Source: a bacterium
GTDB taxonomy: Bacteria; UBA8248
Direction: 5' to 3'
NCBI GenBank assembly: GCA_965207065.1
Contig: OZ242260.1
Coordinates: 2,816,001 to 2,880,000 of the forward strand
DNA: 64,000 bases
Under the pieces are notes generated by a model. It was given only the letters and a program-made list of their open reading frames with translations, was not told the DNA's origin and searched no databases. This document shows positions 1 through 64,000 of the stretch, piece by piece. Numbering within the stretch: the stretch's first letter is position 1; the number at the start of each line of letters is the position of its first letter. The position numbers were made by a program, and so were the translations under genes.

Positions 1-2
1 TT

Positions 3-218
3 CCCATCGAAGAACGCCCCGAGGAGGAGGTTCGCTCCTTCGGCGGCCGGCCCGTCGCGCCGGAGGGGGTAAGCGTCTTCAACCCCGCTTTCGACGTGAC
101 GCCCGCGCGTTTCGTGGACGCCCTGGTGACGGAGCGGGGGGTAGTGCGCCTCGCGGAAGGGGAGTCTCTCGGCCTATACTACAAGATGTCAGGTTTGCCG
201 TTTCAAAGCGAGATGTAG
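3..218 (+). CDS. mtnA: S-methyl-5-thioribose-1-phosphate isomerase (eIF-2B-like family), C-terminal part, truncated by window edge
   Basis: Manual translation [56 protein letters not shown]...TERG is the family C-terminal motif. Confidence 0.85.
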
Positions 219-228
219 ACTGCTCGTG

Positions 229-258
229 TTGACTTCCGGCACGCGTGCGGGCTATAAA
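229..258 (+). promoter_or_regulatory. sigma70-type promoter for tRNA-Asp
   Basis: TTGACT-N18-TATAAA about 40 bp upstream of the tRNA. Confidence 0.55.
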
Positions 259-297
259 CCGACATTCTTCGGGCGGTTTTGAAGAGTTGTTTTCATG

Positions 298-375
298 GGG
301 GCTGTAGCGAAGTTTGGTTATCGCGCTGGCCTGTCAAGCCAGAGATCGCGGGTTCGAGTCCCGTCAGCCCCGCCA
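298..375 (+). tRNA. tRNA-Asp (GTC)
   Basis: Acceptor stem GGGGCTG/CAGCCCC, anticodon arm CTGGC-ctGTCaa-GCCAG, GGTTCGAGTCC T-arm, encoded CCA. Confidence 0.97.
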
Positions 376-688
376 CTTTCAACTCCGCTCAGAATCTTCG
401 CCTTTAAAGAGTATACAGGCGAATATGCCGCTCATTCTCATGCCGACGTCAGAATTCGGGCGAGCTTTGGTCTTCGGCGGGGTGTTGGTGTATAGTAAAT
501 TTTAATGTATTCAATTTATTTTATTTATAGATTAAATTTCGCTTTCCTACATCATGAGCGAATCATTCATGATTTACCGGCGTATGGTTTGATCGGTGTC
601 GATGGTATGTCGACGCTGTAAGACTTTGCGTCTTTTTACAACTCCTTGGGCCGTCTCAAGGAAGTCTTCTATTTCGAGGAGAAACGGA

Positions 689-1678
689 ATGAAAAGATTT
701 GTTGGTTTCGCACTGGCCGCCGCGTTCGTAGTGGGTACGTTCGTGGTGGTCGCACCGGCCGAATCGGCGACGCTGCGAATCGGCGCGCACCGCTCCATGT
801 GGGGTTCTTTCGAGATTATCGCCGACCGCATGGGCTACTGGAAGAAAGAGGGCCTCAAATACACAATCGGCCACTTCAAGCAGGGCAAACTGATGCGCAA
901 CGCCATCATCCAGGACAACCTGGATACCGGCACCACGGGTTTCTCGCCCTTCACCACGGCGATCTCCAAGGGCGCGCGGATCATGGGCATCGGCGTGACG
1001 GCGAACATGTGTGAAGCCATCAACATCATCGTGCCCGTGAAGTCGAAGGCGAAGAGCCTCAATGATCTCAAGGGCTCGGTGTTCGCCAACAAGAAGGGCA
1101 CGAGCACGGACTTCTCCTTCCAGGCCTTCGTCCTTCCCGCGTATGGCCTGAAAAGCTCCGATTTCCCGCTTCTGAGCGTCCGCGCCACCGAGCGCATCGC
1201 CGCGCTGATATCCGGCGCCGCCAAGGCGGCCATGGTCGGCGAGCCGCAGGGTGAAATCGCCCGCGAGGCCGGCTACGTCCGCTATCTTGAGGACCTCTGC
1301 AAGTACGACAACCCGAGCATGATGCACGTGGGCAACCCCCAGACCATGAAAAAACACCCCGACCTTTACTACAAATACTTCCGGGGTTGGCTGAAGGCCC
1401 ACCAGTTGGTGAAGAACGACCCCGAGAAGTACGCCAAGGTCTATACCAAAGCGTTGCAGGAAGTCGGCGACAAGGCCAAGGAGAGCACCACGCTCAAGGT
1501 CATCAAGAAGCTGAAGTCCGAATTGTACCTGAGCGATCGCGTGAGGAGCTACCTGAACAAGATGGGTGACAAGCAGAAGGAATTCGGCTGGATCAAGAGC
1601 CGCCCAGACTTCAGAAAGAGCCCGTGGCTGAATGACTCCATCCTCCGCAAGGCCGCGAAGGACATCGGCTTCAACTAG
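689..1678 (+). CDS. ABC transporter substrate-binding protein, SsuA/TauA/NMT1 family
   Basis: Signal peptide MKRFVGFALAAAF; LRIG, GTST, LISG..AAMVGEP motifs; GAGGAG RBS before ATG 689. Confidence 0.85.
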   Translation: MKRFVGFALAAAFVVGTFVVVAPAESATLRIGAHRSMWGSFEIIADRMGYWKKEGLKYTIGHFKQGKLMRNAIIQDNLDTGTTGFSPFTTAISKGARIMGIGVTANMCEAINIIVPVKSKAKSLNDLKGSVFANKKGTSTDFSFQAFVLPAYGLKSSDFPLLSVRATERIAALISGAAKAAMVGEPQGEIAREAGYVRYLEDLCKYDNPSMMHVGNPQTMKKHPDLYYKYFRGWLKAHQLVKNDPEKYAKVYTKALQEVGDKAKESTTLKVIKKLKSELYLSDRVRSYLNKMGDKQKEFGWIKSRPDFRKSPWLNDSILRKAAKDIGFN

Positions 1679-1698
1679 GCGACACGTATACGCAAGAC

Positions 1699-1748
1699 GC
1701 AAAACAAAAGCCCCCGGGAGTATCCGCTCCCGGGGGCTTTTGTTTTGC
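1699..1748. terminator. Bidirectional rho-independent terminator
   Basis: Perfect hairpin GCAAAACAAAAGCCCCCGGGAG-tatccg-CTCCCGGGGGCTTTTGTTTTGC. Confidence 0.85.
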
Positions 1749-1775
1749 TGGAGCCGGATGATCACGCCCTGGATC

Positions 1776-2089
1776 GGGTTGTTGAAAACGCCTTCATCGG
1801 TCGGGGTCGCGGTATTCGGTAGTCAGACAGGCTCCCGTGTTTGTCCGAGGTCGCTGTAGGGACAGGTTGTCCCTACGGGCTCACCTCCCGCCGTCATTCC
1901 GGCGGCGCCAAATTCCGAGTGAGGAGAGGTTTTTCAACAACCCCAAGTAGAGGGTTTGTAGGGACAGGCCCCTGTGCCTGTCCGAGGCATCCGGACCTCT
2001 TCTTGCAAAGCGCAACCGCTGGGATGGAATGGAAATACAAATACGGGTGGACATAGAGGTTCATGGCGGCCACGGAGGGCCGCCCCTAC
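1776..2089. repeat. MITE-like element (TIR GGGTTGTTGAAAA/TTTTCAACAACCC, 1776-1943) with GTAGGG...CCCTAC REP-like palindromes
   Basis: 13-bp terminal inverted repeats; GTAGGGACAGG motifs at 1856 and 1958 recur at 43252 and 47566. Confidence 0.7.
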
Positions 2090-2189
2090 GGAAGCTCCAC
2101 CGCCTTTTGAAACCAATCCCCCACAGGGGGCTATTTCCTGTATCTGTGGGTAGTAGAAGGTGCGCGCAGGACTCATCCTCCCGAAACAT

Positions 2190-2222
2190 AAAAAAACCGG
2201 GCGCGACTCTCGTCGCGCCCGG
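2190..2222 (-). terminator. Rho-independent terminator of the permease operon
   Basis: CCGGGCGCGAC-loop-GTCGCGCCCGG followed by a T-run on the minus strand. Confidence 0.75.
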
Positions 2223-2248
2223 CAGGTAAGCGTTTGTATTTGTTCTGG

Positions 2249-3175
2249 TTACACTTTTTTGTCCTGCGCGCCCATCGCCTCCATCATACCCCAGCGGATG
2301 ACGGTGCGGCTCTCGATGGGCTGGAAGAGCGCCTTCTCGAGAATGAAGCCGAAAAGCCCAAGTACGGAAAGAGCAACCATCATGAACGCGATGTCGAGGT
2401 ATTCCTGCGCGTCGAAAATGCCGGCGGAAAGTCCCCAGCGGATGCCCGCGAACGCCTCCGCCCCCACGCCGGCGCGCCAGGCGCGCGCCAATCCGATGCG
2501 CAGACCGCTCAGAATCATCGGGAGCGAGCCGGGCAGGACGACGGTGCGGAAAATCGTCATCTTGTCCGCGTTCATCGACTGGGCCGCGCGTATCCATACC
2601 GGGTTCACGGTTTTCACCCCCGTCCAGACCGCCATGGCGATGGGCAGGAACGAGGCGAAGGCCGTGATGACGATGACCGTCTGATCTCCGATGCCCGACC
2701 AGATGACGACGATGGGTGTCCACGCGATGGCCGGAATCGGCAGCAACACGGAGAGAAGCGGCACGAAGAACGATTCCCAGAAAGCGAAGCGTCCCATCAA
2801 GATTCCCACGATGGTGCCCACGATGGCGGCGATAAAGAACGAGAACGGAAGGCGCCACGCGGTGTTGAGCGTATGGAGCAGAATCGGGCTCTCAAAAAGT
2901 TTCCAGATCTGATCCATGATTCCCAGGTTCGGGTTCTCGGCCAATGCACGGAACAGGGGATCGGTGACGAGTTCCCATGCCCTGAAGACAATCGCGTCCA
3001 CGGTGGGGAAGAGCCTGCCCTGGTTGCCCTGGGCCTGCATGGCGGCGACTTGCCAGATGGCGAGGATGACGATGAACGGGTAGATCGGCCTGAGCTTCAC
3101 CCAAATGGGCGACCTCACCTCTTTTTTCTTCTCGTCCAACGATGGAGGAACAGGCGTTGCCTCGGTTGTCTGCAT
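2249..3175 (-). CDS. ABC transporter permease, SsuC/TauC family
   Basis: PIPAIAWTP and EAA-like loop RAAQSMNA...VVLPGSLPMILSGLRIG. Confidence 0.9.
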   Translation of the reverse strand: MQTTEATPVPPSLDEKKKEVRSPIWVKLRPIYPFIVILAIWQVAAMQAQGNQGRLFPTVDAIVFRAWELVTDPLFRALAENPNLGIMDQIWKLFESPILLHTLNTAWRLPFSFFIAAIVGTIVGILMGRFAFWESFFVPLLSVLLPIPAIAWTPIVVIWSGIGDQTVIVITAFASFLPIAMAVWTGVKTVNPVWIRAAQSMNADKMTIFRTVVLPGSLPMILSGLRIGLARAWRAGVGAEAFAGIRWGLSAGIFDAQEYLDIAFMMVALSVLGLFGFILEKALFQPIESRTVIRWGMMEAMGAQDKKV

Positions 3176-3188
3176 GGATAATTCCTCT

Positions 3189-3935
3189 CTAAAAATCGCG
3201 AATCAAATCGTTCACGTGTTTTTGCAGTTTGATGAACTCGGGCGCGAGGTCGTCGCGGGGCCTGGGTAGATCGACTCTCACGATCTCGCGGATTCTCCCC
3301 GGATTCGGTACAAACACGACGATCCGGTTCCCGAGATAGACGGCTTCGCTCAGGTTGTGCGTGACATAGAGGATCGTCTTTTTCGTCTTCTGCCATACGT
3401 CGACGGTCAACTCCTGCAACTCCTCGCGCGTCTGGGCGTCGAGCGCGCCGAAGGGCTCGTCCATCAGTAGGATTTGCGGGTCGAACGCCATGGCTCTCGC
3501 CACCGCCACGCGCTGGCGCATACCGCCCGAGAGGTTGTGGGGAAAGAAATCGGCAAATTCCTCGAGGCGGACGAGACGAAGAAACTCGAACGCGATTTCT
3601 CTGCGCTCCTTCTCGGGGAAGTTTCTGATCTCGAGGCCGTATTCCACGTTCTGTCTGGCCGTGCGCCACGGGAAGAGGGCGTATTCCTGGAACACGACGC
3701 CCTTGTCGTAGTCCTGGGTGAGCGTTTTTCCGTCCATGGTGATTGTGCCCGCGGTGATCTCGACGAAGCCGGCGAGCATGTTCAGCAGCGTCGTTTTTCC
3801 GCAGCCCGAAAGCCCCACGAGGCAGATGAACTCGCCGTCCTCGATGTTGAGGGTCACATCCTCGAGAGCGTGGACTCTTCTTTCGGGTGTGTCATAGATT
3901 TTTCTCAAATTCTGAATCGATATTTTGGTTACCAT
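3189..3935 (-). CDS. ABC transporter ATP-binding protein, SsuB/TauB family
   Basis: Walker A GLSGCGKT, LSGGMRQR, LLMDEPFGALD. Confidence 0.93.
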   Translation of the reverse strand: MVTKISIQNLRKIYDTPERRVHALEDVTLNIEDGEFICLVGLSGCGKTTLLNMLAGFVEITAGTITMDGKTLTQDYDKGVVFQEYALFPWRTARQNVEYGLEIRNFPEKERREIAFEFLRLVRLEEFADFFPHNLSGGMRQRVAVARAMAFDPQILLMDEPFGALDAQTREELQELTVDVWQKTKKTILYVTHNLSEAVYLGNRIVVFVPNPGRIREIVRVDLPRPRDDLAPEFIKLQKHVNDLIRDF

Positions 3936-4221
3936 AAATAATAGTATTCCCAATATGATGAAAGACATAGCCTTTCGGGTGAATTGAAATCGAAACGAAG
4001 CAGGATGATTCTAGCAAATACATAACGAGAGAGAAACCGCAATTATACTTTCACGATGATTTGTAATAATCTCATGTTCGTTCATCTATGTTGATGAGTG
4101 GCTCACAGCCAAAAAGTATTGATATTGCTTGAGATTTGGGTGTATCCCCAAGTCATGTGAATATTGGTTTGCTCCGTATGCCGGGATGAATCCCGGGCGG
4201 GAATACCGGAAAGGGTTCTTG

Positions 4222-5445
4222 ATGGATGGTCGACTTCCGCTGGAGGGGCTTCGGATACTGGCGGTGGAGCAGTTCGGCGCGGGGCCGCTGGCCTCGCAAC
4301 TGTTGGCGGACATGGGGGCCGAGGTCCTGAAAATCGAGGACCACGCCGTGGGCGGCGATTCCGCGCGGCCCGTCCCCCCGTATGCCCTGCCGGACAACGA
4401 CAGCTATTATTTCCAGTCCTTCAACCGCAACAAGAAGAGCGTCGCGCTTAGGATTCGCACGCCCGAGGGCAAGGCCATACTGCGAAGACTCGTGCCGAAA
4501 GCGGATGCGCTCTATGCGAATTGCCGGGGTGATGCGCCGGAGAAACTCGAATTAACATATAAACACTTAAGCCCCTACAACGAGAAAATCGTGTGCTGTT
4601 TCCTCTCAGGCTACGGGATGACGGGACCCAGAGCGCCCGAGCCGGCCTATGACTACCTCATGCAGGCCTATGCGGGCATCATGGACCTGACGGGAGAGCC
4701 CGACGGTCCCCCCACCAAGGCGGGCGTGAGTTTCGTGGATTTCTCGGGCGGGTTCATATCGCTCGTCGGCCTGCTGGCCGCGTTGTGGGAGGCGAACCGC
4801 ACCGGCAAGGGCAGGGACGTAGACGTTGCGCTCATGGACGGCGCCCTGGTTCAGCTTGCGTACATGGCCACCTGGGCGCTCAACTGCGGCTACGTGCCGC
4901 AAAAATTCTCCCGAAGCGCGCATCCCTCGATGGTGCCCGCGCAGAATTTCGAGACCAAAGACGGCTGGATAAGCGTGCTTTGCCTGAAACAGAGTTTCTT
5001 CCCCATCCTCGTCGAGCGCATGGGGATGCCGGCGCTGGCCGAGGACCCGCGCTTCAAGCTGGCGCAGGATCGTTTCGAGAACCGGGTAGTTCTGCTGGAT
5101 ATTCTCGAAAGGGCGTTTCAGGAAAAGACGAACGCGGAGTGGACCGACCTGCTCCAGGGCCACGTTCCCTTCGCGCCGGTGAACACCGTGGCGCAGGCGA
5201 TGGAAGACCCCCAGATTCTGGCGCGGGACATGATTGTCGAGATGGAGCACCCCGCGGCGGGGACGATGAAGGTACTGGGGCCGCCCATCAGGCTGCCGGG
5301 CGCGGATATGAAGTACAAGCGGGCGCCTTATCTGGGCGAGCACACGAGAGAGGTTCTGGGCGATCTGCTCGGTATGGAGGATGACGAACTCGAGGTCTTG
5401 AGAGAGAAAAATATCGTATCCTGGAACACTCCGCCTGAGGGGTAG
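4222..5445 (+). CDS. CoA-transferase family III (CaiB/BaiF)
   Basis: PLEGLRIL, AGP...LADMGAEVLKIE, NRNKKS, APYLGEHT motifs. Confidence 0.93.
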   Translation: MDGRLPLEGLRILAVEQFGAGPLASQLLADMGAEVLKIEDHAVGGDSARPVPPYALPDNDSYYFQSFNRNKKSVALRIRTPEGKAILRRLVPKADALYANCRGDAPEKLELTYKHLSPYNEKIVCCFLSGYGMTGPRAPEPAYDYLMQAYAGIMDLTGEPDGPPTKAGVSFVDFSGGFISLVGLLAALWEANRTGKGRDVDVALMDGALVQLAYMATWALNCGYVPQKFSRSAHPSMVPAQNFETKDGWISVLCLKQSFFPILVERMGMPALAEDPRFKLAQDRFENRVVLLDILERAFQEKTNAEWTDLLQGHVPFAPVNTVAQAMEDPQILARDMIVEMEHPAAGTMKVLGPPIRLPGADMKYKRAPYLGEHTREVLGDLLGMEDDELEVLREKNIVSWNTPPEG

Positions 5446-5500
5446 CGCGCAGGACAGAGAGAATATTCCGGGTTTCATTCACATTATTGGAGGTGATCTC

Positions 5501-5929
5501 ATGGCGGATTTGCCTGTACCGCAAGTCGTAAATTCCCTGGACGTGGACGAGGACAAGGCCTATGAGCCGCCCTACGATATTCGCTGGGGCGTGAACCAGG
5601 AGACGACGGGGACGGATACCATCACGATGGGGAGAACCATCATCCCGCCCCGGGGCCGCAACGCGCTGCACTATCATAAAAACTGCGACACCACGATCTA
5701 CGTGGTGAAAGGCCCCATCAACATTTACTGGAAAGATGGGGAAGAGATCGAAAGAAAGGAAATACCCGTCGGCCACTTCGTCTATTTCCCCTGCGGGTGC
5801 ATTCACGGGCAGGAGAACCCGAGCACGGACGGACCGGCGGAGTTGATTTTCACCTACGGCGGAATGCCCAACAAGGAAGCGGCCGGCACGACGTTCGTGG
5901 ACGACCCGAGAGACCCGCTGAGAGACTAG
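5501..5929 (+). CDS. Cupin domain protein
   Basis: LHYH...IYVVKG...[12 protein letters not shown] cupin motifs; GGAGG RBS. Confidence 0.85.
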
Positions 5930-5984
5930 CTTTCGCTTTTCCGGGGCGCTTTCCATCCGTTCGCCATCGACCGAGAATGAGGAG

Positions 5985-6881
5985 ATGAGAACACGCATGT
6001 TTTCCCCACGATTCCTCGTTTGTCTGCTCCTCACATGCTTCCTGGGCGTCACCGGCTCGTTCGTTCATGGACAGCAGGCCAGGAAGAAAATTTCCGGCTT
6101 CGACGGCGCTACGCTGGTGCACGTGCCCCCGGGCTGGTTCGTGATGGGCAGCAAACACGGCGACAAGGACGAGCGCCCGCCCCGGAAAATCTTCGTGCCG
6201 GGTTTCTGGATCGGCGAGACCGAGGCGACGGCGGAGCGCTTCGCGCGCTTCGTCTCCCAAACGGGCTACAAGACGACGGCCGAGAAGCGGAAATGGTCCT
6301 GGACCTGGGACGCTTCCTTGAGGAAGGGAAAGGGCGGCTGGCGAAAGACGAAGGATGCGAATTGGCGCCGGCCCGAAGGTCCGAAGTCGAACTGGAAAAG
6401 CGTTCCGAAACAACCCGTCTCGCACGTGAGCTGGCCCGACGCGGAAGCCTATTGCCAGTGGGCGGGCAGGCGCCTGCCGACCGAGGCGGAATGGGAGCAC
6501 GCGGCGCGCGGGGGGGACGGAAGACGCTACCCCTGGGGCAAGGCGCGCGACGCGATGAGAGCCAACCTGAAAGGGGGAAAGGACGGATTCCCCGGCGTCG
6601 CCCCCGTGGGCCGCTTTCCGAAAGGCGCGAGCCCGTTCGGGGCGCTCGACATGTCCGGCAACGTCTGGGAGTGGGTGGCCGACCGCTATGGATCGAGAGC
6701 CTATAAGAAAATGGCCGAGCGCGACCCGCACGGCCCTGCAAAAGGAAAAACCAGAGTCGTTCGCGGCGCGTCCTGGGGTAGTCCGGTCGCCTGGGCCACG
6801 GCGCACAACCGCTACCACCGCCCGCCCGATTATACGAACAACAAGATCGGCTTTCGCTGCGCCACGGGTGAGGGTGGTTGA
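5985..6881 (+). CDS. Formylglycine-generating-enzyme (FGE-sulfatase) domain protein, exported
   Basis: [41 protein letters not shown]-terminal signal peptide. Confidence 0.9.
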
Positions 6882-7070
6882 TAGGGCCTTCGCTGCATGG
6901 GAATGAGCGGCGGTGAGGGGATGAAAGCAAAGCTGCGCGTGCGAGAGGGCGAATATCATGGCCGGAGACGCACGACGCGATTGTCCATAAGCGGCAAACG
7001 CAGAATACACGCTGCAGATGGCTTGCGACTCGTCAGGAATAGAGCAGGAAAATCAGACTGAGCACCGTCT

Positions 7071-7331
7071 TTATTTCGACGTTCTTTCAATCAGGGCTTC
7101 CAGCGCTCTCATACTTTCTCGGTGACGGGCATCCAGAGCGGCCATAGTTTGCTCATGCCAGCGCTTGCTTTCCTCGTGCAGGCGCTGGCTTTGTTCTTCC
7201 CTTCTCTCTGTGCCGCGTTGCATCAGCCTCAGCCCGTACCAGATGAGCGCGCATTGTCCGACGCCCACGATGAGCGATATGAAGGCGTGAACTGCAGAAA
7301 TCCAGAGCGTAAGTATTTCGAATTCCGTCAT
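7071..7331 (-). CDS. Small membrane/coiled-coil hypothetical protein (paralog 1)
   Basis: GGAGAGG RBS; hydrophobic segment plus HRESMRALEALIERT tail shared with 7557-7808. Confidence 0.75.
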   Translation of the reverse strand: MTEFEILTLWISAVHAFISLIVGVGQCALIWYGLRLMQRGTERREEQSQRLHEESKRWHEQTMAALDARHRESMRALEALIERTSK

Positions 7332-7556
7332 CTTTTCCTCTCCGCGGGTCTGGATTGGGAGTGGAGTAGTTTTTCAAATATGACGCACAGAGAAGGATAA
7401 ATCAACGTCCGCCTTCGCTCGCATCATGTCATTCGTTCGGATTGCCCCGGAAGAATGGGTTGCGCCACCGGGATGATGGACTGACGCCGCGCGAGAGGCG
7501 CGTGCATCAAGAAAATGCCGAGGGAAATCAGACGGAGCGCCGGTTTTTTTCTCCGC

Positions 7557-7808
7557 TCACTTCGACGTTCTCTCAATCAGGGCTTCCAGGGCTCTCATGC
7601 TTTCGCGGTGGCGGGTGTCCAGAGCGGCCATGGTTTCTTCATGCTGCTTGTCTCTGGCTGCCGAAGCGCGGCTCATCTGTTTCAGCCCATACAAAATGAG
7701 AAAACACTGAACGCTGCCCACGATGAGCGATATGAAGGCGTGAACTGCAGAAATCCAGAGGCCAATACGTGATAGTTCGAGCGTCGCTAATTCAAATTGC
7801 GTCATCAT
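7557..7808 (-). CDS. Small membrane/coiled-coil hypothetical protein (paralog 2)
   Basis: Tandem paralog of 7071-7331 including upstream DNA. Confidence 0.75.
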   Translation of the reverse strand: MMTQFELATLELSRIGLWISAVHAFISLIVGSVQCFLILYGLKQMSRASAARDKQHEETMAALDTRHRESMRALEALIERTSK

Positions 7809-7997
7809 TTCCTCTCCGCGGGTCTGAATTGGGAGTGGAGTAGCCTCTCGAATATGAAGGATGGTGGAGGATAAAGCAACTTTCGCCGTTGCTCGTATTA
7901 CGATTATCGTTCTGGATGTGCGACGGTCTTCATTTTGTGGAAATTCTTGCCGACCTATTCGTCGGGCGCAGGGTCGCCGCTATCTGAGCAAAAACCC

Positions 7998-8963
7998 TCA
8001 ATTCGTCGGCGCGGGTGGCACGACGAGCACGCCGTGCGCCCCGTTTCCCACGCGGATTGTCCTGATGTTGCGGTGTGATTTCGCGTCCATCACGAACACT
8101 TCTTTCGAATCGCGGTTCGTCACGTAGGCGAGCGCGCCGTCGGGCGTGAAGGCGATGAGGTCGGGCCGTATGCCCTGCTTCACGCTGGCGACGCGCTTTT
8201 GCGAGGGAAGCGAGAAGACCGACACGCGGTTTTTGTGCGGGAGGGTGACGTAGAGGAACTTCCCGTCCGGCGTGATGAGGGTGTCGTGCGGCTCGCCGGA
8301 GAGTTTGATGGTGCGGATGATTTCCAGGGTATCGAGGTCGACCACGCTGTAGGAGTTCCGCTCCCCGTTCATAACGTAGAGCCTTTTGCCGTCGGGCGTC
8401 ACGTCGATTCCCTCGATGTAGTGGCCCGCCTCGATTTGTTTGACGGGCTTTCTCGTATCGAGATCGACAACGGAGACGTCCTCGCTGAGCTCATTCGCCA
8501 CGAAGGCCCGGCGGCCGTCGGGGCTCAGCTTGATGTTCACCGGGTTGTTGCCGCCGTGCTTGATGAGGCCGATGACCTTGCGCGCCGCGACGTCGAGGAT
8601 CGTCACGTTGTCCGAATATGTGTTCACGAAATAGGCGCGCTCGCCGTCGGGGGAGAACGCCAGGTTGTAGGGGTCGCGCCCCGCGCGTACGCGGCGGACG
8701 AACTTGAGCGTATGCGTGTCGAAAACGCGCACGAAGGCGCTGCCGTCGTTGATGACGTAAGCGTGGCGCCCGTCGGGCGCGAGGGAGAGACGGTTCGCCT
8801 TCCTGCCCGCGGGGATCGTTGTGATGACCTCATGCGAATTGCGCGAGATGACGCTCAGCGTGCCGTCGCGCGTGTTCGTGACCAGAATCCGCTCGCCCGC
8901 CGCAAGCGCGCTGGCGGGAGCCAACAGCAGAAAAATGATGAGTGTGGTGACCGCTTTGTACAT
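7998..8963 (-). CDS. Exported YVTN/YncE-type beta-propeller protein
   Basis: Signal peptide and repeated (S/T)PDG..(A/L)YV.N blades. Confidence 0.88.
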   Translation of the reverse strand: MYKAVTTLIIFLLLAPASALAAGERILVTNTRDGTLSVISRNSHEVITTIPAGRKANRLSLAPDGRHAYVINDGSAFVRVFDTHTLKFVRRVRAGRDPYNLAFSPDGERAYFVNTYSDNVTILDVAARKVIGLIKHGGNNPVNIKLSPDGRRAFVANELSEDVSVVDLDTRKPVKQIEAGHYIEGIDVTPDGKRLYVMNGERNSYSVVDLDTLEIIRTIKLSGEPHDTLITPDGKFLYVTLPHKNRVSVFSLPSQKRVASVKQGIRPDLIAFTPDGALAYVTNRDSKEVFVMDAKSHRNIRTIRVGNGAHGVLVVPPAPTN

Positions 8964-8974
8964 GATGGAGGAAC

Positions 8975-9412
8975 CTACCGGCCTTGTTGCTTCAAAAACG
9001 CCTCTTTCGCCCTGGGGTCGAAGCGGCAATTGCACATATTGCGGATCAGGGCCACCAAATCACGAATCTCTCGTTTTGTAAACACGTTGCCCCAGGGCGG
9101 CATGATGGGGGAGAGGTCGCTCGCCCCGCCCCCGTGGGTGATGGTGCGCACCATGTCCTCGTCCGAGAACTGGGCCATGTCCTTCCCGTCGGTGAGATTG
9201 CGGGGGCTCACGGGAAGCTTCTTGGTGTTGTTCACCCCCTTGCCGTCTCCCTTGGGGCCGTGGCACTGGATGCAGTACCAGCGGAAATTCTCCGCAGCGC
9301 TCACGCGGCTTGCGGACTCCTCCGCGCCTGCAAGCAAGGGCGCGCCCGCCGCGACGGCGATGATGCAAGCGGATATGAACAATCCACCGATGAGACGTGA
9401 TGAACGCTTCAT
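8975..9412 (-). CDS. Monoheme c-type cytochrome
   Basis: Signal peptide, CIQCH, distal MPPWG. Confidence 0.88.
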   Translation of the reverse strand: MKRSSRLIGGLFISACIIAVAAGAPLLAGAEESASRVSAAENFRWYCIQCHGPKGDGKGVNNTKKLPVSPRNLTDGKDMAQFSDEDMVRTITHGGGASDLSPIMPPWGNVFTKREIRDLVALIRNMCNCRFDPRAKEAFLKQQGR

Positions 9413-10128
9413 TTGAAACTCGCGATATAGGCGGCGAGAGCGATGAAATCCTTCTCGCTCAGCCGGGTGAACGGCTTATCCCCGTACACCGGCATTCTGC
9501 CGTTGGGGTTGTAGCGCGCAGGTTTTTTGAGGAAAGCCACGATGAAATCGGGGTTCAGCCGGCGTCCCGCATCCTTGAAATGGGGCGCGCTGTGGCCGCC
9601 GACCTCAATTCGAGTCCGGTAGACCGTTTTTCGTATCGCGACCATATGGCACGAATAACACGGCTGTTTTTTCTGAAACAGTATCCTCGCGCGCCTGAGC
9701 ACTTTTCTGGGGATTTTCTTCCATCGCGGAACGACGCCCACCGGCATTTGCGGGTCTTTTAAGCTCTCCAGATAGGCTGCGACCTTGGCCGCATCTTTTT
9801 CTGCAAGGACGGGATGCGGGTATTTCCCCCGCTTCATGGCGCCGTAGATGACGCCGCGAAAAGGTTCCGGCTTGGCCAGCCATTGCGCCAGAAAGCCGGG
9901 CCGGAACTTGCTGCCCGCATACCAGAGCGTGGGGCCTTTGATCCCGTGGCGTGCAGGCGGGGGGATCCTGTTTTCAGGGCCTTTGCGGGTGTGACAGCTT
10001 CCGCAGTTGTTATTCTGAAAGAGCGCCTTTCCCTCATCGAACTCCGCACCTTGCGAGGCAGTAGGCGCAAGCAGGAGAAAGCAAATTCCCGCGAACGCGA
10101 GGGGAAGCGTCTTGTTGATGCGTTTCAT
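9409..10128 (-). CDS. Diheme c-type cytochrome
   Basis: Signal peptide, CGSCH and CYSCH, RMPVY. Confidence 0.85.
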   Translation of the reverse strand: MKRINKTLPLAFAGICFLLLAPTASQGAEFDEGKALFQNNNCGSCHTRKGPENRIPPPARHGIKGPTLWYAGSKFRPGFLAQWLAKPEPFRGVIYGAMKRGKYPHPVLAEKDAAKVAAYLESLKDPQMPVGVVPRWKKIPRKVLRRARILFQKKQPCYSCHMVAIRKTVYRTRIEVGGHSAPHFKDAGRRLNPDFIVAFLKKPARYNPNGRMPVYGDKPFTRLSEKDFIALAAYIASFK

Positions 10129-10203
10129 CCAGATAGTCTCGTAATCTTCTAGATAGTTTCGCTAGTCTCGGGCGGTCGCGTCGTGAAGTTTGCCGAAAAA
10201 GCC

Positions 10204-11274
10204 TTATTTCGGCAACTCGGGGGCCTTGACTTCGGGGAGGTCGCCCGTGAGCGCGCCCATGAAGGCGATCAGGTCCGCTTTTTCGGTCTTCGTGAGCTTC
10301 AGGGGCTTCATGTCCGGGTCAAGATGGGGGTTCGGATGGCCACCTTCCTCATAGAAATCGACCACTTCCTCCAGCGTGGCGAAGCGGCCGTCGTGCATGT
10401 AGGGCGCTGTCTGGGTGATGTGGCGAAGCGTGGGCGTCTTGAACTTGCCCCGGTCCTTTATTTTCCGGGTGATTTTCTCCCTTCCAACCTGCAAAGGCTT
10501 CTTGTCCATCCCGACGCCTAAGTTGTGGAACTTGTCGTCCGTGAAGGGTGCGCTGAACTCATCCACCAGGTGGCATTTCACGCAATTGCCCTTTTTCATG
10601 AAAACCTCGAATCCCCTGATCGCCCGGGGCGATAGCGCTGACTCATCGCCTCCGTATTTCCAGCGGTCGAAGGGGGAATTTCCTGAGAGCAGGGTGCGCT
10701 CGAAGGTGGCGATGGCCTGAACCACGCGCTCGAGACTGACCCCGGGACTCCCGAATGCCTCATTGAACCGCGCGCGGTATTCGGGGATTGCGCCGAGCGT
10801 TTTGATAATCCTCGCCTCATTGGATGCCATTTCGCTCGGATGGAGGATGGGCCCCCTGGCCTGCTCCTCGAGGCTCGCGGCGCGCCCGTCCCAGAAGTGG
10901 GTTTCGTTGTAGGCGGCGTTGATGACCGTGGGGACGTTCCGGAGCGTGAGCCTGCCGTCAAAGCCCGTACCGTACTGGCGCGCATTCGAGAATCCGCGCC
11001 GGGGCATGTGGCAGGTCGCGCAGGAGACCTTCCCGTCGCCGGAGTAGCGTTTTTCGAAGTAGAGCATCTTGCCGAGTTCGATCTTGGGCCGCGTCATGGG
11101 GTTGTCATCGGGCACGGGAACGTCGTCGAGGCCCAGGGGAGGTTCCGGGGGGAGTTCCACTTGCGGGCGCCCATCCTGCGCGTGCGCCGGTGGCGCAGGC
11201 ATCCACCCGAGCGCCGGGATCAGGAGACACAGCGCCGCGATCTGCGCGAGGTGATATATGGACTTTCTCTTCAA
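10204..11274 (-). CDS. Diheme cytochrome c peroxidase/MauG family protein
   Basis: SCATCH, FWDGRA, CVKCH, FKTPTLR, PYMHDG. Confidence 0.92.
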   Translation of the reverse strand: MKRKSIYHLAQIAALCLLIPALGWMPAPPAHAQDGRPQVELPPEPPLGLDDVPVPDDNPMTRPKIELGKMLYFEKRYSGDGKVSCATCHMPRRGFSNARQYGTGFDGRLTLRNVPTVINAAYNETHFWDGRAASLEEQARGPILHPSEMASNEARIIKTLGAIPEYRARFNEAFGSPGVSLERVVQAIATFERTLLSGNSPFDRWKYGGDESALSPRAIRGFEVFMKKGNCVKCHLVDEFSAPFTDDKFHNLGVGMDKKPLQVGREKITRKIKDRGKFKTPTLRHITQTAPYMHDGRFATLEEVVDFYEEGGHPNPHLDPDMKPLKLTKTEKADLIAFMGALTGDLPEVKAPELPK

Positions 11275-11311
11275 GGCGGAGCACCGTCCAGGGTAGATAG
11301 GGCTCTCTGCA

Positions 11312-11704
11312 TTATGACCTTTTCAGCAACTCGATGCTGACGCCATCGGGCGCCTCGATGAAGGCGATCTGCGTCGTCGGGTTGAATTGCACCGGTTCGA
11401 CGGTGAATTTCACGCCTTTTCCCTTGAGGTCGTCGCAATAGGCCTGAAAATCGCCTGCGATCTGGAAGGCGAAATGATCCGTCCCCCATTCGAGGCCGCC
11501 CTTTTCGCCCGCGCTTTCGCCGGTTCTCTCCCCGCGGACGATGACCGTGGCGCCGTTGAATTTTACGGGGATCTGCGGCGCGCCCTTGAACACGCCGCCC
11601 TCTCCGCGCTCGCCGCCCAGGTTCTCGACGAACCAGTTCACGCTCGCCTCGGGGTCTTTGCTGATGACGTGCACGTGATCGAATACGATGCTGGCTGAAC
11701 TCAT
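11312..11704 (-). CDS. VOC/glyoxalase family protein
   Basis: FDHVHV, DHFAF, FIEAPDGVSIEL. Confidence 0.88.
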   Translation of the reverse strand: MSSASIVFDHVHVISKDPEASVNWFVENLGGERGEGGVFKGAPQIPVKFNGATVIVRGERTGESAGEKGGLEWGTDHFAFQIAGDFQAYCDDLKGKGVKFTVEPVQFNPTTQIAFIEAPDGVSIELLKRS

Positions 11705-11788
11705 TTCTTATTTCTCCTTTCGCTTAACCGTCCCGAGCCGCGCGAGGAGAATCTCGCGCCCCGATTTTATCCGGCCGCTCTCTGTTGT

Positions 11789-12439
11789 TTAACCTTCCCA
11801 GGTGACGTCCCCGAATTCATCAGGCGCAGGCCTTCCTGCGGCCCGGAATCCGGCGACTTCCGCCTTGCTCTGCGCGACGGTGCTGTTCGCCCCGTGGCCG
11901 GGGTAGAGAACGGTATCGTCGGGCAGGGCGAAGACCTTGTTCTCGATGGAATCGAGCGACTTGAGCAATTGGTCGTGATTCCACGTTTTTCCGGGGCCGC
12001 CGGGGAAAATCGTATCCCCGCATACGCAGTGGCCCGGGTAGAGGAACATCAGCATACCCTTGCAGTGGCCGGGCGTGTGGATGGCCTTGAGGGTGATCTC
12101 GCCGAATGTGATCTCTTCGCCGTCCGCGATGGTGAAATCGGGGCTGATGCCGAACTCCCTGGCGTCCTCGGCGTGCTGGCCCAGGGGCGCGCCCGTGCGG
12201 CTTCGCACCTCATCGAGCGCGTCGATGTGGTCGCCGTGGCAATGGGTCTGTAGAATGTATTTGGGCGTGGCGCCTTCGCACGCGGCGAGAATCGGCTCGG
12301 CGGAATGAGAGGTGTCGATGATGACGCACTCTTTCGTCGCCTTGCACGTCAGCACGTACACGTTGTTGCTGTAGGGGCCGATGTTGAGTTTTTGGAAATC
12401 GAGTGCGGGAAGGTCCACTCTCTGGTCGAATTCACCCAT
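11789..12439 (-). CDS. MBL-fold metallo-hydrolase (glyoxalase II-like)
   Basis: THCHGDH, HTPGH, GDTIF, YPGHG. Confidence 0.92.
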   Translation of the reverse strand: MGEFDQRVDLPALDFQKLNIGPYSNNVYVLTCKATKECVIIDTSHSAEPILAACEGATPKYILQTHCHGDHIDALDEVRSRTGAPLGQHAEDAREFGISPDFTIADGEEITFGEITLKAIHTPGHCKGMLMFLYPGHCVCGDTIFPGGPGKTWNHDQLLKSLDSIENKVFALPDDTVLYPGHGANSTVAQSKAEVAGFRAAGRPAPDEFGDVTWEG

Positions 12440-12535
12440 GTCGTTTTCTCTCCTTTGTCTGATGAAGACCTGTGTTCATGAAGACGAGGTGACAGGAAAC
12501 TTTACTGCCTTAACCGGGCGGACCACAACTGCAAG

Positions 12536-13222
12536 GTGAGAATTTTCGTGGACAAACCCTTCGTATACGCGAACCTGGCGATGACGCTCGACGGAAAAAT
12601 CGCAGGCCGCGACCGCGCGGATTTCTCCCTGGGCTCCAAAGCGGATCGCCTGGAGATGGATCGACTGAGAGCCTGTGCGGACGTCGTGGTATGGGGCGGG
12701 CAGACGCTCAGGACGGCGCGGCATCCAGCACGGGTGCGCGAGGAATCCCTCGCCCGCGAGCGCGTGGAACGCGGCCTGCCACCGCACCCGGCGAACGCCG
12801 TGATCACGAAAAGCGGCGATTTCCCGAAAAATTTGCCGTGGTTTGCGAACGATGAGATTGAGCGGTACATATTCACCGCGCCTGAGGGTGCGCGCCGCTT
12901 AGAAGAAGCCCATACGGGAAACGCGCGAATCGTGGTTCTGGACGAGGCGGGATCCCTCCCTGAGCAGGTGCTGGCCTATTTTAGCGAGCGGGGGATGAAG
13001 CGCGTGCTTCTCGAGGGCGGGGGTTCCCTGGTATGGGAGTTCGCCCGGCATATCGATGCGTTTCACGTGACGCTCACACCATGGCTGGCGGGGGGCGCAT
13101 CCGCACCGACGCTCATGGACGGGCCGGGTTTTCCCTCGGGCGAGTTTCTTGGGCTCACGCTCGAGGAGGCACGCAGAGAAGGGGATGAGCTGTTCCTGCG
13201 CTACAAGGCGAAGACTGTGTGA
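12536..13222 (+). CDS. RibD C-terminal (pyrimidine reductase/DHFR-fold) family protein
   Basis: AMTLDGKIA, LRACAD, VLLEGGG. Confidence 0.88.
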   Translation: MRIFVDKPFVYANLAMTLDGKIAGRDRADFSLGSKADRLEMDRLRACADVVVWGGQTLRTARHPARVREESLARERVERGLPPHPANAVITKSGDFPKNLPWFANDEIERYIFTAPEGARRLEEAHTGNARIVVLDEAGSLPEQVLAYFSERGMKRVLLEGGGSLVWEFARHIDAFHVTLTPWLAGGASAPTLMDGPGFPSGEFLGLTLEEARREGDELFLRYKAKTV

Positions 13223-13237
13223 TGGCCTGTCCACCGA

Positions 13238-13546
13238 GGGTGTTGAGAAAGTTCCTTTTCAGGGGATAGAGGGGACGCCCCGCTCGTCTTCCTTCTGCCT
13301 TGAAAACCAACCCCCCCTACCCCCCCTTAACAGGGGGGCAAGAAAAAACAAAAGCTCCCCTACCGGCGGCGGGCGTCGCCTTTTTATACCCCCCTGACAA
13401 GGGGGGGTAGGGGGGGTTGCTTTTCAAGTCGGCGGCCGTCGTTTTACTCCCCTAACAAGGGGGTCGGGGGTTTTTTGTAGGGGTCGCATATATGCGACCC
13501 GCCTTTTTCGCCGCCCGCCATGGGTCGCATGGTATGCGACCCCTAC
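13238..13546. repeat. Intergenic palindromic repeat cluster (CCCCCCTA/TAGGGGGG inverted pair and GTAGGGGTCGCAT...ATGCGACCCCTAC REP pair)
   Basis: Inverted repeats 13302-13425 and 13477-13546 read directly. Confidence 0.7.
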
Positions 13547-13702
13547 ATAACCACCACGATCCGCAAGGGACTATTCCACCAGCCGCCCACCGCGCGGATT
13601 GAACCGCCACCGCGCCGTGTGGTACTCATGGAAGTCTAAAAATCATGTTCTCATGACATTCCAACGGTTGCATTGCGATGATGTCGCCGGGAGGAGGAAG
13701 CC

Positions 13703-14692
13703 GTGGCCACCAGGGCGAAGCGAAGATCGGCAAAACCGAAGAGGTTGACGAAAAAGGACTTGAACGCGATGTACCGCAACATGCTGCGCATCCGCCGCTT
13801 CGAGGAGAAGACGGACGAGTTCTTCATGGCGGGCCGGGTAAAGGGGGCGGTTCACGTGAGCATCGGGCAGGAGGCGTGCTCGGTCGGCGTCTGCACGGCG
13901 CTGAACGATGAGGACGCCATCCTGACCACCCACCGGGGCCACGGGCACTCCATCGCCAAGGGCACCCGGATGCCCGAGATGATGGCCGAGTTGCTTGGCA
14001 AGTCCACCGGCCTCTGCAAGGCGCGCGGCGGCTCCATGCACATCGCCGACATCTCGAAGGGCCACTACGGCGCGCACTCCATCGTGGGGGCGAACATGCC
14101 GATGGCGACGGGCATGGGCCTCGCCTATCAACTGGAAGGCACGGGCCGCGTGGCGGTGGTCTTCTTCGGCGACGGCGCGTCGAACCAGGGCAGTTTTCAT
14201 GAGTCGATGAACCTGTGCGCCATCTGGAAGCTGCCGGTCATCTTCTTCTGCGAGAACAACCACTACGCGGTGAGCTACCACGTGGAGCGCTCCACGGCGG
14301 TGAAGGACATCAGCGTGCGCGCGCAGGGCTACAACGCGCCCGGCGTAACGGTGGACGGCATGGACGTTGTGGCCGTCTACGAAGCGACCGCCGAGGCCGT
14401 GCGCAGGGCGCGCGAGGGCGGCGGCCCGAGCCTGATCGAGGCGAAGACCTACCGCTTCTTCGGCCACTCGCGCGGCGACCCCCAGTTCGGCCCCTACCGC
14501 ACGAAGGAAGAGGTGGACGAGTGGAGAAAGCGCGATCCGCTTACCATCGCGGCGAAGATGCTCAAAATGACGGAAGCGCAGAAAAAGGCGCACTTAAAAG
14601 CCGTGGACGATGAGTTGAACGGGGCTATCGACTTTGCGGAGCAAAGCCCGGAAGCGACGCTCGAATCCGCACTCGAGGACGTATACGCGTAA
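13703..14692 (+). CDS. TPP-dependent dehydrogenase E1 alpha subunit (pyruvate/acetoin type)
   Basis: GQEA, HRGHGH, GGSMH, FFGDGA...N TPP motif, TYRFFGHS. Confidence 0.93.
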   Translation: MATRAKRRSAKPKRLTKKDLNAMYRNMLRIRRFEEKTDEFFMAGRVKGAVHVSIGQEACSVGVCTALNDEDAILTTHRGHGHSIAKGTRMPEMMAELLGKSTGLCKARGGSMHIADISKGHYGAHSIVGANMPMATGMGLAYQLEGTGRVAVVFFGDGASNQGSFHESMNLCAIWKLPVIFFCENNHYAVSYHVERSTAVKDISVRAQGYNAPGVTVDGMDVVAVYEATAEAVRRAREGGGPSLIEAKTYRFFGHSRGDPQFGPYRTKEEVDEWRKRDPLTIAAKMLKMTEAQKKAHLKAVDDELNGAIDFAEQSPEATLESALEDVYA

Positions 14693-14747
14693 AGAAACCC
14701 CATCCCCCGGCGCTGCGCGCCCGGTGAGAACCCTGGAGAGAGGCGAC

Positions 14748-15728
14748 ATGCGAGAGATTACTTTTGTGGATGCGTTGACCGAGGCCCATCACGAGGAGAT
14801 GGAGCGCGATGAGCGCGTGATCGTCATGGGCGAGGACGTGGAGCTGGCCTACGTCTTCGGCGTCACGAAGGGGCTGGCCGAAAAATTCGGGCGCGACCGC
14901 GTGCGCGACACGCCCATCAGCGAACTCGGCATCGTGGGCGCGGGCGTGGGCGCCGCCATGGCGGGCTACCGGCCCATCGTCGAGATCATGTTCATGGACT
15001 TCATCATGCTGGCGATGGACCCGCTCATCAACCAGGCGGCGAAGCTGCGCTACATGCTGGGCGGGCAGTTGAGCGTGCCGCTCGTGGTGCGCACCCCGGG
15101 CGGCGGCGGCGTGCAGTACGGTCCCACGCACAGCCAGTGCCTGGAAGCCTGGTTCATGCAGATACCGGGCATCAAGGTGGCGGCGCCGAGCGACCCCGCC
15201 GACGCCAAGGGCCTCATGTGCGCCGCGATTCGCGACGACAACCCCGTGCTCATGGTGGAGCACAAGATGCTCTACAAGATGAAGGGCCCCGTGCCCGAGG
15301 GCGAGCACGTGACACCTTTCGGGCAGGCCGCCGTGAAGCGAGAGGGCACGGACATCACCCTCATCGGCGTTGGCTACCAGGTGCACAACTGCCTGGCGGC
15401 GGCGGATGAACTCGCGAAAGAGGGGGTCAGCGCAGAAGTGGTCGACCCCAGGACGCTGGCCCCGCTCGATACCGGGACGCTCGCCGAATCGGTCCGCAAG
15501 ACGAACCGCTGCATCATCGTCGAGGAAGGGCACCTGAGGAGCGGCGTGGGTTCGGAGATATCCGCGGCCGTTCAGGAGGAAGCCTTCGACTACCTCGACG
15601 CCCCCATCGGCCGCGTGGCCGCCCTCGACGCGCCCATCCCCTTCGAGCCCCGCTTAGAAGATTTCGTGCTCCCCAACACGGCGAACGTCGTCGACGCCGC
15701 GAAGAAGGCGTTGGGGGTAAGTGTGTAG
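14748..15728 (+). CDS. 2-oxoacid/acetoin dehydrogenase E1 beta subunit
   Basis: GEDV, DTPISE, EIMFMDF, HSQ, DPRTLAPLD. Confidence 0.93.
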   Translation: MREITFVDALTEAHHEEMERDERVIVMGEDVELAYVFGVTKGLAEKFGRDRVRDTPISELGIVGAGVGAAMAGYRPIVEIMFMDFIMLAMDPLINQAAKLRYMLGGQLSVPLVVRTPGGGGVQYGPTHSQCLEAWFMQIPGIKVAAPSDPADAKGLMCAAIRDDNPVLMVEHKMLYKMKGPVPEGEHVTPFGQAAVKREGTDITLIGVGYQVHNCLAAADELAKEGVSAEVVDPRTLAPLDTGTLAESVRKTNRCIIVEEGHLRSGVGSEISAAVQEEAFDYLDAPIGRVAALDAPIPFEPRLEDFVLPNTANVVDAAKKALGVSV

Positions 15729-15753
15729 GGGAAGGAGTGGGTTTGTTGATTTC

Positions 15754-15957
15754 GTAGGGGCGGACCTGTGTGTCCGCCCTGCGCGGGTGTCCATAGAGCC
15801 ACCACGTCATCGAATCAAACGGTAAACCGGGCGGACACACAGGTCCGCCCCTACGGGTCAATCCCTCAGAAAATCCGTAACTGAATGGCGGCGGAAGCGG
15901 ATACCCCTGCGGGGGGAATGACGAATACGCCCCGGACAGGTCGCGACCTGTCCCTAC
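15754..15957. repeat. REP-like GTAGGG...CCCTAC elements
   Basis: GTAGGGGCGGACCTGTGTGTCCGCCC...GGGCGGACACACAGGTCCGCCCCTAC (15754-15854) and GGACAGGTCGCGACCTGTCCCTAC (15934-15957). Confidence 0.75.
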
Positions 15958-15974
15958 AATTCAAGAGAGACTGC

Positions 15975-16121
15975 CTATTCCTCGCTCCACGCCTTCTCGT
16001 ACTTCGCCCGGTGCTCTTTTGGCAGCGGGGAGGCGAAATACGATATCCCGACGAAGAGCACCGTGTTCACCAGCAGGCCGAAGAAGCCCGGCAACGTCCC
16101 GTCTCGGTAAAACCACGATCC
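15975..16121 (-). pseudogene. 3' remnant of a membrane transporter gene (possibly sodium:solute symporter)
   Basis: Manual translation GTLPGFFGLLVNTVLFVGISYF, then an apparent frameshift to PLPKEHRAKYEKAWSEE*; no start. Confidence 0.4.
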
Positions 16122-16157
16122 GTGCAAACCCACACGCCCTTGCATGCGACCTGTTCA

Positions 16158-16175
16158 TGGACTATATTCAGTCCA
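16158..16175. promoter_or_regulatory. Palindromic operator upstream of the antitoxin
   Basis: TGGACT-N6-AGTCCA directly before the AGGAGG RBS. Confidence 0.55.
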
Positions 16176-16187
16176 CAGGAGGCGGCC

Positions 16188-16463
16188 ATGACCCTTTCGG
16201 ACCGGATAAAACCCATCAGTTACCTCAAGGCGCACGCCGCGGAAATCGTCCGCACGCTCGGGGAGCGGGGAGAACCCCTGGTGATCACCCAGAACGGGGA
16301 AGCCAAGGTGGTCATGCAGGACATCGACAGCTACGAGCAGATGCAGGAGACGCTCGCCCTGCTCAAGATTCTCGCCCTGGGCGACCGCCAGATTGAAGCC
16401 GGGCAGACGCAGCCCGCTGCCGATGTGACGGCGCGGCTCCGGGAGCGGCTCCCGGCCCGCTGA
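16188..16463 (+). CDS. Phd/YefM family antitoxin
   Basis: IKPISYLKAHAAEIV...PLVITQNGEAKVV. Confidence 0.9.
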   Translation: MTLSDRIKPISYLKAHAAEIVRTLGERGEPLVITQNGEAKVVMQDIDSYEQMQETLALLKILALGDRQIEAGQTQPAADVTARLRERLPAR

Positions 16464-16789
16464 TGCCTTTCGCGGTTCACCTGACCGAGGACGCGGCGCG
16501 CGACCTGGAAGATATCTGCGAAACCATCGAACGGCGCGATTCACCCGCCGGCGCCGCCCATGTGCTCGACAGAATCGAAGAGGCGTTTACCGGCCTTTGC
16601 GAACATCCCCGGCGCGGCGCTTTCCCGAAGGAATTGCTGGATATCGGGATTCGCGAATACCGCGAGGTATTTTTCAAGCCCTACCGGATTATCTACCGGG
16701 TGCGGGAGGAGAGCGTATATGTGCTCCTGATCGCCGACGGCAGGCGCGACATGCGGACGCTGCTGGAGCGGCGTTTGCTTTTGGCGTGA
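16463..16789 (+). CDS. RelE/ParE family toxin
   Basis: LTEDAARDLEDI, YREVFFKPYRIIYRV; TGATG overlap with the antitoxin. Confidence 0.9.
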   Translation: MPFAVHLTEDAARDLEDICETIERRDSPAGAAHVLDRIEEAFTGLCEHPRRGAFPKELLDIGIREYREVFFKPYRIIYRVREESVYVLLIADGRRDMRTLLERRLLLA

Positions 16790-16957
16790 AACACGAACCG
16801 AGTGAATTTAAGAGTGTGCGCGTAGCCGGGCGGTTGAAGGGGAGGATGCCCGGCGAACCCTCCCTCATCGGTCGGGTTCGACTCTTTGACTTCCCGCGCG
16901 CCCTAGGCGAGACTGATCGAACTGGCTGCTCCACGAGGACAGACCGGAAATAGCCGA

Positions 16958-17290
16958 ATGACGGAATACGAAGCCGCAAACCTTGCCGTGCAACAATCTG
17001 CCCTCGCCTTGCAACAAGCCGCGATATGGGTCGCCGCCGCCGTCGGGGCCGCGCAATGCAGCCTCATCGGAATTGGCCTCTACATCATGCGGCAGGCCTC
17101 GAAGCAACGCGACGCCCTGCACAGGGAAACCATAACGGCGCTGAACGCTCAGCGTGAGGCGCAAAGCGAACAGCACCGGGAAACCATGAAGGCGCTGGAA
17201 GGCCAACACAAGGCGCTGGAAAACCAGAGCGAAGCGCTCCGGGAACTCATCCGCCGTACGTCTGCGCCTTCGGCGCAGGAGGACGGTTGA
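16958..17290 (+). CDS. Small membrane/coiled-coil hypothetical protein (paralog 3)
   Basis: MTEYE...AQC.LI.IGL...HRETMKALE...LIRRT, similar to 7071 and 7557 ORFs. Confidence 0.7.
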   Translation: MTEYEAANLAVQQSALALQQAAIWVAAAVGAAQCSLIGIGLYIMRQASKQRDALHRETITALNAQREAQSEQHRETMKALEGQHKALENQSEALRELIRRTSAPSAQEDG

Positions 17291-17588
17291 AGTGAGAATC
17301 ACCGCCTCCTCCGTCTTTTCTCTTTCCTTACCCTAGCTTCCAAGCGCGCGCATTTTTCGTGCAAAATGAAGAACTGCTTTGCGCGCACACGTGCGGAGGC
17401 GAAGCCGGTGCGGTGGTAGAGGATGTGTCAAAGGGAGCGGTTTTCGAGATGTTTGTTTCTGGTCTTGATGTCATGTATAATTTTCTCATCATCGGCAATT
17501 CATAAGATATTGTGGGTTTTGCGGCTCCTGCCGTGGACCGACAATTCAAGCCAGCGGGAATGCCCAATCTACAGAGGAGATTGGAGCA

Positions 17589-19358
17589 ATGTCCTCACGC
17601 CGAGCCCTGATCGATGTCGCCCTAGGCAATGAACCTGCGGAACTCGCCATCACGAATGGCCGCGTCGTCAATGTACATACCCGTGAAATCTATAGCGCCG
17701 GGGTTGCAATAAAAGGCGACCGGATAGCGGCGGTCGGCGATATCGATTACGCGATCGGTGAGAACACGGAAGTGATCGACGCTGAGAACCGCTATGTAAC
17801 ACCCGGCCTGGTCGACGGCCACCTCCACATGTATCACTCCTACCTGGGCGTGAACGAGTTCGTCGAGGGGATGCTGCGGCATGGCGTCACCGCCTACGCA
17901 GACGGCTTCTATGGCCAGGGGATCGTCGGCGGCCGGGAAGCGATCCGGTTTTTCAAGGATGCGCTCGAAGCCACCCCTCTCAGGCTTATATTCCTGGTCC
18001 CCACCCTCTCGCACCTGCAGAACCGCGAACTCGGCCTCGAGCCCACACCAGGCATCAGCGTAGAAGAGATGAACGAGATGCTCGACTGGGAAAACTGCGT
18101 GGGTCTGGAGGAACCGCCGTTCCTGCCGGTCTGCGAGAAGTGGGAAGATTATCTGGACCTCTTCGACCGGTGCCTGGAGCAGCGCAAAACGATTACGGGG
18201 CATGCCGCCGGCGCCAGTTGGCGCCAGATGCAGGCATACGCCGCGGTCGGGACCAGTACCGACCACGAGTCCGTTGCGACCGACGAGGCGGTCGACAAGA
18301 CCCGGGCCGGCTTTCGCCTGCTCATGCGTCTCGGGTCAGGCGCGATTGACGTGCCCGAACTCGTAAAGGCGTATCTTGAGCACAAGGTCGACCCGAGAGC
18401 GCTTGCCATGTGCGCCGATCTCGCTTCGCCGGAGAAACTGCTGCGCGAAGGCGGAGTCGATGCAAATATCCGCGTGGCCGTTCGAAATGGCGTGCCGCCT
18501 GTAATCGCGGTTCAGATGGCGACCATCAATGTCGCCGAGGCCTTCTATTTGCAGAGGGACATGGGGGCGGTCGCTCCAGGCCGCTACGCCGACATCCTGC
18601 TCGTCGACGACCTGGTCACATTTGATATCTCCCGCGTATTCGTCGGCGGGGAGACCGTAGTCCGGGACGGCGAGTTCCTGGCGGACCTGACCCCCATCGA
18701 GTATCCAGGCAACTTCCGCGGGACGGTCAGGATCGAACGTGAGATCGCCCCTGTTGCTCTCGAACCTCGGACCGATGAGGAGGGCCCGGTGACCGTTCGG
18801 GTGATCGGCGTGACGGACGGCAGCCTCGTAACCGATGACGGAAGGGCGGTCCTCGACGTTAAAGACGGCGTGATTCAGCCGGATCTTGACAACGACGTCC
18901 TGCCGCTGACGATGGCCGATCGGTTCGGCAAGGGAGGGGGGCGCATCGGCAACGGCTTCGTGCGCGGCTTCGGGCTGAAGCGCGGGGCGATTGCGTCGAC
19001 CGTCAACGCCGTCTGCGAGAATCTGGTTGCGGTCGGCGCGAGCACGTCCGATATGGCGTTCGCCATGAACAAGCTCGCCGAGATCGGCGGCGGAAAGATA
19101 GTCGTTGCCGATGGCGAGATCCTCGCGCTGGTGGAGTTGCCCCTTCTCGGGCTTTTGTCCGAAGAACCGACGGAGACGGTTACGGCGAAGTTCGACAGGG
19201 CGTTCGACGCCATACGCGATCTCGGGTGCGATCTCGCGAGTCCGTTCTCGCAGCTTGAGTTCAGCTTCGCCTGCGGCGAAATCGGCGATCTGCGGCTTTC
19301 CGACGAAGGGTTGTTGCGGGTTGACCCGCCGGAGATGGTGTCGTTGGTCGTAGAATGA
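17589..19358 (+). CDS. Adenine deaminase family amidohydrolase (divergent)
   Basis: PGLVDGHLH, GHA, TDHE, ATINVAE, APGRYADI, GFGLKRGAIAST. Confidence 0.85.
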   Translation: MSSRRALIDVALGNEPAELAITNGRVVNVHTREIYSAGVAIKGDRIAAVGDIDYAIGENTEVIDAENRYVTPGLVDGHLHMYHSYLGVNEFVEGMLRHGVTAYADGFYGQGIVGGREAIRFFKDALEATPLRLIFLVPTLSHLQNRELGLEPTPGISVEEMNEMLDWENCVGLEEPPFLPVCEKWEDYLDLFDRCLEQRKTITGHAAGASWRQMQAYAAVGTSTDHESVATDEAVDKTRAGFRLLMRLGSGAIDVPELVKAYLEHKVDPRALAMCADLASPEKLLREGGVDANIRVAVRNGVPPVIAVQMATINVAEAFYLQRDMGAVAPGRYADILLVDDLVTFDISRVFVGGETVVRDGEFLADLTPIEYPGNFRGTVRIEREIAPVALEPRTDEEGPVTVRVIGVTDGSLVTDDGRAVLDVKDGVIQPDLDNDVLPLTMADRFGKGGGRIGNGFVRGFGLKRGAIASTVNAVCENLVAVGASTSDMAFAMNKLAEIGGGKIVVADGEILALVELPLLGLLSEEPTETVTAKFDRAFDAIRDLGCDLASPFSQLEFSFACGEIGDLRLSDEGLLRVDPPEMVSLVVE

Positions 19359-19386
19359 CGCAAACCGGAAACAAGAGGGAGAGATC

Positions 19387-20148
19387 ATGAGTGACGGAAA
19401 GCTGGCGGGCCGCGTCGCAATCGTGACCGGTGGATCGCGGGGGCTTGGACAGGCGATTGCGTGGGAATTCGCGAATGAGGGCGCCGACGTGGCCGTGGTC
19501 GGCCGAGACGAAGACGCCCTCTCTGAAACGATTGACGGCATCGAGCAGCGCGGCGGAAAGGCCGTCGCCATTGCGGCGGAACTCCGTGAAGTCGCCTCGA
19601 TTCCAGGGGTCTTCGACAAAGCCGAGAGCGAACTCGGCGAGTCGACGATTCTTGTCAACAGTGCGGGCGTACAGGGGGATCGTCCTGCGCTCGATGTCAC
19701 CGAGGAGCAGTATGACGAAGTAGCCGACACCAACATGAAGGCGCTGTTCTTCTGCTGCCAGGAGGCCGGCAAGCGGTGGATCGATCGCAAGAGCGGCGGG
19801 CGCATCATCAACCTCGGCTCTATTTTCGCCGTCGTCGGGATGCCCAATTTCTCGGTCTATTGTTCAACAAAAGGCGGCGTGCTGCTGCTGTCCAAAGCGC
19901 TCGCGATCGAGTGGGGGCCACACGGAATCAACGTCAACCTGATCGGCCCCTGCGCCACGATGACAGACATGGTAAGGCCGCTGTTCGACGACCCCGATTT
20001 CAAGGCGGCTTACATGCCGCGGGTGCCCGCAGGCGCCCTTCCAGAACCCCTGGACATCGGCAGGGCAGCCGTCTTCCTGGCCTCGGACGACGCTCGGATG
20101 ATCCATGGACACCATCTACTCGTCGACTCCGGCTATACGACCAACTAA
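19387..20148 (+). CDS. SDR family oxidoreductase
   Basis: TGGSRGLG, VNSAG, YCSTK. Confidence 0.93.
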   Translation: MSDGKLAGRVAIVTGGSRGLGQAIAWEFANEGADVAVVGRDEDALSETIDGIEQRGGKAVAIAAELREVASIPGVFDKAESELGESTILVNSAGVQGDRPALDVTEEQYDEVADTNMKALFFCCQEAGKRWIDRKSGGRIINLGSIFAVVGMPNFSVYCSTKGGVLLLSKALAIEWGPHGINVNLIGPCATMTDMVRPLFDDPDFKAAYMPRVPAGALPEPLDIGRAAVFLASDDARMIHGHHLLVDSGYTTN

Positions 20149-20166
20149 TCGAGGTTCGGGGGGGCT

Positions 20167-21270
20167 GTGACCCTGGTGACTGACCAAAGCGATACACCAG
20201 GCGGTCCTATAGCAGTCGACCAACCCGGGAACGGTCCCCAACAGGTAACGACCTGGGCCGTCGGCGCTTTGGAACGTACGCGTGGTCTGCTGCGTCACGA
20301 GGTGCAGCTGCTGCTCGCCCTCGTCCTCCTCTACCTCGGGTTTTCGATCATAGAACCCGACATCTTTATCTCCATCAGGACCATCGAGAATCTCGCCAGA
20401 CAGGCGGGCGTCCTGCTGGTCGCCAGCGTCGGGCAGATGCTGGTGCTCGTCGTGGGCGGGTTCGACATCTCGGTCGGAGCTACCGCGGGACTCGCATCCA
20501 CGGCGCTCGCGCTGCTCGTTGACGATTTCGGGTTGTACGGGGCCGTTACGGCGGCGTTGGCGCTCGGAGCCCTTGTCGGCTCCGTCAACGGTCTTGTGAT
20601 CGCGTATCTGGGGGTCAATCCCTTCGTGGCTACATTGGCGATGCTGACATTCCTGACCGGGTTGTCAAACGAACTGAGCAGCGGCGCTTCGGTTCCGATT
20701 ACCGACCGGGGTGTGAGCGCGTTCGGGGCGGACGAGTGGGGGCCGCTGCCGGGGACAATGGGCGTTGGACTGGTAGTCGTATTCATTGCATACCTGCTTC
20801 TCAACCGCCTCAGGGCGGGTCTCTACATCTATGCGATCGGGGGGGGGCGCGAGACGGCGCGTCTGTCGGGGATTTCGGTCGCCCGTTACGAGGTTCTCGC
20901 CTATGCGATGTGCGGCTTTTTTGCGGCCGTCGCCGGGGTCATGCTCGCATCCAGGGTCACGCTGGGACAGGCAAGCCTCGGGGCTGGCCTGGAGCTTGAA
21001 TCCATCGCCGCGGCGGTGATCGGGGGCGCCGCGATCGGCGGCGGAGTCGGCCGGCTGCTTGGCGCTGCGATGGGGGTGGGGATCTTGACGGTTCTCACCA
21101 GCGGTCTCGAGATCGTCGGTGTTTCGGAGTTCGCGCGCCAGATGGTTACCGGCGTCGTGCTGGTTGTAGCGGTCGCCTTCAACCAACGAGGACGGCTGGG
21201 TGAATGGGCGATCTTCAAGCAAGCGAAATTACTGCTCCGCGGCCGCGGCGAACGGCCCCGCGGTCCTTGA
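20167..21270 (+). CDS. Sugar/nucleoside ABC transporter permease (RbsC family)
   Basis: GGFDISVG, PFVATLA, YAIGG...ARLSG, ELESIAAAVIGG; exact start uncertain. Confidence 0.9.
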   Translation: MTLVTDQSDTPGGPIAVDQPGNGPQQVTTWAVGALERTRGLLRHEVQLLLALVLLYLGFSIIEPDIFISIRTIENLARQAGVLLVASVGQMLVLVVGGFDISVGATAGLASTALALLVDDFGLYGAVTAALALGALVGSVNGLVIAYLGVNPFVATLAMLTFLTGLSNELSSGASVPITDRGVSAFGADEWGPLPGTMGVGLVVVFIAYLLLNRLRAGLYIYAIGGGRETARLSGISVARYEVLAYAMCGFFAAVAGVMLASRVTLGQASLGAGLELESIAAAVIGGAAIGGGVGRLLGAAMGVGILTVLTSGLEIVGVSEFARQMVTGVVLVVAVAFNQRGRLGEWAIFKQAKLLLRGRGERPRGP

Positions 21271-21306
21271 CGCAACATATCGTTTCCACTGCCAAAGGAG
21301 AACACC

Positions 21307-22428
21307 ATGCGTATGAAATATTTGATTGCCATGCTGAGTCTCGTCACGTTGATGCTTATGTTCTGGGGAGGGAGCGAGGTGAGCGCCCAGGCCATCAAGA
21401 TCAGTCCAAAAGATGCGGCCTATGCGAAGTATCAGGCGCTTTCGACGGCGAAGAAGTTGCATTCGAATCTTCCCTGCACGGTTTCTCCTACCCCGAAGGA
21501 AGCCGCTGCGTACCGCGCGCCAAAGGCGAAGCGCAGGTACACGATCGGCTTCATGGAGCCCACGCTGGCGGGACACTATTACCAGGCAGGCTCGAGCGGC
21601 GCGGTCAAGGCCGCCAAAGAGGCGGGCGTGAAGCTCGAGTTCGTTTCGGCGGGCACCGGATACGCGTCGCCCGAGCAGCAGTTCAAACAGGCCGAGCGTC
21701 TCCTGCTGAAAGGCGTGGACGCAGTCGCCGTCATCCCGACCGATATCCAAGGCGGGGTCGCAATCACCAACCTTTTCCTCCGCGAGAAAATTCCGGTCGT
21801 GATCGTGGCCACCGAGTCCAGCTCGCCGGATGCATACATGGTGATGCAGGACGACTACCAGATGGGCCGAGATTCGGCTGACCTGCTGGTGAAAGAGACC
21901 GGCCCGAATGCCGGGAAGGGCATCGTGATCGCCGGGCCGGCCAACGCCACCTGGTCTGCCAAGCGGGCGGCCGGTTTCGCGGATCGGGTGAAAGAAAAAT
22001 ACCCGGGCGTCAAGATCGCCGTCTCGGCGACGCAGAATGTCGATCCCGCCCAAGGGCTGAAATCATTCGAGAACGCGGTTCAGGCCCATCCTGATATCAA
22101 ATGGGTGTATTCGGTCTTTAACCTGCTGCTCGATCCCGACTCGCTGCCGGCGCGGTACAAGAAAGTGGCTTTCGTCACGAACGGCCTGGACCCTGCCTCC
22201 ATTCAGGATTTGAAAGAGGGTCAATACTCGACGATCATCGGCATCACACCGACTCCGATGGGGTACCAGGGGGTCGGTCACGCCGTGTCGATCCTGAATG
22301 GCGATCAGAACGTGCCCGCCCTGGTGTGCATCCCGCTGACGCGGTACACCGCAAAAGACATGCCGCCCGACAAAACGGCGGTGACGCTGGAGCTTATCCA
22401 GAAAGGGTTTGAGGTCTCGGCTAAATAA
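21307..22428 (+). CDS. Sugar ABC transporter substrate-binding protein (RbsB family)
   Basis: Signal peptide, KGVDAVAVIP, KRAAGF, type I periplasmic binding motifs. Confidence 0.88.
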   Translation: MRMKYLIAMLSLVTLMLMFWGGSEVSAQAIKISPKDAAYAKYQALSTAKKLHSNLPCTVSPTPKEAAAYRAPKAKRRYTIGFMEPTLAGHYYQAGSSGAVKAAKEAGVKLEFVSAGTGYASPEQQFKQAERLLLKGVDAVAVIPTDIQGGVAITNLFLREKIPVVIVATESSSPDAYMVMQDDYQMGRDSADLLVKETGPNAGKGIVIAGPANATWSAKRAAGFADRVKEKYPGVKIAVSATQNVDPAQGLKSFENAVQAHPDIKWVYSVFNLLLDPDSLPARYKKVAFVTNGLDPASIQDLKEGQYSTIIGITPTPMGYQGVGHAVSILNGDQNVPALVCIPLTRYTAKDMPPDKTAVTLELIQKGFEVSAK

Positions 22429-22474
22429 TGACCAACCAGCAGCGCTTCGCTCGCGAGCCTGGTGGTCGCAGAGG

Positions 22475-24013
22475 ATGGAATTGCTGAATTCCCCGGTCGA
22501 AGAACGTCGCGTTCCCGCCATCGGGATGCAGAACGTCACCAAAACGTTCCCCGGCGTAAGGGCTCTGGATCGCGTCAGTTTTGATGTCGACCACGGTGAG
22601 ATACACGCGCTGGTCGGGGAGAACGGGTCGGGAAAGTCCACACTCTTGAAGCTGATGGTGGGCGCTTTCCCGATGGACTCCGGGCAGATCCGCATCAACG
22701 GGGATGAGGTGCGGCTGCGCTCACCGCGTGAAGCCAGGAAGCGATACGGCATCAAGTTGATGCCGCAGGATGTCGAACTGTGCGGGCAACTGATTACCGG
22801 TCGCAACATCATGCTGGGCCTCGAGGGGGCGCTGGTCGACCGGAACAGGCTCTCGCGCCGCGAGCGATCCATGACGACGGAAGTCCTCCGCCTGATCGGC
22901 GCTCACGTGGATCCCCTGGTCTTGGGGGAGGATTTAAGCACACCGGAGGCCCGGTTTATCCAGATCGCCCACGCACTCTTGCCTCCGGTGAACGTGGTCC
23001 TTTGTGACGAGCCGACGGCGGTGCTCTCCGCAGTAGATGCCGAGGCGCTGCTGGCCACCCTGACCCGGATTCGGAGCGAAGCGGGTACGGCCATTGTGTA
23101 TGTCAGCCACCGGATCGGTGAAGTCCTCCAGATAGCCGACCGCATCACTATCCTGCGCGACGGCCTCAGCGTCGGTACGTTCCGGCGCGACGAGATCGAC
23201 CGGCAACAAATCATTGAACTGATGACCAAGTCCGCGCGCGCCGGCAGGCAAGGGGCGCCGGCTCAAGACGCTGCCCGGAGCGCAGCGAAAGGAGGCAAGC
23301 TGGCGGTTAAGTCGCTCAGGCTCGGTCGAAGCTTTTCAGACGTTTCGTTCGAAGTAGAGGCGGGACAAATTGTGGGAATCGCCGGCGCCCAGGGTGCGGG
23401 ATTCGGCCCGCTGCTCGCTACTATCGCGGGCCGTACTAAATACGACGCCGGCTCAATCGAACTGGATGGGGTCTCCATTCCGCCCGGATCGACCACGAGT
23501 GCGTACAGACATGGGGTCGCGCTGGTCCCTGCCGACCGGCGGCAAGCGGGCATCGTCCCATCACTCACGGTTCGGGAGAACATCGCCTTGCCCGTTTCAG
23601 GCTCGCTGGGGCGATACGGTTTCCGGCTTCGCCGGACCGAGCGGGAGACGAGCCGAAAGAGCGCTGAGATATTCGATATCAGGGGAGCCGGGTTGAACAC
23701 CCTGGCCGGGAACCTGAGCGGCGGCAACCAGCAGAAACTGGCGATTGCCCGATCCCTTCAGGGGGATCCCAAGTTTCTCCTCCTCGAAGAACCCACGCAA
23801 GGCATCGATATCGGCGCCAAGTCCGAGATCCGCCATTACATCAGCAGGCTCGTCCGTGACGAAGGAATGGGCGCGCTGGTTGCAAGCTCCGAGTTTGAAG
23901 ATCTCATCGGCTTTTCGGACGTCCTCCATGTGATGCGCCTGGGCCGGGTCGTCGCGACGTTCGACGGGAAGACGGCGACCTACTCGGATATCCTTCACGC
24001 AGCGCTCCCGTAA
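22475..24013 (+). CDS. Sugar ABC transporter ATP-binding protein (RbsA family)
   Basis: GENGSGKST, LSGGNQQK, EPTQGIDIGAK. Confidence 0.92.
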   Translation: MELLNSPVEERRVPAIGMQNVTKTFPGVRALDRVSFDVDHGEIHALVGENGSGKSTLLKLMVGAFPMDSGQIRINGDEVRLRSPREARKRYGIKLMPQDVELCGQLITGRNIMLGLEGALVDRNRLSRRERSMTTEVLRLIGAHVDPLVLGEDLSTPEARFIQIAHALLPPVNVVLCDEPTAVLSAVDAEALLATLTRIRSEAGTAIVYVSHRIGEVLQIADRITILRDGLSVGTFRRDEIDRQQIIELMTKSARAGRQGAPAQDAARSAAKGGKLAVKSLRLGRSFSDVSFEVEAGQIVGIAGAQGAGFGPLLATIAGRTKYDAGSIELDGVSIPPGSTTSAYRHGVALVPADRRQAGIVPSLTVRENIALPVSGSLGRYGFRLRRTERETSRKSAEIFDIRGAGLNTLAGNLSGGNQQKLAIARSLQGDPKFLLLEEPTQGIDIGAKSEIRHYISRLVRDEGMGALVASSEFEDLIGFSDVLHVMRLGRVVATFDGKTATYSDILHAALP

Positions 24014-24410
24014 GGGTTGTCGCTGAGGCTGCGGCGAACGGCGCCGGATTGGCGCGCAACCTCGCCGGGGCATCCTGTTCATGGAGCGACCGCAATCCCT
24101 CGTGTCTGATCTTCATCGTGCGATTGCAACGCGCAGCGCCTTGCGCCACATGCGGCCTGTTTTTATGTAGCTCAGTCTTCTTCATCGAAAGACGGCATCC
24201 GCATTTCCCCGCAATTGCTGTGTCCAAGTTTCCGCCCGTATGGAGCACAATCCCGCGCGGGAAAAATTGTTCCCGACGACTCAAGGAGGGGAGAACATGG
24301 AAACGGCGATTCGGCAACCATCGGGATTGTTCTTCTCCCCGATCGGAATCGACCCGCCCGCGTCCCGGAATCGATGGGTAAGAAATAAGCGAAAAAAGCA
24401 GAAAACAATT

Positions 24411-24452
24411 CGATAAAATTAGATAAATTCACGGGGTTTTTCGATAAATTTC
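24411..24452 (+). repeat. Left copy of a long-range inverted repeat (partner 41951-41992)
   Basis: 24421-24452 is the exact reverse complement of 41951-41982. Confidence 0.85.
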
Positions 24453-24555
24453 CGAGATAAAAAAAGCGGCGGTATGCCATAATTGCGCCTGGAAAAACCG
24501 GCGGAAATGAGGGGGGCGTGCGTCCCCGAACCGATGGCGCAAGAGGAGGCGCGAG

Positions 24556-24999
24556 ATGGGTCTGGTGAGCATCAACCATACGAGTTTCACTGTGTCGGAC
24601 GCGGTGGCGATAGCCGGGTGGTACTGCGAAATGCTTGATTTTACTATCGTTTCGGTCGATACCCGGCCCCAGGACTACAGCGAGAAGGTGACGGGCATCA
24701 CAGGCGCGGACCTGCGAATCGTCTACATCAAAGGCGGGGGCTACCACATCGAGCTGGTCGAATACGTGGGCGCGCCCGGCGTGAAGATTGACACCGCCAC
24801 GAACAACGTGGGCAGCGCGCACATCGCCTATAACGTCAATGATCTCAAAGGGATGTACGAGGCGCTGGGGCCCAAGGGGGTGAGGTTCGTCTCGCCGCCC
24901 GTGCCCGTCACGCAAGGCCCCAACACGGGCGGATTCGTCGTCTATCTCGAGGATCCGGACGGCAACACGCTCGAACTCATCGAGAGGCCGGGCGCGTAA
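24556..24999 (+). CDS. VOC family protein
   Basis: INHTSFTV, IELVEY, HIAY, DPDGNTLEL. Confidence 0.9.
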   Translation: MGLVSINHTSFTVSDAVAIAGWYCEMLDFTIVSVDTRPQDYSEKVTGITGADLRIVYIKGGGYHIELVEYVGAPGVKIDTATNNVGSAHIAYNVNDLKGMYEALGPKGVRFVSPPVPVTQGPNTGGFVVYLEDPDGNTLELIERPGA

Positions 25000-25010
25000 T
25001 CAGATAAGAA

Positions 25011-25718
25011 TCAGAGCGTTACGCTCTCCCCCGGCTCCAGGACGATGACTTCCGTATCCAGGCCGCGTTTGCGCACCTCTTGGGTGAACGCCTCTGGCGT
25101 TCCCGTCAAGTGGGGCAGGCTCGAGTGGTGGATGGGCACGACGCGCTTCGCCTCCAAGAGCTCGCACGCCAGCGCCGCCTGGCGCGCGCCCATGGTGGCC
25201 CTGTCCCCGATGGGCAGGCAGCACAGATCGGGCGCATAGAGGTCGGCGATGATTCGCATGTCGCCGAAAACGGCGGTATCTCCCGCGTGGTAAAGGCGTT
25301 TGCCGTCCTCGAAGGTGAGAATCAGGCCGCAGGGCTCGCCCGTATACTTGAGTTCCGGGCCGTAGGCGCCCCCGTGAAAGGCGTGGGTGAGGGTGAGCTG
25401 GACGCCGCCGAAATCGACCGTGCCGTCCTTTCCCATGGGCGTGGCGTGGGAGCCCAGGTCGTGTTCTGCGGCTATAGTGCGGATGAGGTCCATGTGTCCC
25501 GCCACCGGGCATGGGTTCGCCTCGAAAACGGGGATGACGTCGGCCGTATGGTCGAAATGGCCGTGGGTGAGGCAGATGAGGTCGGCTTTTTGCGGTGTCT
25601 TGAGTTCAGGCGGGCATACGGGGTTCTTCTCGAGCCAGGGGTCGATGTAGATGCGCTTGCCCCCGTCCGTTTCAACCAGAAACGTCGATTGCCCATGAAA
25701 TATCAGCGTTGCGCCCAT
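25011..25718 (-). CDS. Metal-dependent hydrolase (UPF0173, MBL fold)
   Basis: IDPW, THGHFDH, YHAGDT, LPIGD, PIH. Confidence 0.9.
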   Translation of the reverse strand: MGATLIFHGQSTFLVETDGGKRIYIDPWLEKNPVCPPELKTPQKADLICLTHGHFDHTADVIPVFEANPCPVAGHMDLIRTIAAEHDLGSHATPMGKDGTVDFGGVQLTLTHAFHGGAYGPELKYTGEPCGLILTFEDGKRLYHAGDTAVFGDMRIIADLYAPDLCCLPIGDRATMGARQAALACELLEAKRVVPIHHSSLPHLTGTPEAFTQEVRKRGLDTEVIVLEPGESVTL

Positions 25719-25759
25719 GTTTCGCATTACCTCCTAAGTGTTTGAATTACCAATGAAAT

Positions 25760-26650
25760 CTATAAGTATTCGCGGAACCAAGCCGTCGTTTCCGTGAGAG
25801 CCATCTCGAAGAGTTCCGGGTTGTTCACCTGGTAGACGTCGTTGTGGCGTCCCCTGGGAAGCATGACGATTTTCTTTGGCTCGCCGCAGGCCGCGTAGCA
25901 GGCGTGCGCTTCTGAGGGAGGAACCATGACGTCTTCTTCCCCGTAGATGAACAGGACGGGCCGGGGCGAGATTTTGCCGACCACCCATTCGGGGCGATAG
26001 CGAAAACAAGCCTCCACGCTTTCGAGGTCGAGTTCGAGCACCTCCTCGGAGCCGTGTTCTTCCAGCGTCATCGGGGGTTTGGGGTTGTCCGGGTCGTCGC
26101 TGTAGATATCGTGGCGGATGATGGTTTCCCGCTCGTTGGTGGTGACGCGCTTGCGGGCGGCTTCCCGTACCCGGGACTGGAAGGCGAGCCATTCATAAGG
26201 CCTCCTCAATGTCTTCAGCCAACGCTCGCCGTCATGCACTCCCACGGCGGAGACGGTCGCCTTCACGCGCTCATCGAACGCCGCGGCCCAGATGGCGTGA
26301 GCACCCCCAAAACTCGTGCCGTACAGGCCGATTCGCTCGGGGTCCACGCCTTCTACGGTTTGCAGACAGGTGATTCCGTCGTAGGTGTCCTGGGCCTGTT
26401 CCAGCGGGCGGTGGCGTCCGCGAGCGCCCTCGCTCACACCGTAGCCGCGATAATCGGGCGCAAGGGTGAAAAACCCCGCTTTGCTCAAGTGGGTGGGCAT
26501 GTCGATTGTGGCCAGGTTCTTTCGTCCGCTGTATCCTGTCACGCAGACGATTCCCGGTCGAGGCGGGTCACCGGGTTTCCAGTTGTCCGGGCGGTACAGA
26601 TGCGCGGCGATTTTGAGGCCGTCGCTGAAATAAGTGATATCTTCGTGCAT
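25760..26650 (-). CDS. Alpha/beta hydrolase
   Basis: DYRGYG, GTSFGG nucleophile elbow, GRH. Confidence 0.9.
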   Translation of the reverse strand: MHEDITYFSDGLKIAAHLYRPDNWKPGDPPRPGIVCVTGYSGRKNLATIDMPTHLSKAGFFTLAPDYRGYGVSEGARGRHRPLEQAQDTYDGITCLQTVEGVDPERIGLYGTSFGGAHAIWAAAFDERVKATVSAVGVHDGERWLKTLRRPYEWLAFQSRVREAARKRVTTNERETIIRHDIYSDDPDNPKPPMTLEEHGSEEVLELDLESVEACFRYRPEWVVGKISPRPVLFIYGEEDVMVPPSEAHACYAACGEPKKIVMLPRGRHNDVYQVNNPELFEMALTETTAWFREYL

Positions 26651-26860
26651 TTTAGTTTCCTTTTTAATGTATTAAATTACAATTGATTAGAGAATACCGG
26701 GTTTTTGACACACAGGGCTACTGCTGATAGGAGTAAGAAGGCATACAATACACGGTCTTTCTCGAATTTCCGAGAAACTGACGTTCCTGGAAAAGCCGCA
26801 TGGGAAGTATGTCACGGAAAGTTTGGCGCCGCCGCTTGTAGAGGAGATACTGATTAAATC

Positions 26861-28186
26861 ATGTCTCGTCAAAAAATCTTCCTCATTCTTGCCGTTCTGG
26901 TTCTTGTAGTAGGCGTAGCGATCACGAAGTTGCTGATCGAGAATCGACCAGAACCCGAGACAGTGACTCCCACCGCACCACGCAGATTCGTCAGGACCAT
27001 GCTCTTGAAAAAACAGGACAAAACCTTCTGGGTCAATGGGTTCGGAACCGTTCGGCCCAAAACGGAGCTTTCCATCGTGCCTGAAGTATCCGGGAAAGTG
27101 GTCATGCGATCATCTGGGTTCAGGACCGGCGGCTTCATCAAGAAAGGGGATGTGCTTTTCCGAATCGACCCTGCGGATTACAAACTCGCCATCGAGCGGC
27201 GAAAAGCGGAAATCGCGCAACTCAGAGCCGATATCGCTCGATTGAGGCAGGAGGAGAAGAATCACCAGGCCGATCTGGACATCACCGAACGCCATATGGA
27301 GTTAGTTGCTCAGGAAATGGAACGCAACGAAAGATTGCGAAGACAAGGCGTTATTTCTTCTGGTCAATACGATCAGTCCCAACAGAATTTCCTCAGGCAG
27401 GAGAGAACGGTTCAGTCTATCAGGAACATGCTGGCGCTGCTGCCCGTTCAGTTGAGACAGAAACGCGCGGCGTTGAGAGCGAACCAATCGGAACTCAAAA
27501 GAGCGACTCTGCAATTGTCTCGGACCAAAATCGTGGCTCCTTTTGATGCTCGGGTGCGAGAGACGGGTTTGGAAATAGGAGATTTCGCCAGTGCGGGTAA
27601 ATCCGTGGGCAAAATTTATGATGTTTCAGCACTGGAAGTCCCTGTTTCACTGCCGGTTGAGGATGCGCGCTGGGCGTTTCGCCGTATTCGGGAAGTATCC
27701 TTTCCCCGTAGCCAAGAAGAGGTAAAGCCTTTTTTCCCCGCTGCCAGGGTATCCTGGAGTCAGTTCGGCAAAAAGTTTGAATGGACTGGGCGGGTGTCTC
27801 TCGTGGATTCCGGGCTGGATGAGTCCACGCGCGCGCTCACACTCGTAGTTGAAATTTCTGAACCCATGAAAAATTGGATATCTGGAGAGCACCCTCCCCT
27901 TTTTGTGGGGATGTTCGTTGAAGTGAAAATCGAAGGCATCACGATGCCAGGCGTGTTCGTCATTCCGCGCACCGCATTGCGTGAACGGGATCACGTTTAT
28001 TTGTTGGACGAAGGGAAATTAAGGATTCAAAAAGTGGAAGTCATTCGAAAAGCTCAGGATGGCGTCGTGATCAGAAATGGAGTGAGTGAAAACGCCCGTA
28101 TCATTCTTTCCGCTGTCCCCGAGCCCGTCTCCGGCATGATACTCAACGAACAAAACGGGATTCCTGGCGGGGCATCCACGCAATGA
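26861..28186 (+). CDS. RND efflux periplasmic adaptor subunit
   Basis: EVSGKV, KGDVLFRID, coiled coil, IVAPFDA, GMFV. Confidence 0.9.
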   Translation: MSRQKIFLILAVLVLVVGVAITKLLIENRPEPETVTPTAPRRFVRTMLLKKQDKTFWVNGFGTVRPKTELSIVPEVSGKVVMRSSGFRTGGFIKKGDVLFRIDPADYKLAIERRKAEIAQLRADIARLRQEEKNHQADLDITERHMELVAQEMERNERLRRQGVISSGQYDQSQQNFLRQERTVQSIRNMLALLPVQLRQKRAALRANQSELKRATLQLSRTKIVAPFDARVRETGLEIGDFASAGKSVGKIYDVSALEVPVSLPVEDARWAFRRIREVSFPRSQEEVKPFFPAARVSWSQFGKKFEWTGRVSLVDSGLDESTRALTLVVEISEPMKNWISGEHPPLFVGMFVEVKIEGITMPGVFVIPRTALRERDHVYLLDEGKLRIQKVEVIRKAQDGVVIRNGVSENARIILSAVPEPVSGMILNEQNGIPGGASTQ

Positions 28187-31100
28187 AGCAAATTCTGGCT
28201 TGGTCTGCACGCCATACCGTTTTCGCCAACCTTTTGATGGTGATAATGATAATCATCGGCGTTTTCGCCGTTTTTCAAATTCGCAGTGAATTGATCCCTC
28301 AATTCGCCCTAGATCGGGTTAGCGTCAAAGTAACGTGGGAGGGCGCGAGTCCCATGGAGGTGGAAGAGGGAGTTTGCATCAAAATCGAAGAAGCCTTGAC
28401 CGGTGTCGAGGGGGTAAAAAAAATCACTTCGGTTGCCTATGAAGGGCGATGTGAAATTGCAGCGGAACTGCATGCCTGGATCAAGAGTTCCCGGGATTTG
28501 ATGGAAGATATCAGAAGCGAAATCGACCGCATCAAAACATTGCCCGAGGATATAGAAAGGCCCATCGTTTCGGAAGTGAAGCGGATACTTCAGGTAATTG
28601 ACATCTCATTGTTTGGCAATGTTTCGGAAGAAGTCCTGAAACGAAAAGCCACGGAGATCAAAGATGAATTGCTGGAAATGCCCAACATTTCCAAAGTAGT
28701 TTTGAGCGGCTTGAGAGATTGGGAAATATCAATCGAAGTTTCAGAGGAGATGTTGCGCCGCTTTGGGCTCACTTTTGAGCGAGTTGGAAATATCATTCGC
28801 AAAAACGTGCTTGAACTCTCGGGTGGGGATATCCGTTCTGCGGAGCGAAGAATCAGAATCAGGACATTGGGGAAGCGTTACACGGGTCTGGAATTCGAGC
28901 GGCTTGAAATACTCACCCGACAAGACGGTACCATCTTGAGACTCGGTGATATTGCTCGAGTGGTCGACGCTTTTGAAGAAAGCGATAAAACGGGTCGGTT
29001 CGATGGGAAACCGGCTGCGCTCATCACGGTGTATAGAACCGATGAGGAAGATGCGCTTTCGATTTCTAAAGCAGCAGTTGGATACGTTAAGAAAAAGCGC
29101 GAGGAATTACCTGAAGGGTTGGATTTGGTCCATTGGGCGGATACCTCGCGTTTGATACAGGACCGGCTCGATCTTTTAATGAGAAACGGGCGCGTCGGAC
29201 TCGTTTTGGTTTTCTTCTCCATGTGGTTGTTTTTAAACATTCGTCTTTCATTTTGGGTGGCCATGGGAATTCCCGTCTCCCTGTTGACGGCGCTCGGTTT
29301 TTTGAATTTCACCGGCGGTACTCTCAATATGCTCTCGATGTTCGCCTTCATCATGGTTTTAGGGATACTGGTGGACGACGCCATTGTAGTGGCTGAAAAT
29401 ATCTATTCCCATATGGAAAGAGGGAAGAATCGCGTTCAGGCCGCTATCGACGGCTGTTATGAAGTTGTCCTGCCGGTTATCGCCACTGTCGTGACATCTA
29501 TTGTGGCTTTCGCTCCCTTGCTTATGGTGGAAGGAACTGTCGGGAAATTCATGGCGGTGCTTCCGGCGGCTATCATCGCCGCGTTAATCGCTTCTCTTAT
29601 CGAGTCATTATTTATTCTGCCGGCTCATTTGGGTCATTGGGTGAGGTCGCCCAGGTCGGGTGGAATATCAGCGCGCGTGAGGAAAGCCATCGATAGTGCA
29701 ATCAACTGGCTTATCTATCGGTTTTATGCGCCGATTCTGAAATTTTGTCTCAACGCCAGATATCTGGTCATCTCTCTGGCTTTGGTGGTTTTTATGGTGA
29801 CAGTAGGATTGGCTGTGGGTGGGCATGTGAGATTTTTGTTTTTCCCTAAGCTCGATTCCGATTGGGTGGAAGCCAGAATTCTGTTCCCTCCGGGAACCCC
29901 GATTCGGCAAACGCGAAACGCGGCGCAAAGGATTGAGCAGGCAGCCGTTGCCCTTGATGAGGTTTTTCGTTCGAAAACGGGTGAGCCGATCGTGAAACAT
30001 ATATTCACGACGCTGGGCGAGCAATTTGGCCAAAACCGTGAGCGTGTCGCGGGGGGCAGCCATATGGCGCATTTGATTGTGGAGTTGCTGCCCTCGGAGG
30101 CCAGAGGAATTAGTGGGGAGGAAATTACAAACCGCTGGCGCGAAAATACAGGAAAAATTCCGGATGTATTGAGCCTAACTTTCGGTTCCGGGAGAGCCGG
30201 CCCGCCTGGCGGTAAACCTATCGATGTGCAGTTCTATGGTGATGACATCGAGACATTGAGAAGTGTATCCACGGAATTCAAGCGGGAGTTAACAAAATAT
30301 CCTGGTATATATGACATTCAAGATGACTTCAGGCCCGGAAAGCTTGAATTCAGAACATCATTGAAGCCACAGGCGCGGGTGCTTGGCGTGAGCCTCGATG
30401 ACTTGGGGCGTCAGTTGCGCGCGCGCTTTTTCGGGCTGCAGGTCCTGCGTCTACAACGCGGCCGGGATGACGTGAAGGTCAAACTTCGCTATCCGCCCGA
30501 GGAGAGGCGCTCTATCGAAGACATCAGGAAAATGAGAGTCAGGGCGTCCTCAGGGGCCGAAATCCCTTTCCATGAGGTGGCGGAAGTCGAGATGGTTCAA
30601 GGGCTTGATGAAATCAGGCGTGTGTCCAGAGCAAGGGCGATCAACGTAACAGCTGAAATCAACCAGGGCCGGGCCAATCCCACCGAGGTTCTGAACGACT
30701 TGAAGGCGAATTTCTTCCCAAAGTTCCTGAACCGCCAAAACGGAGTAGGGGTTAGATTCGAAGGTCAGGCAAAAGAGACGCAGGAGTCATTCAACAGTCT
30801 GTTTCGCGCCTTTGCGCTAGCGATTGCCGTCATTTTTGCGATTTTGGCCACTCTGTTCAGAAGCTATTTCCAGCCCATAGTCGTCATGAGCGCGATTCCG
30901 TTTGGGATTGTTGGCGCCATTTGGGGGCATATCATCCTAGGGTACGATATCTCGATATTGAGTATGTTTGGCATCTTGGCGCTTACCGGGGTTGTGGTGA
31001 ATGACTCTTTGGTGCTTTTGGATTTCGCAAATCGGAGTATCAAAGACGGAATGCCGATAGAAGATGCGCTACAGCAGGCCGGTGTCGCAAGATGGAGAGC

Positions 31101-31371
31101 GATTGTTCTAACGACAATGACGACCGCCGCAGGATTGGGGCCGATGTTGTTCGAGAAAAGTTTTCAGGCGCAATTCTTGATTCCCATGGCGATTAGTCTG
31201 TGTTTCGGGCTGCTTTTCGCCACGGTGATAACGCTTGTTCTGGTTCCTGTAATCTCTTTAATTGGAAACGACTTCGGCCGGTTTTGGTGGCGTATATGGA
31301 CGGGCAAATGGCTTACGAGAGAAGAAGTGGATGTACATTCTCCGCAGAAAGAAGGAGAAATCCACGCCTGA
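28183..31371 (+). CDS. RND efflux permease (AcrB/AcrD/AcrF family)
   Basis: 1062 aa, GILVDDAIVVAEN, VVNDS, R.RAIVLTT. Confidence 0.93.
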   Translation: MKQILAWSARHTVFANLLMVIMIIIGVFAVFQIRSELIPQFALDRVSVKVTWEGASPMEVEEGVCIKIEEALTGVEGVKKITSVAYEGRCEIAAELHAWIKSSRDLMEDIRSEIDRIKTLPEDIERPIVSEVKRILQVIDISLFGNVSEEVLKRKATEIKDELLEMPNISKVVLSGLRDWEISIEVSEEMLRRFGLTFERVGNIIRKNVLELSGGDIRSAERRIRIRTLGKRYTGLEFERLEILTRQDGTILRLGDIARVVDAFEESDKTGRFDGKPAALITVYRTDEEDALSISKAAVGYVKKKREELPEGLDLVHWADTSRLIQDRLDLLMRNGRVGLVLVFFSMWLFLNIRLSFWVAMGIPVSLLTALGFLNFTGGTLNMLSMFAFIMVLGILVDDAIVVAENIYSHMERGKNRVQAAIDGCYEVVLPVIATVVTSIVAFAPLLMVEGTVGKFMAVLPAAIIAALIASLIESLFILPAHLGHWVRSPRSGGISARVRKAIDSAINWLIYRFYAPILKFCLNARYLVISLALVVFMVTVGLAVGGHVRFLFFPKLDSDWVEARILFPPGTPIRQTRNAAQRIEQAAVALDEVFRSKTGEPIVKHIFTTLGEQFGQNRERVAGGSHMAHLIVELLPSEARGISGEEITNRWRENTGKIPDVLSLTFGSGRAGPPGGKPIDVQFYGDDIETLRSVSTEFKRELTKYPGIYDIQDDFRPGKLEFRTSLKPQARVLGVSLDDLGRQLRARFFGLQVLRLQRGRDDVKVKLRYPPEERRSIEDIRKMRVRASSGAEIPFHEVAEVEMVQGLDEIRRVSRARAINVTAEINQGRANPTEVLNDLKANFFPKFLNRQNGVGVRFEGQAKETQESFNSLFRAFALAIAVIFAILATLFRSYFQPIVVMSAIPFGIVGAIWGHIILGYDISILSMFGILALTGVVVNDSLVLLDFANRSIKDGMPIEDALQQAGVARWRAIVLTTMTTAAGLGPMLFEKSFQAQFLIPMAISLCFGLLFATVITLVLVPVISLIGNDFGRFWWRIWTGKWLTREEVDVHSPQKEGEIHA

Positions 31372-31498
31372 TATTATGCTTCATAGTTTTATCGAATGGA
31401 ACTACTTGCGGGAATGTATTTATTCAATTCCCCCAAAAGTTTGCTTTCATTATTGATTGTAATCTCGAATACGAATGAGTTTAGGAGAACAAGATTTT

Positions 31499-32599
31499 AT
31501 GTCCTCAGAATTTGATGTGCGCTACGGTGAAGAGGTAGGAGACAAGATGGAAGCGGTCGTGATGACCGCACCTGAAAATTTGGAAATACAGTCCGTTCCC
31601 GTTCCGGAACCGGGCATCGGGGAAGTGCTCGTGAAAGTGGAATGCACCACGATTTGTGGTACAGACATAGAGATCATCAAAGGCGGTCACCTCCCCAACT
31701 GGCCGCCCCGGCTTCCGGCCATCCTGGGGCATGAATGGTCGGGCAGAATTGTGGCTATGGGCCCGATGACTGAGGGTTTCGGTCTCGGTATGGGTGATGC
31801 CGTGGCTGGGACGAGCCATGCTGGATGCGGTGCCTGTCGCATGTGCCTCATAGGCCGTTATAATCTCTGTTATAATTACGGGAATACAGTCACTGGTCAT
31901 AGGCAGTACGGGCATATCACGCAAGGCTCGTATGCGGAGTATGTCGTCAACAACATACGTGCGTTGCACAAAATGCCCGAGGGAATGTCGCTTGAGTATG
32001 GGTCGGCCGTGGACCCTGCTGCTTGCGGGCTCTGGACGGCGAAGCGTGCTGGCATCAATCCTGGCGATACGGTCGTGATATTGGGTTCCGGACCCATCGG
32101 TGTTTTTGCATATGAATCCGTCAAGGCGATGGGCGCAGGACGCATAATCGTTGTGGGCGGTGGCAGGAGGCTCGAGATTCTAGAGGAACAAGGCGCTGAA
32201 GTTGTCAGTTACCGAGATGGCGGTGTGCCGGAACGGATTGATGAGATGACCCGCGGGAAAAAAGCCAACGTCGTGCTGGAGACGGCTGGAACCACGGATA
32301 GCTTCAAATGGAGTGTGGATTGCGGCGGCAAAGGCGCGCGAGTCGCCATTACCGGCATACCGGACAACATTCCTGATATGGCATGGAAGCGCGTCGTGCT
32401 CGAGGAAATGGATATTTTTGGTGTTCGGGCGAATCCCAACTGTGGAGATGAAGTATTATCACTCATTCAAGCCGGCAGGATGAATGTGGACCCATACATT
32501 ACTCATCGGTTCCCCCTCAGAGAATACCAAGAAGCGCACGATACGTTTGTGGCTCGAAAAGATGGCGCTTTGTTGGTGAACCTGACTCCTGGAGCATAA
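31499..32599 (+). CDS. Zinc-dependent alcohol dehydrogenase (MDR family)
   Basis: ICGTD, GHE, CGACRMC...C, GSGPIG; start could be 31475 or 31547. Confidence 0.92.
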   Translation: MSSEFDVRYGEEVGDKMEAVVMTAPENLEIQSVPVPEPGIGEVLVKVECTTICGTDIEIIKGGHLPNWPPRLPAILGHEWSGRIVAMGPMTEGFGLGMGDAVAGTSHAGCGACRMCLIGRYNLCYNYGNTVTGHRQYGHITQGSYAEYVVNNIRALHKMPEGMSLEYGSAVDPAACGLWTAKRAGINPGDTVVILGSGPIGVFAYESVKAMGAGRIIVVGGGRRLEILEEQGAEVVSYRDGGVPERIDEMTRGKKANVVLETAGTTDSFKWSVDCGGKGARVAITGIPDNIPDMAWKRVVLEEMDIFGVRANPNCGDEVLSLIQAGRMNVDPYITHRFPLREYQEAHDTFVARKDGALLVNLTPGA

Positions 32600-32604
32600 C
32601 GACA

Positions 32605-33006
32605 ATGTCTCAAGGCGAGATGAAATATGGCGCGAAGATGATTGCGGAGGCGAAGCTCGAAGCCGTTCCGAATCCATCAATGCAGCGCGATTACGTTGTA
32701 GATTTCACCATTCCCGAATTCACTTGTCTTTGCCCGCTCAGTAATTTTCCCGACTTCGCCACAATTCGCATCAAATACGTTCCTGGTGAAATGATAGTGG
32801 AGTTGAAATCCTTAAAACTCTACATCAATAATTACAGGGACCGGGAAATATTTCATGAACAGGTGGTCAGCACCATCCTTGACGACTTGGTTGAGGTTTG
32901 CGCGCCGAAATGGGTGTGGATTGAAGGGGATTTTAACGTTAGAGGAAATATAAAAACAAAAATTCGAGCCACGCATGGTGTGAGACCACCAGATATTCCG
33001 GAATAG
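32605..33006 (+). CDS. queF: NADPH-dependent 7-cyano-7-deazaguanine reductase
   Basis: PEFTCLCP..PDFATI, VELKSLKLY, FHE. Confidence 0.95.
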   Translation: MSQGEMKYGAKMIAEAKLEAVPNPSMQRDYVVDFTIPEFTCLCPLSNFPDFATIRIKYVPGEMIVELKSLKLYINNYRDREIFHEQVVSTILDDLVEVCAPKWVWIEGDFNVRGNIKTKIRATHGVRPPDIPE

Positions 33007-33105
33007 ACGAATCGCTGATCAACTTGTAACGTTGCTCGGTGCAAAACAACTAACTTATAGTACTTAACATTAAACCCGATGAATTAAGCCATATTTCTCA
33101 ATGAG

Positions 33106-35361
33106 GTGGAAATGACAGACTATAAAGTCGCGGGCATGGGCCTTACACGAATCGATGCACCTGACAAAGTAGCTGGCAGTGCAAAATATGCGGCTGACGT
33201 TCCATCGAGCCGTTCACTCATCGGTCTAGTCTTGGGTAGTCCGCATCCGTATGCGAAAGTACTGAGCGTAGATGCGAGTGAGGCGCGTAAGATACCTGGC
33301 GTCCGGGCAGTCGTGACGCGAGATGACGCCCCCCGCATTCGATTCGGCGCCAACATCAAAGATCAGAGTTGGTTTGCGCAGGATGGCTTTGTTCGATATG
33401 GCGGAGAACCTGTGGCTGCTGTGGCCGCCGAAGATATGGATGCCGCTCAAGCGGCAATTGAATCGATTCAGGTGGACTATGAAGTTTTAGAGCCAGTGGT
33501 AAACGGCTTGGACAGCCGGGCAGGCGAGGGTCTTGCCGTCCACGAAGATTGGCAAGATTTGGGACTTGGCCCGAATGCAGACAAAAACATTATCGCCCGA
33601 TTTGAAAAAGAAATTGGAAATGTCGACGCCGGATACAAAGAGGCGGATCGCATTTTTGAGCACACATTTTCTACACCATTCGTACATGCCGGCTATATTG
33701 AGCCTCACGCTTGCGTTGCCGAGGCAGGTGCAGACGGAAAAGTCACAATCTGGACAACCACGCAGGATGCATGGTCCATCCGGGCGGACGTGGCTGAGGC
33801 GCTTGGCCTCCCGGCAACTCATGTTCGAGTCATTCCTACTGAAATCGGCGGTGGGTTTGGCGCTAAGCTAAAGAGTACTTATGAGCACCTAGCCGCTCTT
33901 TTGGCTTTGAAAACTGACCAGTCTGTGCGCATGGAGATGACGCGCGAGGAAGATCATATCGGGGTGAATCCGAGACACCCGCATTTCATTACGATCCGCA
34001 CAGCGGTGAAGAATGATGGTACATTTGTCGCTCGGGAGCTTGATGTCACGATGGATCATGGCGCCTATGGCCGAGGCGCACCGTTTCAATGCAGTAGCAA
34101 GATGCTGATGGGTTCATGCTCGTATCGTATCCCCAACGTTAGGATTCGTGCTTGTACGGTATATACCAATGGCCCCGTTTGTGGTCCCGTGCGTGCTCCC
34201 AGCGGTCCCCAGTACCACTTTGCCACTGAAGTGCAGATGGACATCATCGCGCGCGAGATGGGGATTGACCCACTCGAGATAAGGCGAATTAATTCCCTTC
34301 GGCCTGGAGATGAGACGCTGGCTGGGAAGGAGCCGGCTCCGTCCATGCGTAGTGTGCTTGACTCAACTGCCGTGGAAGGCATGTGGGGAAAGAAAATTGA
34401 GGCTAACGGAGAGCTCGAGGGAGATGGCTGGAAGCTCGGCCGCGGCATAGCTTGCGGATATTGGCCGGGTCCTGGGGAGGCGTCTAGTTGCACGGTTCGC
34501 CTGAATCAAGACGGCACCGTACAAGTGGTAGCGGGAACGGTGAACCTTACGGGTATGAGCACTTCCATATGCCAACTTGCCGCAGAGGAATTGGGCGTTA
34601 GTTTGGATGAAGTGCGGTACACGAACGGAGATACAGATTCGGTTCCCGAATCATCGGCGGCGTCAGGCAGTAAGGCGACGCGCGCGGTTGGAATGGCAAC
34701 TTTGAGTGCCGCCCGTGATTTGCGGAACAAAATCTTGAATGTGGCGAGTATAAAACTCGAAGCCGCTGCGGATGATCTGGTTTTGGAAGATGGACAAGTC
34801 AAAGTGGCTTCAGCGCCCGACCGAGCTATGTCTCTTGCACAGGTGGCCAAGGCGGCGCCTGAAATTCAGGGATTTTTAATCGGACAAGGTGAAAGCGCAA
34901 AGCCTCCCCCATGTCCGATACATACCGGACAGGTGGCGGATGTAGCCGTGAATCCGGAGCTTGGTGAGGTCAGGGTTTTGCGCCTTACATGCGTGCAGGA
35001 CGTGGGATTTGCCATAAACCCATTGTCCGTGGTGGGACAAATTGAAGGCGCCATGCTCCAGGGACTCGGATTGGCCCTCATGGAAGAGCAACCCAGGCGC
35101 CCGGATGGTAATTTGCATGGCGATACCTTCCATGAATATCTGATACCTACCAGCATGGATATGCCTGAATTGAATGCCGTTTTGTATGATAACCCGGCCG
35201 AGGGTACGCCCTATGGGATGCGAGGCGTGGGTGAACCGCCCATTGTGGCGACTGCGGCGGCGATTGTGAATGCCATTCAAGACGCTGTTGGTACACCAGT
35301 TTTCTCATTACCTGTTGGCCCGCATCATATTCGAGAGGCTCTGGCTACGAACAGCGTATAA
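33106..35361 (+). CDS. Xanthine dehydrogenase family molybdopterin-binding subunit
   Basis: RIDAPDKVAG, IGGGFGAK, RAP, GQIEG, GVGEPP. Confidence 0.92.
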   Translation: MEMTDYKVAGMGLTRIDAPDKVAGSAKYAADVPSSRSLIGLVLGSPHPYAKVLSVDASEARKIPGVRAVVTRDDAPRIRFGANIKDQSWFAQDGFVRYGGEPVAAVAAEDMDAAQAAIESIQVDYEVLEPVVNGLDSRAGEGLAVHEDWQDLGLGPNADKNIIARFEKEIGNVDAGYKEADRIFEHTFSTPFVHAGYIEPHACVAEAGADGKVTIWTTTQDAWSIRADVAEALGLPATHVRVIPTEIGGGFGAKLKSTYEHLAALLALKTDQSVRMEMTREEDHIGVNPRHPHFITIRTAVKNDGTFVARELDVTMDHGAYGRGAPFQCSSKMLMGSCSYRIPNVRIRACTVYTNGPVCGPVRAPSGPQYHFATEVQMDIIAREMGIDPLEIRRINSLRPGDETLAGKEPAPSMRSVLDSTAVEGMWGKKIEANGELEGDGWKLGRGIACGYWPGPGEASSCTVRLNQDGTVQVVAGTVNLTGMSTSICQLAAEELGVSLDEVRYTNGDTDSVPESSAASGSKATRAVGMATLSAARDLRNKILNVASIKLEAAADDLVLEDGQVKVASAPDRAMSLAQVAKAAPEIQGFLIGQGESAKPPPCPIHTGQVADVAVNPELGEVRVLRLTCVQDVGFAINPLSVVGQIEGAMLQGLGLALMEEQPRRPDGNLHGDTFHEYLIPTSMDMPELNAVLYDNPAEGTPYGMRGVGEPPIVATAAAIVNAIQDAVGTPVFSLPVGPHHIREALATNSV

Positions 35362-35392
35362 ATCACACCCGATACTTATCAAGGAGAATCCA

Positions 35393-36058
35393 ATGCCTGT
35401 AGACGAAGGAACAAGTTTGCCGGATAGTTTGGGCGTGACCGATGAGATGATGGCATGTCCTTTACCAAGGTTGCCTTTCGTTGATCCTGACAATGTTCCC
35501 GACGAACTCAAGGAAGAACTCGCTCCGCTCTACGATTGGTCGAAACGGATGTGGGGCACTGTCCCACGCTTTTTACAGCTTTTGGGAAATTCACCCCCTA
35601 CTGTGGAAGGATGGATGTTGCTCGACCAGAAGCTCCGTACGAATCGATTGAAAACGGAGTCCGATTACATTCGACTCATGGAACTGGTCATCGTCAAAAC
35701 GGCCATTTTGACAGAGTGCAACAACTGAATCGGGCACAATGTGGAGCTCGGTCGAGCTCTGGGTCTTACGCAGGATCAAATCAACATGTTGGAAGGCGAT
35801 GATTGGAATGAAAGTGATTTGTTCGATGACAAGGAGAAAGCCGTTATCCGTTGGGCGGATGAAGTATCGAAGTTCAGAGCGAAGAACAATGACTTCGCAT
35901 TCAATGAGATGAAAAAATATTTCTCCAATCGGCAGATCGTGGAACTCACTTTTATTTGTGGGATGTGGCATCTTTCGGGAAGACTGGCCGAGGCGCTCCA
36001 CCTGGTTGTGGAACCACCGGGAGGGCGCATCGAATTTCAGGCAGAAGACATGGCGTAA
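35393..36058 (+). CDS. AhpD/carboxymuconolactone decarboxylase-like protein with in-frame TGA (35726-35728), probable selenoprotein (CxxU)
   Basis: Frame continues ECNN-TGA-IGHNVELGRALG; AGGAG RBS; hairpin GAGCTC-GGTC-GAGCTC downstream of the TGA. Confidence 0.82.
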
Positions 36059-36334
36059 ACACAAGCTTCATCGTCAAATACATTTGTTGAGCGATCCTTG
36101 CGTTGTGTCGTTTTGGCTTGATATACGCGTGCGCATACAAATCATCTCCAACATTTGCTCATCTGAAATTCATCTTTCCGGCTTCCATTTTCGTTTTTTC
36201 GACTGACTATTTCATCCGCCCATGATATGAAACATGTTTTGAACAATGCATTTTTATCGGTTGAAAAATAAGGATATATACATAAAAAAAGAATTGCTTT
36301 TTTTGAAGATTTTTGTATACTCACGCGCTTTGTG

Positions 36335-36562
36335 ATGTCGCCTGTGAATAATCCGGGCAAATTCGAATTGAGCCGCCCAATGAATGAGGAAGAAATGCTC
36401 GAGTTCAATGAAAGTGTTGCTGTCTTGGATCAAGAGTTTTTCGCTGAGTCTGGCGATGTTTTGCCAACGGATGTGGACAATGATGTGTCTGATGACGGTG
36501 CAAGTAACGATTTCTCCTTCTTAAGTGACGGCGAAGGAGGCAATGCTCCTGCTGCTTATTAG
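36335..36562 (+). CDS. Small very acidic hypothetical protein
   Basis: ORF rich in D/E, followed by a terminator; start uncertain. Confidence 0.4.
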   Translation: MSPVNNPGKFELSRPMNEEEMLEFNESVAVLDQEFFAESGDVLPTDVDNDVSDDGASNDFSFLSDGEGGNAPAAY

Positions 36563-36586
36563 CATCCAACAGGAGAAAATGATTCA

Positions 36587-36619
36587 GCGCCCGGTTGAGA
36601 TTTCAGCCGGGCGTTTTTT
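36587..36619 (+). terminator. Rho-independent terminator
   Basis: CGCCCGGTTGA-gatt-TCAGCCGGGCG then T7. Confidence 0.75.
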
Positions 36620-36674
36620 GTCCTGAAATATCTGTAATATGGAATTTACTTCATAACTATTGGAAGAAATTGTG

Positions 36675-37520
36675 ATGGCGACAGACGAACTGACGATTCA
36701 TCATGAAGACTTGCGTGGCCGCATTCTCTCAACGGATTCGATGACCTATTTTGACGAAAGGGTTGAAGAACGGGACGTTCTCATTGGAGGCTCTTACGCC
36801 GCACGCATGACGATGGCGTGGGCAATGCGCCTGGGTGCGAGGGCAATCGTTGCCCATGCGGCAGGAGTAGGAAAAGATGACGCGGGTATAAGCGGTCTCC
36901 GGTTGGCCCAGGAATATCATGTGCCTGCATTGGCATGTGAGACAATGTCCGCAAGACTCGCCGTTGGAGTATCCGTTTATGAAGGCGAAGTCGGCCATGC
37001 GAATCAAGTGGCCCAAAGTCTCGGTGTTGAAATCGGTCAATCCATTGCTGAAGCTTCGAAAATTTTGCTCGATGCCGATGTGGGCCGGGAAGTGATTGTG
37101 GAGGAAAGCCTGGATGATAGAATTTATGAGCTAGAGCATTTGCCTGATGGTAACATACGCGCTTCATGGGGAATTCCCGTCCTGCGTTCTATCCAGGAAC
37201 CAAGGCCCCAAGATGTTTTTATCCAAGCCTCGCATTGCGGACTTACTCTCGTACCGCATGTCATGAAGCTTAATTTAAAGGGTGTTATTGCCAATGATGC
37301 AGGACGGGGGAAAGATGACTCCGGCATCGCATCTTTCCCCTACCTGGCGCGGGAGGGGATTGCGGTGGCGGCGGTCGGCGCCATGAGTGCGCGAATTGGT
37401 GATGTGATGAGCACCTGGCAGGAAGGCATTATTTCATGCATGAACGAAGTGGCGGAGAAGCGTGGGGTGCGAGAAGGCATGATGACGCGAGAGGCGGCTA
37501 TCGCAATGCTCAATGCGTAG
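36675..37520 (+). CDS. Hypothetical protein with internally duplicated (D/A)AG.GKDD.GI domain
   Basis: HAAGVGKDDAGI...MSARL and NDAGRGKDDSGI...MSARI halves. Confidence 0.75.
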   Translation: MATDELTIHHEDLRGRILSTDSMTYFDERVEERDVLIGGSYAARMTMAWAMRLGARAIVAHAAGVGKDDAGISGLRLAQEYHVPALACETMSARLAVGVSVYEGEVGHANQVAQSLGVEIGQSIAEASKILLDADVGREVIVEESLDDRIYELEHLPDGNIRASWGIPVLRSIQEPRPQDVFIQASHCGLTLVPHVMKLNLKGVIANDAGRGKDDSGIASFPYLAREGIAVAAVGAMSARIGDVMSTWQEGIISCMNEVAEKRGVREGMMTREAAIAMLNA

Positions 37521-37538
37521 GATTTACCAGAAATTATC

Positions 37539-37614
37539 TGGTGGAGGTGAGGGGATTCGAACCCCTGACCTCGTGGGTGCGATCCACGCGCTCTCCCATC
37601 TGAGCTACACCCCC
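37539..37614 (-). tRNA. tRNA-Ala (CGC)
   Basis: 76 nt, G3:U70 pair, anticodon arm CGTGG-atCGCac-CCACG, GGTTCGAATCC, CCA. Confidence 0.96.
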
Positions 37615-37628
37615 ACAAAAGGAACTTG

Positions 37629-37657
37629 AAGGTAGGCGAAGGAGCTACGGGTGTCAA
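37629..37657 (-). promoter_or_regulatory. sigma70 promoter of tRNA-Ala
   Basis: TTGACA-N17-TACCTT on the minus strand. Confidence 0.65.
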
Positions 37658-37667
37658 GTGAAATAGG

Positions 37668-37960
37668 GAGAGCCGATGAAGAACTCCCCCTAGGAGACTT
37701 CACCGGCTCTCGACCTGCCACAGAGTCCGCCCGTTTCCCCCGCAGCAGGGAGTTGCTTTTGACTAAAGTGGGAGCCAAGGACTCAACCCCTGAGGTATAT
37801 TATCCTTGGCTCCCGATCCTGCTGCAGAGTCCGCCCGTTTCCCCCGCAGCAAGAAAATTCACTGAAATTCCATTTTGGTGAGAGTCGGGGGACAACCCTC
37901 CAAGGATTTTCCCCCGACTCTCGTCCCGTCGCAGAGTCCGCCCGTTTCCCCCACGACGGG
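37668..37960 (-). ncRNA. Tandem array of three two-hairpin structured RNA units, unknown family
   Basis: Invariant 21-nt core at 37721, 37825 and 37932; covarying stems with G-U pairs on the minus strand. Confidence 0.65.
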
Positions 37961-37969
37961 TAAGCTATA

Positions 37970-40900
37970 TCAAGAACATCCACTCGTCGCGCCACAAGTC
38001 ATACATTTCAGGCACGTCCCGTTTCGCACTAAGGTGAACAAACCACAATCGCTGCAAGCTTCCCCCTCATACCCTTTCGCGCGGGCTTCTTCGATGCGTG
38101 AATCAATTGCGGAGCTTGCTTCCGTTATGGGTGTCATCGAAGTTTGGGTGGATTCTGTCTCATAATTCAGACTTATCCGGTCGCTGCGCGGTGCGCTTGC
38201 ATCCGGTCCCGGGAATATGGTTTGAATCTCTTCTTCTTCCTCGGTATCGAATTCCGGAATCTCTTCCTGGGGGCGCCCGATGGTGTCGCTCCTCAAGTCC
38301 TCCGACACGACTTGCGCCAGGTCGTGGCGACCGAGATATGAAACCGCCAGTTCACGGAAGATGTAATCGATGATGGATGTGCTCATCTTGATGTGCGGGT
38401 TGCCCGAGACCATACCCCCCGGCTCGAATCGTGTGAATACGAAGGCATCCACGAATTCATCCAATGGGACGCCGTGTTGGAGCCCCAGCGAAATTGCGAT
38501 GGCGAAACAATTCATGAGGCTTCTGAAGGCAGCGCCTTCTTTGTGCATATCTATGAAAATTTCGCCGATGGAGCCGTCCTCGTACTCACCGGTTCTAAGA
38601 TATACCTTGTGACCGCCAATGACGGCTTTTTGTGTGTATCCACCGCGGCGGGTAGGCAACTTGCGTCTTCTGGACTGGTAAATGATCCGGCGCACAATCT
38701 GCTGGGCTACATGCACGGGGGCACTTTGGGTAGCTGGTTCTTCTTCGCCGATATCACTGAAGAGTTCTGCTTCGCTTTGTGCGGAAAGTGGTTGGCTTAG
38801 TTTCGAGCCATCGCGGTAAATCGCTATGGCTTTGGTCATCCGCTGCCACGATTCGTTGTAGATGTCTAAAATATCTTGAATCGTTGATTCCGCGGGCATG
38901 TTGATGGTTTTGCTGATGGCGCCAGATATGAAAGGCTGCGCCGCCGCCATCATTCGAACATGGGCCATGGGGCTGATGAAACGCTTGCCTTCTCGTCCGC
39001 ATTTGCTCGCGCAATCAAAAACGGCTAGATGCTCTTCTTTTAGGTGGGGCGCCCCCTCAAGCGTCATTTTCCCGCAAACGAAATCATTCGCTTCGCTGAT
39101 TTGTTCTGGAGTGAAACCAATGGCTTCGAGCAGATTCAGGTTCCAGTCGGCTATTTGCGCTTCGCTGAGCCCTAATTGCTCAATGCAGAAGTCATCACCG
39201 AGGGAATGTTTGTTGAAGGCGAACTGGATTTCAAACGCCCCTTCGAGAGCAGCTTCCACTTTTTCCAGAGCCTTGCTCGTAAACCCTTTCTCGTGCAAAG
39301 ACTCTGGATTGATATGAGGAGCATTCGTGAGGGTCCCCCGCCCTCGGCAGTAGGCGACGATTTCGCGGATCTCTTCATCGTCATAGCCTAGATGCCGCAA
39401 GGCAGCGGGAACGGATTGGTTGATGATCTTGAAATAACCGCCTCCGGCCAGTTTTTTGAATTTCACCAAAGCAAAATCCGGCTCGATTCCCGTTGTGTCA
39501 CAATCCATCACCAAACCAATTGTGCCTGTCGGCGCGATGACAGTGGCTTGTGCGTTCCGGTAGCCGTTTCGATAGCCGATGGCCAAAGCATCATCCCACG
39601 CCTCACGCGCCGCTTGGAGAAGATAATGGGGGCAGATTTCCGCAGCGATTCCTGCTGGTGCCTTCGAGAGCATTTCGTATTCTGCCTCCGGCACAGAATA
39701 AGCTGCGCGGCGGTGGTTTCTCAGAACCCGCAACATGTGCTCTTGGTTGTCCTGATACCTTGAGAAAGCGCCCATTTCCCCTGCCATCTCGGCGCTGGTG
39801 GCATACGAGCAGCCGGTCATGATGGAGGTGAGAGCGCCGCACCATGCTTCCGCTTCAAGTGAGTCGTAAGGGATGCCAAGAACCATTAACAAGGTGCCCA
39901 GATTGGCGTACCCAAGTCCTAAAGTTCGATACTCGAATGAGCGTTTGGCTATTTCCGGACTGGGGAATTGCGCCATCAGTACTGAAATTTCGAGGACGAC
40001 TGTCCATAGGCGAATAACATGACGATAGTCTTCTATCTGAAAGTGGTTTTTTTCAGTATCCAAGAATTTTATGAGATTCATCGACGCTAGATTGCATGCG
40101 GTATCATCCAAGAACATGTATTCTGAGCAAGGATTAGAGCCGTTGATGCGACCATCGGCGGTGCACGTGTGCCAGTCGTTGATGGTTGTGTCAAATTGAA
40201 GGCCAGGGTCTGCGCAACACCACGCTGCATATCCAATCTGATTCCAAAGTTCTTTCGAACTGACGGAGTCCGCGATTTCGCCGTCAGTGCGCCGTATCAG
40301 GTTCCAATCCGAGTTTTTCTCGGTAGCTTCCATAAAATCATCTGAAACGCGGATGGAATTGTTCGAGTTTTGACCGGAAACCGAGATGTAGGCCTCGCCT
40401 TCCCAATTTGTATCGAGCTCTTCGAACTCGATTTCGGTGATGCCTTGACGTGCAAGTTGGAGAGTCCGATGGATATAATTATCCGGAACGCCGGCGAGTC
40501 TTGCGGCCCGAATTGCTTTGGTGAGTGATGGGTTTTTATCCGGCTGGTACAAGTTGCCATTCAAGCTCAGGTTCTTTCCTTCCAGGCAAGCCCCGAGAAT
40601 GGCGTTCATGTGCCGGTTGCACATCTTGCTGCCCGAAACCAGGGCGGCCACTTTCTGTTCTTCGTGCACCTTCCAGTTGATGAATTCCTCGATGTCGGGG
40701 TGGTCGATGTCGAGCGTGACCATTTTCGCCGCGCGCCGAGTGGTGCCGCCCGACTTGATCGCGCCCGCGGCGCGATCCCCAATCTTGAGGAAACTCATGA
40801 GGCCGGAGCTTCTTCCACCTCCTGAGAGAGATTCCCCCTCCGCTCTCAAATTCGAGAAATTCGTGCCGGTGCCCGAGCCGTATTTGAAAATGCGCGCCTC

Positions 40901-41566
40901 GCGCGTCCATAAATTCATGATCCCGCCCTCGTTGACGAGATCATCTTTCACCGATTGGATGAAGCACGCATGCGGTTGAGGACGCTCATAGGCGTTGGTG
41001 GAGCGGAGTATTTCCCCGCTTTCGGGATCGCAATAAAAATGTCCCTGGGCGGGGCGCGTGATGCCGTAGGCCCAGTGCAGGCCCGTATTGAACCACTGTG
41101 GCGAGTTGGGGGCCGCCATCTGGCTCGCTAGTATGTATAAAAGCTCCTCATAGAACGCTTTGGCGTCTTTTTCCGCGTGAAAATAACCGTGTTTCCAGCC
41201 CCAATAGGTCCAGCATCCCGCCAGGCGATGGAAAACGTCCCGGGCGTCGCGCTCGCTTCCGAATCGCTCATCCTCGGGCAGGGACTCAAGTTTTTCCGTG
41301 TCCGGCTCCGAGCGCTGCAGCCATTCGGGCACTCCCTCTTCGGAAACTTTGTTTAAATGTGTGGGGACGCCGGCTTTTCGGAAGTATTTTTGCGCTAGAA
41401 TGTCGACGGCCACCTGAGACCAGCTCTCAGGCGCCATGATGTCCTTCGCTTCGAAGACGACCGAGCCGTCCGGGTTGGTGATGCGCGAGGTGCGCGGCGT
41501 GAAACCGACCTCGCCGTACGCGTCATCTCCGGCCCGGGTGAATCGCCTCGTAAACTCCACGCCCAT
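37970..41566 (-). CDS. nrdJ: Vitamin B12-dependent (class II) ribonucleotide reductase
   Basis: [38 protein letters not shown]-terminal Cys cluster CSDC...CMTCG...GCS. Confidence 0.96.
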
Positions 41567-41597
41567 TCTCCTCCGCTAGGAACGCCCCGCTATGCCG

Positions 41598-41731
41598 GGG
41601 TCATATTTAGTATGGCGAAATCAAGCGGCAACACTAAATGTAGTATGCTTTGCCCCCGTCTGTCAATACCCTGAAAACGGATATACACAAAATATATGCG
41701 ATTACCCACACCTTATCCCCAAATATTGTGT
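41598..41731. promoter_or_regulatory. NrdR boxes (about four) and nrdJ promoter
   Basis: ACACTAAATGTAGTAT (41631), ACACAATATTTGGGGA (rc of 41716-41731), weaker boxes at 41598 and 41685; TTGACA on the minus strand at 41661-41666. Confidence 0.75.
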
Positions 41732-41950
41732 TTTCCTGTGGAAAACCGGCGCAAACAGGAAAACAAGGGCTGAAAACCGCTTCGCCGCCCCACGCAGCCT
41801 CGATTTCCGGAGCCTCGGCGCGCCTTGAATCGGGGGCGCAGGAGCGCGTGAACTCAAAGAGCGTGGCCGCCGGCCGGCGCGCTTTTGCCGCGCAGAACAA
41901 GCACCGGAAACGCCCGCAAACATGCTCCGGATGCGCCCGGAAGAGCGTCT

Positions 41951-41992
41951 GAAATTTATCGAAAAACCCCGTGAATTTATCTGTATTTATCG
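41951..41992 (-). repeat. Right copy of the long-range inverted repeat (partner 24411-24452)
   Basis: GAAATTTATCGAAAAACCCCGTGAATTTATCT, 32 bp identical. Confidence 0.85.
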
Positions 41993-42198
41993 TATTTTTC
42001 GGAATTGTTCAGGGGTGATTGTCCTCGACTTCGCCGCCCCGGCCGCGTCCCGATGACTCCCTCTCTCACGCACTGACGACATGTCTGGAGAGTCATCGAA
42101 CGGGCCGATCTCCCGGCGGCGAGGCGCGGTTGCAAGAGCGAAGACCGCGCGTCGAGCAGGAGGATGGTACACCTTTCCGGAACGCGCACCTGCGGGGA

Positions 42199-42366
42199 AA
42201 TGCGCGCTTCCCGGCGGCGGACCTCATCGGCGCGCGCGCCCTCATCACCCAGGCGCTCGATGAGCGGGCCGCAAGTTTCCGCGAACGCTTCGGCATCCGC
42301 GCGTTCTCGGAGCGCGAGTCGCTCATGCTGCTGTTGAGGATATCGGAGTCGAGAGACGTGTTTTAG
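42199..42366 (+). pseudogene. C-terminal remnant of a GNAT acetyltransferase toxin
   Basis: AADLIGARALITQALDERAASFRERFG...LMLLLRI resembles the GNAT toxin tail; N-terminus missing. Confidence 0.55.
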
Positions 42367-42446
42367 GGCAGGGCGTGCACGGATTCGAGGATAGGCGGCT
42401 TGGCGCAAGGTTGGCTGAGCGATGGATTATCGCAGCTACGCACCGC

Positions 42447-42812
42447 TCAGTCCTGCTCCAGGAGGACGGCCAGCTTCTCCAGCGCTTCGCCCACCACGCG
42501 CGGCGGAGCCTGCGACGCGAGGCGCGCCTTTCGCGCCCGCCAGTCGAGGCTCTTCACCTGATCGGCGAGCACCACGCCCGTAACGGGGCCATCGGCGGGG
42601 AGCGCCACCTCGAAGGGATAGCCCTTGGCTCTCGAAGTGACGGGACAGAGGAGCGCCAGACTGCTTTTCTCGTTATAGCTTCGCGGGCTGACGACCAGCG
42701 CGGGGCGGCGGCCCGCCTGCTCATGCCCCGCCTGGGGGGTGAAGGAGAGCCAGACGACGTCGCCCCTGCCCGGAACGTAGTCCGCGTCCGAAACCACCGG
42801 TCTCGCTACCAC
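42447..42812 (-). CDS. mazF: MazF/PemK endoribonuclease toxin
   Basis: YVPGRGDVVWL.F.PQAGHEQAGRRPALVVSP, CPVTS, DQVKSLDW. Confidence 0.95.
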   Translation of the reverse strand: MVARPVVSDADYVPGRGDVVWLSFTPQAGHEQAGRRPALVVSPRSYNEKSSLALLCPVTSRAKGYPFEVALPADGPVTGVVLADQVKSLDWRARKARLASQAPPRVVGEALEKLAVLLEQD

Positions 42813-43045
42813 GCCTCAATGCCCTGCGCCGGGCCTGCGTCCTGTTCGGCGTGGAGGTTGTCCGCGTTCATCTCAGCGAGCATGTCGGCCAGCCGGTAGC
42901 CTCTCTTGCGCATCACCACCCTGTCGCCGCGCGCGCTCATCTCGATGGCCGAACCCTCCCGGACGCCCCATTGCTCGGCGATGGGCTTCGGGATGCGGAC
43001 GGCCAGGCTGTCGCCCCACTTTGCGATATGCGATTTCGCGCCCAT
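42806..43045 (-). CDS. mazE: MazE/AbrB antitoxin
   Basis: KWGDSLAVRIP, C-terminal G.E.W. Confidence 0.92.
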   Translation of the reverse strand: MGAKSHIAKWGDSLAVRIPKPIAEQWGVREGSAIEMSARGDRVVMRKRGYRLADMLAEMNADNLHAEQDAGPAQGIEAW

Positions 43046-43251
43046 GCGGTTATCCTCCTCTCAAATATTTATATCTATAATATATATCTATTTGAAGGTG
43101 GTGTCGAAGGGAAGGGATTTCTTAATACTCACACCAGGCATGTTTGCAATTAATCCCCCCTTGATAAGCATCGACGACCGATATAATAGGTTTACGTTTA
43201 TGTTCGGTATTCCGGCGCATGCCGGAATGAAGGTGAAGAACCGCGTCCGCC

Positions 43252-43323
43252 GTAGGGACAGGCCCCTGTGCCTGTCCGAAGCCTCTCTTCCGGCAAGGGA
43301 CAACCACGGGGGGTTGTCCCTAC
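43252..43323. repeat. REP-like GTAGGG...CCCTAC pair
   Basis: GTAGGGACAGGCCCCTGTGCCTGTCCGA identical to the copy at 1958. Confidence 0.78.
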
Positions 43324-43533
43324 TGCGAAAACCAAAACTCCTCTTTTCTTGGTCGAGTGTGACTAAAAGGAACCGCATATATGTAGCCTGTGGTCGGAAG
43401 GCGAAAAGGGAGGGTCGCATTATGTGTGTGACAACCCCGAGGAGGGGTTGCCACCTACATACGGTGTGGATATTTCAATCCCGGTCTCGATAATCAACTC
43501 TGGCGTCGGTCGACCCCATCGGCGCGCGCTGAA

Positions 43534-44268
43534 TTATCCGCGTGTTTTGTCCGTGCTGAAAGCTCCAGGCATTTCGTCCCACGTCCTGTCGTCCAGCGTT
43601 CGGCCCGTCTTTTTCTTGAACACGCCGCCCCATTGCTTGAAGAAAAAGGGCGTACCGCTGTGCACGCAGTTGTCGCGAATCTCTCTCACCCAGTCCGGCT
43701 CCATAAGCCTTGCGCCCGGCCCGGATTCCCCGCCGACGATCACCCAGTCGATGCCTGTAAAGTCCAGGCCCGGCAAAGGACCCAGCAGGGGTTCGAGAGA
43801 GAGAAACTTCGTCCGGGCACCGGTTTCTCGGAGCGGCCCCAGACGTCCGAGCCATTTTTCGGATTCGATGCTCGCGCCGAGCCAGATGTTGGGCGTCCAG
43901 TTCAACTTCCTGCCGAGCAGAGCGGCCCGGCCCGGGCGCTTGGTGAGCACCTGAAACGTGTGCCGGGTCGAGCGGTTCATCACGTCGAAAACGGACTCGA
44001 TGAAACCGGACGGCACCGATTGATGAAACAGATCGGACATGGAGTTGACGAATACGAGGCGCGGTTTCTTCCATCTCAGGGGTTCATCGAGAGAGGACTC
44101 GTGGGTGGCGAGGGAGAACCCGTTCTTGTACTTCTCGACTCCCATACTTTGGAGCCGTTTCGACATTCTCTCGGCGTAGCAGTGCTTGCATCCGGGGCTG
44201 ATCTTCGTGCAGCCGGTCACCGGGTTCCAGGTCATCTCGGTCCACTCGATGCTGGAAATCGTCGACAT
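43534..44268 (-). CDS. DUF5131 / phage Gp37-Gp68 family three-Cys (radical-SAM-like) protein
   Basis: [57 protein letters not shown]. Confidence 0.93.
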
Positions 44269-44270
44269 GG

Positions 44271-44460
44271 CTAGATGTGCTCCAGTACGTGCTTTGCAAT
44301 CCGAGTAGCTGGCTTGATTCCTCTAGGATTGCCTACGCAAAATAAAAAAACAAACAACGCCGAATTCTTGGAATTTCTGAAAGTCCGGGAATTATTGAGA
44401 AACCGGTCTCCAAAGAGGTGTTCAAGGTTTCTCTTGTAGATGGAGATAAGGTTGTCTGTT
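44271..44460 (-). pseudogene. C-terminal remnant of a three-Cys-motif partner protein (TcmP-like)
   Basis: Manual translation [59 protein letters not shown], stop 2 bp before the DUF5131 start; no start codon. Confidence 0.6.
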
Positions 44461-44510
44461 TGACTCTTACGACGGGCTCATTTGATCTTAAGGGCTTATC
44501 AATGAACCAA

Positions 44511-44927
44511 TCAAATACTGAGAATGAATTCATCCTTGTACATGGTAAAATGAACTTCCGAAAGAAAATCCATGCCAAGCAATACATCAAAATTTTCAGG
44601 CTGGAACGGAAGTAGGGAAACTTCAATTTCCTTGCCTCGTAGATTGAGCCATGCTCCGGCTCCTCCCCCCGACGCCTCTATTTGATCTCCAATCGGGATG
44701 TCGACCTTGACCCTGTATTTTTCAGTTTGGATTGGATCCCCGCTGACGGGAATGATGTCGGTAAAACCGATGCTGGACAGTTTTCCTTCATCGACCACCT
44801 TCTGAGATATCATGGTGCCTTGCGCACCCGTATCCAGTATCGCCGGATAGGATTTAGGCTCGGTCCGCGCCGATGGCGGGCTCCCGATCGAAATGGCGAC
44901 AAACAGGCGGATTTCCCTGTTTTCCAC
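44511..44927 (-). CDS. Retropepsin-like (clan AA) aspartyl protease
   Basis: AILDTGA and DVLLGMDFL. Confidence 0.85.
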   Translation of the reverse strand: MENREIRLFVAISIGSPPSARTEPKSYPAILDTGAQGTMISQKVVDEGKLSSIGFTDIIPVSGDPIQTEKYRVKVDIPIGDQIEASGGGAGAWLNLRGKEIEVSLLPFQPENFDVLLGMDFLSEVHFTMYKDEFILSI

Positions 44928-44965
44928 TCGACCCCGGAATGTAGGGATTTAGAGTTTATTTGACT

Positions 44966-45208
44966 TCAGGATTTGGGTAGACACATGGTGAAAACGCCGA
45001 GAGATATTGGCGGTTCGCCAATTTTTTCAATCGAGAAATTACCGAGACCGAATTTCTCGCAGCCAATCGCATATGCGTCACCGCTATCGTCATATATTTC
45101 CACAACTTCCCCGTCATGGAGCAATGCCGCCCTTCCGAAGTGTTCGGCCTCCATTTCTTCCTTTATGGCGTTGTACGCAGCTCGGTTCTTAACAAGCTGT
45201 GAGTTCAT
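44966..45208 (-). CDS. Small protein, DUF5678-like partner of the aspartyl protease
   Basis: EHFGRAALLHDGEVVEIYD...AY..G; GGAGG RBS. Confidence 0.65.
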   Translation of the reverse strand: MNSQLVKNRAAYNAIKEEMEAEHFGRAALLHDGEVVEIYDDSGDAYAIGCEKFGLGNFSIEKIGEPPISLGVFTMCLPKS

Positions 45209-45378
45209 CTTCCTACCCTCCCGCAAGTAGGCGAATATCAATCCCTGAAGGATTGAAAATCATCGCATATTTTTAGCTGGAAGTTAACTCTATATTCACA
45301 GTTCATACTCCCACCTGGCAAGGACAAGTGATTATGCTTGTCCTTCAAGCGTAAAGCGGCACTGCTCCCGCCGGAAAT

Positions 45379-45641
45379 TCATTCCCGGAACAAATCGGAG
45401 TGCGAACCCGTGCGGACGAGGCGCAACTCGTTTCCTCTGATGCGGTAGATCAAGAGCCAGTCCGGCTCGAAGTGGGCTTATTGGGATCCTCTCCATATTC
45501 CGCGCAGCGGATGATCGAGATTGCGCGCAGGCAGCGGCTCCTGGCGGATGAGCGAGTTGAGCAACTCCCGCAGTTTGGTGAGGTCTTTCCCTCGCCTCCG
45601 GGCTCTTCTCACGTCGCGCTTGAATTGCGATGAACCAGTAC
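45379..45641 (-). pseudogene. yafQ: YafQ toxin pseudogene
   Basis: SQFKRDVRRARRRGKDLTKL...DHPLRG-TAA(45478-45480)-AHFEPDWLLIYR...RTGSHSDLF; no ATG start found. Confidence 0.85.
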
Positions 45642-45899
45642 TTACAGACCCAAATCCTCGAACAACTCCTCGGCGCTGTCGAAGCGCTCCCCCTTGCCCT
45701 CGTCGAGTTCTTTCATCGCCTTGCGGGTGGCGGGGTTCGGCGCGCGGACGACGAAGGGCAGCCTTCGCTCCTCCGCCACGCGCATCATGAGCAGGCGAAT
45801 CGCATCCGATACCGAAAGGCCCATCGCGTTCAGCGCCTCCGTGGCACGGGCCTTGGTCTCGCTGTCGATTCGGGCGCGGACTACAGTATCCGTCGGCAT
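45642..45899 (-). CDS. dinJ: RelB/DinJ antitoxin
   Basis: VVRARID..TK..A...L..MGLSVSDAIRL...LPF...PN..T..A. Confidence 0.92.
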   Translation of the reverse strand: MPTDTVVRARIDSETKARATEALNAMGLSVSDAIRLLMMRVAEERRLPFVVRAPNPATRKAMKELDEGKGERFDSAEELFEDLGL

Positions 45900-46072
45900 T
45901 TGGCGTCCTCCTCTCGTGTAGCCTCATTGTAGCTACATCACCTCGTCCCCCATGTCAAGGGCAATTCCCTGTGGTTTTAGACTGAATCCCTCCCCCCGTT
46001 TGGCATCGGCGCGGAACCTTGGTCTAATGGTCGCGGTTTTTTTCGTTGAGCGCCTTACCCGAAGGAGGAAGT

Positions 46073-47479
46073 ATGGCGGCGTATGACGTGGCGGTGATCG
46101 GAGGGGGGCCTGCGGGCTATGTGGCGGGCGTGCGCGTCGCGCAGAGCGGCGGAAGCTGCGTGGTCATCGAGCGCGACGAGCTGGGCGGCACCTGCCTGAA
46201 CTGGGGCTGCATCCCCAGCAAGAGCTTAATCGCCGCCGCGGAAGTTTTGAGGAACATCAGGAACGCGGACGCCTACGGGGTCGAAGTCACGGGCGAGGTG
46301 CGCGCCGACCTCGCCGCCATGGTCGAGCGCAAGGACAAGATTGTCGCAGGCCTGGTGAAGGGAATCGGCGGGCTGTTCAGGGCCCACGGGGTGGACCACA
46401 TGGCGGGCGACGCCGAGATTCTGGAGATGGGCAAGATTTCCGTGCGCGGAAAAGAAGGGGAACACGAGATAGTCGAGGCCGATAAGATCATCATCTGCAC
46501 CGGTTCCCGGCCCGCGCAGATTCCCGCCTTTCCCATCGACGGCAATAAAATCATTTCTTCCGAGCAGGCCGTGCACCTGAAATATCTGCCCGAGCGGTTG
46601 CTCATCGTCGGCGCGGGCGTCATCGGCTGTGAGTTCGCGTGTCTCTATAAAGAGCTTGGCGCCAGGGTCGTCATGGTGGAGTTGCTCGACCGGGTCCTGC
46701 CGCTGGGTGATGAGGATGTCTCGAAACTCATGGCGCGTGAATTAAGAAAACAGAAGATCAAGGTGCGCCTGAATGAGAAGTTAACGGGCGTCTCGCGCAA
46801 GGATGATGAGATGGTCGCGCAATTCGAGGGTTCGGACGAAGAAGAGCGCGCGGACCTCGTGCTCGTCTCCGTGGGCCGGACGATGAACACCGACGGCCTG
46901 GGTCTCGAGCGAATCGGCGTCGAACTCGGCCCGCGCGGCGAGATCAAGGTGAACGAGATGATGGAGACGAACGTGGCGGGAGTCTACGCGGCGGGCGACG
47001 TGGTGGGCGAGCCCATGCTCGCGCACGTGGCCTCGGCGGAAGGGGTCGCTGCGGCGGAAAACGCCATGGGCGCGGAGATACGGATGGATTACCGCGCGAT
47101 TCCGGCGGGCATCTTCACGCATCCCGAGATCGGCGTCGTCGGCATGGCCGAACACGAGGCGGAGAAGGCGGGTCACGCGGTGCGCGTGGGCAAGTTCTCG
47201 GTTCGCGCTCTCGGCAAGGCGCAGGCCGAACGCGCGCTGGAAGGCGAGGTGAAGGTCATCGCCGACGCGGGGGATGACGCCATTCTGGGCGTGCACATCG
47301 TGGGCGCCCACGCCGCCGACATCGTGCACGAGGCCGCCGTCGCCATGCAGCACCGCGTAACCGCCTCCGACCTGGCCGGCACCATCCACTCCCACCCCAC
47401 GCTTTCGGAAGCCGTCATGGAGGCGGCATTGGACGTGCACGGCGAGGCCATCCACGCCCCGCCGAGGAAACGTTCATAA
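46073..47479 (+). CDS. lpdA: Dihydrolipoyl dehydrogenase
   Basis: GGGPAG, GGTCLNWGCIPSK, GAGVIG.E, HPTLSE. Confidence 0.95.
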   Translation: MAAYDVAVIGGGPAGYVAGVRVAQSGGSCVVIERDELGGTCLNWGCIPSKSLIAAAEVLRNIRNADAYGVEVTGEVRADLAAMVERKDKIVAGLVKGIGGLFRAHGVDHMAGDAEILEMGKISVRGKEGEHEIVEADKIIICTGSRPAQIPAFPIDGNKIISSEQAVHLKYLPERLLIVGAGVIGCEFACLYKELGARVVMVELLDRVLPLGDEDVSKLMARELRKQKIKVRLNEKLTGVSRKDDEMVAQFEGSDEEERADLVLVSVGRTMNTDGLGLERIGVELGPRGEIKVNEMMETNVAGVYAAGDVVGEPMLAHVASAEGVAAAENAMGAEIRMDYRAIPAGIFTHPEIGVVGMAEHEAEKAGHAVRVGKFSVRALGKAQAERALEGEVKVIADAGDDAILGVHIVGAHAADIVHEAAVAMQHRVTASDLAGTIHSHPTLSEAVMEAALDVHGEAIHAPPRKRS

Positions 47480-47920
47480 GGGGTTGTTGACCCTCCCCCG
47501 AATCGGAAGTGTTCACCGTCATTCCGGTGTCGGTCCCGACTGAAGAAGGGGGGCTGCGGAATCTTGTAGGGACAGGTCGCGACCTGTCCCTACGGGTAAT
47601 AAAGTGACTCGGCGTATGCAGTTGACCGGGGAAAGAGGAGACAACATTCCTCCCTTGTAGAGCACTCAACAACCACTCCCCCCTTGAGGGGGTCGGGCTT
47701 CCCGAGGGGAAAGCCCGACAGAGGCCGAGTCCTTTGGACGAAGGCCGATGTGGTGGGGGGTGACTCGCGTTAATTGTGCATTCCGAATCATACCCCCCAC
47801 CGACTCGCTTTCGGGCTTGCGCCCTCAGCTCTTCGTCGGTCTACCCGAGGAGGATAGACCGACCCTCAAGGGGGGAGTGAAATTTAGCGCGCTCCTTTTG
47901 TGGACTTTTTCAACAACCCC
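47480..47920. mobile_element. MITE-like composite element with GGGGTTGTTGA/TCAACAACCCC ends, internal REP and CACTCCCCCCTTGAGGG inverted pair
   Basis: Terminal inverted repeats like those at 1776-1943; REP 47566-47593; inverted pair 47674-47697 and 47859-47879; no transposase. Confidence 0.6.
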
Positions 47921-47960
47921 TATAGAGGCCCTCGAAACAGCTTGGCGGATTCCGTGGCGG

Positions 47961-48941
47961 CTAATACGGCACGTCGATGAGCATTCCATCGCCGGAGCGC
48001 ATGTCTTCTTCCAATAGCTCGCGCATCGCCCTGGTCACCGGGCCGGGCTTTCCGTCCCCGATGACCTGATCGTCCCACTGCACCACGGGGGCGACGTATA
48101 TCGAGCTACCGATCAGCATCATCTCGGCGGACGCCTTGGCCTCGGCCACGGGAATGTCGTCCACCACCACGTCTTTGATGACGCCTTGATCCACGAGTCG
48201 GCTCGCGAGTTCTAAAAGCCGCTTCACCGTGCAGCCCGAAAGAATGTTCTCGAACCTGGGATGCCGCAGTACGCCGTCCGCCGTCACGAAGGCGCAGTTC
48301 ATGTTCGAGCCCTCGCCTACGTTCCCCGCCTCGTCCACGAAGATGCCGTTGTCGAGGCCGTGTTCCTTCGCCTCCATCTGCATGAGGGTGTTGGGCAGGT
48401 AGTTCGTGCTCTTGGTGACCGCGTAGAGCGGCGGCTTGATGGGGTAGGTGGTCGTCATCACGCGCATTCCCTCGGCGTAGTAGCGCTCGGGGTAGTCGAG
48501 GCCGCCGAAGATCATCACGAAAAAGGCGGGCTTGGCGTCGCCTGCGGGTATCAGCCCCAGGTTGCCGGTGCCGGAAGAAGCCCAGTAGCGGATCGAGCCC
48601 TCGCGGCGGCCTGAGAGCGCGCTCGTGCGGATGACGATCTCGCGCATCTCCTCGCGGCTCGGGAGTTCGAGCTTGGAAGCCTCCGCTGAGCGGATGAAGC
48701 GGTCCAGGTGGTTCTCCAGGTCGTAGATCTTCCCCTCGATGATGGCCGCCGTGTCGAAGATGCCGTGACCCCGGTGGACCATGTGGTCGTCGAAGGGGAT
48801 GACCATCAGGTCGGGGTCCGTCACCACGCCGCCCAGGTGGCTCGAGTAAAACGCCGAATAATCGACCTCCTGCGCCGCGCGCAGGTTCTTGAGACTATCG
48901 AGAACGTCCTCTCTCGTGAGGGCGTTTATGCTTTCCGACAT
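47961..48941 (-). CDS. Class IV PLP aminotransferase (D-amino-acid transaminase/ADC lyase-like)
   Basis: DDHMVHRGHGIFDT, HLDRF, KSTNYL, EGSNMN, ILSGCT. Confidence 0.9.
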   Translation of the reverse strand: MSESINALTREDVLDSLKNLRAAQEVDYSAFYSSHLGGVVTDPDLMVIPFDDHMVHRGHGIFDTAAIIEGKIYDLENHLDRFIRSAEASKLELPSREEMREIVIRTSALSGRREGSIRYWASSGTGNLGLIPAGDAKPAFFVMIFGGLDYPERYYAEGMRVMTTTYPIKPPLYAVTKSTNYLPNTLMQMEAKEHGLDNGIFVDEAGNVGEGSNMNCAFVTADGVLRHPRFENILSGCTVKRLLELASRLVDQGVIKDVVVDDIPVAEAKASAEMMLIGSSIYVAPVVQWDDQVIGDGKPGPVTRAMRELLEEDMRSGDGMLIDVPY

Positions 48942-49119
48942 GGTCTTCTCCTTATGCCTTACAGCTTTACCCCGGAAATTCGGGAACCATTCTTTTGGAT
49001 GAAACCTCATATCATTCGAATTTGTCCGCATGATGCCGTGTGGGTGATTTTCGGGCAAGGGCCTGCTACATTATCGCCCGGTTGGTTCGGGCAGATAGGG
49101 TGTGCTGGAGGCATGGTCG

Positions 49120-50262
49120 ATGCAGGACGATCTTTATTTGAACGACGAGCAGAAGATGGTGCGTCAGATGACGCGGGATTTCTGCGAGCGCGAGATCGCT
49201 CCCCGGGCGTCGGAGATAGACGAGGGCCGCTTCCCGGCGGAGGTCGTGAAGAGCATGGGCGAACTCGGGCTGATGGGCCTCACCGTGCCGGATTCCTACG
49301 GCGGAGGGGGCGCGGACCCCGTCTCGATGGCGCTGGCGACCGAAGAGGTTGCGGCCGCGTGTCCTTCGACGAGCGCGATTTTCGCCGCGCACAACTCGCT
49401 GGTCTGCGAGCCTGTCCATCGCTTCGGCAGCGAGGGGCAAAAAGAACAATTTCTGCGCGGCCTGGCGAGCGGTGTGTGCATCGGCGCATTCGCCCTGACG
49501 GAGCCGGGCGCGGGTTCGGACGCCGCCTCGCTCACCACCAGCGCCGTGCGCGAAGGGGACGCCTACCGCATCAACGGCGTCAAGCGCTTCATCACCAGCG
49601 GCAAGCAGTCGGGCCTGTGCCTTCTCTTCGCGGTGACCGATCGCGCCATGCGCCACAAGGGGCTGAGCGCCTTCCTGGTTCCGCGCGAATCCCGAGGCTT
49701 CGAGGTCGTGCGCAGCGAGGACAAGATGGGGATGCACGGCTGTTCGATATCAGAGCTTCGCTTCGACGCCGTGGAACTGCCCGAGGCGAACCGCATGGGG
49801 GAGGAGGGGCAGGGCTTCGAACTCGCGATGCGGATACTCGATTCGGGTCGTATCATCGTCGCAGCCCAGGGTCTGGGCTTCGCGCGGGCGTGTCTCGACG
49901 CCTCGGTGGCCTATGCGCGCGAGCGCGAGACGTTCGGCGTCCCGATCAAGGATCACCAGCCTGTTGCGTGGAAGCTCGCTGACATGGCCACGCGCGTCCA
50001 CGGCGCGCGTCTGCTCACCATGAAGGCGGCGCGGCTCAAGGCGGCTGGCGCGCCCTATTCGGCCGAAGCCTCTATCGCCAAGGTGTTCGCCACCGACGCC
50101 GCCCAGCGTAACGCGGAAGAAGGCGTTCAACTCCACGGGGGCAACGGCTACATGCGCGAGTATCCCGTGGAGCGCTTCTACCGGGCTTCGAAGGTGACGC
50201 AGATCTACGAGGGCACGAACGAGATACTCCGTCAGGTCATCGCCAAGCACCTGCTCAACTGA
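49120..50262 (+). CDS. Acyl-CoA dehydrogenase
   Basis: FALTEPGAGSD, NGVKRFIT, EDKMG, QLHGGNGY, IYEGTNEI. Confidence 0.95.
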   Translation: MQDDLYLNDEQKMVRQMTRDFCEREIAPRASEIDEGRFPAEVVKSMGELGLMGLTVPDSYGGGGADPVSMALATEEVAAACPSTSAIFAAHNSLVCEPVHRFGSEGQKEQFLRGLASGVCIGAFALTEPGAGSDAASLTTSAVREGDAYRINGVKRFITSGKQSGLCLLFAVTDRAMRHKGLSAFLVPRESRGFEVVRSEDKMGMHGCSISELRFDAVELPEANRMGEEGQGFELAMRILDSGRIIVAAQGLGFARACLDASVAYARERETFGVPIKDHQPVAWKLADMATRVHGARLLTMKAARLKAAGAPYSAEASIAKVFATDAAQRNAEEGVQLHGGNGYMREYPVERFYRASKVTQIYEGTNEILRQVIAKHLLN

Positions 50263-50304
50263 AAAGAAACCCGCCCGCCGCCCATTATCGAGTAACATTC
50301 AAGT

Positions 50305-50379
50305 AAGAAACTGTTTTGTCGCTCACGTATGAACGACAAAGCTGTTTGTCGCTCACTTTTGGGCTAAAGTGAGCGACAA
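50305..50379 (+). repeat. Direct repeat left of fic (partner 51611-51686)
   Basis: GCTCACGTATGAACGACAAAGCYGTTTGTCGCTCA shared. Confidence 0.85.
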
Positions 50380-50510
50380 GAGCATCGTCGATTTCATTTT
50401 CAAGAGAGAAATTGTAACATTAAGGGCTAGTTCCGGGGTGACTGAGTGCTTTTTTGCGCGTTGACAGTCATCATCATTCACCAATGTATAAAGAGTTTTG
50501 GAGAGGACTG

Positions 50511-51626
50511 ATGCCTCCGGTTCATTACCACGAAGGGCGTTTCCCCCCGGAGAAAAGCCTCGATTGGGGAGCGCTGGCACCGTTACTCGGCCCGGCGGCT
50601 GCGGCTCTGGCGCGCTACGACGAGATACTCAACGTCGTTCGTAACCCCGAATTATTGCTTGCGCCCTTGACTACCCAGGAGGCGGTGCTCTCCTCGCGCA
50701 TCGAGGGCACCCAGGCCACCATGGGTGAGGTATTGGAGTTCGAGGCGGGGCAGGAGGTGGACTCTCCCGAGCGTCGTGACGACATTGAAGAAGTACGCAA
50801 CTACCGCACCTCGATGAGAGAGGCGGAGGAGATGCTCACCGCACTCCCGCTGTCCTTAAGAGTCGTCCGAGAGGCGCATCGCGTATTGCTTTCCGGGGTG
50901 CGCGGGAGGAACAAATCTCCCGGTGAGTATCGGCGTATCCCGAATTGGATCGGGCCGCCAGGGTGTTCCATCGATACCGCCAAGTTCGTGCCCATCGGGG
51001 CGGAGAAGCTCGACGAGGCCATGAGCGCATGGGAGCGCTATATCCACCAGGAAACGCCCGATCTGCTGGTGCAGGCGGCCGTCCTGCACGCTGAGTTCGA
51101 AGCCCTGCACCCTTTCCTGGACGGTAACGGTCGCCTGGGGCGGATGCTGGTTCCTTTGTTTCTATGGCAGCGCGGTCTCATCAGCCGTCCCATGTTCTAC
51201 ATCAGCGCCTATTTCGAGGCGCATCGCGATGCGTATTACAATGGGTTGCTCGCCGTCTCGCGCGACGACGATTGGACGGGTTGGTGCAAGTTTTTTCTCG
51301 AAGGAGTGCGAGTGCAGGCGGAGGACAATCTCGCCAAAGCCCGGGCCATTCTCGAGCTTTACGAGGACATGAAAATACGTGTAACGGAATTGACCCGCTC
51401 CCACTACGCCGTCCACGCCCTGGACTGGATTTTCGAGCGTCCGATTTTCCGCAGCATTCATTTTGTGAACACGGCGGACATCCCTGAGCCGACGGCGCGC
51501 AGGGTGTTGCGAGTGCTTCGGGAAAATGAAATCCTGAATGTTGTCAGAACCGGGAAAGGCCGCCGCTCGACGATTCTGTCGTTTCCTGACTTGCTAAACA
51601 TTGCGGAGCAAAGAAAGCTGTTTTAA
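50511..51626 (+). CDS. Fic family protein
   Basis: EAVLSSRIEGT inhibitory helix and HPFLDGNGRLGR catalytic motif. Confidence 0.95.
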   Translation: MPPVHYHEGRFPPEKSLDWGALAPLLGPAAAALARYDEILNVVRNPELLLAPLTTQEAVLSSRIEGTQATMGEVLEFEAGQEVDSPERRDDIEEVRNYRTSMREAEEMLTALPLSLRVVREAHRVLLSGVRGRNKSPGEYRRIPNWIGPPGCSIDTAKFVPIGAEKLDEAMSAWERYIHQETPDLLVQAAVLHAEFEALHPFLDGNGRLGRMLVPLFLWQRGLISRPMFYISAYFEAHRDAYYNGLLAVSRDDDWTGWCKFFLEGVRVQAEDNLAKARAILELYEDMKIRVTELTRSHYAVHALDWIFERPIFRSIHFVNTADIPEPTARRVLRVLRENEILNVVRTGKGRRSTILSFPDLLNIAEQRKLF

Positions 51627-51686
51627 TGCTCACGTATGAACGACAAAGCCGTTTGTCGCTCATTTATGGACGAAAATGATTGACAA
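51611..51686 (+). repeat. Direct repeat at the 3' end of fic
   Basis: Matches 50305-50379. Confidence 0.85.
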
Positions 51687-51734
51687 AACCATTTGTTGTG
51701 CATTTATTAACGACATACGCATCTCCGCCCAGTC

Positions 51735-52430
51735 ATGGAGATGAATAAGCCGATGTCAGCCTCACGTTTTCGTTCGAAAGGTTTCTGGAAGAAGCGGACG
51801 CCTCGCGCGCGCTTGCGCCGCCATGTGGCGCTCGCCATCGTCCTCGCATTCTTCGTCAGCGGCTGCGTCACGCCCACGCCGAGGCGGCAGGGGAACATCT
51901 GCGAGATTTTCGACCAGCAGCCCGACTGGTACGACTACGCCCGCGCGTCCGAGAAACGCTGGGGCACGCCGGTGCACGTGCTCATGGCGTTCGTGAAGAA
52001 AGAATCGAGTTTCCAGAGCCACGCGAGGCCGCCCATGCGGTGGTTCCTGTTCATCCCGCTCGGCCGCCCCTCCACGGCGCTTGGCTATGCGCAGCCCCTG
52101 AACCAGACCTGGGGGGACTACAAGGCGGAGCGCGGCAGCTGGCTGAGCAGCCGCACGCGCATGAAGGATGCGCTCGACTTCGTCGGCTGGTACAACGCCA
52201 AGTCACGGCGCGAACTGGGCATTTCCCTGAACGACGCGCACAGGCTCTACCTCGCCTATCACGAGGGAAGGGGCGGCTACCGGCGCGGAACGTGGAAGAA
52301 AAAGCCGAAAATCCGCCGCGCGGCGCGGCGCGTGGCCGAGACCGCCCGGCTCTACAAGGCCCAGCTCGCGCGCTGCGAATCGAGGTTCCGGTGCGATTCG
52401 TGGTATCAGGTCTGGCCCTTTTGCCGCTGA
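51735..52430 (+). CDS. Transglycosylase SLT-domain lipoprotein
   Basis: Lipobox VSGC, KESSF, GYAQ, YLAYHEG; start uncertain. Confidence 0.82.
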   Translation: MEMNKPMSASRFRSKGFWKKRTPRARLRRHVALAIVLAFFVSGCVTPTPRRQGNICEIFDQQPDWYDYARASEKRWGTPVHVLMAFVKKESSFQSHARPPMRWFLFIPLGRPSTALGYAQPLNQTWGDYKAERGSWLSSRTRMKDALDFVGWYNAKSRRELGISLNDAHRLYLAYHEGRGGYRRGTWKKKPKIRRAARRVAETARLYKAQLARCESRFRCDSWYQVWPFCR

Positions 52431-52440
52431 GGATTACTGA

Positions 52441-53121
52441 ATGATTCCGTACCGTATTCTTAAATGCCCTGCGATTGTCCTCTGCGTTCTGACCGCCTTT
52501 CTCATCCTTACTCCCGGCGTTCTCCTGGCGCAGGAGATCGTGCTCGGCCGCTTCTCGGCGGGCGACCTCTCCGGCTGGGAACCCAAGAGTTTCGAGGGCG
52601 AGACCAGGTATCGACTCGTCAAGTTGCGAGGCGGCGAAACGGTCCTCGAAGCGGTGAGCAACGCGGCTGCGTCCGGCCTGGTGCTCAAGCGGAAGATCGA
52701 CCTCACGAAAACGCCGATTCTCATCTGGCGCTGGCGGATCGAGCGCCCCGTCAACCCGCCGGATGAGTTGTCCAAAGAAGGAGACGACTTCGCCGCCCGC
52801 GTCTATTTCCTGGCGCCCGGCGCCGGCTGGCTCTCTTTTCCGGATTCGGTCGTCTACGTCTGGGCCAGCGGGCAGCCTGTAGGCTCCGCCTGGCCGAACC
52901 CCTACACCAAGAAGGCCCACATGGTCGCCGTCGATTCAGGCGCGGGCCTCGCCGGGCAGTGGCGGACCCATCGCCGGAACATGCGCGCGGATTTCAGGCG
53001 CTACTTCGGCCGCGACATCACCGAGATCACCCACATCGCCATCATGACCGACACCGACAACAGCAAGCTCTCGGCCCGCGGCTGGTACGGCGATATCCGC
53101 GTCGCCTCCGCCGGACCATAA
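52441..53121 (+). CDS. DUF3047 domain protein
   Basis: ASGL, GDDFAARVY, YVW, IAIMTDTDN, YGDI. Confidence 0.85.
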   Translation: MIPYRILKCPAIVLCVLTAFLILTPGVLLAQEIVLGRFSAGDLSGWEPKSFEGETRYRLVKLRGGETVLEAVSNAAASGLVLKRKIDLTKTPILIWRWRIERPVNPPDELSKEGDDFAARVYFLAPGAGWLSFPDSVVYVWASGQPVGSAWPNPYTKKAHMVAVDSGAGLAGQWRTHRRNMRADFRRYFGRDITEITHIAIMTDTDNSKLSARGWYGDIRVASAGP

Positions 53122-53154
53122 AATAAATCGAACTAACCAACAGGAAATTAAATC

Positions 53155-53784
53155 GTGCATGTAGCCGTGATCGATATAGGAAGTCCTAAGAATAATAATA
53201 TCGGTTGGGCTCTCGTGGGCGATAAAGCCGATTGCGGTACTAATCTGGACGAGTGTGCGAAAGTTCTCGCCCAAGTGCTTAAAACTGAACCCTTGGCACT
53301 TGGTTTTGAGGCTCCGATGTTCGTACCTATGAGAAATGAGCCTTTTAGTCTAACGAGCGCACGTTGTGGCGAGACGGGGGAGGGTATTAGTAGACCATTC
53401 TCGGCCAGCGCTGGCGCCTCAGTCTTGGTCACTTCTACGGTGGTCGTGCCTTACGTTCTTCGTTGTCTCAGGAAAACTGTTCCAGACGTGACGGCGACGC
53501 TTGATTGGAATGGCTGGCCAAATGAACCCAGACAATCGAGTCGGATGCTTCTATTTGAGGCTTTTGTCACGAACCAGGATAAAGCTAGGCAGCACTTTGA
53601 AGATGCCCGGTTGGCGGCTAAGGAACTCTACACCAAGCTCAGGGGCAATAAGAAAATCGAATCATCTGTGACGGTAGATAAATGTTTCAGTATTCTCGGT
53701 GCCATGATGTTGCGGACTGGATTGTCTAAGGATATTTCTGTGCTATCTCAACCATGTTTAGTAGTCAGGCCAAACACTGAATAG
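53155..53784 (+). CDS. Hypothetical protein, possible RNase H-fold nuclease (DUF429-like)
   Basis: VAVIDIG..GWA, LGFEAP, LFEAF, HFEDA; AT-richer than neighbours. Confidence 0.55.
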   Translation: MHVAVIDIGSPKNNNIGWALVGDKADCGTNLDECAKVLAQVLKTEPLALGFEAPMFVPMRNEPFSLTSARCGETGEGISRPFSASAGASVLVTSTVVVPYVLRCLRKTVPDVTATLDWNGWPNEPRQSSRMLLFEAFVTNQDKARQHFEDARLAAKELYTKLRGNKKIESSVTVDKCFSILGAMMLRTGLSKDISVLSQPCLVVRPNTE

Positions 53785-53830
53785 TGAAAGAGTTATAGTT
53801 CCACGTATGTGTTGACATGGAGCTACCCAG

Positions 53831-54670
53831 CTATTCGCCGGGCTGTTCCTTGTTTTTTTCGATGGCCGCCATCGCCAGTTCGCGGTCTTCGGGGTCTTCC
53901 ACGCGGCGCGCGGTATCGAGAGCGGCGTCGATTTGCCCCTCTTGCGCCTGCGCCAAGGCGATATCCCGGTAAGCCCAGGAGCGATATGGAGCTTTACCGA
54001 TGCCGCTTGCGGAGTTGAGAGCGACGGGGAAATCTCCTGCGTTCGCCTGGACCGTCGCGATTTCCTGCAAGGCCCAGGAGCGCCAGGCAGGGTCGCCGAT
54101 TTCACGGGCGTTCTGAACGGCTGCGGTGAAATCCCCCGCCTCGGCCATGCCCATGACGCTTCGCCACGCATTTTCGGAAAGGCTTTTCTCGTCGCGGATC
54201 TCCTCGATCGCCTCCAGAGCGGCGTTCAGCGTGTGGGAGGCGATGGCGGCGGCGGGACCACTCTGGATGGCGGAGAAGTGCTTGAGCGCCTGCATTTGAT
54301 CGTCGGGGTCGTCGATGCGGCGTATCGTCTCGATGGCTTCGCTGATTTGTCCCGCCCTCGTCTGCGCAATGGCGATTTCACGCAAGGCGGAGGCGTAAAA
54401 AAGAGCGCTTCCGATGCCTCGCGCGGTCTCGATAGCGGCGTCGATATCCCCCGCCTGCGCCTGTGAGCCGGCGAGCTCACTCAGATGAATGGAGCGGTTG
54501 GTGATTTCGCTCAGGAATCGCGAGATTTCGGCCTCGGGCGTGAGCTCCCGGCCGTCGAGCGTCTCCTCCCGGATTTCCGCGCTTTCCGGCAGGAAAGAAG
54601 CCGGAGGCTTCTCCTCGGCTTCGCTCGAATTCCCCATAAATCGCATCAAACTCCGAAAAATGTTTCTCAT
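53831..54670 (-). CDS. Alpha-helical repeat (TPR-like) protein, copy 1
   Basis: Repeats of ALREIAIAQ..AG.I..A...A..I. Confidence 0.8.
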   Translation of the reverse strand: MRNIFRSLMRFMGNSSEAEEKPPASFLPESAEIREETLDGRELTPEAEISRFLSEITNRSIHLSELAGSQAQAGDIDAAIETARGIGSALFYASALREIAIAQTRAGQISEAIETIRRIDDPDDQMQALKHFSAIQSGPAAAIASHTLNAALEAIEEIRDEKSLSENAWRSVMGMAEAGDFTAAVQNAREIGDPAWRSWALQEIATVQANAGDFPVALNSASGIGKAPYRSWAYRDIALAQAQEGQIDAALDTARRVEDPEDRELAMAAIEKNKEQPGE

Positions 54671-54983
54671 CTGGGTCCTCGTCTATCGGTATGAGAGATT
54701 TCATATTGAACGCGATGTTTTTCCACAGGATTGATATCGTTAGCCTTGTTCTAAGCAGTCATTATCATCTCGTTTGTTTTGATTTGCAAAAGAAAAAGCA
54801 CTCAAGAAGCCGAGATTACGTATTATCGCCATAGATATTATATTGTAAATACCAATATTTATAGGATTACTATGAATCGAGGCTGATGCCGAACAGGCAG
54901 GGTCGGTGAGAATGCGCGCTCATCTTTGCTCCTCGATCGCCTCGGCGAAGCGCTCGGCGATGTCGGCGGCGCGGCTTGGCGCG

Positions 54984-55823
54984 CTATTTACCGGGTTGTT
55001 CCTTGTGTTTTTCGATGGCGGCCATCGCCTGCTCGCGGTCTTCGGGGTCTTCCACGCGGCGCGCGGTGTCGAGAGCGGCCTCGATTTGCTCCTCTTGCGC
55101 CTGCGCCACGGCGATATCCCGGTAAGCCCAGGAGCGGTACAGCGCCTTGCTGATGCCGCTTGCGGAGTTGAGAGCGGCGGGGAAATCTCCCGCCTGCGCC
55201 TGACCCGTCGCGATTTCCTGCAAGGCCCAGGAGCGCCAGGCAGGGTCGCCGATTTCACGGGCGTTCTGAACGGCTGCGGTGAAATCCCCCGCCTCGGCCA
55301 GGTCCATGACGCTTCGCCACGCATTTTCGGAAAGGCTTTTCTCGTCGCGGATCTCCTCGACCGCCTCCAGGGCGGCGTTGATCGCTTGGGAGGCGATGGC
55401 AGAGCCGGGACCACTCTGGATGGCGGAGAAGTGCTTGAGCGCCTGCATCTGATCGTCGGGATCGTCGATTCGGCGTATCGTCTCGATGGCTTCGCTGATT
55501 TGTCCCGCCCTCGCCTGAGCAATGGCGATTTCCCGCAAGGCGGAGGCGTAAAAAAGAGCGCTTCCGATGCCTCGCGCGGTCTCGATGGCGGCGTCGATAT
55601 CCCCCGCCTGCGCCTGTGAGTGGGCGAGCTCGCTCAGATGAATGGAGCGGTTGGTGATTTCGCTCAGGAATCGCGTGGTTTCGGCCACGGGCGTGAGCTC
55701 CCGGCCGTCGAGCGTCTCCTCCCGGATTTCCGCGCTTTCCGGCAGGAAAGAAGCCGGAGGCTTCTCCTCGGCTTCGGGCGAAACCCCCATGAATCTCATC
55801 AAACTCCGGAGTATGTTTCTCAT
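54984..55823 (-). CDS. Alpha-helical repeat (TPR-like) protein, copy 2
   Basis: Near-identical tandem paralog of 53831-54670. Confidence 0.8.
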   Translation of the reverse strand: MRNILRSLMRFMGVSPEAEEKPPASFLPESAEIREETLDGRELTPVAETTRFLSEITNRSIHLSELAHSQAQAGDIDAAIETARGIGSALFYASALREIAIAQARAGQISEAIETIRRIDDPDDQMQALKHFSAIQSGPGSAIASQAINAALEAVEEIRDEKSLSENAWRSVMDLAEAGDFTAAVQNAREIGDPAWRSWALQEIATGQAQAGDFPAALNSASGISKALYRSWAYRDIAVAQAQEEQIEAALDTARRVEDPEDREQAMAAIEKHKEQPGK

Positions 55824-56068
55824 CCGGGTCCTCAATTATCCCTTGCTGGATTATTCACCTTGATTCAAACTGATCGTCCATACAAGGTTCATGTGATTGT
55901 GTCGCACTGTGAAAATATTATCTTCGCATTCGCTTTATTTTGCAAAAAAAAAGCACTCGAACAACTGGAATTATTGATAGTTGCCACGAGAATGGCGGGG
56001 AAAGCAAAAAATGAAAGGAAAAACAGGTCCGATGCCTCGTTCGGCAGGACGGGAAACTCGCGCGGCTC

Positions 56069-58105
56069 CTACTCCTCTATCGCCTCGGCGACGAGTTCGG
56101 CGATGTCGGCGGCGCGGATGTTCTTCTCCGGGTCGAGCGTCTTGAGAGCGTCATCGAACATCTGCATGCAGAAAGGACACGAGACGGCGGCGGTTTCGGC
56201 CCCGCATGCCTTCACGTCCTCGAGCCGCTCGTGGTTGATGCGCTTTTTGGGGTCATCGTCCATCCATGCGTAGCCGCCGCCCGCGCCGCAGCAAAGCGAG
56301 CGCGAGCGGTTGCGCGCGAGCTCGGTGAAGCCGCCGTCGGATATCTGGTGCAGCACCTCGCGCGGGGCGTCGTACACGCCGTTGTGGCGGCCCAGGTAGC
56401 AGGGGTCGTGGTAGGTGATGGAGCCGAGCGATTTCTTGAGCTTGAGTTTTCCTGATTTTATGAGTTCCGCGATGAGCTGCGTGTGGTGCACCACCTCGTA
56501 GTTTCCCCCGAAGTCGGGGTATTCGTTCTTGTACGTGTTGAAGCAATGCGGGCAGGTGGTGATGATTTTCTTCACCTCATAGCCGTTCAGCGTCTCGATG
56601 TTCTGTTTCGCGCACATCTGGAAGGTGAACTCGCCCCCGGCCCGACGGGCGGGGTCGCCTGTGCAGACCTCCTCCGCGCCCAGGATGGCGAAGTCCACGC
56701 CCGCGGCTGAGAGTATCTTCACCATCGCCCGCGACACCTCGATGTTGCGGTCGATCATCGAACCCGTACAGCCCACCCAGTAGAGATATTCCGCCTTCTC
56801 TCCGCTTGCGAGGACTTTCACGTCGAGGCCCTCGTACCATTCCTCGCGGTTGTGTTGCGCGCCCACCCAGGGGTGTTGCCGCTCGTCCATCGACTTCAGG
56901 AACTGGCGCGCGTCCTCGCTCGTTTTGGATTCCATCATCACCAGGTAGCGCCGCATGTCCACCATCTTGGGGATGTGCTCGATGAATACCGGGCACTCCT
57001 GCTGGCAGGCCCCGCAGGTGCGGCAGCCCCAGAGTTCTTCTTCCAGGACGGCGGGTTCGTCCCCGGGCTCGCCGAACAGGGGCGTCCTCTCGCCGGCTTC
57101 ACCGTTTTCCGCGAGCGCCGCCGGGCCCGTCTCGCTCAGGTGCGTCTTCATGTCCTGGATCAGCTTTTTGGGGCTGAGCGGCACCCCGCTCATGTAGGCG
57201 GGGCAGACGTCCTGGCAGCGGCCGCAGTTCGTACACGCGTCCAGATCCAGCAGGTTTTTCCAGGTGTACCCCTCGATCTTCTCCACCCCCAGGGTTTCCA
57301 GCGCCTCGGGGTCCGCTTCCATCGTCGCCTCGATGTCGATGAAGCTCAGCTTGCCGCTCGACTCCAGATTTCTGCAGAACATGTTCAACAGGCCGTACCA
57401 GATGTGGTTGAACTTCCCGAAGCCCATGTAGCCGAGCAGGACGAACGCAGTAATGGCGTGGAACCACCAGTTGATGCGGTGGAGGAACCGGAGCGTCTCG
57501 AGGCTCAGCCCCTGGAGAGTCAGGGCGACCGCGTAGCCGCCCGGCGACCACGGGGCCAGGGCCGGGTTGTGTCTGAGTTCGGTTGCCGCGATGCGCAGCC
57601 CTTCCACGACGAAGCCCTGCACGAAAACGAGCAGGAGCAGCCACAGCGCGAGGTAGTCGTCGAGCACGGAGTTCATGCGCTCGGGCTTCATCACCAGGCG
57701 CCGCCAGAGGGCCATGAGTATTCCGACGATCCCCAACAGCCCGAAGCCGTCGCTGAGCAGCGAGTAGCCCAGGTAGAGGTTTCCCTTGAGATAGTGGATT
57801 CCCGTCCATTCCTGAACGGCGATCATCGAAGTGGCGATCAGTTCGACGAAAAAGCCGTAGAAGATGAACAGGTGCATGAGGCCGGGGTAGGTGTCCCGCA
57901 GCATCCGTCGGTGGAGCACCAGCTCATCCACAACCCCCCAGAGGCGTTTCACCGGTTTGTCGGTTCTCATTTCGCCGCCGCCCAGGCGCCACAACCTCAC
58001 GCGCTGGTAGATACCGTATGACATCACGCCGATCGCCATCGCGGCGAAGAGGTAGATCAACGGGCCGAAGACGATGTTCCAGTAAATTTCCCGCGTGGGT
58101 GTCAT
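56069..58105 (-). CDS. Membrane Fe-S oxidoreductase, FadF/HdrD-related (NarI-like TM domain, 2x4Fe-4S, CCG domains)
   Basis: [39 protein letters not shown]. Confidence 0.9.
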
Positions 58106-58278
58106 GTGAGAATCCTGTGGGGCGATTCGGTGCGTTGTCTTTCATTTCTGATGTACCGAGGTTACGAAAACTCAGCCGAAAAGTCGACACTCTTCCGGGT
58201 TCATTTGTAACGCGGCTTTCTTTGCTGGATAATCAGAGCTTCAACTCTCAGGAGTGCACCAAAGCGCGGAGGCGGCCG

Positions 58279-58692
58279 ATGAGCGAGAGAAAGATACGGG
58301 TGCTGGTGGGCAAGCCCGGCCTCGACGGACATGACAGGGGAGCCAAGGTGGTCGCGCGCGCGCTCAGGGACGCAGGCATGGAGGTGATTTACTCTGGCAT
58401 CCGCCAGACGCCCGAGCAAATCGCCTCGACAGCCATGCAGGAAGACGTCGACTGCGTGGGCCTCTCGATACTTTCGGGCGCGCACAACCACCTGTTTCCC
58501 AGAATCCGTGAATTGCTCGATGAGCACGGCATGGACGACGTTCTTCTCTTCGGGGGCGGCATCGTGCCGGATGATGACATTCCCTTTCTCAAGGAAATGG
58601 GGGTGGATGAGATTTTCACCCCGGGCGCGACGATGGAGGACATCGTCTCCTATGTGCGTGAAACGGTAGCCGAGCGCAGGGAGAGCGCCTGA
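58279..58692 (+). CDS. Cobalamin-binding subunit of methylmalonyl-CoA mutase family
   Basis: [28 protein letters not shown]. Confidence 0.93.
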
Positions 58693-58794
58693 GGACACGG
58701 CTTCGTTGCGGCGCGAAGGCTCAGTTCGTATACTGCGCGCTCCTGAGCGGGACGGGGCGCTTTTTTCTGGATGGACATTTTTTGGAGCGGCTGG

Positions 58795-59262
58795 ATGAAG
58801 AATTCATGGCTCATGTTGCTGGCGGCCTGCTTGCTGCTCGTATCCGCCTGCCAGCAAAAGCCCATCGAAAGGGCGGCGCGCGGTTCTCTTGCTCCTGCGG
58901 AGGAGAACGTGGTCGTCACGTCCTACTGTCAAAGCTGCCACCTGCACGCGAGTTTCGAGGAAGCCCCGCACGTCGAGAAGCAACAGCTTCGCTATGACGA
59001 GAAAAGCCCGCTGCGCACCGCCAGCCAGTGCCTCGCATGTCACGTCGTTCGTCCCGAGACGTTTTTCAAAAAAGAGCTGCGCAGCACCAGGTTTCCGCAC
59101 GGTGTATTGGTTGATATCGCCAAGATACCGAAGCCGAAACCCACGCCTCGCCTGAAAAGAGAACAAGGCGAGGAGCCTGCGCCCAGGCAAGAGGCTCCAC
59201 CTCCAGCCGTGAAAAAAGAGAAGAAGCAAAAAAAGCGCTGGTATTTCCTCTATCTCTTCTGA
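58795..59262 (+). CDS. Diheme c-type cytochrome lipoprotein
   Basis: Lipobox LVSAC, CQSCH and CLACH. Confidence 0.7.
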   Translation: MKNSWLMLLAACLLLVSACQQKPIERAARGSLAPAEENVVVTSYCQSCHLHASFEEAPHVEKQQLRYDEKSPLRTASQCLACHVVRPETFFKKELRSTRFPHGVLVDIAKIPKPKPTPRLKREQGEEPAPRQEAPPPAVKKEKKQKKRWYFLYLF

Positions 59263-60059
59263 GTCGGGTCGAGCAGGTCTCTCAGCCCGTCGCCCAGGAT
59301 GTTCAGGCCCATGACGGTGAGGGCAATGGCGATTCCCGGATAAATCGTCAGGTGCGGGGCGACGAGCAGGAAATCGCGCCCCTCGGCCAGCATCGCTCCC
59401 CAGCTCGGCTCGGGCGGCTGTATCCCCAGTCCCAGGAAGGAGAGACCCGATTCGGCGAGAATCGCCCCCGCCATTCCGATGCTCGCCTCCACGATGACCG
59501 GCGAGATGATGTTCGCGAACAGGTGGAGGGTGAGGATTCTTCCGGGCGTGGCGCCCGCGGCCAGGGCGGCGGTCACGAATTCGCGCTCGCGCAGCGCCAG
59601 CATCTGTGCGCGGACGAGCCTCGCGTAGCCCACCCATCCGAACACGGAGAGCGATATGACGATGTTCCACAGACTCGGCGCGAGCACCGACATGAGGGCG
59701 ATGGCGAGCAGAATGCCCGGAAAGGCCAGGAACACGTCGGTGACGCGCATGATCGCCTCGTCCCACACCCCGCCGAGATAGCCCGCGATGCCTCCGATGA
59801 CGAGACCCAGCAGCACGGAAACCGAAACGGCGGCGAAGCCCACCGTGAGAGATGTTCTCCCGCCGTGCAATACGCGGCTCAGTATGTCGCGGCCCAGTTT
59901 GTCCCGCCCGAAGGGGTGCGCCGTCTCGGGAGCCGTCAGTCCTTGCGCCAGCTCCATCTCATAGGGGTTTTGGGGCGAGAGGAGAGGGGCGGCCAGGGTG
60001 GCGACCAGCAAAAGGGCGATAATGCCCCCGCCCAGATAGATGGAAAGGCCGCGCCTCAT
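59250..60059 (-). CDS. Peptide/nickel ABC permease (DppC/OppC)
   Basis: HPFGRDKLGRD, ARLVRAQ, ESGLSFLGLG, PSWG. Confidence 0.92.
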   Translation of the reverse strand: MRRGLSIYLGGGIIALLLVATLAAPLLSPQNPYEMELAQGLTAPETAHPFGRDKLGRDILSRVLHGGRTSLTVGFAAVSVSVLLGLVIGGIAGYLGGVWDEAIMRVTDVFLAFPGILLAIALMSVLAPSLWNIVISLSVFGWVGYARLVRAQMLALREREFVTAALAAGATPGRILTLHLFANIISPVIVEASIGMAGAILAESGLSFLGLGIQPPEPSWGAMLAEGRDFLLVAPHLTIYPGIAIALTVMGLNILGDGLRDLLDPTQKR

Positions 60060-60976
60060 GTGAGTCTCACGCGCGGGTCGAGCCAGGCGTAGGCGATGTC
60101 GGCCAGGAAGTTCGCGCTCACGTAGATGGCGGCGATGAACAGCACGCAGCCCTGTACGAGGGGGTAGTCGCGAGACGCGATGGCCTGGATCACCAGCCGC
60201 CCCACGCCGGGCCAGGCGAAGACGGTCTCGGTGATGATGGCGCCCGAGAGCAGAGCGCCGAGCTGGAGGCTCAGGATCGTGATGAGCGGCAGGCAAGCGT
60301 TCTTGAGCGCATGGAGCCAGAGCACCCGCCTCTCTGAAATGCCCTTAGAGCGCGCCGTGCTGATGTAGTCTTGCGGCAGCACTTCCAGCAGGCTCGAGCG
60401 CGCCATGCGCATCAATATCGGCGAGAGCGCGGCGCCGAGCGTCACGGCGGGGAGGATGAGGCTGAAAGCCCCCTCCCGGCCCGAGACGGGGAACCAGCCC
60501 AGCCCGATGGAGAAGACGATGATGAGCAGCGGCCCGAGCCAGAAAACGGGCATGCTCGCGCCCGCCACGGCGAGAAAACCGGCCCCCAGGTCGAGCAGCG
60601 TGCCCTGCCTTCGAGCCGCTGCGATCCCCAGCGGAAGCGAAATGAGAAGTGCGACGGCCATCGAGGCGAGCGTGAGTTCCGCAGAAGCATAGGTGCGCTC
60701 GAAGATGATGGCCGAGACCGCTCTTTTCTGGTGAAGCGAATTCCCTAAGTCTCCTCGCAGCAGCCCGCCCATGTAATCGGCGTATTGAACGCCGATCGGC
60801 CTGTCCAGCCCCAGCGTCTTTCGCAGTTGTTCGCGCTGGGCGGGGCGGGCGGTTTCGCCCAGCATCAGGTCCACCGGGTCGCCCGGCAACACCTGGGTGA
60901 CGATGAAGACGAGCGTCGTCACCCCCCACAGGACGGGGATGAGGAGCAGAATGCGTCTGAAGAGGAATTTTCTCAT
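60056..60976 (-). CDS. Peptide/nickel ABC permease (DppB/OppB)
   Basis: PGDP, LGLDRP, TARSKG, ETVFAWPGVG, RDYP. Confidence 0.93.
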   Translation of the reverse strand: MRKFLFRRILLLIPVLWGVTTLVFIVTQVLPGDPVDLMLGETARPAQREQLRKTLGLDRPIGVQYADYMGGLLRGDLGNSLHQKRAVSAIIFERTYASAELTLASMAVALLISLPLGIAAARRQGTLLDLGAGFLAVAGASMPVFWLGPLLIIVFSIGLGWFPVSGREGAFSLILPAVTLGAALSPILMRMARSSLLEVLPQDYISTARSKGISERRVLWLHALKNACLPLITILSLQLGALLSGAIITETVFAWPGVGRLVIQAIASRDYPLVQGCVLFIAAIYVSANFLADIAYAWLDPRVRLT

Positions 60977-62554
60977 TTATCGTCCCGCCGCCGGGGAGAG
61001 GGTGGCTCTCGCCAGCGAGATGAAATCCGCGTCCGGGTACACCCGATAGCCGGATATGCGCCTGTCGAAGACGGCCACGTTCATGCTGTGCCAAAGATTG
61101 ATGTAGGGAAGCTCACGGCCCAGGATGCGCTGCGCCTCGCCGTAGGCGCGGGCGCGAATATTGGTATCGGCGGATTGCTGGGCCTCTTCCAGGAGCGCGT
61201 CCACGCGCGCGTTCTGGTAGCGGCCCCGGTTGAGGCCGGCCGGCGGCATGAAGCGGCTGTGGAAGATGTAGCGGTAGATGTCGGGGTCCGATATGCCGAC
61301 CCAAGTCAGGCTGTAGAGCTGGAAGTTCCCGTTTCTGATGTCGCCGAAAAACGTGCCCCACTCATAAGAGCGGATTTTCATCTTGATTCCCACGCTGGCG
61401 AGTTGATGGCCGAACACGGTGGCGATGCGGCGTCCCAGCTCGTTTTGCGAGGTTTTGTAGACGAGCGTGAAGCGCGGCTCGGGCCCCGGCCCGTCGGGAT
61501 CGGGATAGCCCGCCGCGTCGAGTAGTTTCATGGCCAGTTCCGGGCGGTGCGCGTAGTTGGGAAGACCTTTTTTGTGGGCCCAGTGATCCGGCGGTAGCAG
61601 GCTGTCCGCCTCCTGGACGAGGCCCTTGTGGATGAAGCGCACAATAGGCCTCCTGTCGATGGCGTGGGCGATTGCGCGCCGCACCTCGAGTTTGGAGAGT
61701 ATCGGGTCACTCAGGTTGAAGCCGATGTAGGTGAAGTTCGTGCCCAGCCGCTTTCGTATCACAAGCCGTTTGTTTTTGACGAAGCGCGGCAGAATGTCGG
61801 GTGAGAAGGCGTTCTGGAGGAAATCGACGCCTCCGCTTTCGAGTTCCAGGACGCGGATGGTCTCCTCCGGCAGGATCCGGAAGATGAGGCGCTCATAAGC
61901 GGGCTTGCCGGCGAAGTAACCGGAGAATGCCTTGAGGGTGATTCGCTCGTCCGGCGTGAATTCCACGAACTGGAACGGGCCGGAGCCTATGGGTTTTTGG
62001 GCGAAGCGGCTCCCTGCCTCGCGCGCGCTTTTGGGGAGGATGCCGACCATCAGGGATTCCGCGAACGAGGCGGAGGGTTTCTTGAGGTGAAAGACGACCC
62101 TGTGCGGCGTGGGCGTTTCGATGCGCGCGAGTTCCTTGAGTCCCGCCGCCTTGGGCGAGGCGAGTGAGGGGTCGCGAATGGAGTCGAAAGTGTATTTTAC
62201 GTCGGACGCGGTGAGGGCTACGCCGTTGTGGAACCGTACCCCGCGCCTGAGTTCGAAGCGATGGACGAGAGGTGTGGGCCGCTCCCAACGCTCGGCGAGT
62301 TCCAGGACGATGCGGCCCTCGTGGTCTTGCGATATCAGCCGGCTGAAGATGAAGCGCTGCACTTTGGAGGAAATGGCGTCTTGCGACAGCCTCGGGTCGA
62401 GTTGCGTGGGGTTGGTTCCGATGCCGACGACGATGGCGTCGTTTTTTTGCGAACGCTCCTCCCCGCAGGCGGATAAACTCGCACACGCCACCATGAGAAC
62501 AACAAAAACAAGCGATTTATTTCGCACCTGATCATACCGGCGGGCGGGAGACAT
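60977..62554 (-). CDS. Peptide ABC substrate-binding lipoprotein (family 5)
   Basis: LDP, LRRGVRFHNG..LTASDV, PIGSGPF, VRRAIAHAIDR. Confidence 0.92.
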   Translation of the reverse strand: MSPARRYDQVRNKSLVFVVLMVACASLSACGEERSQKNDAIVVGIGTNPTQLDPRLSQDAISSKVQRFIFSRLISQDHEGRIVLELAERWERPTPLVHRFELRRGVRFHNGVALTASDVKYTFDSIRDPSLASPKAAGLKELARIETPTPHRVVFHLKKPSASFAESLMVGILPKSAREAGSRFAQKPIGSGPFQFVEFTPDERITLKAFSGYFAGKPAYERLIFRILPEETIRVLELESGGVDFLQNAFSPDILPRFVKNKRLVIRKRLGTNFTYIGFNLSDPILSKLEVRRAIAHAIDRRPIVRFIHKGLVQEADSLLPPDHWAHKKGLPNYAHRPELAMKLLDAAGYPDPDGPGPEPRFTLVYKTSQNELGRRIATVFGHQLASVGIKMKIRSYEWGTFFGDIRNGNFQLYSLTWVGISDPDIYRYIFHSRFMPPAGLNRGRYQNARVDALLEEAQQSADTNIRARAYGEAQRILGRELPYINLWHSMNVAVFDRRISGYRVYPDADFISLARATLSPAAGR

Positions 62555-62683
62555 CTGGAGATTCGCATACGCCGCGTCCCATCGTCAACGCGGTGCACCC
62601 TCGTGGTTTACAGCCTTCTCCGGGGGGATTAAGATTCGCCTCGGTGGTGATTTCTCGATTCAACGACCTGGAGGTTTTCCCCG

Positions 62684-63232
62684 ATGAGATGGAGCAGGAG
62701 TCTTTTGAAGCGATCCTTGCGCCTGGTGGTGACGGCGCTCGCTTTCCTCCTCATAAGCGTAGGCTCGGTGGCGGCTGCGCCATATGATGAGAATCGCCCC
62801 AAGGTGGGGCAAAAGGCGCGTGATTTCGAAATCCAGGGCTTCAAGCTCTCCGACCTCAAGGGCAGGAAGAACCTCGTGATGGTTTTCTATCGGGGCCACT
62901 TCTGAGTGATTTGCCAGCGGCAACTCGTTGAGTTCCAGAGATTTTCCGGGAAGATACACGGACTTCAGACCGAGATCATCGCCATCAGCGCGGACAACGC
63001 GCTTGAAATGAACAAGACGACGAGGGAGTTGGGCATCCGGTATCTGCTGATATCGGACCCGAAGAAACGAATTATCAAAGACTTCGGGGTGCTGCATCCC
63101 AGAGAGGGGATCGCCCGGCCAGCCACCGTCATCATCGACAAGAGCGGCGTGGTTCGCTACGTTCATGTGGGCAAATATCCCAGCGACCGCCCCTCGGTTC
63201 AACAGGTGATGCAGGCCCTCGCTTTTTTGTGA
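62684..63232 (+). CDS. Peroxiredoxin-like (AhpC/TSA) protein with signal peptide and in-frame TGA (62903-62905), probable selenoprotein (UxxC)
   Basis: VGQKARDF...LSDLKG...FYRGHF-TGA-VICQRQL...IIAISAD...LISDP...RPATVIIDKSG. Confidence 0.85.
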
Positions 63233-63283
63233 AATGAATACCCGGTATTCCCGCCCCCGCCCGGCGCGTAACGGACACCGAAT

Positions 63284-64000
63284 ATGAGATTCATGAAGCA
63301 AGACTCAGCGTGCCGGATTTTCAGGTTCTCCTTGTGGGCGATGATTCTGTGCCTCGCCGCCATATGCGCGTCGGACGCCTTCGCCGCAAGAAAAAAGCGC
63401 GCGCCGAAAAAAAAGATCGCTTCCAAAGGCATCGTCTCGAAGGCCGCCTTCCAGGCCAGGGTGAGGCGCGCCGTAAAAAGGCAGTGCGTCCGCCCGGGAC
63501 GCCTAGGACTCTACATTCGCTCGGTTTCCACCGCTCAGACGCTCTATTCTCATAACGCCGCCACGAAGCGGATTCCTGCATCGAACGTCAAACTCTTCAC
63601 GGCCGCCGCCGCGCTCGCGCGTCTGGGGCCGGACTACCGCTTCGCCACCGATTTTTACGCGAAGGGCAAGGTTCGAGGCGGCGTCCTGCGGGGAGACCTG
63701 TATCTCAAGGGCTACGGCGATCCGCATTTCGTGCATGAAAGGATGCGTGACTTCGTTCGCCGCCTCAAGCTGCGCGGCGTGAGGCGCATCGAGGGCGACC
63801 TGGTGGCGGACGATACGTTTTTCGATGAGAAAAAACACGGGCGCGGGTGGCGCGTGGGCCGCTCCATCCGGCCGTATCTGGCGCCGCACGGGGCTTTGTC
63901 CCTGAATTTTGGTTCGGCGAACGTGCTCGTGGCTCCGGGTGATGGGGCCGGTACGCCGGCGATGGCGAATCTCGAGCCGCCCTCGCGCGCGCTTCGTCTC
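63284..64000 (+). CDS. dacB: D-alanyl-D-alanine carboxypeptidase/endopeptidase (PBP4, S13), truncated by window edge
   Basis: Manual translation PASNVKLFTAAAAL..LGPDYRFAT..GDLYLKGYGDP. Confidence 0.9.
   Translation, partial: MRFMKQDSACRIFRFSLWAMILCLAAICASDAFAARKKRAPKKKIASKGIVSKAAFQARVRRAVKRQCVRPGRLGLYIRSVSTAQTLYSHNAATKRIPASNVKLFTAAAALARLGPDYRFATDFYAKGKVRGGVLRGDLYLKGYGDPHFVHERMRDFVRRLKLRGVRRIEGDLVADDTFFDEKKHGRGWRVGRSIRPYLAPHGALSLNFGSANVLVAPGDGAGTPAMANLEPPSRALRL

Follow-up and report, generated by a model that had tools for sequence, protein, structure and literature searches.

Tandem covarying two-hairpin RNA modules directly downstream of the ribonucleotide reductase gene nrdJ in a family of uncultured bacteria

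Ribonucleotide reductase (RNR) catalyses the step that limits DNA synthesis, and the known control of its expression in bacteria is exerted by NrdR at the promoter and by B12 riboswitches located in 5′ leaders. RNR control in the 5′ leader has reportedly been described for the nrdAB 5′UTR as well. Such control would gain a new layer from a structured 3′ tail that is conserved and present in several copies. Among bacterial RNAs that arise from the 3′ ends of messages, CpxQ and SroC are 3′UTR-derived sRNAs or sponges that use the terminator of their mRNA. The 3′UTR of the transferrin-receptor mRNA carries an array of iron-responsive elements (IREs), and aconitase binds IRE-like hairpins in bacteria.

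The locus described here lies in a window of 64,000 nucleotides, the whole stretch of DNA that was analysed, and consists of a 293-nt array of three modules, each ~85–95 nt in length, that follows nrdJ on the minus strand. Its features, in the order in which that strand is read, are given below together with the matches to a covariance model (CM) of the unit.

nrdJ, 37970..41566, minus strand: class II (B12-dependent) ribonucleotide reductase of 1198 aa, from ORF and Pfam
Unit 1, 37880..37960, minus strand: hairpin 1 at 37960-37925, 21-mer at 37952-37932, hairpin 2 at 37922-37880, from sequence and fold; CM match at window positions 37871-37963, 99.6 bits
Spacer 1, 37854..37879, minus strand: A/U-rich and single-stranded, ACCAAAAUGGAAUUUCAGUGAAUUUU, a candidate RNase E/G processing site
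Unit 2, 37770..37853, minus strand: hairpin 1 at 37853-37818, 21-mer at 37845-37825, hairpin 2 at 37814-37770, from sequence and fold; CM match at window positions 37761-37856, 77.4 bits
Spacer 2, 37750..37769, minus strand: A/U-rich
Unit 3, 37668..37749, minus strand: hairpin 1 at 37749-37714, 21-mer at 37741-37721, hairpin 2 at 37711-37668, from sequence and fold; CM match at window positions 37659-37752, 88.4 bits
U-rich tail, 37658..37667, minus strand: CCUAUUUCAC after the last hairpin 2, likely the intrinsic terminator of the nrdJ transcript
Putative tRNA-Ala promoter, 37629..37657, minus strand: TTGACA at 37657-37652, 17-nt spacer, TACCTT at 37634-37629, outside the RNA motif
tRNA-Ala(CGC), 37539..37614, minus strand: called by ARAGORN, a usual but non-obligatory neighbour
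RNA-library contig cover: X16, 37603-38031; X17 and X19, 37915-38218; X15, 37561-37970

The product of nrdJ matches the Pfam families Ribonuc_red_lgC (418 bits), Ribonuc_red_2_N (147.7 bits) and TSCPD (41.2 bits). Neither a class I small subunit nor NrdD was found in the genome, and NrdJ is therefore the only RNR found there. The nrdJ stop codon occupies 37972-37970 and hairpin 1 of unit 1 begins 9 nt after it, in agreement with the distance of about 10 nt given by an earlier sequence-only reading of this DNA. The same reading had described a 21-mer occurring three times on the minus strand with periods of 104 and 107, and counting confirmed both: the window holds exactly three minus-strand copies, at 37721, 37825 and 37932, where the chance expectation is 0 and none of 100 dinucleotide shuffles contained a match. 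Across the 4.48-Mb genome, a pattern search allowing up to three mismatches located the 21-mer only at the three array sites, and a whole-genome CM search returned only the three array units, the next best match scoring 21.6 bits.

Folding of 321 nt gave -166.1 kcal/mol, compared with -117.5 ± 5.8 kcal/mol for shuffled sequences (z = -8.3; 0 of 100 as good), and the six stems proposed earlier are all present in the sequence and are all helices of the minimum free energy structure. Hairpin 1 contains 8 freely covarying base pairs at its bottom and, above them, a near-invariant box of G-U, G-C, G-U and G-C pairs. The 8-bp stem said to close the 21-nt core thus stands, but not its extent, because the GGGG/CUCU pairing of the box lengthens hairpin 1 and leaves a 12-nt loop. 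The last nine of these 12 bases (A-CGGGCGG-A) are unchanged throughout, with an invariant GGA at the 3′ edge of the loop. Hairpin 2 consists of 11–13 covarying pairs capped by a conserved CCU-NGG-RGG mini-hairpin, the form in which the loop pattern previously written as CCT-N0-1-(A/T)GG-(A/G)G is now given, and the GGRGG of this tip is partly paired.

Comparison among relatives established that the structure is that of an RNA and on which strand it is made. The alignment comprised 89 non-redundant units from 37 loci, with exact duplicates collapsed; two chance CGGGCGGAC matches (L006, L007) and one truncated unit (L030:1598-1703) were left out of alignment A1. Double compensatory changes occur in 21 of the 27 pairs, and 96.5% of the cells are paired, compared with 43–60% when the partners are slid; the observed values were reached in 0 of 500 shuffles. 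G-U combinations fill 421 cells of the family-wide alignment and A-C combinations 27, and the RNA is therefore on the nrdJ-sense (minus) strand, so that the argument for a covarying minus-strand structure, drawn originally from the three units of this genome, extends to the whole family. The strongest mutual-information pairs correspond to nested helices only, and no covariation indicative of a pseudoknot, tertiary contact or loop–loop interaction was found; a correlation between alignment columns 43 and 99 was dismissed as a tertiary contact, since it is not Watson–Crick and tracks unit type. Within multi-unit arrays, the nearest relative of a unit lies in another genome for 81 of 83 units and in another genus for 62 of 83, and even so all copies have an identical loop. 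Each copy in an array has thus been kept by selection. The loop, the G-U box and the tip are fixed in paralogous copies across at least seven genera, while the stems are free to vary, and the conserved patches (loop, G-U box, hairpin 2 base and hairpin 2 tip) are separate from one another and include single- and double-stranded parts.

No described family accounts for the array, as had been surmised. A search of Rfam 15 with positions 37000-42500 and with the array alone, at E values up to 10, returned no family at the gathering score; the best match on the array was mir-7558 (28.1 bits, where the gathering score is 80, and on the wrong strand), the others did not exceed 18.5 bits, and these matches amount to generic hairpin noise. 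At the gathering score, only tRNA was found at locus L001. A dispersed repeat of the REP, BIME or MITE class, which the earlier reading had named as an outcome that would undo its proposal, was rejected: the three copies all lie in one array, and each of 37 positive genomes has a single array at a single locus. Viral contigs gave 0 motif matches.

The motif was found in 36 of 41 genomes of one family and in 0 of 10 elsewhere in the phylum; among the five motif-less family genomes, nrdJ was not found in three and lies at a contig edge in two. Arrays in the family contain one to four tandem modules. Nine single matches to the degenerate core in other phyla were judged to be core-only chance matches (14–20 bits), as were 9 of 21 metagenome loci, and a match in genome G032 with three mismatches, which had neither unit structure nor a CM match, was likewise attributed to chance. 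The motif is absent from all 77 loci from other lineages that encode a close NrdJ C-terminus; among them are MAGs labelled Nitrospina, Nitrospinaceae and Nitrospinales, whose NrdJ proteins are only 53–57% identical. Records of the motif-bearing family carry the labels Nitrospinota, Nitrospinaceae or Candidatus Tectomicrobia, and its members are uncultured. Many of the runs that hold the motif are labelled as sponge metagenomes, the family being one of uncultured marine and sponge bacteria.

The motif always lies directly 3′ of nrdJ, and all 11 metagenome contigs that carry true units likewise have nrdJ directly upstream. As to the placement originally put forward, between nrdJ and the tRNA-Ala gene and ahead of the promoter of the latter, it holds for this array, and nrdJ proved to be a constant neighbour, but the tRNA did not. 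A tRNA-Ala(CGC) gene follows on the same strand, ~50–120 nt from the array, in 25 of 30 loci and in 10 of 11 metagenome contigs, and one is also present downstream in 4 of 4 loci of genus g9. Genus g8, with small genomes, has one unit after nrdJ and a convergent gene downstream, with tRNA-Ala in 0 of 4 loci; in genus g2, array and tRNA are separated by an inserted 85-aa ORF that matches no Pfam family at the cut-off. The TTGACA/TACCTT pair was not called by a simple, strict promoter scan, yet it is conserved in relatives as TTGACA/TAnnTT.

RNA-library contigs cover the array from end to end and connect it with the 3′ end of nrdJ, although they are assemblies that carry neither ends nor strand and may include DNA carry-over. 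One of them runs on past the array and includes 54 nt of the tRNA. Positions 37300-37515 are uncovered in all four RNA runs, which is evidence neither way. The last unit resembles an nrdJ terminator because it carries a T-run: in unit 3, the G+C-rich stem of hairpin 2 is followed by a U-run, the arrangement that characterizes intrinsic (Rho-independent) terminators, and this pair of elements likely terminates the nrdJ transcript, judging from sequence. A terminator-like site was also called on the minus strand at 37692-37664, with tail TTTCACTTGA and in a register offset from hairpin 2. In relatives, last units end in T-runs (CCCTTTTTC-type tails), and ACCAAAA follows internal units. Of 51 internal units, 29 have an R-N-W-U-U motif in the 12 nt that precede hairpin 1, compared with 684 of 5000 random 13-mers (14%); an RNase E/G gene is present in the genome, and RNase E/G may process the RNA in the spacers.

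The explanation that we favor, tentatively and with a probability of roughly 0.4, is that this stretch forms a terminator-capped 3′UTR of the nrdJ message, in which modules separated by A/U-rich spacers serve as docking sites for a trans-acting factor, probably a protein. The scattered conserved patches, as they appear in the alignment, are more in keeping with a recognition surface of this kind than with a simple seed. Bound in this way, the tail might control the decay or 3′ processing of the sole-RNR mRNA, by analogy with the IRE array in the transferrin-receptor 3′UTR. Alternatively, RNase E/G could cut the spacers to release stable decoy RNAs, whose dose would track nrdJ transcription. 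The partner of the modules may thus belong to a dedicated and so far undescribed bacterial RNA–protein regulatory pair, a proposal that we advance with less than even confidence, for a host whose genome yielded no Hfq, ProQ or CsrA. One candidate, the Cys-rich C-terminal tail of NrdJ itself, was rejected: the same tail occurs in the sister family f4, which is without the motif, and an autoregulatory NrdJ–RNA contact therefore has no specific support. CsrA was the partner implied by the earlier suggestion that the GGA motifs form a protein sponge, and in this CsrA form the suggestion is not supported: a search for PF02599, which detected it correctly in control genomes, gave 0 matches in this genome (a single contig, 96% complete).

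The main rival to docking modules is a reading in which RNase E/G cuts the nrdJ tail at the spacers to yield ~100-nt two-hairpin RNAs that act in trans as 3′UTR-derived sRNAs, with the invariant loop (14 invariant nt including the weak G-U box) as a seed antisense to mRNAs that follow DNA-precursor synthesis. The position in the 3′UTR, the terminator held in common with the mRNA, the invariant single-stranded 9–14-mer set seed-like between covarying stems, the several copies kept by selection, and the enriched spacer motif alongside an RNase E/G gene all speak for it; nevertheless, we regard it as unlikely. Genome-wide complements of the loop are near chance (111 versus 76 expected for the 9-mer and 30 versus 22 for the 10-mer), a rate assessed in the analysis as at or below chance, and no antisense target was found among exact or near-exact complements, chiefly in one genome. 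An extra 12-mer at C1:67927 was set aside because it sits in a repetitive coding region, and the sole recurrent near-perfect site in the family, found in genus g1, lies on the sense strand of a TusA-like gene and has the same sequence as the loop rather than its complement. The nrdJ mRNA offers no special match (71 of 200 shuffled seeds are equally good) and its leader has no complement to the loop. Furthermore, neither Hfq nor ProQ was found in the genome, and a seed does not account for the conservation of hairpin 2 at its tip and base. An antisense role directed at the ribosome, in which the loop would pair with 16S rRNA, at the universally conserved strand of the decoding centre, and the SD-like GGRGG tip with the anti-SD sequence so that the tail binds the 30S subunit, draws on eight contiguous loop bases that have a complement in the 16S rRNA of the organism itself, at gene position 1408 (duplex -17.5 kcal/mol), and an invariant target would account for an invariant loop. 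Were it true, the tail of the sole-RNR mRNA, or units cut from it, would trap 30S subunits or hold them in reserve, and the capacity for translation would thereby be tied to the synthesis of DNA precursors. It is very improbable: 498 of 5000 composition-matched shuffled 9-mers reach at least eight complementary bases in the rRNAs, which makes the match not significant, and the invariant bases 3′ of the match find no pairing partner in the rRNA.

Other alternatives dispense with a macromolecular partner altogether. A purely cis-acting 3′ end, in which stacked hairpins would do no more than terminate the essential nrdJ mRNA and shield it from exonucleases, suits the very stable fold, the T-run after the last unit and the single unit that suffices in the small g8 genomes. 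A barrier, however, needs no invariant loop, G-U box or tip, all of which are fixed across genera, and we consider this reading improbable. Tandem 3′UTR aptamers for dNTP, AdoCbl or another metabolite, tuning nrdJ mRNA stability, would be in keeping with the metabolic gene and with a tandem layout resembling that of cooperative riboswitches, and the conserved loops could make a pocket between hairpins 1 and 2. The two hairpins are nonetheless independent, with no multi-helix junction and no pseudoknot or loop–loop covariation; the array lies 3′ of the stop codon and lacks an expression platform, and no Rfam riboswitch matched it even at E values up to 10, which renders this possibility slight. 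Least probable of all is a role as leader or as processing element for the tRNA-Ala(CGC) that follows, the frequent presence of that gene on the same strand and the library contig that joins it to the array notwithstanding: g8 units persist without a downstream tRNA, the 85-aa ORF intervenes in g2, and the T-run and the conserved TTGACA/TAnnTT pair stand between array and tRNA.

With ~90 distinct units, most of its pairs doubly compensated and its copies selected separately, the motif is better supported by covariation than most orphan RNAs. Through its partner a new RNA-binding factor might come to light, in a lineage without detected Hfq, ProQ or CsrA, although the reach of such a finding is limited by the confinement of the motif to one family of uncultured bacteria. 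Orphan structured RNA motifs have been obtained by comparative genomics (Weinberg et al., 2017, PMC5737381; Narunsky et al., 2024, PMC11109978), and the nrdJ motif resembles them in its covariation-backed fold, narrow taxonomic range and conserved association with a gene; the main texts of these two papers make no mention of nrd genes or of Nitrospin* names. Most such motifs lie in 5′ leaders, whereas the nrdJ motif forms a tandem 3′ tail.

Among RNAs of assigned function, CsrB and RsmZ resemble the array as multi-hairpin RNAs with G-rich GGA loops and a copy number that differs among species. The nrdJ units, in contrast, are ~90 nt long with two different hairpins and are embedded in an mRNA tail rather than encoded by a separate gene, the host has no CsrA gene that could be found, and the Rfam models fail to match the array. 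Tandem direct repeats of structured RNA ending at a terminator also recall the ToxI-like antitoxins of type III toxin–antitoxin systems. The nrdJ units, however, are about three times longer, stay at one chromosomal site behind an essential gene and have no copies in viral or mobile DNA, and what lies downstream is a tRNA, a convergent gene (g8) or the family-less 85-aa ORF (g2); a type III antitoxin array was rejected because no toxin endoribonuclease gene is directly downstream.

Closer parallels are found in 3′UTRs. A 3′UTR site and use of the mRNA's terminator, the two features by which 3′UTR-derived sRNAs are recognized, are found in the array here and in relatives, and like CpxQ and SroC it lies between a stop codon and a likely intrinsic terminator, with a conserved single-stranded stretch, covarying stems and A/U-rich candidate RNase E sites upstream. 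It differs from them in having one to four tandem paralogous modules instead of one sRNA, in a host without detected Hfq or ProQ, in that no target was found and in a conservation that exceeds a seed. The array has no sequence or structural similarity to IREs, and its setting is bacterial and terminator-capped; as an analogy of mechanism only, it nevertheless shares with the IRE array repeated hairpins with an invariant loop and variable stems, placed in the 3′UTR of a metabolically critical mRNA.

The three two-hairpin units on the minus strand downstream of nrdJ very probably (about 0.9) constitute a real, selected, structured RNA element that forms a terminator-capped 3′UTR of this gene within one bacterial family. 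Their invariant 21-mer core lies at 37721, 37825, and 37932, with no further copy in the window, and none of 100 dinucleotide-preserving shuffles contained a match to it. The array is flanked by two features:

37972-37970, minus strand: stop codon of the nrdJ open reading frame (ORF), 1198 aa
37614-37539, minus strand: tRNA-Ala(CGC)

The 1198-aa ORF, with Pfam matches to Ribonuc_red_lgC (418 bits), Ribonuc_red_2_N (147.7 bits), and TSCPD (41.2 bits), is a predicted class II, B12-dependent ribonucleotide reductase (RNR). The array begins 9 nt past its stop codon and ends at 37668, followed on the minus strand by a U-rich tail, TTGACA, a 17-nt spacer, TACCTT, and the tRNA gene. A terminator-like site was called at the T-run after the last unit, and a promoter scan called no sigma-70-type promoter within the nrdJ 3′ end. 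The nrdJ leader (window 41640-41760, minus strand) contains a promoter of the TTGACA type and a pair of A/T-rich, palindrome-like stretches that resemble NrdR boxes.

Folding of the 321-nt region gave −166.1 kcal/mol, compared with −117.5 ± 5.8 for shuffled sequences (z = −8.3; 0/100 as good), and all of the stems listed in the sequence-only reading are present in it. Beyond those stems, the 21-mer itself closes through its two ends, GGGG pairing with CUCU (G-U, G-C, G-U, G-C), and leaves a 12-nt loop. Across the family, hairpin 1 consists of eight variable pairs followed by this nearly invariant G-U/G-C/G-U/G-C box. The first three loop bases are variable and are followed by A in 84 of 87 rows, while the rest of the loop, CGGGCGGA, is invariant in 87/87. 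A linker of 3-4 nt leads to hairpin 2, whose base (GAGRGCC pairing with GGCYCUC) is conserved and whose middle varies; its tip, CCU-NGG-RGG, is conserved in sequence (84-86/87 at most positions). After an internal unit comes an A-rich spacer (ACCAAAA...) ending in GAAUU(U/C) right before the next hairpin 1; after the last unit of each array comes a T-run of the CCCTTTTTC type.

Selection on this structure was assessed with 89 non-redundant units from 37 loci, after two chance core matches and one truncated unit were left out and duplicates were collapsed. RNAalifold returned the two hairpins, with double-sided changes that keep pairing at 21 of 27 pairs. Standard pairs filled 96.5% of 2347 cells (87 distinct rows), compared with 85.5% after partner shuffling and 43-60% when partners were slid by 1-3 columns; none of 500 shuffles reached any of the five observed measures. 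G-U cells numbered 421 and A-C cells 27, and therefore the structure is 96.5% paired on the nrdJ-sense strand but only 79.7% on the opposite one. The alignment thus argues that the unit structure is under selection as nrdJ-sense RNA. The top mutual-information pairs were the nested helices, and no Watson-Crick covariation pointing to a pseudoknot or to contact between loops emerged from the same scan.

The constant partner of the array is nrdJ, not the tRNA. A tRNA-Ala(CGC) gene follows on the same strand at 25 of 30 loci and at 4/4 loci of genus g9. In genus g8, with A/T-rich genomes of 2.0-2.2 Mb, a single unit directly follows the nrdJ stop and precedes a convergent gene (L053-L056), and no tRNA gene was found at any of the four loci in the ~1.5 kb downstream of nrdJ. 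An independent metagenome sample contained true units in 12 of 21 loci (11 contigs); in 11/11 contigs the nrdJ C-terminus immediately preceded the array on the same strand, and a tRNA was also present in ten, the eleventh being cut at the array. In genus g2, a conserved ORF separates the last unit from the tRNA-Ala promoter:

L006:1154-1411, minus strand: 85-aa ORF (MQKKKVWLTPEV...), also in L004 and L007

Its Pfam matches were sub-threshold only (DUF365, 19.5 bits vs. a cut-off of 25.9). Two g2 genomes (G001, G002) have ~285-400 nt between nrdJ and the first full unit, and a weak 22-bit match in this gap suggests a decayed unit. The nrdJ C-terminal match at G037:C12:9102-10097 falls into two segments (query residues 1-249 and 254-309; open frame of 1219 aa), perhaps because of a short insertion within the acidic linker.

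The core pattern was present in 38 of 42 genomes of the family, one of which (G032) held a chance core match without unit structure. With a covariance model (CM) of the unit, 37 of 51 genomes in the phylum were positive: beyond the own genome, 36 of 41 in the family and 0/1, 0/1, and 0/7 in the other three families. Every positive genome carries a single array of 1-4 units. Among the five motif-negative family members, nrdJ was not found with the query used in three (G005, G028, G032), and in the other two (G010, G040) the nrdJ match runs up to the edge of its contig, leaving the 3′ flank unassembled. Exact and degenerate core scans of all species genomes placed multi-copy loci only in metagenome-assembled genomes (MAGs) labeled Nitrospinota, Nitrospinaceae, or Candidatus Tectomicrobia or without a name; nine single matches in other phyla were core only (14-20 bits) and were rejected. 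Of the 80 loci nearest in NrdJ C-terminus across all species genomes, three had the motif, all of the same family. The 77 loci without it include MAGs labeled Nitrospina sp., Nitrospinaceae, and Nitrospinales, with NrdJ identities of only 53-57%. The viral contigs searched contained zero copies.

A dispersed repeat is ruled out, as the 4.48-Mb single-contig genome has only three core copies (≤3 mismatches), all within the array. These units score 99.6, 88.4, and 77.4 bits with the CM, and the next best match, at 21.6 bits, is the array's own opposite strand. A known RNA family is likewise ruled out by Rfam 15, which at E-values up to 10 returned generic hairpin matches far under gathering scores (best, 28.1 bits vs. 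80, on the wrong strand) and at gathering scores found the tRNA alone. The closest counterpart of 81 of the 83 units in multi-unit arrays is in another genome, and 62 of the 83 resemble some unit of another genus more than any in their own array; the arrays have therefore not been homogenized by recent duplication or conversion. The same loop is nevertheless found in every copy, and the copies are old and individually maintained. In three g1 genomes (L010, L017, L018; array period of 162), the middle unit lacks hairpin 1 and its invariant loop and retains hairpin 2; this natural deletion could be useful as a control in comparisons.

Part of the stretch is present in six RNA-library runs from three studies. 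The four compared in detail consist of assembled contigs, from which strand, ends, and level cannot be read and in which DNA carry-over is possible. A 432-nt contig (X15; 37561-37970, one difference) spans all three units together with 54 nt of tRNA sequence, and a 429-nt contig (X16; 37603-38031, two differences) joins the array to 62 nt of nrdJ. X17 and X19, possibly a single data set deposited twice, share an identical 304-nt contig (37915-38218) with the nrdJ end and 46 nt of unit 1. The array is thus present in RNA libraries and bridged to nrdJ, no more than that.

As to function, class I small subunit (PF00268) and NrdD (PF13597) searches of the own genome were without match; NrdJ is the only RNR found, and its tail is therefore part of an essential mRNA. 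The Cys-rich NrdJ C-terminus does not explain the RNA, since sister family f4 shares it and lacks the motif. Conservation falls in several separate sequence-specific patches, comprising loops, helices, and fixed G-U pairs beside freely covarying stems, and is repeated in as many as four copies, each maintained independently. Such a pattern, we infer, is more readily explained by docking sites for a specific factor than by an antisense seed alone or by a simple barrier to exonucleases, and for this reason we tentatively favor a protein-docking tail. Its modules would act in cis on the fate of the nrdJ mRNA or would be released as decoy RNAs. CsrA, Hfq, and ProQ had no match in the own genome, and control genomes gave the expected ones. 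The genome does encode an RNase E/G (353.6 bits). R-N-W-U-U, the RNase E consensus known from Salmonella work, occurs within the 12 nt preceding hairpin 1 in 29/51 internal and 17/32 first units, relative to 684/5000 random 13-mers from the same loci; this enrichment is only suggestive of RNase E/G sites, the spacers being simply A/U-rich.

Antisense sRNAs derived from the 3′UTR are a less probable alternative, as all antisense-seed tests, which covered exact and near-exact complements, were negative. Genome-wide loop complements were about as frequent as expected by chance, nothing special emerged from the nrdJ leader or coding region, and one extra 12-mer complement was discarded because it sits in a repetitive coding region. 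The only recurrent near-perfect site, the invariant 14-mer of the loop with one mismatch, is found in many g1 genomes within a small ORF (...DLTGELCPMNW...):

G000:C1:1038800-1039100, outside the window: TusA/SirA-like ORF, loop 14-mer in its sense strand

Being in the sense strand, this site is not complementary as RNA, and we judge the likeness coincidental and probably conserved as codons. A purely structural 3′ end appears unlikely given the patches described, and an aptamer still more so; Rfam detected no riboswitch over 37000-42500, nrdJ leader included. Pairing of the loop with 16S rRNA would draw on eight contiguous complementary bases in the decoding-centre strand of the organism's own 16S, but 498 of 5000 composition-matched shuffles matched the rRNAs equally well, making this highly improbable. 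By 16S motif search, the genome has one rRNA operon (L143, G000:C1:1913600-1921600; 16S, two tRNAs, 23S, 5S). Least credible of all is a leader of the tRNA, for which no gene was found downstream of the g8 units.

In the portions of the literature consulted on nrdJ RNA motifs, UTRs, and sRNAs and on Nitrospina small RNAs, nothing on the element appeared, nor did the term Nitrospin* in the consulted parts of RNA motif-discovery papers. A term search turned up no nrd or ribonucleotide-reductase motif in the main text of either PMC5737381 or PMC11109978, although supplementary motif lists could hold one. We class the array as a new RNA family among a known kind, the regulatory RNAs that bacteria embed in 3′UTRs.
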